Source: a virus
Reading direction: 5' to 3' (one strand)
UHGV virus genome: UHGV-0060500
DNA: 52,459 nucleotides
In this document: in pieces, positions 1 to 52,459 of the stretch
How the letters are laid out: each line of letters opens with the position of its first letter
How positions within the stretch are numbered: position 1 is the stretch's first letter
The notes under the pieces: model-generated
Database searches by the model: none
Told to the model about the DNA's origin: nothing
What the model saw: only the letters and a program-made list of their open reading frames with translations
Translations under genes and position numbers: made by a program

Positions 1-171
1 TCAACAGTCGCGCCGCGCTGTTGGCATAAATTAACTGTTCCTCAAAGGGCGAAACGATCCAGACAGGACCAGCGCACTATGTTTAAAGGCGTTTAACTCT
101 GTTCAATCTCTCCACTAAAATTACTTAAAAATCATCCGGTTGCAACCAAAACCAAGCATCACGTTTCTAAT

Positions 172-200
172 TCCGTACAATACTGTTAATATCCGTACAA
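172..200. promoter_or_regulatory. Direct repeat TCCGTACAA x2 (172-180, 192-200) upstream of integrase; possible int promoter or arm-type site
   Basis: Two identical 9-mers 20 bp apart, about 45 bp upstream of the int start codon. Confidence 0.25.
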
Positions 201-242
201 CAAAAACTGTGTACCAAAACGTGACCAAAATGGGGGGGCAAC

Positions 243-1433
243 ATGCTTACGGATACCAGGTTAAGGACTATTGCCAACAAGCCATATGACGGCCCAAGCG
301 AGATAGCTGATCGTGATGGCCTGTCAGCCAGGATAAGTCCAAAAGGGAAAATTACTTTCCAGTACCGTTACAGATTCAACGGTAAGCCAGTGCGAATGAA
401 GATCGGCGAGTACGGGAAAATGAGTCTGAAAGACGCCCGCTATGCGGTGGCTGAATACAGGGAGTTGCTTGCGAAAGGGAAGAATCCGGCACTGTGCGTA
501 AAGCAGGCCATAGCCTTTGAACAGGGCAAGAGATCGATAACAGACGTAGTGGAAGACTATCTATCCCTGCCGAACGTCATTAAGCTGGTGGCATATAAAG
601 AAGTCAAAAGCGCATTGATGCGCCATGTTGTCAACAAGTACGGCGACTACATAGCTGACGACGTAACGACAAAACAGTGGATGGATATATTTGGCGAGAT
701 CACTGCGGCGGGTCACGCGGTTACGGCTGGTTTGATATTGAAGCGAATGAAAATCATCGTTAACAGCGCAATCAGGCGCGGGCTAATGACTAACACGGCG
801 ATAAACAATATCCGTGTAGCTGACGTTGGCGAGCATTATGCGGTGGGGGAGCGTTACCTTTCATGTGAGGAGATAGGCCACTTCTGGCGCACGGTAGACA
901 GTTCGCAGATCTATCCGCAGAACAAAATAGCCTTAAAGCTATTATTGCTAACCGGGTGCAGGGTTGGTGAATTGCAGAAAATGAGAAGGGAACACCTAGA
1001 CCTGGACAACGGTGTGTGGACCGTTCCGGCGGCGGTGGCGAAGACAAGAAGTGAAATCAGGCGGGGATTATCTGACTTGTCGATAAAAATGCTCAGGGAG
1101 GTTTTAACCTCCCATGAGTATGATTATGTATTCCCGCCAGTGATTAACGGCGGCAACAGGCCAGTAAACGCATCAGTGATAAAAGTAGCTGCAATATTCG
1201 TGCGTAAAAGGATGGGCGGTAAATCATGGTCCTGTCACGACCTCCGCAGGACGTGCCGGACACACCTTTCAGCTATAGGTGTTCCGGTACATATTGCAGA
1301 AAAGGTCTTAGGCCATTCATTAAGGGGGATACTGGCGGTGTACGATAAATATGATTATCTTGATGAACAAAAGGAGGCACTAAATAAGTTTGCGGATTAT
1401 GTATTATCTTTGGCTGACGTTAAACCAATCTGA
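243..1433 (+). CDS. int: Tyrosine site-specific integrase (P4-like)
   Basis: 396 aa; N-terminal arm-binding-like region, C-terminal catalytic region with R...HDLRRT...H...Y pattern (CHDLRRTCRTHL, LGHS, VYDKYDY) typical of tyrosine recombinases. Confidence 0.85.
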   Translation: MLTDTRLRTIANKPYDGPSEIADRDGLSARISPKGKITFQYRYRFNGKPVRMKIGEYGKMSLKDARYAVAEYRELLAKGKNPALCVKQAIAFEQGKRSITDVVEDYLSLPNVIKLVAYKEVKSALMRHVVNKYGDYIADDVTTKQWMDIFGEITAAGHAVTAGLILKRMKIIVNSAIRRGLMTNTAINNIRVADVGEHYAVGERYLSCEEIGHFWRTVDSSQIYPQNKIALKLLLLTGCRVGELQKMRREHLDLDNGVWTVPAAVAKTRSEIRRGLSDLSIKMLREVLTSHEYDYVFPPVINGGNRPVNASVIKVAAIFVRKRMGGKSWSCHDLRRTCRTHLSAIGVPVHIAEKVLGHSLRGILAVYDKYDYLDEQKEALNKFADYVLSLADVKPI

Positions 1434-1627
1434 TCAAAGAACTGCATTACGTCCTGATAGCGGTACATAACGCCACGCCCGGTACCAAGTACATCAACAG
1501 GGGCCGGGAACGGAGTTCCGTTCCGTTCCCACTTTTTACGCCATAAATAAAACGTTCCCCTGCTAATTCCTCCCAGCATCCGGCAGATGGCAGGGCGACT
1601 AAGAAGAATTGTCCCGGTTTTATCCAT
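1397..1627 (-). CDS. AlpA-family phage transcriptional regulator / excisionase-like protein
   Basis: 76 aa; ICRMLGGISRGTFYLWRKK...RYQDVMQF resembles the AlpA/Xis HTH; convergent with and adjacent to int. Confidence 0.65.
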   Translation of the reverse strand: MDKTGTILLSRPAICRMLGGISRGTFYLWRKKWERNGTPFPAPVDVLGTGRGVMYRYQDVMQFFDQIGLTSAKDNT

Positions 1628-2286
1628 TATTCCCCCTTGTATTCAGTGAACGGGATATTGCCATCAATGATCTCGCAGGCCATGTTGCGATAATCATGCG
1701 ACCATTCGTTTTCATGATAAAAATCAATCTCTTTTGCCGCATCTTTACCAATAACGACAATAGCCAGAGATTTAGCTATTCTCCCCAACGCCTGGTTGCG
1801 CGGATCTATATACAGCTTGAAAGAGCATGTTTTCCATGATAGCGGCCTCTCGCCACCGCAATCTTCCTTGCTTTCACATATAGCCCATTTATCACCAACA
1901 TATTTAAATTTAACGACATCGAGAACCGTTCCGCTCGTAAGACCCACACAATCAAGCCATACATTAACAGGAGGTTTATCACCTGCGGCCCATTCCGTTT
2001 TTTCTGGTTGTGTTTCGCAGTCATGGCGTTCATCTTCGATTAATTCATCAATGATTTCACTTTCTTTATTCATGCCATCATCATCCTTATTAGATAAATT
2101 AGCGTATTTATCAAATTTCCAGCCCGCAGCCATAACAGAATAAGTGCCGCCAGTGTCAGCGCGAACACCCAATAAATAGTATGTTCCAAAATTATATTCT
2201 GTGCGGCATGTTGTTACCTCAAACGATGGGTAACACTCAGGGTTAGTGCGATGGCTAATCACACCGATTGCTTTTGATTTACTCAT
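1627..2286 (-). CDS. Hypothetical protein (219 aa)
   Basis: Long ORF in operon context on the minus strand; no motif recognised. Confidence 0.5.
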   Translation of the reverse strand: MSKSKAIGVISHRTNPECYPSFEVTTCRTEYNFGTYYLLGVRADTGGTYSVMAAGWKFDKYANLSNKDDDGMNKESEIIDELIEDERHDCETQPEKTEWAAGDKPPVNVWLDCVGLTSGTVLDVVKFKYVGDKWAICESKEDCGGERPLSWKTCSFKLYIDPRNQALGRIAKSLAIVVIGKDAAKEIDFYHENEWSHDYRNMACEIIDGNIPFTEYKGE

Positions 2287-2300
2287 TTGTTTATCCTCAA

Positions 2301-2477
2301 TTATGCCACTGGTACATCGTCAACTTTAATAAAATAATGTGGATGATTTCTAATATCTCTCAGGTAGTAGCATTGACACTCTCGCCACTCATTAGCCGCG
2401 CGATTAAGATAAAACACATTACCATTTTCTACCTTGTAATAAATCCCGGTCGGTTTAGCTTTAAAATACTCAACCAT
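2301..2477 (-). CDS. Hypothetical small protein (58 aa)
   Basis: ATG overlaps the NinB stop (TAATG); no recognised motif. Confidence 0.3.
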   Translation of the reverse strand: MVEYFKAKPTGIYYKVENGNVFYLNRAANEWRECQCYYLRDIRNHPHYFIKVDDVPVA

Positions 2478-2908
2478 TATTGCCCCCAGCGTTTTATGAA
2501 TTCCTCGTTTAATTTCGTATCACCCGACCATTGAACATCATGTTCAGCACCGAACGAGTAAATTAATTCGATTAGTTCACTGAATTCTGATTTACTCATT
2601 CGACTTGTAGATGTTCCCAATACAACGAAGCCGGATTTATCCAGATTAGGCACGACGCCATATTTTTTAAGCCCGGCGGTGAATACCGCTTTCCAGTCTT
2701 CCGGCGACAGCTTCTTACCGTACCAATTAACCTGATCACTAATGTCGGTTAGCAACGCCCATAGAAAGCTATTTTGGCTTAGCGAGCGGGTTTTCTCCTG
2801 GATGGTAATTATCAGCGGGCTTTTGCTATCAGGCTGGATCTCTCTTATCTGCCTGATAGCGTTTTCTTTTACGGCGTCGTTTACTATTTCAAATCTAATT
2901 TGCCTCAT
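2477..2908 (-). CDS. ninB: NinB-like recombination protein (Orf family)
   Basis: 143 aa; ITIQEKTRSLSQNSFLWALLTDISDQV...VVPNLDKSGFVVLGTSTSRMSKSEFSELIELI aligns closely with lambda NinB as recalled. Confidence 0.8.
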   Translation of the reverse strand: MRQIRFEIVNDAVKENAIRQIREIQPDSKSPLIITIQEKTRSLSQNSFLWALLTDISDQVNWYGKKLSPEDWKAVFTAGLKKYGVVPNLDKSGFVVLGTSTSRMSKSEFSELIELIYSFGAEHDVQWSGDTKLNEEFIKRWGQ

Positions 2909-3102
2909 AATACACCGTTACTGTTTTTCCACTGCGCCCGCGCATACATGATCGCCTGCAAAGAAATTAGACGTGAGCTTGTCATGAAAGCGCTTTTTAA
3001 GTATCTCATATCAACCACAACAGGTTTATCAGGATCGTCACCGCGCATGTATTCCGCAATAGTGCTAAAGTCTTCAATGGTTAAATCTAACTCCTTATTC
3101 AT
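2905..3102 (-). CDS. Hypothetical protein (65 aa)
   Basis: ORF with start/stop coupling to neighbours in the nin-like region. Confidence 0.4.
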   Translation of the reverse strand: MNKELDLTIEDFSTIAEYMRGDDPDKPVVVDMRYLKSAFMTSSRLISLQAIMYARAQWKNSNGVL

Positions 3103-3111
3103 GATCGCCCC

Positions 3112-3318
3112 TCACACAATACGCATTGTGTTTCGTAATTCACCGCGCAGCACCCGCAGTGCATCACGCATTGGTACAAAAAACCGGTTAAATTTTACGT
3201 GTTTATATTTCCGCATCAGTGGCGGTGTATACACCTTTGCGTCGTATACTTCCCACGGATAATAAACACGCGTATCGTCGACAAACGTTTCAACTGAATA
3301 AAAGATTACCCGTCTCAT
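3112..3318 (-). CDS. Hypothetical protein (68 aa)
   Basis: ORF coupled to the upstream gene (overlap at 3315-3318). Confidence 0.35.
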   Translation of the reverse strand: MRRVIFYSVETFVDDTRVYYPWEVYDAKVYTPPLMRKYKHVKFNRFFVPMRDALRVLRGELRNTMRIV

Positions 3319-3908
3319 AATTCTAACCCCGTTTCACCGTTAAGTTTTTCGATCTCAAATACTGGTTTATCCGGTAACAGTCCGTTATTTTTCCGGTATT
3401 CATTCAGGCGGCTGTCAAAATCAAACGCGAGATCATTAGCGTGACCAAAGCGACCAGGTTTAAACAGTGAGTAAAAATTAAGGCCGTGTTTATTGGTATC
3501 TATGCAAAGCGTTTCATCCAGCACCATTAAACGCAGCGTGCGCGAAAGGTAATTCCACGGAATACCAGTTTCCGCGCTAATATCTCTCATTCGCTTTCTA
3601 ACGTTGTAGTCAGTAAATAACGCGGCTACACGCTCGCGTCGTTGTTCGTATAAATATTTAATTCGATAGCCCAGCAAGCGGCGGCGCGGGCCAAAATATG
3701 TATACACCCGCTCAACCAGATTAGTGTCGATCAGGTGTTTAACTGTTTCCGGCAAGCATCCGGCTTCGTCGTATTCCGCTGATAATCCGGTTTTCTGGCG
3801 TAGCTGGTGCATTGTTGCGATGCCATCAAGTTCAAGGATATTGATAATTTTTGCTTCAAGTTCAATGCTCATTGTTTTTCGCCTCGTTTTAAGCGCGAAA
3901 ACAGCCAC
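3315..3908 (-). CDS. Hypothetical protein (197 aa), replication/nin region
   Basis: Long ORF immediately downstream of the helicase gene in the same operon. Confidence 0.5.
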   Translation of the reverse strand: MAVFALKTRRKTMSIELEAKIINILELDGIATMHQLRQKTGLSAEYDEAGCLPETVKHLIDTNLVERVYTYFGPRRRLLGYRIKYLYEQRRERVAALFTDYNVRKRMRDISAETGIPWNYLSRTLRLMVLDETLCIDTNKHGLNFYSLFKPGRFGHANDLAFDFDSRLNEYRKNNGLLPDKPVFEIEKLNGETGLEL

Positions 3909-3951
3909 CAGAAAGCGGTCAACTTTCCGGTAAGCCGTTTGCTCAAGTTAA

Positions 3952-5367
3952 TTAAAAAGATGCGTTGTTCTGGCTGTTTCGTGGGGAGAATCTACTTGCC
4001 GCCGGACGTTGTTGCATTGACTGAATGCAAGCGGACGCCGCGCGGGCCTGGTCGCATGGGATGATGTTGCCGTTATCGTCAAACCGCTGGTAAACAGTCC
4101 CCGTTTTCCCGTGACGGTTTTTTGAAACGATGATCTCCATATATTCGCGGGCAACCGATTGTTCGTTGTAGTAGCCGTCGCGGTAGACCATGATGATCCG
4201 GTCTGCGTCCTGCTCAAGATTACCGGAATCACGCAGATCAGAATTGTTCGGGCGCTTGTTCGGTCGTTCCTCAACGCGGCGGGATAATTGCGCCAGCGCC
4301 GCCACTGGCACGCGCAACTCTTTCGCCATCATTTTCAATGACCACGACAATTGCCCTACGGCGAGATCATGACGTTCGGCCTTAGCCAGCTTCATTAACC
4401 CGATGTAGTCAATCATTACCATCCCCAGGTTAGGATGGTCCTGTTTCATCCGTTCGACGGTGGCGCGTATTTCCTCGACCGTTAACTGCGATGCGTCAAC
4501 AATCCACACATCGAGATCGGCAAGGGCACTCATTCCCTGGGCGACGTGCGCCCAACCTTCGTCATCCAGTTTTACCGGATTACGTAGGCAATCCGTTGAT
4601 AAGTTCCCAGCGCCAGCGATAGCACGTTCAGTCATCTGATCGAGCGACATTTCAAGCGTGAACAGCAAAACGCCGACCCGCTGACCTTCGCCGCCAGGGT
4701 ATGGACGTTCAGCCGCCGCGCGGGCAATTGCCAACGCCAACGCCGATTTACCAGACCCTGGGCGTCCGGCGATAAGCACCAGATCAGTAGCATTAATGCC
4801 GCCTAACATTTCGTCGAGTGGGTCAATACCTGTTTTGATGTTGTCAGAGTTCACGCCACACTCCATGCGTTTACTTAGCACTTCCGTGTATTCCTGGACC
4901 GCATCGCGCAACAGCACCGGGATAATTTGATCTTTTGTTACCTTTAATTTTGAATACCGGGAATCAAAATCTTTCATCGTCTCTTTGACGACCTCAAGTG
5001 TCCCAGTTTCCAGTTTGTAGCGCATATCGTCGATGAGTTCCAACATCTGCCGCCGCTGGTGCTCTTCACGTAGTAGCTGTGCATATCCCTTCAGGTTGGC
5101 AGCAGAAGGGCACGATCGCGCCGTTTGCATTAGCGGTACAAAGTTTTCATTACCAATCTCATCACCAACCAGTAACGCGTCGATAAGATTTCTGTTTCTG
5201 GCTTGCGCCCGGATAATTTCAAAAGCCCGCTTATATAGCGGAATAGTGAATACTTCAGGATCGAGCGTAGCAAGAACGTCTTGCGCGTTAGGTGTAAGCC
5301 CGCCTAACAGGAGTCCGCCTATCACAGCAGACTCTCGTTCTTGTCGCAGTGAGTTAACAGAATCCAT
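3952..5367 (-). CDS. Replicative DNA helicase, DnaB family
   Basis: 471 aa; Walker A GRPGSGKSALALAIA, DnaB-like N-terminal and RecA-like C-terminal regions. Confidence 0.9.
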   Translation of the reverse strand: MDSVNSLRQERESAVIGGLLLGGLTPNAQDVLATLDPEVFTIPLYKRAFEIIRAQARNRNLIDALLVGDEIGNENFVPLMQTARSCPSAANLKGYAQLLREEHQRRQMLELIDDMRYKLETGTLEVVKETMKDFDSRYSKLKVTKDQIIPVLLRDAVQEYTEVLSKRMECGVNSDNIKTGIDPLDEMLGGINATDLVLIAGRPGSGKSALALAIARAAAERPYPGGEGQRVGVLLFTLEMSLDQMTERAIAGAGNLSTDCLRNPVKLDDEGWAHVAQGMSALADLDVWIVDASQLTVEEIRATVERMKQDHPNLGMVMIDYIGLMKLAKAERHDLAVGQLSWSLKMMAKELRVPVAALAQLSRRVEERPNKRPNNSDLRDSGNLEQDADRIIMVYRDGYYNEQSVAREYMEIIVSKNRHGKTGTVYQRFDDNGNIIPCDQARAASACIQSMQQRPAASRFSPRNSQNNASF

Positions 5368-5385
5368 TATGGCATTACCTCCGGT

Positions 5386-6504
5386 TTACAAAATGGAATA
5401 TTCAGGGTAATAAACAAAGCGCCCGATTTCCCCGTGATCAGGACTGTAAATTATTACCGCCGCCAGACGCCGCGACCGCCAGCCGCCATTCGTTGAATAA
5501 GCGTCTTTGCCCGCTAACGTGCCGTGATACTCAACAACGCCTAACGATGATTCAATCAACCGTTGGTGGTGCCAGTGCCCGCAATGAGCATAAACCGCCG
5601 CAGACTTACCGAAATCTTCCCGCCAGTCAGAGACGCAGGCAGACAACAAATTTTCTGGTTTTTTGATGGTGTGTCCGTGGTGGTAAGCAAGGAATGTTTT
5701 GCCGTACTGTGTGTGGTGTACGATAGCAGGTGACACGTCAACCGTTACGCGCGGTTCATCTTCGTAAAAAGCCGCCAGCGCAGCACGTAGCCAAATCATC
5801 CCCGACTGATCGTGATTACCTGATAATACCTGGATTTCGATTTCTTTGTGGTTTAACAACATCTTTCCTACAGCACGGCGGACTGACCGGATCGCCACAT
5901 AAACAAGTTTTGCGTAGCGTGAATCGCAATCAAGTACGTGATTGCTTGATGGCGTCACTGGCAACAGCCCATCAGTGTGAAGAACATCCCCACCGAGAAG
6001 CAATACAGCTTTTTCAGACATCGGCGCTGCGCCTACCGCGTAGTCAAAGAAATCATTTAGCACGCGTTCAGCGATCCCGGTGTCGTAGCTCTCACCGCAT
6101 TCAGCTTTATGAGCAAGCGCCCCGATATGCAGATCGAATACCGGATAAAGGGCCAGGCTTTTTTGGAAATCAATTTCCGGCACTGGCACGGCCTCCGCGC
6201 GTGGCATGTCTTCCGTGAAAGCATCGCAAGCCGCTTGCATTAGCCTTTCCATTTCATCGCGATCACGGGCTGTTTTAATCCAGCGCATAATCACATTGCC
6301 ATCCTTATCGACGAGCAATGACTCACCATTGACGCCAAAGCCCGGCGCGCGACGCGTGGATATTAAACCGCGTTTCGCCAACCGTGCGCCCAGGCGTTCG
6401 ACGTTGCGTTTTGCCATTCCATATTCTTCTGCTATTTGCTTGTAAGTTTTCCCCTTGTTGTACTCGGCGATCAGTTCCTCATCGCTGATCTTTCTTTGTG
6501 ACAT
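5386..6504 (-). CDS. HTH domain protein fused to calcineurin-like metallophosphoesterase domain (replication-module protein)
   Basis: 372 aa; N-terminal HTH (TYKQIAEEYGMAKRNVERL); phosphoesterase motifs FDLHIG, GGDVLHTDG, SGNHDQ, GHWHH. Confidence 0.6.
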   Translation of the reverse strand: MSQRKISDEELIAEYNKGKTYKQIAEEYGMAKRNVERLGARLAKRGLISTRRAPGFGVNGESLLVDKDGNVIMRWIKTARDRDEMERLMQAACDAFTEDMPRAEAVPVPEIDFQKSLALYPVFDLHIGALAHKAECGESYDTGIAERVLNDFFDYAVGAAPMSEKAVLLLGGDVLHTDGLLPVTPSSNHVLDCDSRYAKLVYVAIRSVRRAVGKMLLNHKEIEIQVLSGNHDQSGMIWLRAALAAFYEDEPRVTVDVSPAIVHHTQYGKTFLAYHHGHTIKKPENLLSACVSDWREDFGKSAAVYAHCGHWHHQRLIESSLGVVEYHGTLAGKDAYSTNGGWRSRRLAAVIIYSPDHGEIGRFVYYPEYSIL

Positions 6505-6681
6505 AACGTTATTACCTCCGGTTCGCGGAATGAGTATTTATTCATAAATAACTAATTTTTATTAACATGGATTTCACGGTGTCAAAAAATGCCAGTAGGG
6601 TTAATCAACAACTTATGCAAATTGAAATAACCACTTAATGAATAACTAATCGTATACATTGCGGTTTACAATTTGTATACA

Positions 6682-7818
6682 TTAGGATATAGCACAACGG
6701 AAAAACTTGCACCCCAAATAATCTTCAATGCGTTTTTGTCTTATCGCATCGCTTTTTACTTGCCGTTTGTGATGTGACTCATCAATTTCTACAGCAACGT
6801 TATTCACAGGATCGTAGCCATCAATAAAATACTTATTGCCAGCAACATCAACAGGATATTGCCTTATTAATTTAACTCCTTTTAGTTTTTCATACATAGT
6901 TAAGCCAGCATGTTCATAACGCTTCCTAATCATATTTTTACAATTATCTCTCATTTCTGATAATTTCGAGTCGTACTCCTTTTTTATTTCTTCAATTACA
7001 TTTTTATCGCTTTTTAATTCAATAAAGTTTTCTATGTCGTTATAATTCCCGCATTCAAAATTATTATTAAGACCTTTATTTTCACCCCATGCATGATACT
7101 TTTCTGCTATCTTATCGCTAATATATCTTTCATACCCATAATTTGTTTTAACTATAAAATATTCAATATTTAAATCAATGGTAAACTCATCATTATTGAG
7201 GTGTTCAGTTAAAAACGCATCTGGATCTGCAATATCGCTTGAATGGAACAACCTTACCCATAGCTTTTCTATTGATACTCCGCGAGTGACGAACAACCAT
7301 TTTTTGTACTTTTCAGCATCTTCTTTTGACACATACACAGAACATCGCCCAGGAGTATCACTCGTTTCAACATAATTGTTACACCATAAAATATAATTAT
7401 AAGCATAAGGACTATCTTTTTTGGTGTTATTTGAATATGTATTAAAGATATCTTGCAAGTCAACTAATCCACAAGATTCAATAACTGGCTTAACCCATTT
7501 TTCATTATATTCATAATGTCTATATTTACCAGGTGTAACGAATCTAATAAACGTTATGGGTGTGATATACACATCATCACCATCAACAATAAAATCCTTG
7601 TATTCCTCAAATCCGTAAAGATCAGAGTATTTAACAAATGATTTAAGTCTATCAATTTCAAGTTCAGAAACCAGATTATTAACAGACAGTAATTGCGTGT
7701 CCTTACAATTGAGTTTCATATGATAAGTAGCAATCACATATACCTCCTTTATTAATTTTCTATATAACGCCTCAGACGCGCTACAACGCAAAAATCCCAC
7801 CGCGTAACCCGTTTGCAC
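6682..7818 (-). CDS. AT-rich moron protein with C-terminal PD-(D/E)xK (DUF559/Vsr-like) nuclease-like domain; true start probably 7720-7745
   Basis: Markedly lower GC than neighbours; C-terminus YPVDVAGNKYFIDGYDPVNNVAVEIDESHHKRQ...RQKRIEDYLGCKFFR fits the restriction-endonuclease-like fold pattern; strong SD AAGGAGG near 7750. Confidence 0.55.
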   Translation of the reverse strand: MQTGYAVGFLRCSASEALYRKLIKEVYVIATYHMKLNCKDTQLLSVNNLVSELEIDRLKSFVKYSDLYGFEEYKDFIVDGDDVYITPITFIRFVTPGKYRHYEYNEKWVKPVIESCGLVDLQDIFNTYSNNTKKDSPYAYNYILWCNNYVETSDTPGRCSVYVSKEDAEKYKKWLFVTRGVSIEKLWVRLFHSSDIADPDAFLTEHLNNDEFTIDLNIEYFIVKTNYGYERYISDKIAEKYHAWGENKGLNNNFECGNYNDIENFIELKSDKNVIEEIKKEYDSKLSEMRDNCKNMIRKRYEHAGLTMYEKLKGVKLIRQYPVDVAGNKYFIDGYDPVNNVAVEIDESHHKRQVKSDAIRQKRIEDYLGCKFFRCAIS

Positions 7819-7890
7819 AGGTTGCAGTGTCTTATTGCGCCAGAGACGCTATCAGGTGGCTAATTTTCGGTTTACAGACTGGTAGGTAGG

Positions 7891-7992
7891 TTATGGATTA
7901 ACGAGAAGGTACAAACCGCCGAACAAAACGACGTTAACATCTATTGCCGCAGCTATGGCGAAAGCCAGGGCGAAAACGTGTTTACTATCCAT
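7891..7992 (-). CDS. Tiny hydrophobic peptide (33 aa, MDSKHVFALAFAIAAAIDVNVVLFGGLYLLVNP)
   Basis: ATG preceded by GAGAGGA; single predicted TM helix; between the O-like gene and the AT-rich moron. Confidence 0.3.
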   Translation of the reverse strand: MDSKHVFALAFAIAAAIDVNVVLFGGLYLLVNP

Positions 7993-8125
7993 TTTAAAAT
8001 CCTCTCTGTAACGCTCTCTAACGAGCTAATCGCAAAAAGGTAAGCAAGTGTAGCACCACATGCGATTTAGCTCGCTGGTGAGGTTGTTTTGTGGGTAATT
8101 TTGGATTTTTGCGGATCGTGGTTGG

Positions 8126-9067
8126 TCAAAGAGCGCCAGCGCGCGTATCACGTAGCGTTTTTGGTTTAAGCAGGAAATCAAGTGTCGCAGTGAAGCCATT
8201 GCCGAAGTAAAAATCTGAAGCCGTGTTTTTGAACGTTTCGAAGTAGGCGACAAAGCCGTTAATGCTTTTGTCTTTCAGGTAGTCAGTGAACGCATAGATC
8301 TTGCGTTCAAGATCCCGATCCAGTTCGGCAGGTGGTAACAGGCCGTCAAACGTGCTGTTAAATGCTTCCACCACGTCGGCAGCGTTTACAGTAGATGATA
8401 GCTTGCGCCATTGTTCAGCATCAGCCAGATACCCATCGAATTTAGTTACCCGGCAAATGTTAACAGGCTTAGGCACTCCACCACGGCTACGCCATTGTGT
8501 CAAAGCCCATTCGATTACTAATGTGATCTCATCCTCCGTGTATGCCTTACGTGTTTTTGTTTCTGTCAGTAGTTCGATAAATGGTTTAGCGTCACGACAC
8601 TTGCATCCTGCCTTGTCGTTGTAGAAGGCCAGGCAACGATAAGCCGCCAGATTAACCTCCCGATCTTCTTCGCTGATAGACCAGTCTTTTTCCAATACAC
8701 GGAGTGTATTGTTTTTAATGTTCTCTTTACTGGTTATATATGACTGGTTAGGGTGACTCTGTGACACTACCCCCGGTGACTCTGTGTCACTACCCCGGTG
8801 ACTCTGTGTCACTACCCCCGGTGTCACAGTGACACTACCATGCAATGACGGAAGGACTATTACATAGAAATTACTAGTTTGCTCTTTTCCTCCGATTAAG
8901 TATCTTGGTTGTTTAATCAACAACCCTTTTTCACAAAGTGAGTCTACAGCCCTCATAGCTGTTCTTTTGCTGATCTCACACTCCTTTGCTATGTGATGGT
9001 AAGAAGGGTAACACTCGCCGTTATCATTAGCGTTATCAGCTAACTTCAACAGCACTAGTTTGTGCAT
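8126..9067 (-). CDS. Replication initiation protein (lambda O-like, N-terminal winged HTH, conserved phage C-terminal domain)
   Basis: N-terminus LKLADNANDNGECYPSYHHIAKECEISKRTAMRAV typical of phage replication initiator HTH; iterons inside the gene; start taken at Met 9067 (SD GAGGT), longer ORF-track start to 9133 is unlikely. Confidence 0.75.
   Translation of the reverse strand: MHKLVLLKLADNANDNGECYPSYHHIAKECEISKRTAMRAVDSLCEKGLLIKQPRYLIGGKEQTSNFYVIVLPSLHGSVTVTPGVVTQSHRGSDTESPGVVSQSHPNQSYITSKENIKNNTLRVLEKDWSISEEDREVNLAAYRCLAFYNDKAGCKCRDAKPFIELLTETKTRKAYTEDEITLVIEWALTQWRSRGGVPKPVNICRVTKFDGYLADAEQWRKLSSTVNAADVVEAFNSTFDGLLPPAELDRDLERKIYAFTDYLKDKSINGFVAYFETFKNTASDFYFGNGFTATLDFLLKPKTLRDTRAGAL
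8752..8840. repeat. Origin iterons: three and a half copies of the 22-23 bp repeat GGTGACTCTGTGTCACTACCCC inside the O-like gene, followed by an AT-rich segment
   Basis: Direct tandem repeats each containing the inverted half-sites GTGAC/GTCAC; the AT-rich stretch 8690-8750 lies downstream in the O reading direction, as in lambda ori. Confidence 0.7.
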
Positions 9068-9232
9068 TGGGTCGCCGACCTCAGTATGGAAGACCTCTAC
9101 CATTAGCCGCATACTCATAAGCATTAACCTCATGGCGAACTAAAACATTAACTGATAAACACAGAAGAAACCTGGCAGCTGGCTGATTAGGCCGCTTCTT
9201 TTCAGTTGATGCAGTGCAGAGATAGTGTCGCG

Positions 9233-9385
9233 TTACGAAATTTCGCACATTTCCGCGATCTCTTCTGGCGTTACTTCGCTTTTGCCGTTGCATCCAGCCT
9301 TTGTTGCCAGTGCAATTAAGATGAGTTTTTGCGCCGGATCATTGTTATTCAGGCGAATATCAAAAGCCTTGCGCACGTAATACAT
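9233..9385 (-). CDS. Small protein (50 aa) paralogous to the N-terminal HTH segment of the O-like initiator
   Basis: DPAQKLILIALATKAGCNGKSEVTPEEIAEMCEIS aligns with O residues DPMHKLVLLKLADNANDNGECYPSYHHIAKECEIS; strong SD AGGAGA 8 nt upstream of the ATG at 9385. Confidence 0.45.
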   Translation of the reverse strand: MYYVRKAFDIRLNNNDPAQKLILIALATKAGCNGKSEVTPEEIAEMCEIS

Positions 9386-9427
9386 ATTCTTTTCTCCTAT
9401 GGTTAGAGTGAACGCGCGGGCGGGCAT

Positions 9428-9690
9428 CCCATTAGCATTAGATAGCAGTGACTGACCGCTGAACAGATCCCGCCGTTGCGTGATATTTGTTTTTCGCTTC
9501 GCAGCGACACCGGATTTTTAAAGAGCTTAAGGTAAGTGCCTTTTTGTGCCTTCAGTTATCTTTTTCCTTGCGTCTTTGCAAGTATGGCCTTACCTTGTCT
9601 GCAAGTTTACAAAATGGAATTTTAAGATCAAGGCTTAAAATACACGTTTTGTGACTTGCATCAAACTTTTTGAGGTTATAGGGTAGCGAC
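9428..9690. promoter_or_regulatory. Divergent immunity-region control region between the replication operon and the cI-like repressor
   Basis: 263 bp non-coding region between divergent operons; contains the repeated TGCAAGT elements and one copy of the dispersed GTTTACAAAATGG motif (9605-9617). Confidence 0.5.
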
Positions 9691-10338
9691 ATGAAAACAA
9701 AATGGTATGACTTAGCAAAGCAGCTCATGCGGGCGCAGGGCATGAGCCAGGATTCACTCGCGGATCGTATGGGGATAACTAAAGGCGGCCTGTCACACTG
9801 GCTGAACGGTCGCCGAGAGCCAAATCTTGAAGATATTGCGCGGATTATGCGCGAGCTTGGTCGTCGGCAGTTTACTGTTACACATGATGGCATGGTCATT
9901 GATGATTCTGTTTCTAATACACTTCAGGCCGTGCCGCCGCGTGATTTAGGTAGTTACCCGGTTATTGACTGGAAGGACACAGTAAACAATATGGATGACG
10001 CAAGGCGTTCAGCATTACGACACGTTACGACTAGCGTTATTTGTTCAGATGACAGTTACTGGCTGGTTGCCAAAGGTGAATCAATGAACGCGCCGCAGGG
10101 GTTGAGCATCCCGGCGGGGACGATGATACTTGTGGACCCGCACGCGCCAGCTATTGACGGCAAACTGGTTATAGCCCAGCTTGAGGAAGGGCAGATACCG
10201 ACGTTTAAACAGTTGATTATTGATGGAGGTCAAAGGCTTTTACGTTCGCTCAATCCGCTGTATCCGCCAATCCCTATGAATCCAGAATCAAAAATTATAG
10301 GCGTGGTGGTTGATGCGAAGATCGTAAACCTGCCATAA
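9691..10338 (+). CDS. cI: CI-like repressor (HTH_XRE plus S24 LexA-like peptidase domain)
   Basis: 215 aa; N-terminal HTH (QDSLADRMGITKGGLSHWLNGRREP); C-terminal GESM...K self-cleavage motif pattern. Confidence 0.85.
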   Translation: MKTKWYDLAKQLMRAQGMSQDSLADRMGITKGGLSHWLNGRREPNLEDIARIMRELGRRQFTVTHDGMVIDDSVSNTLQAVPPRDLGSYPVIDWKDTVNNMDDARRSALRHVTTSVICSDDSYWLVAKGESMNAPQGLSIPAGTMILVDPHAPAIDGKLVIAQLEEGQIPTFKQLIIDGGQRLLRSLNPLYPPIPMNPESKIIGVVVDAKIVNLP

Positions 10339-10343
10339 ACATT

Positions 10344-10369
10344 AGCCGCCGAATGGCGGCTTTTCTTTG
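10344..10369 (+). terminator. Rho-independent terminator after the repressor gene
   Basis: Hairpin AGCCGCCGAATGGCGGCT followed by TTTTCTTT. Confidence 0.55.
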
Positions 10370-10838
10370 CCTGGGAAACACCAAAACGTAAACAGAAAAC
10401 GTTATTTATTATTTAAATATCAATGGCATATAAAATATTTTAAAAAAGTATACAAAATGGATTGACTCGATGTTTTACGGGGCGTATATTGCGAGTCAAA
10501 GGAAGGGCGCAGGTAACAAAAGCAACTTCCTGGCACTTTAAAAATCAGGCTTAACACCTTGTCAACCGTGGAGTAACTCCCCGATGGGGGACCGAAAGCG
10601 GCACTGATAACAAGGCGCATGGGGTGTTTAAAGCGTTACATCCCCCACGAAACCGCACGCAAGGCGACGAGTCAGCTTGCTTGGAGTGAGCAAGGTCACG
10701 CCGGGAACGGCGATGATTGCGGGATTAGTTGAAAGATGTTAAGCCGCTCATTAACAATCTGGTCAGCCGCTGGAAGTGCGGCAATTAACGAAGATGATTT
10801 TTTATTAAGTATCATCAAGGATATACGGAGATCAGATT
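10370..10838 (+). promoter_or_regulatory. Long GC-rich untranslated region (candidate early leftward-type promoter and antitermination/structured RNA region)
   Basis: About 470 bp without a plausible ORF, several GC-rich hairpins (CCCCGATGGGGG, GGGGTGTTTAAAGCGTTACATCCCCC), one dispersed-motif copy at 10448-10460. Confidence 0.3.
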
Positions 10839-11129
10839 ATGAGCGTTACAATTATATATGGTAAATGTGATAGCAAAATGAATGCCAGGGAACGCAGAAG
10901 GATAAAAAGAGAAAACGAAAGAAAATCATCACCTGCAATCAATAAAACAGACAATGTGGATAAAGCTATTCGATTTGCAAACGAGGAAAGATGCAAACCA
11001 AATAGCATTAAAGAACGTCGCAAAGGATCAGTAAAATGGTATACGGAAAATGAAAGCGGCAGCTACTACCACGCAACGCAACCACGCCATTTAGGGGAAA
11101 AACCCCTGGATAAAGTCCGCTACCATTAA
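10839..11129 (+). CDS. Putative N-like antitermination protein (arginine-rich motif)
   Basis: 96 aa; MNARERRRIKRENERK resembles N-family arginine-rich RNA-binding motifs; first gene after the repressor; start may be the internal Met at 10878. Confidence 0.4.
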   Translation: MSVTIIYGKCDSKMNARERRRIKRENERKSSPAINKTDNVDKAIRFANEERCKPNSIKERRKGSVKWYTENESGSYYHATQPRHLGEKPLDKVRYH

Positions 11130-11159
11130 TACAAAATGTAAACATCCGGAGATGACATT

Positions 11160-11282
11160 ATGGTTATTCAGGCGCTTCAATTCAAACTGGCAGTAGCGGA
11201 AATGCTTCACGATGCCGAAATGTGGAGCGCCGCGAATAAAGCCTTATACATAGTGTTAACAGCACGGGAGATTAAATGGTGA
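11160..11282 (+). CDS. Hypothetical small protein (40 aa)
   Basis: ATG with GGAG 9 nt upstream; stop overlaps the erf start. Confidence 0.3.
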   Translation: MVIQALQFKLAVAEMLHDAEMWSAANKALYIVLTAREIKW

Positions 11283-11920
11283 AAACAGAGTTACATAAAA
11301 AGCTATGGACGATTCAGCAAACGCTGAACGCGCCGAAAAATCAGCGTAATAATTTTGGTGGATATAATTACAGGTCGGCGGAGGATATTTTAGAGGCGGT
11401 TAAACCACTGCTTCAAAGTATTACGCTGACTGTAAGCGATGAAATTGTCCTGATCGGCAATCGCTATTATGTGAAAGCTACGGCGACGCTAAGCGACGGT
11501 GAAGACGAAATAGCGGTAACGGCTTACGCCAGGGAAGAAGAAAGCAAGAAGGGAATGGACGCAAGCCAGCTAACAGGTGCGACATCAAGTTACGCGCGAA
11601 AATATGCTTTGAACGGTTTATTCTGCATTGATGATGCGCGAGATCCTGATACTGACGCATACGCTAAGCAGACAGGCCAGCAGCCTCGCCAGCAGAAAAA
11701 CCCACCAAAACAACAACCACAGCAGCAGAAAGCGCCGCCAAATCCTGATGAAGTATTAGCACGTTTCTGTGATGCAGCAGCGAAAGCGCAGGACGCTAAC
11801 AAGCTGCGTGAAATATTTGGCAAATGCTGGAAATTACTACCGGAAGGATCGGAACATCGAATCAAGGCAAAAGATGTTTATGACATCCGGGTAGCAGAGC
11901 TTAACGGGGAGATGGGTTAA
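11276..11920 (+). CDS. erf: Erf-family single-strand annealing protein
   Basis: 214 aa; N-terminal region (GGYNYRSAEDILEAVKPLL...VTAYARE...GATSSYARKYALNGLF) matches the Erf family as recalled; Q/P-rich linker. Confidence 0.7.
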   Translation: MVKTELHKKLWTIQQTLNAPKNQRNNFGGYNYRSAEDILEAVKPLLQSITLTVSDEIVLIGNRYYVKATATLSDGEDEIAVTAYAREEESKKGMDASQLTGATSSYARKYALNGLFCIDDARDPDTDAYAKQTGQQPRQQKNPPKQQPQQQKAPPNPDEVLARFCDAAAKAQDANKLREIFGKCWKLLPEGSEHRIKAKDVYDIRVAELNGEMG

Positions 11921-12324
11921 TGAGTTTAAATTCAATCACGCTGGGCGGGAATATCGGTAATGATATGGAGGTTCGCTACACACAAAACGGGAAAGCGATT
12001 GGTAGTTTTCCGTTAGCTGTAACGAATGGCTACGGCGATAATAAGCGGACAATGTGGGTCACTTGCCTGGTATTTGGTGAGCGTGCGGAAAAATTAGCGC
12101 CACATATCCGCAAGGGTGGAAAAATAGTGGTAAGCGGTCGCCTGGATGTTCGGCAATATGACCGGAACGACGGCACGAAGGGAACGGCGGTAGAAGTGGC
12201 GGTTAACGAATTTGAATTCATGAACGTTAACCAACAAGGCCAGCAGCAGAAAGCGCCTCCGCAGCAGCAGAATAATAACGGGAATAATCCGCCGATGGAC
12301 TTTGATGACGATATCCCGTTTTGA
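11920..12324 (+). CDS. ssb: Single-stranded DNA-binding protein
   Basis: 134 aa OB-fold protein with Gln/Pro-rich tail ending in the acidic DFDDDIPF, as in bacterial SSB. Confidence 0.9.
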   Translation: MSLNSITLGGNIGNDMEVRYTQNGKAIGSFPLAVTNGYGDNKRTMWVTCLVFGERAEKLAPHIRKGGKIVVSGRLDVRQYDRNDGTKGTAVEVAVNEFEFMNVNQQGQQQKAPPQQQNNNGNNPPMDFDDDIPF

Positions 12325-12339
12325 TCCAATAGGTTAGCG

Positions 12340-12618
12340 ATGGTTGATTATCTAAAACCGCCACCACCGCCACGAACAAAAGAGCAAGTATTAAAAGAAG
12401 CCCGTGATCAAATCGATCGCGGGCTTTTTTTATGCGGCACGGCAGCGGAACGGATGGCAAAAAGATTTAGTGACCTGTACGCAAAACAAATATGGTTCGA
12501 CAACTGGCAGGCAAGTTTTTATCCGCTGCAAAGAAAACCGGATATGCACTGGCCTGAATATGTCGATCCACGTATGCGCAAATATCGCGGGCGTATGGGC
12601 CAGGTCATTAACGATTAA
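12340..12618 (+). CDS. Hypothetical protein (92 aa)
   Basis: Plus-strand ORF in the tightly packed early operon. Confidence 0.4.
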   Translation: MVDYLKPPPPPRTKEQVLKEARDQIDRGLFLCGTAAERMAKRFSDLYAKQIWFDNWQASFYPLQRKPDMHWPEYVDPRMRKYRGRMGQVIND

Positions 12619-12630
12619 TGAGGTGTTATC

Positions 12631-12855
12631 ATGATTGAAGAAAAAGAAGTAGACAAGGAAATTCCTGACGGTTGTGATGAGCTTATTTGTTTTGACGGCG
12701 GCCTGTATGAGTTCGAAACGTCTGCAGGGTGGCACGATAAATGGCCTAAGCCTACTCGCCAGGAATTAAGCGACCGTAAATCATTCGGCGAAGATGCCGA
12801 ACGGCTGGCTAATAACAAATGGCTTGATAAGTTAATTGCGGAGGGTGGCAAATGA
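12631..12855 (+). CDS. Hypothetical protein (74 aa)
   Basis: ORF with coupled stop/start to the next gene. Confidence 0.4.
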   Translation: MIEEKEVDKEIPDGCDELICFDGGLYEFETSAGWHDKWPKPTRQELSDRKSFGEDAERLANNKWLDKLIAEGGK

Positions 12856-12965
12856 GCTTTGCAAAAATTGCCGCATTGCTTGCGGCTTTATCTATCGCCG
12901 TGCTGTATCTCAGTGTATCTCTTTATATCACGGTAGCGATCATTAAACTCATTACTAACATGTGA
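12852..12965 (+). CDS. Small membrane protein (37 aa)
   Basis: MSFAKIAALLAALSIAVLYLSVSLYITVAIIKLITNM; ATGA overlap with the upstream stop. Confidence 0.35.
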   Translation: MSFAKIAALLAALSIAVLYLSVSLYITVAIIKLITNM

Positions 12966-12973
12966 GGCCAATC

Positions 12974-13093
12974 ATGAAAGTCGGTAAGGATATTGTGACT
13001 GTCGCGTTTTGCATTATTTGCTTCCTGTTTGTGGTTGTTTCTTGTGGCGCATTTGCTGCGTTGGTTAGCTTTATTTTTAGAGGGTTGCCGTGA
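12974..13093 (+). CDS. Small membrane protein (39 aa)
   Basis: MKVGKDIVTVAFCIICFLFVVVSCGAFAALVSFIFRGLP; follows the previous small membrane ORF. Confidence 0.35.
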   Translation: MKVGKDIVTVAFCIICFLFVVVSCGAFAALVSFIFRGLP

Positions 13094-13365
13094 TGAAAAC
13101 ATGGGATGCAAAGGCTGGTGATCTTGTTGTGTTGCCTGAATATCGTGATGACCCTGGCCTGGTTGTACTGAATAAGATATATAACGATCTCGAGCGCCCG
13201 CTAGTGGTTAAATACCTGGACGGAACAATCATAGAACCGCGCTACTTTGATGAGATTGAACTAAAGGCCCACAATGTTCGCGTTAAGCCGTTCCGTGCTT
13301 ATGTTGAAAACCACTGGCGGAAATTGTTCGCCGGACTGAATGGGATGTTTGGCGTATGGCTATAA
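13093..13365 (+). CDS. Hypothetical protein (about 90 aa)
   Basis: ORF; ATG at 13093 preferred over the GTG at 13090. Confidence 0.4.
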   Translation: MKTWDAKAGDLVVLPEYRDDPGLVVLNKIYNDLERPLVVKYLDGTIIEPRYFDEIELKAHNVRVKPFRAYVENHWRKLFAGLNGMFGVWL

Positions 13366-13547
13366 AATTAGTGAAAGTTAAAGACCTGAAAGGCGGCGAA
13401 AAGATCCGCACGTGGTATGGCTATAAATTTATTGTCGCTGCCTTTTCTTTCGGGTCAGGGGGTCAAGTAACATTATTTGATGAAGAAGACGACGAGGTGG
13501 GTAAATGGCATCTTGAACAATATGTTGAGGTGTTAAATGAAAATTAA
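13356..13547 (+). CDS. Hypothetical protein (63 aa)
   Basis: ORF in operon. Confidence 0.35.
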   Translation: MAIKLVKVKDLKGGEKIRTWYGYKFIVAAFSFGSGGQVTLFDEEDDEVGKWHLEQYVEVLNEN

Positions 13548-13869
13548 ATTACATAAGGCCTATGATAGCGAAACAAATAAGCTATCACTATTTATTGAGT
13601 TCGAACGCCGGATCGTGTGTGTACCGTGGGCGCGTCGCTTTAATGATGCAGCAGGGCGGCGACAGTTCGCGTTAGACATGTTGTTGCGCGGTTGCGGCCT
13701 TATGCGCCCGCTATCTGATTTAAAACGGATGATGCCGGGATCGTTCGGTCAGATTGATGAAATAGAAATAAGCCCGGAAGAACTGAAACGTGAGCGTGAT
13801 TTATTCCTTTCAAGCGAAGGAAACCCGTTTAATTCAGAAACTGAAATGAAATGGCATCATCCACTATAA
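13537..13869 (+). CDS. Hypothetical protein (110 aa)
   Basis: ORF in operon. Confidence 0.4.
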   Translation: MKIKLHKAYDSETNKLSLFIEFERRIVCVPWARRFNDAAGRRQFALDMLLRGCGLMRPLSDLKRMMPGSFGQIDEIEISPEELKRERDLFLSSEGNPFNSETEMKWHHPL

Positions 13870-14501
13870 GGGTAAATATTATGAACAATATCAAAACGGC
13901 TTATTCACTCGGCAGCGAAGGCATGTTAATTACTCGCTACACAGAGGACGCGAGCTTTCACGAAGTGGTAACTAAGGATTATCACGAAGTTTTAAAAGAT
14001 ATGGAAGCAGGAGTGTATGACAGTGACTTAAATCTGGCGCTACAGATTGTTGATATTATGATGGATGCATCAATCCGCGATTACGTGTCTTTAAGCATGG
14101 AAGAAAAAACATCGGTAGCGCGTTATGTGTTCTGCCTCACTTTCGTAAGACGCATGGAGGAGGAATTCGGACGCGCACCAGTGCCGGAAGATGTTGATCC
14201 GCTCGCGTTCGGAAGTGCTGTTATTTTCCCGTTGAACAAGGATCGGCTTGGCAGTGTTTCACTGCATTCTATGCGCGCCCTGATGAAAAAGGTCTTTGAG
14301 GTTAAGATGTTGCAGAAATTTATTGAGGAAGGACACGAAGAAGTGAACGTTAAGGCGTTTATTCCGGTGCTTTACGGAAATTTTGTTGGCGATGATATGC
14401 GCGCTAATGAATTAGGCGTACAGGCGGCTATAGCTACGCTTAACGAAGCAATGAAAAGTGCACAGCCTATTCATGAACAGGAAAAACGTGTACTGCATTA
14501 A
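13851..14501 (+). CDS. Hypothetical protein (about 200 aa; start uncertain, possibly 13881)
   Basis: Long ORF, no motif recognised. Confidence 0.45.
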   Translation: MASSTIRVNIMNNIKTAYSLGSEGMLITRYTEDASFHEVVTKDYHEVLKDMEAGVYDSDLNLALQIVDIMMDASIRDYVSLSMEEKTSVARYVFCLTFVRRMEEEFGRAPVPEDVDPLAFGSAVIFPLNKDRLGSVSLHSMRALMKKVFEVKMLQKFIEEGHEEVNVKAFIPVLYGNFVGDDMRANELGVQAAIATLNEAMKSAQPIHEQEKRVLH

Positions 14502-14543
14502 CAGCGTGATTGCGATCACATAAATATACATTTTGTATTGTGA

Positions 14544-14819
14544 TTGCATATCCGTTTTGTAAGCCGAAATCAAAAGGTTTACGGTGCGGAGGAAGCAAAA
14601 ATGGAACGCGAATTGATGCTTTATTGCGTAGAAGGTGGCGTAGGTCACGATGCCTACGTCGCCGGGAAAGGCTATCCAGCCGATGAAGTGCTTTCTAATA
14701 TGCACTTCAGAGAAAATGAAAGCCAGGTGTCTGTGTGGAAACGGTGCATTGATGGTATTGAAGTTGTAAGTATCGAGCGGTATTTAGGCACGTTTGATTA
14801 CGGTGTTATTGAGGCTTAA
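14544..14819 (+). CDS. Hypothetical protein (start possibly 14601)
   Basis: ORF after an intergenic region carrying repeat motifs. Confidence 0.35.
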   Translation: MHIRFVSRNQKVYGAEEAKMERELMLYCVEGGVGHDAYVAGKGYPADEVLSNMHFRENESQVSVWKRCIDGIEVVSIERYLGTFDYGVIEA

Positions 14820-14917
14820 TTATGGACGATACATTGTTTTATATGTGCTGTTGCTGGGGTTTTATTGCTTTATGCCTGTTTATCAGGTGGTTTATTGAAT
14901 ACCATATGAGGTGATTT

Positions 14918-15109
14918 ATGAAATGCGTTGCATATTACAGGCTACCGGATAACGCCAAGTTAGCTGGGATCGGTCAATTTGGCTGTTATTACTATAACTC
15001 AATCGGTGATATTTACTTTGTAAATATTGTTGGTGGTGTGCAGCATTTTCGCTTGATGACTTGCACATTAAAAGAACTAAAACAGGCGGTAAAAATGTAT
15101 GAAGTATAA
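14918..15109 (+). CDS. Hypothetical protein (63 aa)
   Basis: ORF. Confidence 0.35.
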   Translation: MKCVAYYRLPDNAKLAGIGQFGCYYYNSIGDIYFVNIVGGVQHFRLMTCTLKELKQAVKMYEV

Positions 15110-15302
15110 ACGCTATAAAGAATGGAAAATACCGGAATCAGCAACAAAAGCAGCGCCAGGAAATTATTCTGGCGTTTACTTTTTTATGGATGGCAAATGG
15201 TATTTCGGCAGCAGGCCAGATCGCTATTATCAGGAAATATGCAAGCCTCACGTATGGGATATTAAAGAGCGCGTGAAAGGCGGGGTAATTGAGGACGTTT
15301 AA
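15099..15302 (+). CDS. Hypothetical protein (67 aa)
   Basis: ORF. Confidence 0.35.
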   Translation: MKYKRYKEWKIPESATKAAPGNYSGVYFFMDGKWYFGSRPDRYYQEICKPHVWDIKERVKGGVIEDV

Positions 15303-15303
15303 A

Positions 15304-15540
15304 ATGCTTAAGAGCTTTTTTAACTGGTTGGGGGCGTGGCTTTTGGCTACGCTTTTTGTTTTACTGGCGGCCCTGACTGTTATCGGTGTTATTATGCTGG
15401 GGGCTATGTTTATTACGTGGTCGCTTCCTGAATTTAACGACATTGGGAATATTCTTTTTGCAGCCCGCGCTTTATTGGCTGTTAGCGCATTCATTGGTTT
15501 TTGCTGGACTGCCGCGCCTGATTGGGCTGACACATGGTGA
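15304..15540 (+). CDS. Small membrane protein (about 78 aa, two predicted TM helices)
   Basis: MLKSFFNWLGAWLLATLFVLLAALTVIGVIMLGAMF...; SD GAGGACG. Confidence 0.4.
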   Translation: MLKSFFNWLGAWLLATLFVLLAALTVIGVIMLGAMFITWSLPEFNDIGNILFAARALLAVSAFIGFCWTAAPDWADTW

Positions 15541-15544
15541 TCCT

Positions 15545-15778
15545 ATGGCTTTATTCAATATGTCAGAGCCGCAATTTAACGCCGTAAAGACTGCCGCCCG
15601 CGCCGCGCTTTCGGCCTGCAAAGCGGAGGTAGAGAAGAACGGCTACAGCGATAAAGCCACGCGGCTGATATTAGACAAGCATTATCGCAAGGTCGCCCCG
15701 CTAATCAGTATTGAGCGTTTTGTGTGGTTGGTGGGGTATCTGAATAACCGCTGGGGAACAGATCAGGATTATTTCTAA
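15545..15778 (+). CDS. Hypothetical protein (about 77 aa)
   Basis: ORF; internal ATG start chosen to avoid a long overlap. Confidence 0.3.
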   Translation: MALFNMSEPQFNAVKTAARAALSACKAEVEKNGYSDKATRLILDKHYRKVAPLISIERFVWLVGYLNNRWGTDQDYF

Positions 15779-15787
15779 GGGGGCGTA

Positions 15788-16327
15788 ATGAAAAATGATT
15801 ACGGCGGCAGCCATACGCCGAAAGAAATAAAGGACTTATGGCAAACGCCAAAACCCGTTTTTAGAGGAATGGATCGTGAATTCGAATTCGTCGCGGACGT
15901 GGCGGCAAACAAGGCAAACGCATTAATCCCGCGATATATAACCGAAGAAATGGACACGCTGCATTATCCGTGGGGAGCGGTGGCAATGCCTGGTGAGTAT
16001 GTCTGGCTTAATCCGCCATATTCGAATCCGGGGCCATTCGTTGATAAGGCAGCGATGGAACATCACCGAAATCATATTGGCTGTGTAATGTTGTTGCCCG
16101 CTGATATCTCTGTTGGCTGGTTTATGAACGGCGTGGAGACGGCAAACGAATGCCGATTAATCACGCGCGGGCGGCTGGCGTTTATCAATGCTGCGACAGG
16201 GAAACCAGCAAGCGGAAACAATAAGGGTAGCTTGTTTTTGATCTGGCATCCACGGTGCAGACATGAATGTATTTTCACGCAGATAACACGTAAAGAGCTA
16301 TATGCAAGAGGTGCAGAAAATGAGTAA
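15788..16327 (+). CDS. dam: Phage DNA N6-adenine methyltransferase (Dam-like)
   Basis: 179 aa; catalytic NPPY motif (VWLNPPYSNPG) and overall pattern of the phage N-6-adenine methyltransferase family. Confidence 0.75.
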   Translation: MKNDYGGSHTPKEIKDLWQTPKPVFRGMDREFEFVADVAANKANALIPRYITEEMDTLHYPWGAVAMPGEYVWLNPPYSNPGPFVDKAAMEHHRNHIGCVMLLPADISVGWFMNGVETANECRLITRGRLAFINAATGKPASGNNKGSLFLIWHPRCRHECIFTQITRKELYARGAENE

Positions 16328-16832
16328 AGCGGCTGAATTGCTAAGACTTGCGGCTGAAACTATTGAGGCAAGAGGGGAACAAAACGGATACGATCGAAAA
16401 GAAGAAAAATCAGCGCCAAAAGTAGCGGCTATTTTCAACGCTAAGATGAATGCAAATTTAACCCCGCTTGATGTATGGGATCTACTAATTTGTCTCAAGG
16501 AAGCGCGTTTAGGGGCTATTTTAAGCAATGGTAGCGACCCGCTCGATACTCTTATAGACCTTATTGCTTATAACGCGCTAAAAGCGGAGCAAATATTAAC
16601 GGAGCGGGAGGAAGAGCAAAAGAAAAAACAGGGCGTTTTTGATCTCCCTATCGGTGGATTGAAGAAAACTTTTGCTGACCTTGCCGGACCAGAACCATCT
16701 ATTGTACCGGGGACAATCCCACCTGTGATGTTTAACGGTGGTGAGATTACTAATCGGCTTGATGTGAAGTTTGACAACGAATCGCTATTACGCGCGGCGG
16801 GGTATCATAAAAATGGAAAGGGTGACAATTGA
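16320..16832 (+). CDS. Hypothetical protein (about 170 aa)
   Basis: ORF between the two methyltransferase genes; SD GAGGTG before the ATG at 16320. Confidence 0.4.
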   Translation: MSKAAELLRLAAETIEARGEQNGYDRKEEKSAPKVAAIFNAKMNANLTPLDVWDLLICLKEARLGAILSNGSDPLDTLIDLIAYNALKAEQILTEREEEQKKKQGVFDLPIGGLKKTFADLAGPEPSIVPGTIPPVMFNGGEITNRLDVKFDNESLLRAAGYHKNGKGDN

Positions 16833-17316
16833 TAGGTTATTAGCCTGCGTTTATGTCGCCGTTTTTGTGATCATCAATCTTATTGTTAATCATTGCGGCC
16901 CGTGGGTAATTCCGATCACCACGGTAGCCGCCGTGTGTGTCAATATGATGATCCGTGACCTCCTGTTATATGACGGCGGCCTGAAATGGTCGGCTACAAC
17001 ATGCGCCGCCGCTGGCGCAATCACGGTGCTGATAAATTACGACGCCGGGATGGTGGCGATCGCGTCATTCGTCGCGGTTGTTTCCGGTGCGCTTATTTCT
17101 GGCGGCGTTTACCGGGTTTTGCCTGGTGGCTTTGATTCTAAACGTTGGCCTGCAAATATAGCGTCCGCCATTGGTGATGCGTTAATTTTTCCTACGCTAT
17201 CGTTTATGGCGTTTATGCCGGAAATATCAGCTATGCAATTCATCTCAAAAATGGCAGCGGTAACGGTGATTACTATCATCATGCGACGCTACTTCACGTT
17301 TGAGGGTAGAAAATGA
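16771..17316 (+). CDS. Multi-pass membrane protein, tentatively VUT/YhhQ-like (queuosine-precursor transporter family); start possibly 16813
   Basis: 4-5 predicted TM helices; loose resemblance to YhhQ segments (PANIASAIGDALIFPTLSFMAF versus YhhQ PTASTLFGNVSDTLAFFFIAF as recalled); assignment is tentative. Confidence 0.35.
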   Translation: MTTNRYYARRGIIKMERVTIDRLLACVYVAVFVIINLIVNHCGPWVIPITTVAAVCVNMMIRDLLLYDGGLKWSATTCAAAGAITVLINYDAGMVAIASFVAVVSGALISGGVYRVLPGGFDSKRWPANIASAIGDALIFPTLSFMAFMPEISAMQFISKMAAVTVITIIMRRYFTFEGRK

Positions 17317-18095
17317 GCAGGGCTAAACATTGGTTAAATAATTGGCTTAGAAGTTGGGTGGTGTGGTCGCTGTACGACGGCAGCGGGTACGCCGTTAAAG
17401 ATTGGGCGGAAGCAGGATATAAGTGCTATTGCTTCAACTATGACGGCGCAAATCACGGCGATTATGAAGGCGTTAAAATCATTCATCCAAATATTGAATA
17501 CGTTAACGTATGGATTGACAACCATTTCCTGGTAATGTTCTCCCCTGAATTGTCTGTTTATCCAGAGCCTGACATTATCTTGGGCTTTCCTCCGTGTGAT
17601 GATCTTGCCGTGTCCGGCGCTCGTTGGTTCGCTGACAAGCGGAAGAAAGATCCTCACTTCCAGCAAAAAGCAGCGTACAACGCAAAGTTAGTAGAAACGC
17701 TGGCGAGTATGTATAACGTCCCGTGGATGGTGGAAAATCCGGTGGGCGCACTGTCAACGCTATGGCGTAAACCGGATTTTATCTTCAATCCGTGCGCTTA
17801 CGGTGGCTACCTGCCGGAAGATGACAAACATCCTGCTTTCCCGGATGTTTACCCGCCGCGCGACGCGTATACGAAGAAAACTTGTATTTGGTGCGGCAAC
17901 GGATTTAAGCAGCCTCTTTTTAGGCCTGTAGATCTTAACTCTGGTGATAACCCTGGGTGGGCGAAAACCGGAGGCAGGACGAAACGAACAAAGATGATCC
18001 GCTCACTAACACCGCGTGGCTTTGCCCGTGCTGTATTCCTGGCTAACGACCGGGCCATCACGCGGACTACGCTTAACCGCGTTTTACCGGACTAA
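17313..18095 (+). CDS. DNA cytosine-5 methyltransferase-like protein (short)
   Basis: 260 aa; motif I-like LYDGSGY, motif IV-like GFPPCDDLAVSG (PC catalytic dipeptide), motif VI-like VENPVG. Confidence 0.55.
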   Translation: MSRAKHWLNNWLRSWVVWSLYDGSGYAVKDWAEAGYKCYCFNYDGANHGDYEGVKIIHPNIEYVNVWIDNHFLVMFSPELSVYPEPDIILGFPPCDDLAVSGARWFADKRKKDPHFQQKAAYNAKLVETLASMYNVPWMVENPVGALSTLWRKPDFIFNPCAYGGYLPEDDKHPAFPDVYPPRDAYTKKTCIWCGNGFKQPLFRPVDLNSGDNPGWAKTGGRTKRTKMIRSLTPRGFARAVFLANDRAITRTTLNRVLPD

Positions 18096-18254
18096 AGTTT
18101 ACAAAATGGCGTCATTGCGTGATATGGATCACATAATGGCGCTTTTCGCCTTGTTCTGGTGTATCCATTTTGTATACTTCAAGCAAACAAAATGCTCTTT
18201 AAAAATCCGGCAGCGCTGAAATGCGTAGAAATCACCTGAAAAGGAGAGAGCATT

Positions 18255-18431
18255 ATGTCTTTTGATGATTACCAATGGCATGACGACTATGAAAGAGAAA
18301 GCGTCATGCGTGCAATGTGCAATGTATGCAGCACGAAGAAAGGAGGCTGTAACGAGTGCAACGAATGCTTAGAACATTGGCTAAGGGCCGGACACGCCGA
18401 AAGGCTGAACGAAACAGAGAATCAAAAATAA
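18255..18431 (+). CDS. Small Cys-rich protein (58 aa)
   Basis: MSFDDYQWHDDYERESVMRAMCNVCSTKKGGCNECNEC...; strong SD AAGGAGAGAG. Confidence 0.4.
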   Translation: MSFDDYQWHDDYERESVMRAMCNVCSTKKGGCNECNECLEHWLRAGHAERLNETENQK

Positions 18432-18445
18432 TCGGGGTGGTTTTT

Positions 18446-19051
18446 ATGCAGAACCCTAAAAAACCCATAAGACGCCGTTGCAAATGCTGCGGCGTTTTTT
18501 TTGAGCCTAAATATCACAATCAAACGTGGTGCAGCGATGAATGTCTGGAAGAACTGAAGTTTGATCAGCTATGTCGCGACCGTGAGAAGGCTATGAAGGC
18601 TATGGAGCGGAAGAAACGCCGTGATAGCCAGCGTGAAGAACGCAACCGGAAGCGTAAACAGTTAAATCCGCGTAGTTATTGGATCAAACAAGTTCAAAAT
18701 GTATTTAACGCCTATATTCGCGAACGTGACGCGCGCTTGCCGTGTATATCTTGCGGGACTTACTACGGTGAGCAATGCGGGTGGGATGCGGGCCATTATA
18801 GGACGGTTGCCGCCGCCGGACACCTTCGCTTTAACGAGGATAATTGCCATAAACAATGCAGGCACTGCAACCAGACATTAGACGGAAACATAGGAGGGTA
18901 TCGCCCGGCACTGATTCGAAAAATTGGCCTCGCCAGGGTGGTGGCGCTGGAAAACAACAATGATACGCATAAATGGACGATCGCAGAATGTAAGGAGCTA
19001 ATAAACATCTATCAGGCTAAATTGGACGCCTTAAGGAGAAAGGCAGCATGA
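18446..19051 (+). CDS. ninG: NinG/Rap-like recombination protein
   Basis: Zinc-binding RRRCKCCG...WCSDEC and PRSYWIKQVQNVFNAYIRERDARLPCISCGT...WDAGHYRT...LRFNEDNCHKQC match lambda NinG closely as recalled; ORF-track start at 18356 is an upstream extension. Confidence 0.8.
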   Translation: MQNPKKPIRRRCKCCGVFFEPKYHNQTWCSDECLEELKFDQLCRDREKAMKAMERKKRRDSQREERNRKRKQLNPRSYWIKQVQNVFNAYIRERDARLPCISCGTYYGEQCGWDAGHYRTVAAAGHLRFNEDNCHKQCRHCNQTLDGNIGGYRPALIRKIGLARVVALENNNDTHKWTIAECKELINIYQAKLDALRRKAA

Positions 19052-19455
19052 ATGAATATTCTTTTAGCCTGCCTTACCCGCCATCGAATAATCGCTATTA
19101 CCGACATTCGCGCGGTTTTCACTATATCAGCAAAGTGGGGAAGGAATACAGGGAACAAGTAAGAGACATCATCGAGCTATTAAATTTAAATATTAACCTA
19201 CCTTGCCGACTGGCAATTGCCATTTACGCCGCGCCGCCGGATAACCGGATCAGAGATCTGGATAATATCCCTAAATGCCTTTTTGACAGCCTTACTTATG
19301 CCGGATTCTGGAGGGATGACGGGCAAATCGACTCAATAAAAATTGTTCGCTGCCGGAAGGCAAAAGGCGGACGCTTGTTTATTAAGATCCGCGAACGCGG
19401 CGACCTACTACCGGATATTGACGAATACGCGACTAATATGTGGGGTGAGCAATGA
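19048..19455 (+). CDS. rusA: RusA-family Holliday junction resolvase
   Basis: 135 aa; LPYPPSNNRYYRHSRG...DLDNIPKCLFDSL...WRDDGQI matches the RusA pattern. Confidence 0.8.
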   Translation: MNEYSFSLPYPPSNNRYYRHSRGFHYISKVGKEYREQVRDIIELLNLNINLPCRLAIAIYAAPPDNRIRDLDNIPKCLFDSLTYAGFWRDDGQIDSIKIVRCRKAKGGRLFIKIRERGDLLPDIDEYATNMWGEQ

Positions 19456-19634
19456 AAAACGAAGTTAAAGATCTGCAAATAGATATTCAGCGCGACGAGC
19501 GTGATTTAGAGACGGTCCGACAAATCCAGGCTTTCCACATGCGCGAATTACTTGCGCTGAAAGAGTTCGAAAGAAAGCTGGTGCAATCCATTTCTGATCG
19601 TAAACGTCTGGCGGCACGTTATGAGGGCAAATAA
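19452..19634 (+). CDS. Hypothetical coiled-coil protein (60 aa)
   Basis: ORF coupled to rusA. Confidence 0.35.
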   Translation: MKNEVKDLQIDIQRDERDLETVRQIQAFHMRELLALKEFERKLVQSISDRKRLAARYEGK

Positions 19635-20362
19635 TGAATTTAGAATCCATTCTAAAATTCCACTTTCCTAAATCACCGCGATTATCTGACGAAAGCCGGG
19701 GCACGTCCCCGGACGCTCTTAATACGACGGATGCGCTAACCGCTGCGGGTATGGCGCAATCGCGCGTAGAGCTTGGATATAGCGCTTTTTTAGGGAAGAT
19801 GGAACTATCACAAGCCGAAAAACACAGGGCCGTAGTTTTGCTTACAGAGCGTTTAAGGGCTATGGCGAAAGATTACGAATACGTGATGGAGTTAAACGAG
19901 GCACAACGCAATGATCTTATTATTCTTGTTGCCGTTTTCGCATTTCGGGATTATTGCCAGAGTGCGGCGACCGAAAAAGTTTGCCCTAAGTGCGGCGGTC
20001 ACGGGCATTTACCAAATCCATATGGCGAATACACATCAACAATTTGCGCACGGTGCGGCGGCAAAGGCTACGTTAAAAACCATTGCCAACGTTGCAAGGG
20101 GCGCGGCGAAGTACCGGATAAAACAGCCAGCGAAGCGGCGGAAATGCCAGTATTCAAAACGTGCCAGCATTGCGGCGGGCGCGGGTACTCGCGTTACCCT
20201 GTAGATCTTGTCCGGCAGGCAGTTAATCAGCTTGTTTTCCCGGTGAGCCGATCAACATGGTGGAAGAAATACCGTGCTTTCTATGAAGACGCCATTGCTG
20301 AATTGTTCAAAGAAGAGGCGCGGGCTGACAACGAAATTAAACGAGTGACGCGGGGTGAATAA
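19634..20362 (+). CDS. Putative late-gene antiterminator Q-like protein with DnaJ-type CxxCxGxG zinc-finger repeats
   Basis: Four CxxCGG(H/K/R)G repeats (CPKCGGHG, CARCGGKG, CQRCKGRG, CQHCGGRG); position after ninG/rusA as in lambdoid phages; assignment is tentative. Confidence 0.4.
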   Translation: MNLESILKFHFPKSPRLSDESRGTSPDALNTTDALTAAGMAQSRVELGYSAFLGKMELSQAEKHRAVVLLTERLRAMAKDYEYVMELNEAQRNDLIILVAVFAFRDYCQSAATEKVCPKCGGHGHLPNPYGEYTSTICARCGGKGYVKNHCQRCKGRGEVPDKTASEAAEMPVFKTCQHCGGRGYSRYPVDLVRQAVNQLVFPVSRSTWWKKYRAFYEDAIAELFKEEARADNEIKRVTRGE

Positions 20363-20565
20363 TGGATAAGTTAGAAATAAACGATCAGTTTGCCGTTATC
20401 TTGTTCGAAGATAAAACAGGCGGCGCATGGTGTAAGAAAGTCACTGGCGCAGAAGCGCGTTTGGTGTTGGGTATGGCAAGCGCGTTAAATGAAGGTGAAT
20501 TGCCAGCCGTACCTATTGAGCCTGTTCACATTTACGGGAGGAATAGAGAAGATGAAAATAATTAA
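20362..20565 (+). CDS. Hypothetical protein (67 aa)
   Basis: ORF. Confidence 0.35.
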   Translation: MDKLEINDQFAVILFEDKTGGAWCKKVTGAEARLVLGMASALNEGELPAVPIEPVHIYGRNREDENN

Positions 20566-20899
20566 TATCGGGTGGTTATATTGCAAAAACTGCGACGACG
20601 ACGGCATGGTTGTTAAGACTGAAAAAGGTTGCGGCTTCTTTTTGTATCAAGGCGATAAGTTTGTTTGTCCGCGATGCGGTGGTCATGGTGAGATAGAAAT
20701 TATTGAAGATAATGCTACAGCACCAGAGCCGGAGCGCATTGTTCTTGACGAAAAAATAAAAATTCATCCTGATTTATTGCAGCAAATTATCGATCACATA
20801 TCGGCAGCAGCAATCTATGCAGATAATAATTATCATCGTGAAATGAACGTAAAACGTGTTCTTGAGCAGTATTTCGAGGGTGGTGATAATGAAGCCTAA
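20552..20899 (+). CDS. Small zinc-ribbon protein (about 115 aa)
   Basis: CKNCDDDG...CPRCGGHG pair of CxxC motifs; SD GGGAGG. Confidence 0.4.
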   Translation: MKIINIGWLYCKNCDDDGMVVKTEKGCGFFLYQGDKFVCPRCGGHGEIEIIEDNATAPEPERIVLDEKIKIHPDLLQQIIDHISAAAIYADNNYHREMNVKRVLEQYFEGGDNEA

Positions 20900-21158
20900 A
20901 TTAAAAGAACATGAATTTAGGGATCTTGTAAACGGAATAACTGATAAGACCAGGACGTACTCAAATACACAACAATTAAGGGCGATGATAATTACGGAAT
21001 TAAGGAAATACATTGAGCCAGGCGGGCCAGGCGACGAAATGACTATGGACAAGGCCATCAAGCGCCGTTCGGCTGATTGGTCAGTCAGTAACACTGGATT
21101 AACCGGATACATCGAAGGCTATAACGACTGTTTACAGGATCATAGCAATGGCAAATAA
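20889..21158 (+). CDS. Hypothetical protein (about 89 aa)
   Basis: ORF; SD GAGGGTGGTGA. Confidence 0.35.
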   Translation: MKPKLKEHEFRDLVNGITDKTRTYSNTQQLRAMIITELRKYIEPGGPGDEMTMDKAIKRRSADWSVSNTGLTGYIEGYNDCLQDHSNGK

Positions 21159-21447
21159 ACACTTACATTTAAATTTAAAAGGGGAATACTTTCACGCTAT
21201 CCGGGCGGGAAAGAAGGTGGAGGAATACCGGCTTTATAATGACTATTGGCGTAAACGCCTGGAAGGGCGGGAATACACAAGATTAATCATCAAATGGGGA
21301 TACCCGGCTAACGACGAGAAGGAACGAATACTGATTCTTCCTTATATGGGGTACACAATCAAGACAATTCAGCATCCTTTATTTGGTGACGATCCTGTTA
21401 AAGTTTTTGCTATCAAATGCGATATTTATTGGCAATATAGGTTTTAG
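21148..21447 (+). CDS. ASCH/DUF3850-like PUA-fold protein
   Basis: HLNLKGEYFHAIRAGKKVEEYRLYNDYW...LIIKWGY resembles ASCH-domain proteins. Confidence 0.4.
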   Translation: MANKHLHLNLKGEYFHAIRAGKKVEEYRLYNDYWRKRLEGREYTRLIIKWGYPANDEKERILILPYMGYTIKTIQHPLFGDDPVKVFAIKCDIYWQYRF

Positions 21448-21450
21448 AAT

Positions 21451-21663
21451 ATGAAAAGTAACCGTAAACGCCTTGTAAGGGCATACGACAAAGCATTAAA
21501 GGCTTTTGATGATCTGCGACGCAATAAGCGCCAGCGCCGCAAATGGGCGCGAATGCTTGTTAGTGAATGGCATAACGAAGATTTCTTTCTGGAAGCGCGG
21601 CACATGACGCAAGAAGACGCGGATCAATTAGCTTACGATAACGTTTACTATATGATGTGGTGA
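21451..21663 (+). CDS. Hypothetical protein (70 aa)
   Basis: ORF. Confidence 0.35.
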   Translation: MKSNRKRLVRAYDKALKAFDDLRRNKRQRRKWARMLVSEWHNEDFFLEARHMTQEDADQLAYDNVYYMMW

Positions 21664-21667
21664 TAAT

Positions 21668-22033
21668 ATGCAGATAATCATTGATTACCTTTGCCACGCT
21701 GCAAATACAATTTTCGGTATGTATCAACAACCGTTTCTCAAAGAATGGGATGATATGCTAAACGACATCCTCGACAAAGGATTAATAATGGAGGTTGACG
21801 AGCTTACAATCAGATTTAATTATGAAGGTGAAGAATATCTAATTTGGGTGGGTAATAGATGGTATTCATACGGTCATATTTATTCAATTGGTGGTAAGTT
21901 CATTAAAAGAAACCAGGAATTCAGACCGCGCTTCCGCACTATGCGCCGCCTGCATGATCTGCATATAAAGCTATTCGAAGATCAGGAAGCGCGGGAATTA
22001 TTCAAAATTTACGGGGATAAATCATGGAGCTAA
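21668..22033 (+). CDS. Hypothetical protein (121 aa)
   Basis: ORF. Confidence 0.4.
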   Translation: MQIIIDYLCHAANTIFGMYQQPFLKEWDDMLNDILDKGLIMEVDELTIRFNYEGEEYLIWVGNRWYSYGHIYSIGGKFIKRNQEFRPRFRTMRRLHDLHIKLFEDQEARELFKIYGDKSWS

Positions 22034-22254
22034 AAATCTGGCAGGCTATCGACGTTGTTGATAACGAATTGTCTATGTTCGCCACTAACGGGAAACGCGT
22101 TGTGATCGCTACATGGACACGTAACCATGATGATATTGCTTTTCGTCGCGCTGCGGCGGAATTGCTTTTCTCTGATGGCGGCTACACGATGAACATCGCA
22201 CAGCTTGCCAGAATGAAAGATGAAAAGCTGGTGGACAGCTACACAACTGCGTAA
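22024..22254 (+). CDS. Hypothetical protein (76 aa)
   Basis: ORF. Confidence 0.35.
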   Translation: MELKIWQAIDVVDNELSMFATNGKRVVIATWTRNHDDIAFRRAAAELLFSDGGYTMNIAQLARMKDEKLVDSYTTA

Positions 22255-22264
22255 CGGGGTAAAT

Positions 22265-22498
22265 ATGCGTATCTATGAACACAAGCGGGATAAAACCCGC
22301 TTTTTTGTTCGTGCTGGCGTGGCGTACCAGTATCACGAATGCGGTTACATTGAGGCGCTAGCCTACGATCTGGATTTCGAACAGGAAAAAGCATGGTTCG
22401 ATTTTAAAATTTACCGGAAGCGCAAACCAACGCGCGACGAGCGACACGCTATCCGTGACTTTTTAATCAGTATTGAGCGCTGGGAGACAGAGGAATGA
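22265..22498 (+). CDS. Hypothetical protein (about 77 aa)
   Basis: ORF. Confidence 0.35.
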   Translation: MRIYEHKRDKTRFFVRAGVAYQYHECGYIEALAYDLDFEQEKAWFDFKIYRKRKPTRDERHAIRDFLISIERWETEE

Positions 22499-22722
22499 AG
22501 GTAAAATTCTTGCACGATCACGGTTATCCGTCACTGAAACAGGTTGTTGGTAAGGTGGTTAATGTCGTTCATGGCGATGATGTCACTTGCATGATTAACG
22601 GTGCTGATTTAATCGCCGCTGGCGCTGATGGCCATTACATAAATCCGGCATGGTCGTATACGTTCAGCCTGGGCGACTTCGTTGGCGATAAGGGGCGCGG
22701 GCTGGAAGTAGTCGAGGGTTAA
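22495..22722 (+). CDS. Hypothetical protein (75 aa)
   Basis: ORF. Confidence 0.35.
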   Translation: MKVKFLHDHGYPSLKQVVGKVVNVVHGDDVTCMINGADLIAAGADGHYINPAWSYTFSLGDFVGDKGRGLEVVEG

Positions 22723-22726
22723 CATC

Positions 22727-22975
22727 ATGGACGTTTACGAAGATCTATACCTCCAGACAAACACCCGCACTTTTTATTTTCTGAAAAACGGCGTCGTATA
22801 TCGCAGCGACGACGGGGTAATAATGAAGGAGTGGTTATTTAAGCGTAAAGACCTACTCGACGATTTGGTTTTTGCCGGAATATTTCGTAAACGTCCGGCT
22901 AACCTGGAAGAAGAAATGTTGATTGAGGTTATTAAAAATGAAAATCAGGGTAAGTTATTTCCGGGCGAAAGATAA
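22727..22975 (+). CDS. Hypothetical protein (82 aa)
   Basis: ORF. Confidence 0.35.
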   Translation: MDVYEDLYLQTNTRTFYFLKNGVVYRSDDGVIMKEWLFKRKDLLDDLVFAGIFRKRPANLEEEMLIEVIKNENQGKLFPGER

Positions 22976-23189
22976 GGCAACAGGAAAGCAGATGGCGATC
23001 CTGGTTAACGAGGCCAATTACATGTTTGTGCTTCAGCCGTGGTGTATAGCTGACTATAACGATGATTATCGCCGTCACGCGGCGCGGAGTGCGGTCGGGA
23101 TGAAAGGGTGGCAACCGCGCGACATGGAAAATTATTGCGACTGGAAACTGATTGCTAAATATACGGTTAATTATAAAGGGGTTTTCTGA
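22938..23189 (+). CDS. Hypothetical protein (about 83 aa)
   Basis: ORF; SD GAGGT. Confidence 0.35.
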   Translation: MKIRVSYFRAKDKATGKQMAILVNEANYMFVLQPWCIADYNDDYRRHAARSAVGMKGWQPRDMENYCDWKLIAKYTVNYKGVF

Positions 23190-23191
23190 TT

Positions 23192-23407
23192 ATGTTTGCA
23201 AGATGTGTTTATTCTGACACTACGTGCTTTACTACTGGCGAACTATATAGCGTTGATCTTCTTAATGGGTGCAAGCGCGGCGCTGGCCGGATTTATTATG
23301 TAAAAGATAATGATGGTGATGCGTGGCAATTTTACGGCGAGCATGCGAAAGGGGTTGTTAAGAGTAGTTTTGATAATCGTGTAATGGCGCATTTTGTTAA
23401 GTGGTGA
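23192..23407 (+). CDS. Hypothetical protein (71 aa)
   Basis: ORF. Confidence 0.35.
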   Translation: MFARCVYSDTTCFTTGELYSVDLLNGCKRGAGRIYYVKDNDGDAWQFYGEHAKGVVKSSFDNRVMAHFVKW

Positions 23408-23521
23408 GGTGTTGGACAACCATAAATGTGATCTGTATCACAATGTATACGAAATGGCATTGTTCCGGCAGTGCCGTTTTGTTATATATGAGCCACAGAA
23501 AGACGGAGGGGAGGCAAGAAG

Positions 23522-23662
23522 ATGAACGCAAACGCAAAATATCCTGCCTGGGTGTTTGAGTTATATGCCAGATACTTCGAACTACTGGCACCAGGTGAAG
23601 AAGCATTAAGCATTGACGAATACGCGGAGTGTCTGGGGTTCAAAGGAGGCAAAGAAGGATAA
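23522..23662 (+). CDS. Hypothetical small protein (46 aa)
   Basis: ATG with SD GACGGAGGGG upstream. Confidence 0.3.
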   Translation: MNANAKYPAWVFELYARYFELLAPGEEALSIDEYAECLGFKGGKEG

Positions 23663-23706
23663 AGCACGGGGTCGGATGGCCCCCATCAAACCAGAAGGGT
23701 TGAATT

Positions 23707-24006
23707 ATGAAAAGCGATAAATTCATAGCGTGCTGTTTTGTTGAAGTGCCTAAAGGTGATGTTTTCTGTAATTACGAATTTAAAGACAGTTTAGGCCGAT
23801 CTCATGTTGTTGTTGGTAAGCGCGGTGACTGGTTATATATAACAGACGACGACATGATTTTTACCAGAAATCAACTATTTCACATCAACTCGGTAAATAA
23901 TTATGCGCCAGTTGCCGCTATATCCATGATGGATCTTAAATCTAATATGTGGCTTGAAAAGGACACTGTGCATAAAGCGCGTAGCTTACCTGGTGCGGAG
24001 TTTTAA
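23707..24006 (+). CDS. Hypothetical protein (99 aa)
   Basis: ORF. Confidence 0.4.
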   Translation: MKSDKFIACCFVEVPKGDVFCNYEFKDSLGRSHVVVGKRGDWLYITDDDMIFTRNQLFHINSVNNYAPVAAISMMDLKSNMWLEKDTVHKARSLPGAEF

Positions 24007-24008
24007 TT

Positions 24009-24266
24009 ATGGTTGTGTTCAGGCTGTGGCGCGGCAATAGCATACTCGATGGCGAGTACAGCCGCGTGATTGAAGATGTTAATCGCGGGCGTTTTTATGA
24101 ACTGGCATACAGGGAGGCAATGGAGAACACCTATTTTGATGAGTCAATCCCTATGTGGCGGAAGATGTCTGGCGAAATAGCTTTCGCAATGCGCCACGGG
24201 TTTTATACAGATCATAACACGCTAATTGATGCCGAACTGGTGACAATTCTTTACGAAGGAGAATAA
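24009..24266 (+). CDS. Hypothetical protein (85 aa)
   Basis: ORF. Confidence 0.35.
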   Translation: MVVFRLWRGNSILDGEYSRVIEDVNRGRFYELAYREAMENTYFDESIPMWRKMSGEIAFAMRHGFYTDHNTLIDAELVTILYEGE

Positions 24267-24269
24267 CAA

Positions 24270-24593
24270 ATGTCTAAATTTATCAGCGTTAAGGTTTTCC
24301 GTGGCACTATTCCAGAAGATAAAAAATATGGACAATTCGCCGGACAACCTGGCGCATGTTTCCGTGTAGCCACTGACGACGAAGTTAGTGTCAAATGCTT
24401 CCATGTAGCTGAACCGCCTTTTGACGTGAAAGACCTTGATAATGCAGATCACGTTAAACATTTTGTTTTCGCATCGGTAGTGCTTAATCCTTGCCCTGAT
24501 GCTGAAGTGGAATTGCTTGGGGCTGAACTGGTTGCAGAATACCAAATGACTGAAGGAGAAAACGGAGGGATTGAAATTGAGCGCATCAAGTAA
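24270..24593 (+). CDS. Hypothetical protein (107 aa)
   Basis: ORF. Confidence 0.4.
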   Translation: MSKFISVKVFRGTIPEDKKYGQFAGQPGACFRVATDDEVSVKCFHVAEPPFDVKDLDNADHVKHFVFASVVLNPCPDAEVELLGAELVAEYQMTEGENGGIEIERIK

Positions 24594-24822
24594 GCTATAC
24601 AAGATCAGGTGTAAAGGCGAATATCCTGGCTTTACGATTGGTTGCGAATACATGGGCCACATTGGGTACGGCCCTTTCGGTGAATTAGGGATGAATACGC
24701 TGGACGACGACGGCGACAGCAGGACGCTTGATCTTGATTCTGATGATTTCGAATACATCCCGCCGATAACTTACCGCGACGTTGATGATTTCATGGCTGA
24801 ACATGACGACGAGGACGATTAA
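24571..24822 (+). CDS. Hypothetical acidic protein (83 aa)
   Basis: ORF with Asp-rich C-terminus. Confidence 0.35.
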   Translation: MKLSASSKLYKIRCKGEYPGFTIGCEYMGHIGYGPFGELGMNTLDDDGDSRTLDLDSDDFEYIPPITYRDVDDFMAEHDDEDD

Positions 24823-24954
24823 ATGGAAGAGTGGTATAAAAATTTATTAATCATGTTTCTTTCTGAAAATTGGGCGCTATTTGAGCGTTTTTGCGAGGAA
24901 CATGGTGAAGACCCTAACGATATTTATCACGATCTTGGTGGTGAAGATGACTGA
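24823..24954 (+). CDS. Hypothetical small protein (43 aa)
   Basis: ATG immediately after the upstream stop. Confidence 0.3.
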   Translation: MEEWYKNLLIMFLSENWALFERFCEEHGEDPNDIYHDLGGEDD

Positions 24955-25144
24955 ATGCCTTATTGTTGCGGTAGTTATAATTTACCTGGCTGGTGTCATT
25001 TTAATGGGCGCTTTTCAGAAGGCTGTTGATAGTGACGGCGTTATTTGGTTCGAGCTAGTCTTCTGGCCTTTCATTACGATATACGCATTCAGTGATGCTA
25101 TGCGTATTAACATCATGCGAGCCATTAAGGAGCGCAAAAAATGA
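24947..25144 (+). CDS. Small membrane protein (about 65 aa)
   Basis: MTECLIVAVVIIYLAGVILMGAF...; two hydrophobic helices. Confidence 0.35.
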   Translation: MTECLIVAVVIIYLAGVILMGAFQKAVDSDGVIWFELVFWPFITIYAFSDAMRINIMRAIKERKK

Positions 25145-25323
25145 TTGAAGATGGGGTGTACGCAGCAACAGTAGTCGACGGGTTGTTTTACCGCGTGGAA
25201 GGTGATGATATTCGTATCCGTGTTGGCGGTGGCGAGTGGGTAGCGCCAATCATTAAGACGACGCGAGAAACAATTAAAATATTTCTTGATGCTGGTGAAC
25301 TGGTAAAGGTTAGCGACCTATGA
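25141..25323 (+). CDS. Hypothetical protein (60 aa), paralogue of the next ORF
   Basis: MIEDGVYAATVVDGLFYRVEG... shares the IEDG.Y pattern with the ORF at 25320. Confidence 0.35.
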   Translation: MIEDGVYAATVVDGLFYRVEGDDIRIRVGGGEWVAPIIKTTRETIKIFLDAGELVKVSDL

Positions 25324-25496
25324 ACGAGATCGAAGATGGCATCTATTTGCATAAGGTATTTGACATCGCCTATTTGGTAAGAGGCGAAGAGGTGATGATA
25401 AGGAATGAAGATGTTCCTTATTGGGAATTAAGCGACATGGATCGCGAACACATGCAAACATTGCTTGATAACGGACTGATATACAGAACTGCGTAA
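25320..25496 (+). CDS. Hypothetical protein (58 aa), paralogue of the previous ORF
   Basis: MNEIEDGIYLHKVFDIAYLVRGEE...; ATGA overlap with the upstream stop. Confidence 0.35.
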   Translation: MNEIEDGIYLHKVFDIAYLVRGEEVMIRNEDVPYWELSDMDREHMQTLLDNGLIYRTA

Positions 25497-25560
25497 AGCC
25501 GTATTTGTGGGTCGAAAACAAACAGATTAAAATATTACCTAACAATGCGAAACTGTAACT

Positions 25561-25586
25561 ACCCGGCCCAGTGCCGGGTTTTTGCT
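25561..25586 (+). terminator. Hairpin plus T-tract immediately upstream of the lysis cassette (candidate late-operon terminator/antitermination site)
   Basis: ACCCGGCCCAGTGCCGGGT followed by TTTTGCTTTG, 18 bp before the holin start. Confidence 0.4.
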
Positions 25587-25603
25587 TTGTTGGAGGAAAA
25601 TCT

Positions 25604-25804
25604 ATGTTCGACAGAATACGGGAGGCGTGTGCGTATGTGACTGGGGCCGTAACTGCTTTTTTCGGCGCGATAACCATCAATGACATTGCCGTCTTTGTGG
25701 GTATTTTATCAACCGTAGGCACATTTGCCGTTAATTATTACTTCAAATCACAGGAGAACAAGCGAGCGCAAGAGGAACACGACGCGCGAATGGGGAATAA
25801 GTAA
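25604..25804 (+). CDS. Class II holin (pinholin-like)
   Basis: 66 aa, two TM helices then charged C-terminus (YFKSQENKRAQEEHDARMGNK); followed by a SAR endolysin; SD GGAGG. Confidence 0.7.
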   Translation: MFDRIREACAYVTGAVTAFFGAITINDIAVFVGILSTVGTFAVNYYFKSQENKRAQEEHDARMGNK

Positions 25805-26296
25805 ATGATTAGCCAATCGCTGAAAAACAAGATTGTTGCGGCGGCGGCTGGTGGGGCGATCGCTATTGCGGCGGTGATGATTAAGCCATTAGAGGGCGTG
25901 GAACACGATCCTTATCGTGATGTTGTTGGCGTATGGACTGTTTGCTACGGTCACACCGGAAAAGACATCATGCTTGGGAAGACTTACACGCAATCAGAAT
26001 GCGATGCTTTGTTGAACAAAGATCTACATAAGACCGCAAAAGCGATTGACCCATATATCAAAGTCGAAATATCAGATTTTACCCGCGCTGCACTTTATTC
26101 GTTCGCCTATAACGTAGGCGCAACCAACTTCAAAACATCAACCTTATTAAAGCTACTCAATGACGGCAAGAAATCAGAGGCGTGCGCACAGCTTAAGCGC
26201 TGGGTATACGCTGGCGGTAAGAAGTGGCAAGGCCTGGTTAACCGCCGCGAGGTTGAATATGCCGTTTGCGAATGGGGTGAGAAATGGACAAGGTGA
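25805..26296 (+). CDS. SAR endolysin (lysozyme, T4-lysozyme-like catalytic triad region)
   Basis: 163 aa; N-terminal signal-anchor-release helix [17 protein letters not shown], then E...D...T catalytic spacing ([16 protein letters not shown]). Confidence 0.8.
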
Positions 26297-26754
26297 AGAC
26301 GTTAATCATCGCCGTTGTTGTTTGCATTATTGCCGGACTAACCGCCGTAACGTGTTATTACCAGGGTGAGGCGGCAAGGTTACAGGAAGAAGTCACGGTG
26401 ACGAAAGGCGCACTGAAGACAGCAAGTAACACTATTCAGCAGATGAAGGAGCGAAACGCCGAACTGTCAAAACTTGATAAGAGGTATCACGATGAGATTA
26501 AAGCTATCAGATCTGACATTGCCGATCTGCGCACTGGCATTGATAACGGCACTATCAGGCTGCGCGTCAACGCAATACCGGTGCGAGTGTCTGACCCCAC
26601 CGGAACCGCCAGCGCCATTGATGGAGCCGCCTGTAGACTCACTCCCGACGCTGAATCGGCTTATCTATCCCTCAGAGAACAACTAAAAACGAAAGACGCT
26701 CAGATTACTGGTCTTCAGGACTACATCAAAACTCAGTGCTTACGCAAAGAATAA
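26284..26754 (+). CDS. Rz: Rz-like i-spanin
   Basis: 156 aa; N-terminal TM helix, coiled-coil periplasmic domain; embedded Rz1-like ORF in another frame. Confidence 0.75.
26474..26686 (+). CDS. Rz1: Rz1-like o-spanin lipoprotein (embedded in Rz); start probably the Met at 26492
   Basis: Lipobox LSGC followed by a Pro-rich sequence, entirely inside the Rz gene in the +1 frame. Confidence 0.7.
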   Translation: MIRGITMRLKLSDLTLPICALALITALSGCASTQYRCECLTPPEPPAPLMEPPVDSLPTLNRLIYPSENN

Positions 26755-27032
26755 CAGCGCGTGGACGTGTCGCCGTTTCTGCCAGCCAGCCATAACCGGG
26801 CCAATCCTTCCCGCGAGCGACGGCGGAAATTCAAAAACACGTAATACCGGATCAACAGTCCCATTAACAGGTCAGGCGCTACCTGGGTAGAAGAAAGCGC
26901 CATCCACCAATTTTATAAAATTCTGTAAACGGTACTCACACAGCGCCGTTTTCAGTGTTTTATAGCTGTTTTCACTCCCTGCGGTGTCCAGTTTTGCGGG
27001 GGTTATATTTTTCAGGATAGAGGAATATTCTG

Positions 27033-27575
27033 ATGGCTAAGGGTAAAGGCATTAAGTTGCCTCAATTCAAAGTCCCGCTCTTTGAGCATACAACAGTTTT
27101 CTTCTGCCCGACTCGCGACATGTTCTATGAATTTTGCGAAAAGGCAGGGATCCCAATCGAACCTGATTTCGAACTGGCTGGAGGATTGACGCTTACTTGC
27201 ACTGGTGAGAAAGGCGGTAACTTCTACGTGATCGCAGTATTCGACAATGAGTTGGGTACGCTGGTACATGAATGCGCCCACACTACATTCCACGTCTTAA
27301 GTGATGTAGGCGTCGTGGCGACCACTGATCCAATTCATCCGGCAAACGAGACTTACGCTTACATGGTGGGCCGCATCTTTGACGCATTCTTCCCAATCCT
27401 GGCTGAATCAAACGAAGCGCAGGTTGCAGCAATGCAGGCGGCTGAAGTCGTAGAGAAGGCATTAGAACAGGCAGAACAGCCGAAGGAAGAGGAAAAGCCC
27501 GCTAAGAAAGGCAAACGCAAGCCGAAAGCAAAAGATGCGCTTGTGCCGCGTGTAATGAGCTTTAAACGAGGCTGA
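27033..27575 (+). CDS. Hypothetical protein with HExxH motif and lysine-rich acidic/basic C-terminal tail
   Basis: 180 aa; LVHECAHTTFH (HExxH) and C-terminal EQAEQPKEEEKPAKKGKRKPKAK; SD GAGGAA. Confidence 0.5.
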   Translation: MAKGKGIKLPQFKVPLFEHTTVFFCPTRDMFYEFCEKAGIPIEPDFELAGGLTLTCTGEKGGNFYVIAVFDNELGTLVHECAHTTFHVLSDVGVVATTDPIHPANETYAYMVGRIFDAFFPILAESNEAQVAAMQAAEVVEKALEQAEQPKEEEKPAKKGKRKPKAKDALVPRVMSFKRG

Positions 27576-27577
27576 TT

Positions 27578-28154
27578 ATGGACGCTTACATCATCGCCGG
27601 ATTAATTGGTATTCTGTATTTCTGGTGAGTTTTGTTATTGCCGTACTGATAACCGTAAAGAGCAAGTATTAGATGTGGTGGCAATATGATTGACCCGCTA
27701 ATTATCCTTTCTGCCTGCGTCGCTGTATGGCTGGCGATCATGATATTCATTGAAAGCTGAAGGTATCCACAATGAACGCATACGAAATGCTATTGCTGGT
27801 GGCTGTTATTACAGTTATTGCCGTAGATGTTTATCGGGAGTTTAAAAAATGAAATGGCTTGATTTCTTTTTCCTGATCGTTGCGATTGTTCTCACTATGA
27901 CCGCGCTTGCTCAATAGGTGAAAGCATGAACGCTATTGATATTATGTTGATCGTGTGTACCGTTGCATTAGTTATTATTGGGGTGATTATCAATGTCTGA
28001 TGGTGATTTCTTAATCATGGCTATATGCACGCTGTTAACTGTTATTGTTTTCTTCGCGTAAAGGTAAACAATGAAAGAATTATTCGATTGGTTGGAAGTA
28101 TTAACATACTGTGCAAGTTTTGTTGCTTGCGTATATATCATCAATAAATATTGA
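27578..28154 (+). other. Array of seven tandem micro-ORFs encoding 16-27 aa hydrophobic peptides (27578-27628, 27686-27760, 27772-27852, 27849-27917, 27926-28000, 27993-28061, 28071-28154)
   Basis: Each ATG is preceded by an SD-like purine run; peptides MDAYIIAGLIGILYFW, MIDPLIILSACVAVWLAIMIFIES, MNAYEMLLLVAVITVIAVDVYREFKK, MKWLDFFFLIVAIVLTMTALAQ, MNAIDIMLIVCTVALVIIGVIINV, MSDGDFLIMAICTLLTVIVFFA, MKELFDWLEVLTYCASFVACVYIINKY. Confidence 0.4.
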
Positions 28155-28164
28155 GAGGTGAATT

Positions 28165-28680
28165 ATGGCCCGCACTAAAAAGGCAAAAGCTGACGACAAA
28201 AAGCCAGCCGCAAAAAGGGTGGGCCGTCCGCATGGTTATACCGAAGAAAAGGCGTTAGAAATCTGTGAACTGGTGGCGGACGGTCAGAGCGTTAACAAAA
28301 TTTCGAAGATGCCTGGTATGCCTACCCGTTCAACAATCCTGAAATGGTTTAGAGACGTGCCGGAATTCTCGGACATGTACATGCGCGCGAAGGAAATCGG
28401 CTTCGAGGTATTAGCTGATGAGATCCTCGATATAGCTGATGATGCTAAGAACGTTGATAAAGACCAACTACGCCGCCACCAATTAATGATTGAAACGCGT
28501 AAATGGTTATTGGCTAAGCTACAACCGCGCAAATACGGCGAACGCGTCACACAGGAGATCGTCGGTAACAAGGAAGAAGCACCCGTCCAGGTAGAAGTAA
28601 ATCAGACTACTGTCCTTGAGATAATCGATAACCTGAATAAGGAGTACAATACTCATGGAGACTGCGACGACAAAGATTGA
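28165..28680 (+). CDS. Terminase small subunit
   Basis: 171 aa; N-terminal basic HTH-like region (GRPHGYTEEKALEICELVADGQSVNKISKMPGMPTRSTI), immediately upstream of and overlapping the large subunit. Confidence 0.75.
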   Translation: MARTKKAKADDKKPAAKRVGRPHGYTEEKALEICELVADGQSVNKISKMPGMPTRSTILKWFRDVPEFSDMYMRAKEIGFEVLADEILDIADDAKNVDKDQLRRHQLMIETRKWLLAKLQPRKYGERVTQEIVGNKEEAPVQVEVNQTTVLEIIDNLNKEYNTHGDCDDKD

Positions 28681-30169
28681 CAGAGAGGTTCTAAGGGGGT
28701 TGTGTGTTAAAGGTTGTGCTCCCAAAGACATATCAGCACCTTTGTTTTTTAGTTCCTACTTTTATAAGCAACAGGTTGGCAAGGACTTTTTGGTTGGGCG
28801 TCATCACAGAATAATTGCCGATACGCTACAACGAGTTATTAATGGTGAAATCACCAGGTTGATAATCAACATCCCACCGGGCTATGGCAAAACAATGATT
28901 GCCACAATTCACATGATGGCCCGCTGCCTCGCAATAGAACCCCGCACCAGATTCCTGCATGTATCGTATTCACACGGACTCGCCTTGCTTAATTCCTCAG
29001 AGACAAGAAACATAATCACGATGCCGCAATATCAGGAATTGTGGCCTATGCAAATGCGCAACGATTCGAACGCGAAAAACCTGTGGTGGACCACTCAGGG
29101 TGGCGGCGTGTATGCGACGTCATCGCTTGGACAGGTGACAGGGTTCCGCGCCGGGTACATGGAACCTGGGTTTAACGGCGCAATGATTATTGATGACCCC
29201 CTGAAACCAGCTGACGCTTATTCTGATGTGGTGCGAAAGCAGGTTAATACCAATTACAACGACACGCTTTCTTCGCGCCTGGCTGTGCAAACAACGCCAG
29301 TGATCGTCATCATGCAGCGTATCCACTACGATGATTTATCCGGCTACCTGTTACGTGGCGGTAGTGGTGAGAAATGGCATCACCTTTGCCTGCCAGTGAA
29401 GATCGACAACAGTCTTGACTATTGGGATCTGTACCCGGAAAACAAATTCGCTATTCCTGTTCCTCACAACCTGCCGGATGGCTGGCTATGGTTGCATAAG
29501 CATAGTGATAAAGATGAATCAACTCTTAAATCACATCGCCGAACATTCGAAGCTCAATATATGCAGTGTCCGCGCAAGTTCGATCAAGAGGGCGCATTGT
29601 GGACTGAAGCGATGATAACCGCCGCGCACATGATGCAGATAACGCAGGAGAAAATTCGCACGGTGATAGCCATCGACCCGGCGACAACATCATCTGATGA
29701 GTCAGACGAAACAGGGATTGTAGCCTGTTCCGCTTATGGTGGTGGCAAGAATGCTCAGTATTCAGTAGACGGTGACTACTCAGGCCGCATGTCACCTAAT
29801 GACTGGGCGCAAGCAGCAATGAACGCCTACAACATCCATGAAGCTGACGCGATGGTTATCGAAACCAACCAGGGTGGTGATATGGCAGAGGCCACACTAC
29901 GCAATGCAGGATTTAAGGGCCGCATTGTTAAGGTGCACGCAAGCAAGGGTAAATTTGCCCGCGCCGAACCAATATCTGCATTGTATGCACAGGGTAGGGT
30001 AGCCCACACTGGCAGCCTGTACACGCTGGAAAATCAAATGATGGAATATGTGCCAGCCACCGCTAAAAAATCCCCTGACCGTATGGATGCTATGGTATGG
30101 GGTATCACTGAACTAAGCCAGCCACAGGCGATGGGCCTCATGTTACCTAAGCGCCTGCGAGGGTTTTAA
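28655..30169 (+). CDS. Terminase large subunit
   Basis: 504 aa; Walker A-like PPGYGKTM, ATPase then nuclease domain arrangement. Confidence 0.85.
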   Translation: METATTKIDREVLRGLCVKGCAPKDISAPLFFSSYFYKQQVGKDFLVGRHHRIIADTLQRVINGEITRLIINIPPGYGKTMIATIHMMARCLAIEPRTRFLHVSYSHGLALLNSSETRNIITMPQYQELWPMQMRNDSNAKNLWWTTQGGGVYATSSLGQVTGFRAGYMEPGFNGAMIIDDPLKPADAYSDVVRKQVNTNYNDTLSSRLAVQTTPVIVIMQRIHYDDLSGYLLRGGSGEKWHHLCLPVKIDNSLDYWDLYPENKFAIPVPHNLPDGWLWLHKHSDKDESTLKSHRRTFEAQYMQCPRKFDQEGALWTEAMITAAHMMQITQEKIRTVIAIDPATTSSDESDETGIVACSAYGGGKNAQYSVDGDYSGRMSPNDWAQAAMNAYNIHEADAMVIETNQGGDMAEATLRNAGFKGRIVKVHASKGKFARAEPISALYAQGRVAHTGSLYTLENQMMEYVPATAKKSPDRMDAMVWGITELSQPQAMGLMLPKRLRGF

Positions 30170-30317
30170 GTTATTGATTATTATCAACTTCGAAAAATTT
30201 TCGAAGATGAACAATAATAATTCTCAATTAGCTACACAAAATCTGCCTCACAATCCCTCACGAATTTTTCTATTTTTCGCGTAGCAACGCGTAAACATGT
30301 ATTCAGGAGTAAACATT

Positions 30318-31688
30318 ATGCCATCCAATTTAGAATTGGCGGTTAATGCTGCCTTGTCTCAACGCCAGGCGGCCTTTGCCCGCTATGCAGCGGCACATCC
30401 GTTCACTATGGGGATAGATGCCAAACGTGATGCTGCGTGGAGTGAATACGGATTTAAAGAAGAGATCACGTATCACGATCTATACAAACTGTACAGACGC
30501 GGCGGCATCGCTCACGGTGCTGTAGAAAAGATTGTTACTACTTGCTGGCGCACCAAGCCAAAGATGATTGAAGGAACTGAAGACGAGAAAGCGAAAAAGG
30601 AAACACCGTGGGAAAGAGAAATCAAGAAGAAATTTAACAACAGATTTTGGCGCACTGTTGCTGAATGTGATCGCCGCCGCCTCATTGGTCGTTACTCTGG
30701 TCTGTTAATTCATATCAGAGATAACAAGCCGTGGGATCAGCCAGTGACAAAAGGCGTAGGCATTGCAAAATTTACCCCTGTGTGGGCTGGCGCTCTTACA
30801 CCGAAGGACTTCGAAGAAAACCCGGATAATGAAAACTATGGCCTGCCAACGTGGTGGGAATACAAAGAACGCATTAACAGTAAGACCATTGCCAGAAAGA
30901 TCCACCCTGACCGCATATTCATCTTTGGCGACTATTCTGATGATGTCATCGCTTTCCTTGAACCTTCCTACAACGCATTCGTATCACTGGAAAAAGTGGA
31001 AGGCGGTAGTGGTGAATCATTCCTGAAAAACGCAGCGCGTCAGCTTGCCATTTCGTTCGATAAAGAGATTGACTTCCGTTCCCTGGCTGCAACATACGAT
31101 TGCGACGTTACAGAGTTACGCGAAAGATTCAATGAGGCTACGGCTGAAATGAATAAGGGTAATGACGTAATGATGGCGTTACAGGGTGCGACAGTAAGCC
31201 CGCTGGTTACTGCCGTATCTGACCCGTCATCAACCTATGACGTAAACCTGCAAACCGCCGCCGCTGGTGTTGATATTCCAACCCGCATCTTGGTTGGGAA
31301 CCAGCAGGGAGAACGCGCATCAACCGAAGACCTGCGTTACTTCAACAGCCGCTGCATGACCCGCAGGGAGGAAATCGGTGGCGAGATTGAAGATCTGTTT
31401 CGCAAGATGGCAGATCTACGCCTTATCAGTATGCCAGTAGATGTATCAGTGCTATGGGACGACCTTAACGCCATGACCAAAGCAGAGCTACTGGAAGCCG
31501 CAGACAAGATGGCGCAAATCAATCAGGCTTGTTTGGCTACTGGTGAAGAAATATTTAGCGGCGATGAGATCCGCGAGGCTGCCGGATACGATGGCCCAGC
31601 CAGTGAAGTAGAAACGGAAGAGGATGACGATGATGAAGGTGAAGAAAATAATCAGGCGAATACCTCCAGCCGCGATAATGCCATCTAA
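30318..31688 (+). CDS. Portal protein
   Basis: About 456 aa following terminase, acidic C-terminus; SD AGGAGT before the ATG at 30318 (ORF-track start 30297). Confidence 0.7.
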   Translation: MPSNLELAVNAALSQRQAAFARYAAAHPFTMGIDAKRDAAWSEYGFKEEITYHDLYKLYRRGGIAHGAVEKIVTTCWRTKPKMIEGTEDEKAKKETPWEREIKKKFNNRFWRTVAECDRRRLIGRYSGLLIHIRDNKPWDQPVTKGVGIAKFTPVWAGALTPKDFEENPDNENYGLPTWWEYKERINSKTIARKIHPDRIFIFGDYSDDVIAFLEPSYNAFVSLEKVEGGSGESFLKNAARQLAISFDKEIDFRSLAATYDCDVTELRERFNEATAEMNKGNDVMMALQGATVSPLVTAVSDPSSTYDVNLQTAAAGVDIPTRILVGNQQGERASTEDLRYFNSRCMTRREEIGGEIEDLFRKMADLRLISMPVDVSVLWDDLNAMTKAELLEAADKMAQINQACLATGEEIFSGDEIREAAGYDGPASEVETEEDDDDEGEENNQANTSSRDNAI

Positions 31689-32574
31689 CACCGAAGACCC
31701 GACCATGACAGGGAAGTTAAGGTCGGGAGCTATTAAGCGTTTTAAAGCCTGCCTGAAGAAAGTTGCGGATCCGTATATCGCCATATTGGACAGAATCCAA
31801 TATAGCCTGGCTGTTAATAAGAAATACACCTTTCAGATTTACATGGATGAATTTCACGACATGCTGGAGGACGCAAGCGACATGATTGATGAGATATTCG
31901 AGTTAACAGACCCGGAAAACTTCTGGTTCTGGCAGAATTACGTGAAGGTGGCCTATCAGCGCGGCACGGCACAGGAATATGCCAACCTCGCTAACCAGTC
32001 TGTCACGTACTCAAGCGTTTATCCCGATGTATCTGCCGTACTATCAAGCACAACCTACCGCACGCGCCTTGCCCTGGTCCGTACCCGTGTATTTGAGGAA
32101 ATGCGCGGGCTGACAGCACAGATCAAAAAGGATATGGCCCGCCGACTAACTGAAGGCATGGCCCGTGGTTTAAACCCACTGGAAATAGCGCGCACATTGA
32201 ATCAGGAGACGCAATTACCGCTATACAGGTGTAAACGTATTGCTCGAACTGAAATATGCACAGCGTTACGCACAGCGCGTATGGATGAGGCAGAAGCGGC
32301 GACAGAAGAATTTAATCTGCGCACTATGCAAATGCACATTTCGGCATTATCACCGACTACCAGGCTATCGCACGCGCAGCGGCACGGTAAAACATACACC
32401 ATAGATGAGCAGCGCGAATGGTGGAGTAGATCCCCTAATTCAATTAACTGCAAATGTAGCACGATTACCGTATTAGTTGACGAAGACGGTAACATATTAA
32501 ACGAACGAATATTAGATCGGGCGCAAGAAAACTATAAAGTTGCGCACGCTAAATATGGCGAAGATTGGGAGTAA
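31624..32574 (+). CDS. Head morphogenesis protein (Mu F-like minor head protein); start uncertain
   Basis: 316 aa; C-terminal HGKTYT...CKCS pattern typical of the Mu F / SPP1 gp7 family; position after portal. Confidence 0.6.
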   Translation: MTMMKVKKIIRRIPPAAIMPSNTEDPTMTGKLRSGAIKRFKACLKKVADPYIAILDRIQYSLAVNKKYTFQIYMDEFHDMLEDASDMIDEIFELTDPENFWFWQNYVKVAYQRGTAQEYANLANQSVTYSSVYPDVSAVLSSTTYRTRLALVRTRVFEEMRGLTAQIKKDMARRLTEGMARGLNPLEIARTLNQETQLPLYRCKRIARTEICTALRTARMDEAEAATEEFNLRTMQMHISALSPTTRLSHAQRHGKTYTIDEQREWWSRSPNSINCKCSTITVLVDEDGNILNERILDRAQENYKVAHAKYGEDWE

Positions 32575-33893
32575 AAACCGTGAGTAAAGAACTGATTCAG
32601 GTTAATACCAAATTAACCGCTAATACCATACGCCGGGAAACTTATAACGGACGCGAGCACATTGTTGTGCCATCATATACGCTGCCATTCAATATCGTTA
32701 TGAATCGTGAATATTACCCGGAAGCTGAAATTATCGCTAATTACCAGTCACTGGAGGGTACGCTTGCCCCGCTGGGCCATCCTACCGTTGACGGTAAATT
32801 TGTTTCAGCATTTAGCCCGGAAGGATTAAACACGGGTTTTTGTGGTGCGTGGAACAGAAACGTTGAGTTACGCGGCAACCGTGTTTATGTGGAAAAATGG
32901 GTGGATGTGGAAACCGCCAGCCATTCAAGCCAGGGCCGCGAATTATTAGCCCGACTGGAAGCACTGGAGAAAGGAGAAAGCAAAGATCCTATCTGGTCGT
33001 CCGTCGCTGTATATCGCCAGCGTATGCCAGCCACCGAAAAAATGAAAGCCCAGGGTGCTGACCATGTAGTGAAAATCATGTCGATCGACCATGACGCTAT
33101 CTTGCTGCATGAGCCGCCAGCCGCTTCGCCGGAACAGGGCGTAGGCTTAATGGTTAATACCGACCAGGCGAAGCCGTTAATGGCGGTGGCGATGAAAGAA
33201 AACAGCTACAGAACACTTGAGAAACAATTAACAGACGCGGCGCGGGATTTATTCCCTGATGCTGATTATGTGTATGTGGTGGACTTCACTGATAAAGAGG
33301 TGACGATCGCCACTAATGCGGAAAGTGCTCAAGTTTGCGCATATGAAAAACAGGCTGATAAAATTATTCTCAATAATGGCGAGCTTGCAACCAACGAGGA
33401 AAGTAAATCATGGTTTGCTCAGTTCGCTGAACACCTTTCTAATCTTTTCTCCCTGAATGAAAAAATTAAGGCCAATAAATCGGAGGACGATCCCATGCCT
33501 TTGACCAAAGAAGAACGCGCCGAACTGGTAAAAGAAATTAACGAAGGCTTAGCCGCCAACATCGCTAATGCAGTAGCAGAGGCATTAAAACCAGTACAGG
33601 CAAGCGTAGAAGAATTACAGACCAACCAAGAAGAATTACAGACCAACCAAGAAGAATTACAGACCAACCAGAAAGCAATTAAAGAAGAAATTGCAGCAAA
33701 CGCAGATAAAGAAGTAGCAGAAAAACGCGCCGCAGTAGCAAAAGTTCACGGCGAAATTGTTGCTAACGCATTAAGCGGTGAAGCGTTAGACGCAATGTTT
33801 AAATCCCTGGGTAAAGCAGCACCAATGGCAGCAAACTCAGCCGCTGGTGGAAATAAACCTGCCACCCCTGACATTAACAACTATTTCGCATAA
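32565..33893 (+). CDS. Putative head scaffolding protein with coiled-coil C-terminal half
   Basis: 442 aa; position between the morphogenesis and capsid genes; (EELQTNQ)x3 heptad tandem repeat. Confidence 0.45.
   Translation: MGVKTVSKELIQVNTKLTANTIRRETYNGREHIVVPSYTLPFNIVMNREYYPEAEIIANYQSLEGTLAPLGHPTVDGKFVSAFSPEGLNTGFCGAWNRNVELRGNRVYVEKWVDVETASHSSQGRELLARLEALEKGESKDPIWSSVAVYRQRMPATEKMKAQGADHVVKIMSIDHDAILLHEPPAASPEQGVGLMVNTDQAKPLMAVAMKENSYRTLEKQLTDAARDLFPDADYVYVVDFTDKEVTIATNAESAQVCAYEKQADKIILNNGELATNEESKSWFAQFAEHLSNLFSLNEKIKANKSEDDPMPLTKEERAELVKEINEGLAANIANAVAEALKPVQASVEELQTNQEELQTNQEELQTNQKAIKEEIAANADKEVAEKRAAVAKVHGEIVANALSGEALDAMFKSLGKAAPMAANSAAGGNKPATPDINNYFA
33609..33671 (+). repeat. 3 x 21 bp perfect/near-perfect tandem repeat GAAGAATTACAGACCAACCAA inside the scaffold gene
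   Basis: Direct tandem repeat read from the sequence; in frame (EELQTNQ). Confidence 0.8.
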
Positions 33894-33903
33894 GAGGTGA
33901 ATT

Positions 33904-34305
33904 ATGGCCCGTTTTCGTCGTGTAAATATTGACGGCAAATCCGTTACTGAAACAGCAGTATCTGCCGCAGCACTTAAGCCGGGTACTCCGGTAAAAATGG
34001 CGTCTGGTAAATTCGCTGCCGCAACTGATACCACAGGACGTATTTATGTTGTTAACCCTGCATACCATGAAGGTTTAGGCATTGAAGATGCGATCCCGGT
34101 TGGTCATTCCGTGGTTGCTGACTACGCAGAAGAAGGACGTGAATTTGCGATTCTGCTTCCTGAAGGTGCTTACACCAAAGACGCTGCCATCACCATTGGT
34201 GAAGGTGGCTTTAAATTGGTTACATCTGATGAACCTGTTTTCGCTTTCTGCCAGGAAACTGTAACCCTTGAAGCGGCTGATTTTGTACGTGTCCGCGTTG
34301 CATAA
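33904..34305 (+). CDS. Putative head decoration / capsid accessory protein
   Basis: 133 aa, immediately upstream of the major capsid gene. Confidence 0.4.
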   Translation: MARFRRVNIDGKSVTETAVSAAALKPGTPVKMASGKFAAATDTTGRIYVVNPAYHEGLGIEDAIPVGHSVVADYAEEGREFAILLPEGAYTKDAAITIGEGGFKLVTSDEPVFAFCQETVTLEAADFVRVRVA

Positions 34306-34324
34306 TAATAAGAGGTGAAAAACT

Positions 34325-35377
34325 ATGTTGTTTAATAAACACAACCTTGCTACCAACAGCCGCATTCGTGCCCAGTGGGATCACCTTTGGGCGCAGCGCA
34401 ACATGTTCAATGATCAGGACGGCGCTCTTATTGCCGCAAATATGGCAAACATGACCGCTGACATCCTGGCATGTAATGCCGTTGGCGGCTTCGATCAGGA
34501 GTTCTGGAAAGCTGTCGATAACCAGATTATCGAAATGAGCACCGAAGAGACTGGTATTGAAATCGTAAACGATTTGATGGCTGTGCAAACCGTATTGCCA
34601 ATCGGTAAAACCGAGAAAATGTACAGCGTATCCGGTGATATTAACGATGAAGTTGTCGTTAGTATCGATGGTCAAGCCCCGCATGGCTTCGATCACACTG
34701 AATATGGCAGCGATGGCGACCCGATCCCGATGTTCGCAGCGGGTTACGGTGTCAGCTGGCGTCATTCCGAAGGTCTGAAAACTGTTGGTATTGACCTTGC
34801 ACTGGATAGCCAGCGCCTGAAACTGCAAAAATTCAACAAGGCCCGCGTTGATTATTACCTTAACGGTAACGCAAAAATCAACGTCAACGGTAAACCTGGC
34901 CAGGGTATTAAAAATCACCGCAATACCCAGCAACTAGTCATGACCTCCGAAGATCTCACCACTGACGGATTCGATGCTCTCATCAAATTCTTCACCACTG
35001 GTGCATTCGGTGTTATGGCCCGCAACAACCGCGTTGACCAGTATGATCTCATGTGGGTGTCACCTGAAATTATGGCTAACCTGGCAGCGCCGCACATTGC
35101 AAACGGGACTGTCGTAGGCAGTGTTCTGAATATCGTTAAACCGTTCATTCCGGTTAAAGAAATCCGTCAGACCTATGCACTGAAAGGCAACGAGTTCATT
35201 GCCTATCAACGCCGCCGCAACGTCATTACCCCGCTGGTTGGTATGACTACTGGCGTAGTGCCTCTGCCGCGCACCATGCCTACCGATAACTACAACTTCA
35301 AAATCATGTCTGCCGAAGGCTTACAAATCACCTGCGACATGCTGGGCCGTTCCGGTGTTGTTTACGGTCACAAATAA
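34325..35377 (+). CDS. Major capsid protein
   Basis: 350 aa; position, size and terminator directly downstream. Confidence 0.75.
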   Translation: MLFNKHNLATNSRIRAQWDHLWAQRNMFNDQDGALIAANMANMTADILACNAVGGFDQEFWKAVDNQIIEMSTEETGIEIVNDLMAVQTVLPIGKTEKMYSVSGDINDEVVVSIDGQAPHGFDHTEYGSDGDPIPMFAAGYGVSWRHSEGLKTVGIDLALDSQRLKLQKFNKARVDYYLNGNAKINVNGKPGQGIKNHRNTQQLVMTSEDLTTDGFDALIKFFTTGAFGVMARNNRVDQYDLMWVSPEIMANLAAPHIANGTVVGSVLNIVKPFIPVKEIRQTYALKGNEFIAYQRRRNVITPLVGMTTGVVPLPRTMPTDNYNFKIMSAEGLQITCDMLGRSGVVYGHK

Positions 35378-35394
35378 TTTCGTATTTCCTGTAA

Positions 35395-35424
35395 CTCCCC
35401 GGCGCGATGCCGGGGATTTTTTTT
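35395..35424 (+). terminator. Rho-independent terminator after the major capsid gene
   Basis: CTCCCCGGCGCGATGCCGGGGA followed by TTTTTTTT. Confidence 0.7.
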
Positions 35425-35442
35425 GTATGTGGAGCAAACAAA

Positions 35443-35829
35443 ATGGTCACTACAGAACAGGCGCGGGAATATCTTGAAAGCCAGGGTATTGACCTGCCAG
35501 ACATTATCTTATCTTTGCTGGTGGAGCAGGCAAATAGCGTTAATGAATGCCTTGATGCCAACTATCCGGCCTCCACTGCAACATTGATTCAGCTTTATCT
35601 GATTGGCCTGTTAGGACTAAGCCAGGCTGATAAATACGTTTCCTCGCAGACTGGGCCGAACGGTGCGAGTCAGTCATACCGCTATGTCGATTTCAACAAA
35701 CGATGGAAGGCGGCCTATTCGTTGCTTTACTCCATTGATAAACATCACTGTACAGCCGAACTGATTCCAGCAGATCCAGAAAACACCGCGCACGCAGGGC
35801 TTTGGATAGGTAAAAGTGGGAGGATGTAA
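35443..35829 (+). CDS. Head-tail connector / DNA packaging protein
   Basis: About 128 aa after the capsid terminator; SD GGAG. Confidence 0.45.
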   Translation: MVTTEQAREYLESQGIDLPDIILSLLVEQANSVNECLDANYPASTATLIQLYLIGLLGLSQADKYVSSQTGPNGASQSYRYVDFNKRWKAAYSLLYSIDKHHCTAELIPADPENTAHAGLWIGKSGRM

Positions 35830-35831
35830 CA

Positions 35832-36017
35832 ATGTGGAACGACCTGACATTACCGGATCCGTTATTGCCGAAACTGTTTACCCGCGTATGGGTGAAGACA
35901 GACACCGGGCGACAGGTAGCCGCCTACCTCAATGATGCTGGCGAATGGGTAATTCTTTGCCCGCGCGTGGCGAAAACCCATCCGAAAATTGTTAAATGGA
36001 GCTATGGCTATGAGTAA
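35832..36017 (+). CDS. Hypothetical head-tail joining protein (61 aa)
   Basis: ORF in the structural operon. Confidence 0.4.
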   Translation: MWNDLTLPDPLLPKLFTRVWVKTDTGRQVAAYLNDAGEWVILCPRVAKTHPKIVKWSYGYE

Positions 36018-36378
36018 GATCGCGAGATTCAGTTACAAGGCATTAGCCACCATTTACCCCGTAACGCGTGACGACTGGACAAACTCCGACGTATACGGTG
36101 CGCCATACCTGGTAGATTGTGCATGGGAGCGTACTGACGGAACCGCAACAGACGCAAACGGGAATGAGGTTAGCAACACGATAACCGTATATACCGAACT
36201 GCTTCACAAGATGCAGCCAGTGCAGCTCCCGGAAAAAGGATGGATGCTTGCCACTGGTGACACTACTGCTATTTCCGACCCGCTGGCGGCTGGGGCCAAC
36301 TTTATAACCGGAATCGTTGAATGGGACATGAGCATGTTTAACGACACGCCGGATTATAAGATCGTAACAGGGGGTTAA
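35989..36378 (+). CDS. Head-tail joining protein (about 125 aa)
   Basis: ORF in the structural operon; start uncertain (36004/36010). Confidence 0.45.
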   Translation: MLNGAMAMSKIARFSYKALATIYPVTRDDWTNSDVYGAPYLVDCAWERTDGTATDANGNEVSNTITVYTELLHKMQPVQLPEKGWMLATGDTTAISDPLAAGANFITGIVEWDMSMFNDTPDYKIVTGG

Positions 36379-36380
36379 TT

Positions 36381-36845
36381 ATGCCTATTAAGGGCGTTAA
36401 ACGCGTCAGGGAGCGATTGAAGCAGGAGCTAAAGGAAATTACAGACAGAAAAACGCACGATGTATTATGGCGAGTGGGGCTTGTTGCTGGTGGATTTGCT
36501 GCAAATATGACGCCGATCGATACTGGTTTTTTAATTAACAGTCAATTCCAGTATATAGGTGACACTCCTGAGGGTATGCAATTACGTCTGGGTTATACCG
36601 CCCGCTACGCTGAATGGGTGCATGACATGCCGGGCACATTAAAAGGCCAGCCGCGCGAACATTTCGGGAAAACAAATAACCTTTCAGATTTCGGGCCGAA
36701 ACAGGTAATTGAGTTCGGCGGCGGTACTGGAAAAGGTAAATATTGGGACCCAAACGCGGAGCCGGAATTTTTGCGCAAGGCATTCGAAGATCCAAACAAC
36801 GCCGACGATATTTATAAAGAGATTGTAGAAGGTTACAAAACATGA
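36381..36845 (+). CDS. Tail component (HK97 gp10-like)
   Basis: 154 aa in the head-tail joining block. Confidence 0.45.
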   Translation: MPIKGVKRVRERLKQELKEITDRKTHDVLWRVGLVAGGFAANMTPIDTGFLINSQFQYIGDTPEGMQLRLGYTARYAEWVHDMPGTLKGQPREHFGKTNNLSDFGPKQVIEFGGGTGKGKYWDPNAEPEFLRKAFEDPNNADDIYKEIVEGYKT

Positions 36846-37228
36846 AACGCAGCGAAGTATACGACGAAATAAGGGATTGGATTAAATCCCACGGATACGA
36901 TGAGGGCTATATTTTGCAGGCCCGTTTCTGGAATGAGCGGAGCAATTCGAATAATGACAGATACATCGTAATCCAGCAAAACGGCGGCGCGGCGGGAGAA
37001 GAGGCGATAACCCGTGACTATTTTCGCATCCTGGTTATTTCAGCGCGTAACGATGCAAATATTAGTGAAGTGGAAGACCTCGCCGACGCAATACGTCAAA
37101 GTATGATAACCGAGTATAAAACTGATAAAATTACACACATGAAGCCAGTTGGCGCTATTCCCGCAATGCAGACGAGAGAAGGGCGCTTTATTTTTACCGT
37201 AGCTTTTCAAACCATAATATCCAGATAA
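36842..37228 (+). CDS. Tail completion / terminator-like protein
   Basis: 128 aa immediately upstream of the major tail gene. Confidence 0.45.
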   Translation: MKRSEVYDEIRDWIKSHGYDEGYILQARFWNERSNSNNDRYIVIQQNGGAAGEEAITRDYFRILVISARNDANISEVEDLADAIRQSMITEYKTDKITHMKPVGAIPAMQTREGRFIFTVAFQTIISR

Positions 37229-37241
37229 GAGGTAACTAAAC

Positions 37242-37718
37242 ATGTCTCAGACTTGCGAAAAAGGCACGTTTACAGGCCGTGACGTTGCTGTATTCTTCGC
37301 TATCGCTTGTCCAAATGCGAAGCCGGAAGCTGAAGCGTACAAAGCGTTAGGCATGATGCGTGGTAAAACACTTTCCGTTGAATGGGAAACCGCTGACGCC
37401 ACCGCCGATAAATCAGCCGATTACACGAAAGAATCAATGGTTACTTACAAATCCGTTTCTTTCTCCGGCGACGGTGTGTCCCGCACTGAAGAAATCCATA
37501 ATCAGAAAGCGCTGAAACGCCACGTAATTACGCCAGGTGAAACCACCGGATCACAACCTTATGTATGGCTGAAGATCGTTTCTCCTGTAGACGTAACTGA
37601 AGGCCCATTCCTTTGCACTTCCTTTAAAGAAGAAGATCCGCATGATGATGTTTCCACCTGGTCTATTGAGTGCGAAAGCGCTGGCAAGGTAACGGTAGGC
37701 GACGTTCCGCCAGCATAA
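37242..37718 (+). CDS. Major tail protein
   Basis: 158 aa; followed by a terminator and a chaperone-like gene, upstream of the tape measure. Confidence 0.6.
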   Translation: MSQTCEKGTFTGRDVAVFFAIACPNAKPEAEAYKALGMMRGKTLSVEWETADATADKSADYTKESMVTYKSVSFSGDGVSRTEEIHNQKALKRHVITPGETTGSQPYVWLKIVSPVDVTEGPFLCTSFKEEDPHDDVSTWSIECESAGKVTVGDVPPA

Positions 37719-37735
37719 CAGCCAATATTAACAAT

Positions 37736-37761
37736 CGGGGCCATTTGGCCCCTTTTCTTTT
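37736..37761 (+). terminator. Rho-independent terminator after the major tail gene
   Basis: GGGGCCATTTGGCCCC followed by TTTTCTTTT. Confidence 0.65.
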
Positions 37762-37773
37762 AAGGTGAATACT

Positions 37774-38472
37774 ATGATCCATGTTCGTACAGGACAATTT
37801 GCTGCCGTGGTGAACGGTAAGCGCTATGAGTTTAATCCTTGCTTTGCTGCGATGGCTAAAATCGGCAACGATAGTGAGCTTGTCGAATATTTCGCACTTA
37901 TCCACGGCGGCAAATATCCATCACGATTGCCAGCAGATCCAGACCTACGCAATCGCATTCTGGCGCGGTGTTATGGTGAAATAGTTAAGACATCAATGCA
38001 CATCCTGAAATGTTGCTCAGACGACGAAATAGGCCCGTTATTGGGCGAATGCTGGTTTACTCCTTCGGGTAAGTTAAAGTTAAAGCCCGGATTAATGCCG
38101 ATCGAGGATATCATCACGCTTGCGCAGCACTGCATGTACCACGGTCTTATTGGTGATGGCCCGGAAGAAGAGTCCGGGGAAATCCCGGAAGGGGAATATA
38201 AGCCGACTTTTAACGTCCTTGAATTCGTCTATTCTGCCGTTGCTCACCTGGGCTTGTCAGAATCGGAAGCATGGAATATGACAATGACCGGATATAGGGC
38301 CGCTGTACGCGCTAAAACGCCGCCAGACGAAAGAAACGAGAAAAGCAAGCCAAACATTCACATAAATAAACGTGCTTATGACGAGCAAATGGAGGCCGCT
38401 AAAAAGGCACTAGAAAGAATGAAAAATCGTGAGCAAGAAAAGCCCGGTAGATCCGGGCGTTTTGCTAATTGA
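37774..38472 (+). CDS. Putative tail assembly chaperone
   Basis: About 233 aa between the major tail and tape measure genes; SD AAGGTGA. Confidence 0.45.
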   Translation: MIHVRTGQFAAVVNGKRYEFNPCFAAMAKIGNDSELVEYFALIHGGKYPSRLPADPDLRNRILARCYGEIVKTSMHILKCCSDDEIGPLLGECWFTPSGKLKLKPGLMPIEDIITLAQHCMYHGLIGDGPEEESGEIPEGEYKPTFNVLEFVYSAVAHLGLSESEAWNMTMTGYRAAVRAKTPPDERNEKSKPNIHINKRAYDEQMEAAKKALERMKNREQEKPGRSGRFAN

Positions 38473-38839
38473 AATCTTTAATTGCTGTACCTGGTGAACT
38501 GTGTGTGATTGTATTGTATACAGACTTTGCCTTACTGCGATCTTTCCATTCTTTTAGGATGCAGTTATCAAACTTTGCGATAACCCTTGAAGGGGATAAT
38601 TCTTCAACATCCATGTAAGTAAATCCTATCGTGCTGGTTACTGAATACCATACGTGATAACTATAATTACCGTCATGCTCGATTCTTTGTGGTTCCCCCA
38701 TTATTTTATTCACTTGCTCACAAGTCATTCCAACTTGCAAATTTTTATCAGCTAACTTAACGAAATCAGTTGATCTTGCGCACCCTGTAAGAGCTAAAGC
38801 CATAACACCAATGAGAACCGCTTTGATTATTTTTTTCAT
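38465..38839 (-). CDS. Lipoprotein (124 aa), antisense moron in the tail module
   Basis: Signal peptide with lipobox LTGC (MKKIIKAVLIGVMALALTGC). Confidence 0.6.
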   Translation of the reverse strand: MKKIIKAVLIGVMALALTGCARSTDFVKLADKNLQVGMTCEQVNKIMGEPQRIEHDGNYSYHVWYSVTSTIGFTYMDVEELSPSRVIAKFDNCILKEWKDRSKAKSVYNTITHSSPGTAIKDFN

Positions 38840-38849
38840 GATTTACCCC

Positions 38850-39509
38850 TTAATTCCAGTTGCAAGCGTTTTTCACTTTGTCGATGTGGTTATAAAGACC
38901 ATCAATGTTAAACACTGCTTTCTCAATGTCGCCAGCTTCCGGCACTACTTCAATGATGAATTGTTTTTCGTTAACCAGTTTTTTAATCATTGGGATGGCT
39001 TTTTTGCCGTCCCATAATCCAAGAGCTTTATAATTAGTTGACCGCCACCACTCAGTAGCTACAGCTTTGTGAACGCCGATCCGGTAGTTAATATAAGTAG
39101 TGTCCCCGGCGTCAGTTACATGGTGTGACCATGCTACGAACATTTTTGTTTTATTACCCTGGCAAGCGATTGTTAATACCGGTTTATTCTTATCCTGTGC
39201 CTTCAGTGTCGGGAAAGCATCAAGACTTCCGCTGAATTGTTCTGCTTTCACAAAAAGGAATACGTTTTTTGCGTCCTGCATATCATCTTTTCTTTCAACT
39301 ACAAGCCACTGTTTACCAGCATTTTCTTTTTCTAACTGTGCATCGTATGCGGCTTGTTTTGCTTGTTGTTCTGCAAGCCATTTAGCATTTTTCTCTGCTA
39401 ATGCTTGTTGCTCTTGATTGGTCACTATAGGCGCTTTTTCATTATCCTCATTGCAACCAACCAGACCCAATACCGCCGCAATCATTGCCACTTTTGCTAA
39501 CCGTTTCAT
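38850..39509 (-). CDS. Lipoprotein (219 aa), antisense moron in the tail module
   Basis: Signal peptide with lipobox LVGC (MKRLAKVAMIAAVLGLVGC); Gln/Ala-rich linker. Confidence 0.6.
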   Translation of the reverse strand: MKRLAKVAMIAAVLGLVGCNEDNEKAPIVTNQEQQALAEKNAKWLAEQQAKQAAYDAQLEKENAGKQWLVVERKDDMQDAKNVFLFVKAEQFSGSLDAFPTLKAQDKNKPVLTIACQGNKTKMFVAWSHHVTDAGDTTYINYRIGVHKAVATEWWRSTNYKALGLWDGKKAIPMIKKLVNEKQFIIEVVPEAGDIEKAVFNIDGLYNHIDKVKNACNWN

Positions 39510-39636
39510 AACCCACCACGCTAACTTGATTTACTGACCATTCCCTTTAGCTTCCTTATACAAAATGGAGTCGTTGAAGTAAAGCCATTTTGTATAAAAT
39601 AGATACACAGATCACATTTTTGCATGAGGTTAAATC

Positions 39637-41979
39637 ATGGCTACCAGTGTAGGTACAATTTATTACGAAGTTGATGCGAAAACTGGTCAACTTCTCGTTG
39701 CACAACGACAGGCAGACCAGGCCTTTGATCGTATAGAGCGCGGCGCAAAACAGGCTGACCGCCAGGTAAACACCCTGAAAACATCCATCAAGGCACTGAC
39801 CAGGGTTATCCATCTGCTAATTGCTGCGGAGGCTGTGCGCCAATTTATGGATATGGCGGAGCAAGCAAAAATGCTTCGCGTAAAAATCAAAATGCTTACG
39901 GGCGATGCGGAGTCCGCCGGACGGGTTTTCGACGGCCTGAAAGCAATATCCAGGGAGACGGGGCAGAGCCTGAAAGATACTGGCGAATTATGGCAAGGCC
40001 TGGCTATCTCACTAAAAAACACCTCCGCTACGGAAGGGCAATTGCTTAACCTGGTTGGCACTATTCAGAAAATGGGTGCATTAGGCGGCGCGTCAGCGGA
40101 ACAGATGTCTAACTCAATGCGTCAATTCCGTCAGTCTATCGACGGCGGTGTTCTTCGTGCCGAAGAATTTAACAGCCTGCTTGAAAATACGCCGACCATC
40201 GTACAAACAATGGCCCGCCATATGGGATTATCAATGGGCCAGTTCCGCGCCGAAATGCTGGACGGCAAGATCACGGCTGAAAGGATGGTTAACGCAATAC
40301 AGGCGGCTACGCAGGAAACAAACGATAAGTTTGCTCAGTTGCCGCGCACATCCGGCATGGCTATCAATGAGCTTAAAGTAGAAATTATGGGCCTTGTTGA
40401 GCAGTTGGATGATCTTTTTGGCGTGTCAGATGGCGTTGTTTCAGCTATCGACTTGATCACGAAAGGCGTTAAAGGGCTTGGCGATGGCGCTAAATTCGCT
40501 AAAACCTGCTTCGACACACTCAAAACGGCTGGTAGCGAATTTATCGACATGTTTGATGATGTGGCTGTTAAGGCTGGAGAGGTGGCAGAGAAGATCATCG
40601 CAATGGTGACGCCAATCAAGGCGCTAATGGATGGCTATAAATGGATGAAGGAGGTAGTAGGAGAGCAAACCGACGAATATAACAGCAACTACGAGAAGAA
40701 ATACGGGAAGACCGTTGGCAAGGTCATGCAACTACAGGATGATCTGACCGCAGCAATCCAGGCTACAGAAGAAGCAAGGAAAAATGAACAGAATGCTGCC
40801 AATGACGGAGCGATTACCGGATTCGACAAGCCAGTAGACAAGCCGAAAAAACAGAAAAAAGAGAAGAAATCGGAAGCTGATCGGCTTGGTGACAAAGGTA
40901 TAAGCGTTTCTGATCAGTATAACAAAGACGCCGCCGCCATGCGCAAAGCGTTGGAGAACGGCAAGGCCATTGATGCTGCATTTGCCCAGGGTAAAATCAC
41001 GCTCCTTGAGTACCGCGCCGCGCAAAAAGGGATCGGCAAGGAACTGAAAGAAGAATTAGCACAAATTCCGGTAGATGAATTGCGTGATAAATGGTCACAA
41101 ATAGTAAGCCCGATGGATCAGCTAAAAGGCGAAGTTGACCCCATCCAGCAGGCGCAAAATGAATGGGCCATCCGTAAGCAAATGCTTATAGACCTGGGCG
41201 CTACTGAAGCGCAACAGAAACAGGAATTGTTAGCCTATGAGCAACAGATCCGCGATCTGAAATGGGAACAATGGCAGGCGCAAAGCGACACAAACGGCCT
41301 TATCGGTGATTGTGTTAATGGCCTTAAAGGCGGAATGAGTAATGCGCTTGTTGGCCTGTTAAACGGCACTCAATCATTGAGTGATGTTTTTGCTAACTTA
41401 GGAAGCAATATACTCGGCAATATCGGTAACAGACTCTCAGACATAGCTGCAAACTGGATAGCAGATCAGATCATGATGGAGACACAAAGCAAGGCCACGC
41501 AAACAAGTACAACAGCAAGCGCGGTAGCAGCTCAGGGAAGCATTGCTGCGGCGGCGGCCCCAGCAGCGGCGGCAACTGCGGCGTCAACTGGCGGTAGCTG
41601 GGCGGCGGCTGGTTCGGCGGCGCTCACTGCGATCATGTCGCTGGCTACGTCAATTTTCGGCGGCGGTCGCTTTAATGGTGGTAGCGTCATTGGTGGTAAT
41701 ATGTACCGCGTAGGGGAACACAACAGGCCGGAGCTATTCCAGACATCTAACGGCAATCAATATATGATCCCTGGCGAGAACGGCAGAGTTATTCCTGGCC
41801 GTGATATTGGCGGCGGTGGCGGTATTAGTATGCCTGTCAGTATCAGCATTCAGACCACGAACGGATTCAGCGACGAAGACAGCCGCAGACTTGAATTAAC
41901 AATGGAACGTGTAGCCATGAAAATGATAACAAGGGAATCTCAAAGACCAGGCGGAATGTTGCAACCTCGCCGCAAATAA
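39637..41979 (+). CDS. Tail tape measure protein
   Basis: 780 aa, helical N-terminal two thirds, Gly/Ala-rich C-terminal region; position before gpM/L/K/I/J homologues. Confidence 0.8.
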   Translation: MATSVGTIYYEVDAKTGQLLVAQRQADQAFDRIERGAKQADRQVNTLKTSIKALTRVIHLLIAAEAVRQFMDMAEQAKMLRVKIKMLTGDAESAGRVFDGLKAISRETGQSLKDTGELWQGLAISLKNTSATEGQLLNLVGTIQKMGALGGASAEQMSNSMRQFRQSIDGGVLRAEEFNSLLENTPTIVQTMARHMGLSMGQFRAEMLDGKITAERMVNAIQAATQETNDKFAQLPRTSGMAINELKVEIMGLVEQLDDLFGVSDGVVSAIDLITKGVKGLGDGAKFAKTCFDTLKTAGSEFIDMFDDVAVKAGEVAEKIIAMVTPIKALMDGYKWMKEVVGEQTDEYNSNYEKKYGKTVGKVMQLQDDLTAAIQATEEARKNEQNAANDGAITGFDKPVDKPKKQKKEKKSEADRLGDKGISVSDQYNKDAAAMRKALENGKAIDAAFAQGKITLLEYRAAQKGIGKELKEELAQIPVDELRDKWSQIVSPMDQLKGEVDPIQQAQNEWAIRKQMLIDLGATEAQQKQELLAYEQQIRDLKWEQWQAQSDTNGLIGDCVNGLKGGMSNALVGLLNGTQSLSDVFANLGSNILGNIGNRLSDIAANWIADQIMMETQSKATQTSTTASAVAAQGSIAAAAAPAAAATAASTGGSWAAAGSAALTAIMSLATSIFGGGRFNGGSVIGGNMYRVGEHNRPELFQTSNGNQYMIPGENGRVIPGRDIGGGGGISMPVSISIQTTNGFSDEDSRRLELTMERVAMKMITRESQRPGGMLQPRRK

Positions 41980-41983
41980 ACTA

Positions 41984-42012
41984 AACCCCGGTGCAATGCC
42001 GGGGTTATTTTT
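41984..42012 (+). terminator. Rho-independent terminator after the tape measure gene
   Basis: AACCCCGGTGCAATGCCGGGGTT followed by ATTTTT. Confidence 0.7.
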
Positions 42013-42065
42013 CGTATTTATAAACGACCATTCCGCGCGATATATCCCCTTTCGAATATCTCGAC

Positions 42066-42320
42066 TCACTTATGAGTGCCTTTCACGCCACATAACTTGT
42101 TATAGGCATGGTGCTCAACAATTAACCAAACCTTCAAATCTTCGCTAAACAGCCTCCAATCAAGATTGATATCCATTTTGTATCCGTAACCGTCGCGTAA
42201 CTTTTTGGGGTAAACTTCTTTTCTCAGAAAGGCTTTAAGTAATTCCTTACCTTTCTTGATGATCCGGTCCTGTGCGTTTTTCTGTGCTTTCAGATTTCTG
42301 TCAATCGCTACCAGTTTCAT
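42066..42320 (-). CDS. Small basic protein (84 aa), possible RelE/YafQ-like toxin; antisense moron
   Basis: C-terminal ...DW...GTHK loosely resembles the YafQ C-terminal pattern (EPDW...RTGTHAALF) as recalled; low certainty. Confidence 0.4.
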   Translation of the reverse strand: MKLVAIDRNLKAQKNAQDRIIKKGKELLKAFLRKEVYPKKLRDGYGYKMDINLDWRLFSEDLKVWLIVEHHAYNKLCGVKGTHK

Positions 42321-42337
42321 AACTCACCCCATCATCC

Positions 42338-42493
42338 TTAGTTAAGTGCCTTCAGGAAGAAGTCCCGGTATTCATCTTCTTTCGCATTCATCATGAATTG
42401 ACCGTATTTGAATGCGTCGTCGAAACCCTTAACGATTGCTATTTCCACTTGTTCGAATGCGTTATTTAGCATTACTACTACATAGCGTTTCAT
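42338..42493 (-). CDS. Small protein (51 aa) upstream of and coupled to the 84 aa gene (possible antitoxin)
   Basis: ORF ending 17 bp before the next start; MKRYVVVMLNNAFEQVEIAIVKGFDDAFKYG... Confidence 0.35.
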   Translation of the reverse strand: MKRYVVVMLNNAFEQVEIAIVKGFDDAFKYGQFMMNAKEDEYRDFFLKALN

Positions 42494-42660
42494 TTTGGGC
42501 CTCCTTCGTTGGTACTACTTTCTTCTTGCTTTCTATATACATCTTGTTGCGTGCTATGTGAAGCCATTTTGTAAACTAGCTATAATCATTGTGACAATGA
42601 TCTTATTTTTCGCGTAGAAGCGCGTAAAGATATATACAAAATGTAACTTGTGGGGGTTTT

Positions 42661-43014
42661 ATGCCGGAAGTGTTCAGATGGACGCCGCAAAGAAGCTACA
42701 GCGTGACCAGGAAGCCAGACGTATCTGTTGTTAAGCTGGGCGATGGTTATGAGCAAAGACAGGTAAAAGGTATCAATCCATTGCTTGATAGCTACACCCT
42801 GGTGTTTAAAGGCAGTAGCGCCGGATGTGGTGATGGTGGAAACGTAGCAATCCAGGCGGAAGCATTCTTGAGGGCGCGCGGCGCGGTCGAGGCTTTTTAC
42901 TGGTCGCCGTCAATGGATAACGTGCAAAGGCTTTTTGTCTGTCGGCAATGGAGCATGACTAAAGACGGGCCTTTGTACACGCTAAACGCAACGTTTGAGC
43001 AAGTTGTTGGCTAA
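42661..43014 (+). CDS. Minor tail protein M (lambda gpM homologue)
   Basis: 117 aa; FRW...GDGYEQRQ...FYWSP...TFEQVVG matches lambda M closely as recalled. Confidence 0.85.
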   Translation: MPEVFRWTPQRSYSVTRKPDVSVVKLGDGYEQRQVKGINPLLDSYTLVFKGSSAGCGDGGNVAIQAEAFLRARGAVEAFYWSPSMDNVQRLFVCRQWSMTKDGPLYTLNATFEQVVG

Positions 43015-43211
43015 TGGGGGTTGTTATGTACGGGACTTGTGTAGTTGACAAAACTTACGCTTTTACATTGTTTGACGACTATGAGATCAACGACCTTACT
43101 GTAAAAGCTGACAACGGCGATATATGGTATCTTCACGACGTTGGTGATGGGTACGTTGGGTGTAGATCCCGGGAAGGGAAGGAGGTTTTATTTTTGGTTG
43201 ATGGCGTATAA
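43014..43211 (+). CDS. Hypothetical protein (65 aa)
   Basis: ORF coupled to gpM and followed by a terminator. Confidence 0.4.
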   Translation: MGVVMYGTCVVDKTYAFTLFDDYEINDLTVKADNGDIWYLHDVGDGYVGCRSREGKEVLFLVDGV

Positions 43212-43213
43212 AC

Positions 43214-43243
43214 ACGACCCCGCGCGAAGCGGGGTTATTTTTA
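43214..43243. terminator. Bidirectional rho-independent terminator
   Basis: GACCCCGCGCGAAGCGGGGTT followed by ATTTTTATT; between convergent genes. Confidence 0.65.
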
Positions 43244-43367
43244 TTCTATTTCCATTAATGCTATATTTTCTGCTATCGTTTTCCAGTCCAGATCTACAGC
43301 ATGAACGCCAAATACTATCAACCCCATTATTATTAGCGCCAAAACTTCTATTTTTATAATCAGTCAC

Positions 43368-43616
43368 CTATAAGTTATCACGCAGATAATTAACGCCCTT
43401 ATCAGTGACGAATGAATGGTTAACCTGGTTTTCATCCGTCATGATGATGAATAACTTTTCATGTAGGTATTTCGCTTTCGGGTACAGCGTTAAACAGACC
43501 TGGTACAGTATCCCGCGCTCAATCAGCAAATCAATAAATTCGTGTTCATGATAACCGATGAGGCGGGCGGCCTGTTTCAACGTGTACACATAATCACCGT
43601 GATTGCGCCGCCCCAT
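43368..43616 (-). CDS. Small HTH-like protein (82 aa), antisense moron
   Basis: YTLKQAARLIGYHEHEFIDLL resembles a helix-turn-helix. Confidence 0.4.
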   Translation of the reverse strand: MGRRNHGDYVYTLKQAARLIGYHEHEFIDLLIERGILYQVCLTLYPKAKYLHEKLFIIMTDENQVNHSFVTDKGVNYLRDNL

Positions 43617-43625
43617 GTTGCCGCC

Positions 43626-43973
43626 TTATTTATCGAATGCTGAAAGGTTATCGATACAGAAATCTTTCGCCGCTTTTTCGTATTCGCGTTTTGCTTCTGG
43701 ATCGTCAGCCGGGAAACCTTTTGCGTGTATTTCACCAGGGCAAGACTGGTCCATAGAATCTGCATAATAAGCAGTGAAGCTACCATTAATATCTTTCGGG
43801 TTCATATCTTCCACCTCATCAACTATCTGTACCGGATTAGCAGCATATTTCACTGGATGGCCTAAACTACATTCAAGAATCCTGCCTTCTTCCAGGGCTA
43901 CTTCTTCGCTATCAAATAATCCGAAACACTCCTTGCTACCACTTAACCACACATCAAGACTGTATTTTTTCAT
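43626..43973 (-). CDS. Hypothetical protein (about 115 aa) with N-terminal region paralogous to the upstream small gene
   Basis: MKKYSLDVWLSGSKECFGLFDSEEVALEEGRILECSLGHPVKY; SD GAGG before the ATG at 43973. Confidence 0.45.
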   Translation of the reverse strand: MKKYSLDVWLSGSKECFGLFDSEEVALEEGRILECSLGHPVKYAANPVQIVDEVEDMNPKDINGSFTAYYADSMDQSCPGEIHAKGFPADDPEAKREYEKAAKDFCIDNLSAFDK

Positions 43974-44142
43974 TTTTGTTAGCCTCATATTTGACAGGTT
44001 CGATCTGGTATCCCAAAAGGCGGTCATCCTCAGCAAGTAAAAGCGCGTCAACCAATGCTTCACCCTCGTCGTCATACAGGGCGATAACCTTTTCCCTACC
44101 GTCTGTCATGAATACCGTCAACTTCCATAGCTTTTCAGTCAT
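43954..44142 (-). CDS. Hypothetical small protein (about 62 aa), paralogue of the N-terminus of the next gene
   Basis: MTEKLWKLTVFMTDGREKVIALYDDEGEALVDALLLAEDDRLLGYQIEPVKY; SD GGAGGTG. Confidence 0.45.
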   Translation of the reverse strand: MTEKLWKLTVFMTDGREKVIALYDDEGEALVDALLLAEDDRLLGYQIEPVKYEANKNEKIQS

Positions 44143-44271
44143 AACGCACCTCCGCGCCATTTTGTTAACTATGCTTCCGTTTGAGTAAAATATACATATT
44201 GTAAAAACCGCGATCAATCCATTTTGGTATGATTTAGCGTGACGCAGATCACAGAATGACAAGGTGAGAAA

Positions 44272-44976
44272 ATGCGCAATATTCCGAGAGAAATGATTAT
44301 TGATTCCGTCGATGCCGGAGTCGGCGCGGTAATTGACTTGTTTGAATTAGACCTCACGCCCCTGGGTGGCGAGGTTATCCGCTTCCATTCCGGCGTGAAT
44401 GGCTATTACGGCCCGGTTATCTGGAAGGGGGTGGCTTACAACAGCTACCCTATCGAGGCCACTGGCTTCGAAATGAAAAACGAGGGTGTCTATTCACGCC
44501 CGCAAATGGTTGTAGCCAACATTGGCGGCCTAATCACCGGGATGAATAACGATTTCAACGACCTGCGAGGAATGAAAGTTACACGCCGCCAGGTGGAAGT
44601 AAAATACCTGGACGCCATCAACTTCCCCAACGGCAACCCGGATGCAGATCCGTCTATCGAGGCGGTGTCTTTTTACGTCGTTGAGGCGATGAGCGAAGAA
44701 ACAGCCGACCAGGTGCAATATGAGCTGTCAACGCCAATTGATGCTGACAAGGCGGTTATCCCAGGGCGCACAATCCTTGCTGACGTTTGCCAATGGCAAT
44801 ATCGCGGCGACGGTTGCGGATACAGTGGCGGCCCTGTAGCTACTGATAAAGACGAATCGACCAGCGATCCAAAGCTGGATAAATGCAGCCACCGCCTGAG
44901 CGGTTGCCGTTTACGTTTCCCGCGCCCGAATCCGTTACCAATTTCATGTTTCCCAGGATCGAGCAAGGTGGGTTGA
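44272..44976 (+). CDS. Minor tail protein L (lambda gpL homologue)
   Basis: 234 aa; CQWQYRGDGCGYSG cysteine cluster and overall similarity to lambda L as recalled. Confidence 0.85.
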   Translation: MRNIPREMIIDSVDAGVGAVIDLFELDLTPLGGEVIRFHSGVNGYYGPVIWKGVAYNSYPIEATGFEMKNEGVYSRPQMVVANIGGLITGMNNDFNDLRGMKVTRRQVEVKYLDAINFPNGNPDADPSIEAVSFYVVEAMSEETADQVQYELSTPIDADKAVIPGRTILADVCQWQYRGDGCGYSGGPVATDKDESTSDPKLDKCSHRLSGCRLRFPRPNPLPISCFPGSSKVG

Positions 44977-44978
44977 TT

Positions 44979-45710
44979 ATGGCACTTGAAGATAAAATGA
45001 TTCGCTATGCAGCAGCCCACCCGCGCGAGGAAGTGTGCGGGCTGGTGATAGATAACGATTATTTTTACCCGTGCGCTAACGTGTCTGAAACGCCGCACAA
45101 CAGCTTTAAAATCTCGCCTGACGATTATATCAAAGCTGACGAATTGGGCGTTATAACAGCCGTTTTCCACTCTCACGTTGAAGATATTCCGGTATTGTCG
45201 GCACGGGATCGACAACAGCAGGTTATTTCCGGCCTGCCGTGGTTTTTATGTTCCGGTGGCATGGTGAGGAAATTCCGCCCGGTGGCGCACCTGTTAGGCC
45301 GTAAATTTGAACACGGGAAAACAGATTGCTACTCGCTTTTTCGTGACGCCTATCACCTTTGCGGCGTGGATCTGCCTGACTTTGAACGCCACGATGGGTG
45401 GTGGCTGCGTGGGGAAAACCTGTACATAAAAAACCTGCCATTGAACGGGTTTTTCATGGTTGATGCGCAAAGCATTCAGCCTGGTGACGTGATTATTCGC
45501 CAGCCGTTCAAGGGTGCTGACCCATGTCACGCGATGATTTACCTGGGCGATAACACTGTTTTGCATCATGACAATGCCGGACTGCTAAGCCGCCGCGAGC
45601 AAATGCGGCCCGCGTATGTTCGACAAACGCATTCAATATGGAGATCTGACAAATGCTCAAATTTAGATTTACGGGCAATCTTCGAAGATATTACGGCAAA
45701 GTGTGTTTAA
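44979..45710 (+). CDS. Tail assembly protein K (JAB/MPN plus NlpC/P60 domains)
   Basis: JAMM motif HSHVEDIPVLSARD; NlpC/P60-type Cys in DCYSLFRDAYHLCG; start Met after the L stop. Confidence 0.85.
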   Translation: MALEDKMIRYAAAHPREEVCGLVIDNDYFYPCANVSETPHNSFKISPDDYIKADELGVITAVFHSHVEDIPVLSARDRQQQVISGLPWFLCSGGMVRKFRPVAHLLGRKFEHGKTDCYSLFRDAYHLCGVDLPDFERHDGWWLRGENLYIKNLPLNGFFMVDAQSIQPGDVIIRQPFKGADPCHAMIYLGDNTVLHHDNAGLLSRREQMRPAYVRQTHSIWRSDKCSNLDLRAIFEDITAKCV

Positions 45711-46183
45711 ACGTTGATACGCCAGCACAAGGACTTAGCCTATTGACCGCGCAGAATCAGGAGTTCAAGAAGGCTTTTTTAAATACACCTTTGCGGTTAC
45801 GGATTGCCGGGAAAGATTATAACGAAAAGACGGCCCCGGCAGCGGTTAATAGTAAATACCCTGACGGAACTACCGTCATTATTGCGCCAGTAGTTGAAGG
45901 CGGTATTGCTGGGATTGGTGTTGTAGGCTGGATCCTGATTGGTGTTTCGGTGGTTAGCGTTGCGTTCTCAATCTTTATGTCCCGCAACATGAAGATAAAA
46001 ACATCGGCAGAAAGCGCACAAGATAACACCATAACGAACAACACCTACACCAGCATTGAAAACAAGGTGGGCCAGGGTAGACCAGTGCCAATACTATTAG
46101 GTGAAATGAAAATAGGTTCAAACGTCGGATCGTTAGGCATAGACACAAGCAACAATAGAGACGCCTTAGACGTTGTAAGTTAA
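45653..46183 (+). CDS. Tail assembly protein I-like
   Basis: 176 aa between K and J, hydrophobic central segment; overlaps the K 3' end as in lambda. Confidence 0.6.
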   Translation: MLKFRFTGNLRRYYGKVCLNVDTPAQGLSLLTAQNQEFKKAFLNTPLRLRIAGKDYNEKTAPAAVNSKYPDGTTVIIAPVVEGGIAGIGVVGWILIGVSVVSVAFSIFMSRNMKIKTSAESAQDNTITNNTYTSIENKVGQGRPVPILLGEMKIGSNVGSLGIDTSNNRDALDVVS

Positions 46184-46196
46184 CAGGAGAAAAACC

Positions 46197-49100
46197 ATGA
46201 GTAGCGGCGGCGGCAAAGCCAAAACACCAACATTATTGAACGATAACCTGTATCACAAACAGTTTTATCGTGTTTTAGATATTCTCAGCGAAGGGCCGAT
46301 ATACGGTCCGGTAAACCAGAAAGCGCCATTGAATGACGTGATGCTTAATGACACTCCTGTTACTGACGCAAACGGGAATACATCAATTCCGGGGATTAGT
46401 ATAGCCTGGCGCAACGGCACGGCTGACCAATCGCCGATTAATGGTTTTAACGCCATTGAGTCAACCGTTATTGTCAACGCAAAGGTAACTCACGACACAC
46501 CAATAATCAGGACTGTTTCAGATCCAAACGTTACCCGCGTCAGGTTGAATCTTGGTGTTGATGCTCTCGTTCAGTCAGATGAAAAGGGCAATCAATATAA
46601 TACATCCGTCATGTTGATGGTTGATGTTAAACCGTCATCATCTTCTACGTGGTCGCTGATTAAAGACATACACATTGGCCCTGGTAAACAAAGCGGTGAA
46701 TACCTGGAAGCTCACATCATTAAAGCGCCGGATGAAAAACCGTTTGATATTCGCGTTCGTCGCATAACACCAGACAGCAACGGCGATCTATTGCGGAATG
46801 ATACGCGGTGGAGTAGTTACAGCGAAATAATAGATGATAATCTGTCTTATCCTCATACCGCTGTAGCTGGCGCCGTAATTGACCATGATCAGTATACTGA
46901 TACGCCTACCCGCACCTATCACCTTCGCGGCCTGATTGTTGATGTGCCTGACAACTACAACCCTGAAACGCGCACATATTCAGGTTTATGGCTTGGTGGA
47001 TTTAAAAAGGCGTATACCAATAACCCTGCATGGCTTTTCCGGTATCTGGTTAAAAACGAGCGCTTTGGACTTGCTCGACATGCTGGTTACATTGATGTTG
47101 ATGATGGCGCTTTGTACGTGCTTTCTCAATACTGCGATCAGTTGGTTGATGATGGCTATGGTGGCCTTGAACCTCGCATGACGCTTAACGCTTACATTAC
47201 GGAGCAAATGAGCGCCCGCGACCTACTGGATAACATCGCAGGTATGTTCCGTGGTATCGCGTTATGGGACGGACAACGTCTTACCGTGATGATTGATGCG
47301 CCACAAGATCCAATCGCCACCATCACAAATGCAAACGTCGTTGATGGCGCGTTTACTCGTTCAAGTATCGCACGCGCAGAATGCTACAACGCCGTGATCG
47401 TATCCTGGACTGACCCTGAAAACGGCTGGGAGCAATCAAAAGAATATGTCGCAGATGATAAACTAATCGCCCGTGATGGTTATAACGAAACCACGTTGGA
47501 GGCGTTCGGTTGCACTTCACGCGGGCAAGCGCACCGCGCTGGTAAATGGCTGATCGAAACAGCGAAACGCGAGCCGTCAAAATTCACATTTAAAATGGCC
47601 CGTGACGCCATTCACTTTACGCCGGGGGATATAATCGAGATCCTCGATAATAATCGCGCAGGCGCTCGTTTAGGCGGTCGCATCGTGGCGAACAATGGCA
47701 GAGCGATCACGGTCGACAAGGTTGATTCTGAATATATCGCGGCTGGCGACACCATCAGCTTACTTGATAGCGATGGTAAATTTAAAAAACACCAGATCAT
47801 CGGAGTTAACGGGAACATTATCACCCTTGCAGCCGCCCCGGCGTGGATTCGTAACGGCACTGTTTTTGCTGTATCAACCAACGCAGCAAAACCCGTTTTA
47901 TGTCGAATCACCAGTGTAGCAGAAACAGAAAATAACAGCGTATACACCATCGAGGCCGCACAGCATGATCCACATAAGCAGGCCGTAGTCGATAATGGCG
48001 CAATCTTCGAGATCAATAACGACACGCTTAATCACTTCCGCGTGCCGAACATTGAAAATCTGAAGGTGTTAAACGTTGGATCTGAAACGGTTCAATGTCG
48101 CGCAACATGGGAAACACAGACGACAACGCGTCGCCTGACCTTTGAGATTCGCGTGTATAACGCCGAAGGCGCTGTAGTTAAAAGCTACGAAACCACGAAT
48201 TACAGTTATGATTTTTATGGCATTGATGCTGGCAACTACTCATTAGGCATTCGTGGCAGAAATGACACGGGCATGAAGGGTGCGGAAAGCATTGTCGATC
48301 TGGTTATTGGCGCACCAGCGGCCCCAGTTGGCGTTAATTGGGTTCCCGGTGTATTCCAGGCTACAGTTTACCCGATCAGCAGAACAACGCTCACCACTGA
48401 TACCAGTTACGAGTTTTATTACTCAGGTGAAACGCAGATCACTGATCCGGCATCAATAACCACTAAAGCACAATATACCGGGCGTGGTCATCAGTGGACG
48501 TTTGGCGGCATGAATACAGGTCACACATATTACGTTTATGTGCGCGCGCGTAACGCTTTTGGTGTGTCTGACTTTGTGGAAGCGTCAGGTAAGCCAACAG
48601 AAAACTTTGATGAAATTACCGATTACGTCACCAAAGACGTAATGAATTCCAAACAATTTAAAGAAATGGTTGGTGACATTAAAGATCTAGGCGACCGCAC
48701 TGATCTTATCGAAAGCGCTACGAATGACCTTAAAACTGCTACTGACAACCTCAAAACTGCAACTGATAATCTGACCAACATAACTGACGATTTAAGGACT
48801 GAAACTGACAACCTAACCATAGAAACAGGATCAATAAAAGCTGATACTGATACGCTCAAAAAAGAAACGGAAGATCTTTATAAAAAAGTTAAGGAAAACG
48901 CCGATGATATTGGACAGCATGAGTCGAGAATCGACTCGCTGGAGGTGTCTAGCGAAAAAGTTGGCAGCGAACTGGCGCAAGCAAAAGCAAGTCTGCAAAA
49001 CGCCTCACTTGCTCTTATTAATAACTCGCTTGCACAGACTAACACTCGCGTAACTCTTACCGCTCAGTACAAGAAAGGCAGGACAGAGACGAAAGCGGAA

Positions 49101-51167
49101 ATTGACCGCATTGACAACGTTATCGCTGAAGAGAAAAAAGCGACAGCGGAATCACTGGAAACCATCACGGCAGAAATGAATGTGATGGACACAAACCTTA
49201 AAGGTCAGATCTCTAATGTGCAACGCGCAGTAGCTGACGAGGCCAGCGCCCGCGCTGAAGCTATTAACGGTGTAAATGCCTCAATAAGCAATCTTGACAA
49301 GAAAACTGACGCCAGCGTAAACCGTCTTGATCAGGCAATTGCAGACGAAACAAGTGCGCGTACTCAGGCTATCAGCGACGTGAACGCAAGTATCTCAACA
49401 CTTGACAAGAAAACTGACGCCAGCGTTAAGCGCCTCGATAATGCAATATCAGATGAAACGCAGGCAAGAAGCGACGCAATAACAGTGGTTAAAGCTGATT
49501 TAACAACGCTTGAAAATAACACAAATGCCAGTGTTAGCCGTCTTGATCAAGCTATCGCTGATGAATCAAGCGCACGTGCTCAGGCGATATCAGGTATCAG
49601 CGCGACGCTTGGCGGCGTTAAAAGTGAGGTTGATAAAAACAGCGACGAGATAGATCAGGCGAAAGCAAGTCTGCAAAACGCATCTCTGGCGCTTATTAAT
49701 AACTCAATGGCGCAAAGCAAGATGAGCACTGTTATTGAGGCGAAATACAGGAAAGGACAAACAAAAACAAAAGCGGAAATAGCAAGGGTAGACACAGCAA
49801 TCGCAGATGAGGCGAGCGCACGCGCAGAAGCTATTAGCAACGTTAACGCCAGCGTCAGTAGTCTTGAAAGCAAAACCGACGCGAGCGTTTCCCGTCTTGA
49901 TAAAGCAATCGCAGATGAGGCGAGCGCACGCGCAGAAGCTATTAGCGGGGTTAATGCGTCAATTTCCACGCTCGATAGCAAGGTGACAAGCAACGTAACC
50001 AGGATGGATAAAGCGATCGCAGATGAGAAGAATGCACGCACTGACGCAATCAGCAGCCTTAACTCATCGCTTACCAGTACGATTAATTCGAAAGTATCCG
50101 AAGTGTCAACTGCACTTTCTACGCATGAAACATCAAGCGCGGAAAAATTTGGCCAGATCTCGGCATCTTTCGACGATGTAAACTCAAGCATCACGGAATG
50201 GTCACAGGCTATGGCAACGGCAGACGAGGCATTGTCAACCAGAATCGACCAGTTGAAAGTAACTATTAACGGAAACACAACGGCGATAGAAACGACATCA
50301 AAAGCACTGACTGACTTCAAAGGTAACGTTGATGCGTCATATTCAATTAAGATTGCCACTGATAAAAACGGTATGAAATACGCTACAGGAATGTCGCTCG
50401 GCCTTACTGGTAGCGGGACTAACGTTCAATCGCAGTGTATTTTCCTCGTTGACCGTTTCGTGCTTATGACTGCGGCAGGTGGCTCCTATCAGACCCCGTT
50501 CTATGTTACTAACGGTGCTTGCTACATCCGTGATGCGTGGATCAGAGACGCATCAATCACTACCGCGAAGATTGCGCAGCAAATTCAGTCAACCAACTAT
50601 AAAGCTGGTTCGGCTGGCTGGATGCTAAATAAAAACGGCAATGCGGAGTTCAACAACGTCACTGTACGCGGTACGGTGTACGCAACATCTGGTAAATTCA
50701 CTGGTGAGATTCAGGCCACAAGCGGGAAGTTTAAAGGTACAGTAGAGGCAAAGTCATTTGTCGGTGACGTTGCTAACATGGGGGTTGGTCCAGATCGAGT
50801 GCTTGGGCATAACGGAAGTTATAGCGCAACCATCACATATAAAGACAGCACGGATAATGCATTGACGAAATCAGTTATGCTTATGGCGACTATTTCATTA
50901 ATGTCTGGTGAATATAGATCCACTTATAACGTAACGTTTAGTTGCGGAGATAAAAACAAAACAATTTCATATTACGTGCCTTATGGTGGATGCACATTAA
51001 CAGTGCAATGCGCTTTTTCTGGTTTAAAAGCATCAGATATTATCGGGAAAATATATTGTCCTCAAACATCATCATCTGAAGGATACGCATATTGTACCGC
51101 GTTGTATTCTCCAACAATGATAGTAGCAAGAGGCACCGGATCATTTAGAACATCAACGACAGCATAA
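46197..51167 (+). CDS. Host specificity protein J (central tail fibre / tip attachment protein)
   Basis: 1656 aa; N-terminal two thirds typical of lambda J-like proteins, followed by a long coiled-coil repeat region and a C-terminal receptor-binding region. Confidence 0.85.
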   Translation: MSSGGGKAKTPTLLNDNLYHKQFYRVLDILSEGPIYGPVNQKAPLNDVMLNDTPVTDANGNTSIPGISIAWRNGTADQSPINGFNAIESTVIVNAKVTHDTPIIRTVSDPNVTRVRLNLGVDALVQSDEKGNQYNTSVMLMVDVKPSSSSTWSLIKDIHIGPGKQSGEYLEAHIIKAPDEKPFDIRVRRITPDSNGDLLRNDTRWSSYSEIIDDNLSYPHTAVAGAVIDHDQYTDTPTRTYHLRGLIVDVPDNYNPETRTYSGLWLGGFKKAYTNNPAWLFRYLVKNERFGLARHAGYIDVDDGALYVLSQYCDQLVDDGYGGLEPRMTLNAYITEQMSARDLLDNIAGMFRGIALWDGQRLTVMIDAPQDPIATITNANVVDGAFTRSSIARAECYNAVIVSWTDPENGWEQSKEYVADDKLIARDGYNETTLEAFGCTSRGQAHRAGKWLIETAKREPSKFTFKMARDAIHFTPGDIIEILDNNRAGARLGGRIVANNGRAITVDKVDSEYIAAGDTISLLDSDGKFKKHQIIGVNGNIITLAAAPAWIRNGTVFAVSTNAAKPVLCRITSVAETENNSVYTIEAAQHDPHKQAVVDNGAIFEINNDTLNHFRVPNIENLKVLNVGSETVQCRATWETQTTTRRLTFEIRVYNAEGAVVKSYETTNYSYDFYGIDAGNYSLGIRGRNDTGMKGAESIVDLVIGAPAAPVGVNWVPGVFQATVYPISRTTLTTDTSYEFYYSGETQITDPASITTKAQYTGRGHQWTFGGMNTGHTYYVYVRARNAFGVSDFVEASGKPTENFDEITDYVTKDVMNSKQFKEMVGDIKDLGDRTDLIESATNDLKTATDNLKTATDNLTNITDDLRTETDNLTIETGSIKADTDTLKKETEDLYKKVKENADDIGQHESRIDSLEVSSEKVGSELAQAKASLQNASLALINNSLAQTNTRVTLTAQYKKGRTETKAEIDRIDNVIAEEKKATAESLETITAEMNVMDTNLKGQISNVQRAVADEASARAEAINGVNASISNLDKKTDASVNRLDQAIADETSARTQAISDVNASISTLDKKTDASVKRLDNAISDETQARSDAITVVKADLTTLENNTNASVSRLDQAIADESSARAQAISGISATLGGVKSEVDKNSDEIDQAKASLQNASLALINNSMAQSKMSTVIEAKYRKGQTKTKAEIARVDTAIADEASARAEAISNVNASVSSLESKTDASVSRLDKAIADEASARAEAISGVNASISTLDSKVTSNVTRMDKAIADEKNARTDAISSLNSSLTSTINSKVSEVSTALSTHETSSAEKFGQISASFDDVNSSITEWSQAMATADEALSTRIDQLKVTINGNTTAIETTSKALTDFKGNVDASYSIKIATDKNGMKYATGMSLGLTGSGTNVQSQCIFLVDRFVLMTAAGGSYQTPFYVTNGACYIRDAWIRDASITTAKIAQQIQSTNYKAGSAGWMLNKNGNAEFNNVTVRGTVYATSGKFTGEIQATSGKFKGTVEAKSFVGDVANMGVGPDRVLGHNGSYSATITYKDSTDNALTKSVMLMATISLMSGEYRSTYNVTFSCGDKNKTISYYVPYGGCTLTVQCAFSGLKASDIIGKIYCPQTSSSEGYAYCTALYSPTMIVARGTGSFRTSTTA
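48960..50060 (+). repeat. Nested in-frame repeats within J: duplicated block of about 690 bp (starting near 48963 and 49661) containing repeats of a 34 aa unit
   Basis: Repeated peptide DASV.RLD.AIADE.SARA.AIS.VNASIS.LD.KT and duplicated QAKASLQNASLALINNS...KAEI segments visible in the translation. Confidence 0.7.
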
Positions 51168-51197
51168 AAAACGGGGCATAAGCCCCGTTTTTTTTTA
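51166..51197. terminator. Strong bidirectional rho-independent terminator after J
   Basis: AAAAACGGGGCATAAGCCCCGTTTTTTTTT. Confidence 0.8.
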
Positions 51198-51207
51198 TGC
51201 ATTGTTT

Positions 51208-51453
51208 TTATTTTTTACACCCATCATTTACACCAGAAAAATGGATAGGTAAATTACATTCACTGTCAATAATTTTACCTTGTAGTTGTTTTTCTTTCCA
51301 TGAGTCAGTATTGAAATAACTCGAACGTTGGTTATCAAGGCCAGTATCACCATATTGAGCAGTGCCAGCATCACTCTTATCTGTCGAATTTACAGAAGCA
51401 AAAGCACCAAAAGACAGAGCTGATAAGATGCAAGCAACAATTAGTTTTTTCAT
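51208..51453 (-). CDS. Small secreted protein (about 81 aa, signal peptide), moron downstream of J
   Basis: MKKLIVACILSALSFGAFA signal peptide; SD AAGGTGA; longer ORF-track start to 51510 unlikely. Confidence 0.5.
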   Translation of the reverse strand: MKKLIVACILSALSFGAFASVNSTDKSDAGTAQYGDTGLDNQRSSYFNTDSWKEKQLQGKIIDSECNLPIHFSGVNDGCKK

Positions 51454-51651
51454 TGTATTCACCTTACTGTTTGTTTTACTGTCATTTGTTGTTCGTGATG
51501 ATCCACCCATCCGATGAGCAAATCACCGCAGAAGCTATCATTTCGTATGTTGATATAGATCAAAAAAATACATTATGTATAAGCCCAAAGTGTAACACAG
51601 ATCACAAAATGGTAGAATTGTTTAGTTAATTAACAAAACGGAGTTATTGCG

Positions 51652-52459
51652 ATGATTTACACAACAGGCACTATAGCTGTTAGCGGAAACACAGTTACCG
51701 GGGCAGGGACTGAATTCAACGCCGCATTATCTCTGATCAGAGTGGGTTGCACTCTTATTGCCATTAGCGATCCGGTGCAGATTTTTTCAATCACAAAGGT
51801 AAAAAGCGCAACAAGTTTGTCGGTAACTCCTGCGGCAAGTCCGGCTATTCCGGCTGGAACTAAATTTAGCATCCTGCTTTCAGATTCGATCTCTGTGGAT
51901 GGTCTTGCTCAGGATGTTGCCGAAACACTGCGTTACTACCAGGGCAAAGAATCAGAAATAGCTGACGCTGTGGAGTTTTTCAGCGACAACAAAGATGTGA
52001 TTTCAGCATCAAAATTAGCATTAGCATCAGCTACCACTGCAACCAATGCGGCAACAACAGCGACAAGCGCCGCCGATTCAGCTAAGACATACAGAGACGA
52101 AGCCCACGAATACGCCAATCAGACCGCACAGCCTTACGCGTATGTTTTGCAACCGCTGCCGGACGTATGGATACCGTTTAACGATTCTCTCGATATGATC
52201 ACGGGCTACGGCCCTGGTACTAAAAAAGTAACCATTAATGGGGAAGAAAAAACAATATCATCAGATAAAGTTGTTTCTTTCTCACGCGCAAGCACTGCTA
52301 CTTACATTAACAAATCAGGTGTTTTAACTGTGGCTGGTATTAATGAGCCACGTTTTGAACGCGAAGGATTACTGATTGAGGGGACGCGCACAAACCTGTT
52401 AATAAACAGTACAGACCCTTCGAAGTGGAATAAGTCAACTTCACTGGACGTTACAGAAA
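51652..52459 (+). CDS. Putative tail fibre protein (5' part; continues beyond window)
   Basis: Open frame from the ATG at 51652 (SD AACGGAG) to the window end with no stop; Ala/Thr/Ser-rich repeats typical of fibre shafts; location after J. Confidence 0.5.
   Translation, partial: MIYTTGTIAVSGNTVTGAGTEFNAALSLIRVGCTLIAISDPVQIFSITKVKSATSLSVTPAASPAIPAGTKFSILLSDSISVDGLAQDVAETLRYYQGKESEIADAVEFFSDNKDVISASKLALASATTATNAATTATSAADSAKTYRDEAHEYANQTAQPYAYVLQPLPDVWIPFNDSLDMITGYGPGTKKVTINGEEKTISSDKVVSFSRASTATYINKSGVLTVAGINEPRFEREGLLIEGTRTNLLINSTDPSKWNKSTSLDVTE

Follow-up and report, generated by a model that had tools for sequence, protein, structure and literature searches.

A length-variable, probably alpha-helical shaft built from repeat modules in the central tail fibre J of a gut coliphage

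The window analysed here, a stretch of 52,459 nucleotides from virus genome UHGV-0060500, is an mEp021-like (mEpimmI) E. coli prophage, and its J-like central tail fibre/tip attachment gene (46197-51167, + strand as for all features below unless stated; a single ORF of 1656 aa) contains a proline-free segment of 548 aa (aa 815-1362) that separates the FNIII/Ig domains from the tail-tip prism and the receptor-binding domain. We think it very probable that this segment is a greatly expanded, length-variable alpha-helical shaft of the trimeric J fibre, built from repeat modules that preserve register. Such a shaft would connect the tail tip's FNIII/Ig gate to the beta-prism and receptor-binding domain, and would be assembled from 7-aa steps, 36-aa units and two super-blocks, each opened by a 43-aa head. 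Because adjacent 108-nt units share long identical stretches, whole units would be gained or lost by unequal homologous recombination or replication slippage, without loss of frame or of coiled-coil phase. Each unit would make the shaft ~5.4 nm longer and thereby set the reach of the receptor-binding tip from the tail, while receptor specificity would stay in a separate C-terminal domain. What the analysis shows directly is the anatomy of the repeats, variation of length in quantised steps, clean indels of whole units, purifying selection and a prediction of helix.

Identity of J and repeat anatomy of its shaft

An earlier note, made from the letters of this DNA, had named the gene J, and that identity holds: the ORF has the full lambda-J domain set and is placed after the L/K/I tail-tip genes. 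Five Pfam domains, all above their gathering scores, lie in the order FNIII-A_GpJ, Phage-tail_3, Ig_J, Ig_J_second, Phage_Tail_Tip, and the PHROG family phrog_31 ('central tail fiber J') matches at 1095 bits. The solved structure of lambda gpJ (8iyk_J) aligns to aa 1-851 with an E-value of 8e-187 and to the tail-tip part with 3e-7. The RefSeq entry for this exact sequence, WP_000094326.1, bears the name 'phage tail tip fiber protein', and RefSeq annotation of the identical locus is consistent with the order L/K/I then J, which the window shows as ORFs at 44272-44976 (L), 44883-45710 (K, C40 peptidase) and 45653-46183 (I). The score against the NCBIfam model lambda_TipJ (NF049904), 724.7 bits, lies under the curated whole-protein cut-off of 1950, so the protein is a relative of lambda J and not its equivalog. 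Residues 1-811 (46197-48629), which hold the hub together with the FNIII and Ig domains, are homologous to lambda gpJ 1-858. Downstream of the shaft, the Phage_Tail_Tip domain (aa 1363-1500; 50283-50696; Pfam E 2.9e-40), which corresponds to the beta-prism central straight fibre, is predicted by AlphaFold2 as beta strands, with the lambda gpJ713 entries 8xcj and 8xck as best Foldseek matches. It is followed by a variable C-terminal receptor-binding region (aa 1501-1656; 50697-51164).

The shaft itself matched no specific family in Pfam, NCBIfam or PHROGs, which gave only sub-threshold generic coiled-coil matches such as SMC. Its repeats are organised on three levels: a 7-aa zone, two super-blocks, each starting with a conserved 43-aa head that carries a Gly helix break, and 36-aa units. 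The heptad zone (aa 815-924; 48639-48968) consists of 7/14-aa repeats of the type TDNLxxx with a hydrophobic period of 3.5, and Tandem Repeats Finder (TRF) reports a 21-nt array inside it at 48717-48766. This 7-aa (21-nt) zone upstream of the heads was absent from the earlier description of the J repeats. Head A (aa 925-967, ELAQAKASLQNASLALINNSLAQTNTRVTLTAQYKKGRTETKA; 48969-49097), recognised by a head HMM, has an AlphaFold2 helix break at YKKGR (aa 959-963). It leads into block A (aa 967-1146; 49095-49634), whose five 36-aa (108-nt) units start at 49095, 49203, 49311, 49419 and 49527. With the unit HMM the degenerate first unit scores 7 bits and the other four 60-68 bits. Head B (aa 1151-1193; 49647-49775), with its AlphaFold2 break at YRKGQTK (aa 1185-1191), opens block B (aa 1193-1300; 49773-50096), the site of copy-number polymorphism, with three units starting at 49773, 49881 and 49989 (58-66 bits). 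The shaft ends in a non-repeated segment (aa 1301-1362; 50097-50282) whose length is the same in every relative and which can be aligned with the shaft of the F2-pyocin central fibre.

The repeats are real and far above chance level. Nucleotide identity among units is 44-66%, against 27 ± 4% (maximum 43%) for random in-frame 108-nt pairs from the J gene, and a direct-repeat search recovers families at 108-nt spacing from 49221 to 50065. Comparison of unit sequences and the same search identify a perfect 42-nt direct repeat within block B (copies at 49797-49838 and 49905-49946), on which unequal recombination or slippage is likely to act. The earlier note had placed a repeat region at 48960-50060, and the head and unit array does fall there (48969-50096); its count of roughly eight copies also agrees with the five plus three units found, although the unit measures 36 aa (108 nt) and not the 34 aa it gave. 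It was likewise right about a duplicated block but not about the size of ~690 bp, the offset between blocks being 678 nt (226 aa), as seen in a 59-nt pair at 48978 and 49656 that is 83% identical over that distance. The two heads (92 and 97 bits with the head HMM) share 64% of their amino acids and 67% of their nucleotides; the two-block duplication is old and diverged rather than a recent copy.

Copy-number variation among related prophages

Related prophages, whose comparison the earlier note had proposed as a check, are polymorphic in repeat number. Block B has two units in L028 and L029, three in the window and in strain M1/5, four in GN04592 and L023 and five in LP-26-E1-261. What separates these alleles is one 108-nt indel at a time, always at J nt 3600-3707, and outside it 0-3 mismatches over ~5 kb; the added units are perfect copies and the receptor-binding domain is the same. 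A further contig, L031, has a 63-nt deletion in the heptad zone and a 354-nt deletion that fuses blocks A and B. The clean indels between near-identical alleles and the block fusion make the array a demonstrated recombination hotspot, as had been suspected, and establish it as a copy-number-variable tandem repeat that changes by whole units. Unequal homologous recombination or replication slippage would account for these gains and losses.

The same rule of whole steps extends to more distant relatives. Among 43 distinct complete J proteins the number of units ranges from 4 to 15 and that of heads from one to two, and the segment after the units keeps a constant 82-83 aa; across relatives block A has 3-12 units and block B 0-5. 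The heptad zone varies from 99 to 155 aa, and its lengths are equal modulo 7 in 40 of 40 cases, that is, they change in 7-aa steps. Both J and its repeat region are under purifying selection, with dN/dS values against mEp010 of 0.13 for the units, 0.04 for head A and 0.05 for the hub. A protein homologue search with the repeat block gave at least 6 matches, and one with the non-repeated end of J returned mainly partial proteins. Contig and homology searches place the head module in the mEpimmI phage group alone, and a scan of species-representative genome contigs with head A found no confirmed relative.

A region of this kind invites the suspicion that the array, or the copy number in the window, reflects repeats collapsed or expanded during assembly. 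It does break short-read assemblies: IMG/VR contigs L027 and L039 terminate within the repeats, many J entries in the databases are partial fragments that start there, and the array thus explains the frequent fragmentation of J in draft assemblies. Collapse of perfect 108-nt copies would moreover yield exactly the 3-unit allele, so that alleles of four or five perfect units could be collapsed in short-read data and the frequency of the 3-unit allele inflated. The window allele, however, has no perfect repeat longer than 42 nt and can therefore be assembled unambiguously. Five complete and independent E. coli genomes also carry it with 100% aa identity, as do eight IMG/VR contigs (99.9-100% nt identity over a 2.1-kb query). 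Every allele has an intact reading frame, and the lengths are quantised and show purifying selection. An assembly error in the window allele is thus very unlikely.

The repeats also contain an antisense ORF of 234 aa (49655-50359, - strand), the longest antisense ORF in J, which the earlier note had dismissed as spurious. Our analysis upholds that judgement, and a real overlapping gene at this position is hardly credible. When the codons of J are shuffled synonymously, 13% of the shuffles have an antisense stop-free run of equal or greater length (mean 187 ± 42 codons). In the alleles the run simply gains 36 codons with each added unit (256, 292 and 328 codons) and drops to 121-215 codons in diverged relatives, and across this stretch J itself is under strong purifying selection.

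Predicted structure of the shaft and competing readings

The coiled-coil character that the earlier note attributed to the repeats is supported. There is no proline in 548 aa, and the hydrophobic period of 3.5 in the heptad zone is followed by one of 3.6 in the units, at which 36 aa make exactly ten helical turns. AlphaFold2 run on the single sequence predicts a near-continuous helix from aa 819 to 1380 whose only breaks are the YKKG and YRKG sites in the heads. With a 28-sequence alignment (monomer), aa 1194-1352 form one helix followed by beta structure, with pLDDT above 90 for approximately the first 130 residues and a decrease across the last ~30; the predicted beta strands begin at aa 1368. 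The shaft occupies the same position as the alpha-helical shafts of lambda gpJ and the F-type pyocin fibres. By analogy with these J homologues, the predicted monomer helix would belong to a trimeric extended coiled coil of ~80 nm, and the gain or loss of a unit should change fibre length by the increment given above. Micrographs of relatives describe ~130-nm tails only and not the fibre. The two helix breaks could allow the shaft to fold back on itself, but an antiparallel helix bundle folded at these breaks is unlikely, since the heptad zone, block A and block B vary in length independently and the three helical segments could not stay paired. We also considered the head as a degenerate copy of the shaft-prism junction and did not accept it; the register of the hhalign alignment was as expected, but its probability was 3% and its P value 0.014.

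An extended coiled coil need not be the only state of the shaft. [quoted passage not shown] The initial strands of the tail-tip domain would seed the refolding, each 36-aa unit would become one beta-hairpin, and the gain or loss of a unit would keep both coiled-coil phase and strand direction while copy number set the reach, the stored energy and the height of the prism. There is precedent in the central fibre of the F7 pyocin, in which a 163-residue shaft with an SxSxxMxxLxS strand motif switches fold (bioRxiv 10.64898/2026.01.28.702463), and, on a small scale, in the shaft-to-sheet conversion of lambda gpJ residues 841-861 (PMC11101478). A receptor signal has to pass along a very long shaft for the tip to open. 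Window aa 1204-1482, comprising the last 160 aa of the shaft and the tail-tip domain, align to residues 911-1185 of the F2-pyocin fibre (PDB 25vf) with an E-value of 1.8e-29, which places the strands at 1345 (ALSTRIDQLKV) and 1370 (ALTDFKGNVDA) opposite F2 strands 1049 and 1074; this homology and the AlphaFold2 strands from aa 1368 provide candidate non-switching seed strands at the shaft-prism junction. The strand motif, under a permissive definition that allows overlapping matches, occurs 15 times in block A and 13 times in block B compared with 3.4 ± 1.8 in composition shuffles, a 4-fold enrichment, alternating between reverse and forward at unit positions 1 and 16, and not at all in the heptad zone. 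Repeat copies are non-independent observations, however, and a motif so permissive is easily met in Ala/Ser-rich amphipathic repeats, with further overlapping matches at unit positions 8 and 29. AlphaFold2 predicts only helix for the monomer with 1 or 28 sequences, at very high confidence with 28, although a monomer run says little about a prism, and a conversion of 548 residues would exceed the largest documented case more than threefold; according to the F7 authors, lambda and T5 have no extensive switch (bioRxiv 10.64898/2026.01.28.702463). That a unit makes ten helical turns at rest and one beta-hairpin after triggering, with copy number tuning the reach, the stored energy and the pull of the tail toward the membrane, we regard as rather improbable. 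If true, unit gain and loss would be tolerated in both states, and the near-isogenic prophages with 2, 3, 4 and 5 units would be a ready allelic series relating the length of a fold-switching segment to infection.

The heads have prompted a different reading, in which they are docking or hinge sites whose Gly kinks attach side fibres or accessory tail proteins and which the units space. The predicted helix breaks solely within the heads, the constraint on head A equals that on the hub, and the module's confinement to one phage group, together with the attachment of F2-pyocin side fibres to the shaft at a Gly kink (G955; PMC13455828), would suit such a role, as would the downstream side-fibre protein, whose N-terminal 100 aa are nearly invariant in all relatives while the C-termini differ. 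Against this, head number is unlinked to the downstream fibre genes, mEp021 having two heads and mEp515 one in front of the same genes; the residues flanking the kink are basic in the heads but the kink of the pyocin is acidic; and the side-fibre N terminus is unlike the PyoF13 type and homologous to a depolymerase N terminus. We consider docking or hinge sites unlikely. The lengths of J and of the side fibre showed no significant correlation (rho 0.31, p 0.28, n = 14).

Receptor-binding end and relation to known fibres

The architecture of head and units is shared with the mEpimmI phages mEp010, mEp013, mEp021, mEp044, mEp515, mEp554 and MagusPhagus, which share 86-88% DNA identity with the window in its structural region, with 67-91% of a 25-kb query covered; in the N-terminal part of J, protein identity is 72-84%. 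The J proteins of this group are known to differ in size, with 'repeats of different length (positions 950-1,475)', a subsequent conserved stretch and a variable terminus (PMC11893012, 2025), a layout that window J fits. That description does not say how large the units are, how they are nested, what rule keeps the register or how alleles vary in populations. What is new here is the unit size, the hierarchy, the register rule and the allelic series of 2, 3, 4 and 5 units; none of the characterised phages matches the window allele of five plus three units or its receptor-binding end.

The characterised relatives use LamB or OmpA as receptor (PMC11893012). The receptor-binding end of the window is ~35% identical to those of the LamB-dependent mEp010, mEp013, mEp044 and mEp554 and unrelated to those of the OmpA-dependent mEp021 and mEp515, and LamB users and OmpA users alike have 5 to 13 units. 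The last 150 aa of window J are identical in strain FAH, whose repeat architecture differs. From these sequence comparisons, receptor type appears to follow the C-terminal domain independently of repeat number. The population data thus reveal, for this common gut-coliphage group, a central fibre with quantised length steps and an unchanged receptor-binding tip. If the length-variable helical shaft is correct, quantised fibre length would be a simple route to match reach to differing cell-surface layers, and copy number might affect fitness and, as the earlier note proposed, host range. The alleles are also naturally occurring variants in the length of a shaft whose counterparts in related machines transmit or power the opening of the tail, and they mark positions at which phage engineering could lengthen or shorten the fibre, probably without breaking frame or coiled-coil phase.

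The closest structural counterparts are the F-type pyocin fibres (F2 PyoF10, PDB 25vf; F7 CFP), in which the shaft, like that of the window, lies between FNIII-2 and the beta-prism. In the pyocins three strands form a coiled coil with a Gly kink, which the window shaft is predicted to resemble. The pyocin shaft has ~160 residues and no described repeats, its side fibres bind at an acidic kink, and its fold switch has been shown, whereas the window shaft, at ~548 residues, is modular and length-polymorphic. Lambda gpJ has the same domain order, is the best Foldseek match and is homologous at window aa 1-851 and 1349-1528. Its shaft also links the FNIII gate to the prism and alters upon receptor binding (PMC11101478), but it is repeat-free and only a few dozen residues long.

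Shafts of variable repeat length occur in other systems, including the adenovirus fibre shaft, the stalks of trimeric autotransporter adhesins and the streptococcal M protein, in which the number of in-frame tandem repeats shifts by intragenic recombination and sets the reach of a terminal binding domain. These belong to other folds and organisms, and the likeness to the window shaft lies in a generic Ala/Ser-rich coiled-coil pattern; the unit HMM also matches a YadA-anchor adhesin, there with an 18-aa period.

Repeat organization of the J gene

The repeats lie in a single 1656-residue ORF (46197-51167, + strand), whose assignment to J is borne out by several comparisons. The Pfam domains FNIII-A_GpJ, Phage-tail_3, Ig_J and Ig_J_second fall within residues 88-811 and Phage_Tail_Tip within residues 1363-1500, with no Pfam family assigned across residues 815-1362; PHROGs matches the protein to central tail fibre J; solved lambda gpJ aligns with residues 1-851 (E 8e-187); and homologues of L, K and I precede the gene. 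The window shares 86-88% DNA identity in the structural genes with mEp021-like (mEpimmI) coliphages and is integrated adjoining ydaN/zntB; sequence comparison places it as a prophage of that group. A right prophage end beside ydaN (ynaN) and zntB is also seen in compared loci (L001 9032-9101, L013 and L014), and this neighbourhood in several E. coli chromosomes indicates a common integration region.

At the nucleotide level, positions 49221-50065 are filled by direct-repeat families spaced at 108 nt, and a 59-nt repeat pair at 48978 and 49656 gives a block offset of 678 nt, where about 690 bp had been proposed. Protein-level repeats resolve these blocks into two 43-residue head modules (residues 925-967 and 1151-1193; ELAQAKASLQNASLALINNS.AQ...YKKG.T.TKA.), each followed by units of consensus ASVSRLDQAIADETSARAQAISGVNASISTLEKKTD, five in block A (the first degenerate) and three in block B. 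The earlier note had thus located the repeats correctly and counted roughly eight units, although the unit is 36 rather than 34 residues long. Nucleotide identity between units is 44-66%, against 27 ± 4% for random in-frame 108-nt pairs within J. A third level of repetition, absent from that note, is a zone of 7-residue repeats (heptads) at residues 815-924 (TRF array 48717-48766), 5' of the heads and units. The J of ES18-type phages lacks the units and aligns only with the sequences flanking the repeat region, so the region is an expansion of the short shaft of simpler J proteins.

The 234-residue antisense ORF (49655-50359, - strand), previously judged spurious, lies in a 256-codon stop-free antisense run. 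Synonymous-codon shuffles of J gave antisense runs of 187 ± 42 codons, 13% of them at least 235, and the run gains 36 codons per added unit and is 121-215 codons long in diverged relatives. These observations agree with that judgement, and the ORF is a by-product of repeat composition.

Copy-number variation and assembly

Among complete E. coli genomes, the J of strain M1/5 is the window protein, whereas those of GN04592 (1692 residues) and LP-26-E1-261 (1728 residues) have one and two additional block-B units, respectively, with one or two other substitutions per 5 kb. Each added unit reproduces the first block-B unit perfectly over its 108 nt; a 42-nt perfect direct repeat (49797-49838 and 49905-49946) is present in the window allele. 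IMG/VR contigs L028 and L029 carry a 2-unit block-B allele and L023 a further 4-unit allele; each differs from the window by one 108-nt indel, whose position is shared, and by 0-3 mismatches. Repeat-number polymorphism, as the earlier note anticipated, is therefore present as block-B alleles of 2, 3, 4 and 5 units that are otherwise near-identical. A more extensive change is found in L031 (IMG/VR UViG 3300045988_084845), which has a 63-nt heptad-zone deletion (three heptads) and a 354-nt deletion extending into block B from the last unit of block A, leaving a single fused super-block with the receptor-binding end of the window. At the sequence level this fusion is direct evidence for recombination between blocks A and B and, with the 108-nt unit indels, fits the suggested recombination hotspot.

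In 43 distinct complete J proteins (1350-1914 residues), we counted 4-15 units and one or two heads. Heptad-zone lengths (99, 106, 113, 120, 127, 141 and 155 residues) were equal modulo 7 in 40 of 40, and the distance from the last unit to the tail-tip domain was constant at 82-83 residues. The variation, in whole units and multiples of seven, is therefore strictly quantised, keeping both frame and coiled-coil register. Values of dN/dS against mEp010 (0.13 for the units, 0.04 for head A and 0.05 for the hub) argue that the repeat region is a constrained protein segment and not junk.

The longest perfect repeat in the window allele is 42 nt, and this allele is found unchanged in eight IMG/VR contigs as well as in five independent complete genomes. 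The assembly error that had been entertained can therefore be set aside for this allele, which is not an artefact. Dozens of J database entries (among P0003-P0049) are partial C-terminal fragments that start inside or just after the repeats, and IMG/VR contigs L027 and L039 terminate inside them, L027 within the 42-nt perfect-repeat sequence. This points to the J repeats as a systematic assembly break point, and short-read assembly could reduce alleles that have several perfect units to the 3-unit form.

A probable helical shaft of variable length

Residues 815-1362 (548 residues) contain no proline. Their hydrophobic period is 3.5 across the heptad zone and 3.6 across the units, so that one 36-residue unit makes exactly ten helical turns. 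AlphaFold2 run on the single sequence predicts helix throughout the repeat region, broken only at YKKGR (959-963) and YRKGQTK (1185-1191), one in each head. With a 28-sequence alignment, residues 1194-1352 are predicted as one helix (pLDDT >90 over roughly the first 130 residues, dropping across the last ~30). Beta structure comes next, with the lambda gpJ713 central fibre as its best Foldseek match. Together, composition, periodicity and prediction uphold the coiled-coil reading made from the sequence alone. In lambda gpJ (PMC11101478) the counterpart of this region is an alpha-helical shaft with FNIII-2 on one side and the beta-prism on the other, and F-type pyocin central fibres have such a shaft in the same position (PMC13455828; bioRxiv 10.64898/2026.01.28.702463). 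The F2 pyocin fibre (25vf) matches the window's shaft end and tail-tip domain with E 1.8e-29. The best-supported reading is thus a length-variable and probably trimeric helical shaft, whose modules would come and go as 108-nt units undergo unequal recombination or slippage. With the textbook helix rise of 1.5 Å per residue, one unit would lengthen the shaft by ~5.4 nm, and at full extension the window shaft would measure ~80 nm. Because its three helical segments differ in length independently, the shaft is unlikely to form an obligatory folded-back bundle.

We also considered whether the units act as a fold switch. In lambda, shaft residues 841-861 convert to beta-sheet upon LamB binding and the FNIII gate is released (PMC11101478); in F7 pyocin, the entire 163-residue shaft, whose strands bear the motif SxSxxMxxLxS, becomes beta-prism and the tape measure is ejected, the initial strands of the following domain acting as the seed for refolding (bioRxiv 10.64898/2026.01.28.702463). 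This motif matches 15 times in block A and 13 times in block B against ~3.4 ± 1.8 in shuffles, although these counts are drawn from repeat copies and are non-independent. Its orientation alternates between unit positions 1 and 16, and at the junction of shaft and prism the window motif lines up with motif strands of the F2 pyocin. However, the motif is permissive on Ala/Ser-rich amphipathic repeats, where it gives additional overlapping matches, and the AlphaFold2 monomer of the shaft is helix only. We regard a fold switch involving the units as a rather unlikely alternative that, if right, would raise the interest of the region. The two Gly-kinked heads may, on circumstantial grounds, be docking or hinge sites, by analogy with the kink at G955 in the F2 pyocin shaft (PMC13455828). 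Their high conservation (head A dN/dS 0.04) and predicted helix breaks are compatible with such a role, but head number (one or two) does not track the downstream fibre gene set.

Receptor choice, distribution and neighbouring genes

LamB is required by mEp010, mEp013, mEp044 and mEp554, and OmpA by mEp021 and mEp515 (PMC11893012). Short and long shafts (5 to 13 units) occur in both classes. The last 150 residues of the window J are identical in strain FAH, whose repeat architecture differs, and show ~35% identity to the LamB users while being unrelated to the OmpA users. The spread of unit numbers and the FAH allele argue that receptor choice follows the C-terminal domain, whatever the repeat number; if the repeats influence host range at all, they would do so via reach. 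J length and side-fibre length showed no correlation. The side-fibre gene downstream of J (51652-52459, + strand, running beyond the window end) has a first ~100 residues nearly invariant in 15 of 15 relatives compared, and C-terminal parts that vary between head-spike-fibre and pyocin-knob/S74-peptidase types. Its N-terminus, for which no Pfam family was found, is homologous to that of the structurally solved 'Depolymerase' chains 7vyv, 7vz3 and 7lzj (E 4e-28).

Searches located the head module in the mEp021-like group alone: species-representative genomes gave no confirmed match, and of 1.84 billion representatives a single 50%-identity cluster carries it. Other large proteins, including another J-like protein, contain unit-like repeats with periods of 18-40 residues. 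The unit HMM also matches P0063, a trimeric autotransporter adhesin of 1834 residues with a YadA-like membrane anchor and a stalk repeat period of 18 residues. This match suggests that the sequence pattern is generic to trimeric stalks. A separate J lineage (P0018, P0019 and P0021; columns 500-560 of protein alignment A1) has its own ~32-residue unit, NGNKASINSLNQTxSDYQQATATQINGITATV, immediately preceding the tail-tip domain. An extra copy distinguishes P0018 from its close relatives, so that other J lineages, too, gain and lose repeats at this position. Differing sizes and repeats of varying length had already been noted in mEpimmI J proteins (PMC11893012). Our analysis adds the size and hierarchy of the units, the rule on register, a series of near-isogenic alleles and a connection with the J-like fibre shaft.

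Between I and J, mEp515 (L005 1442-2008) and mEp021 (L009 2442-3008) have a 567-nt gene that is missing from the window and from the other relatives. Its mEp021 copy is annotated as a putative HNH endonuclease, its mEp515 copy as hypothetical. Directly 3' of J, a small gene (51208-51510, - strand; RefSeq hypothetical protein WP_000734009.1, called 'lipoprotein' in the annotation of phage MagusPhagus) may encode the Lpp-type superinfection-exclusion lipoprotein known from mEpimmI phages.
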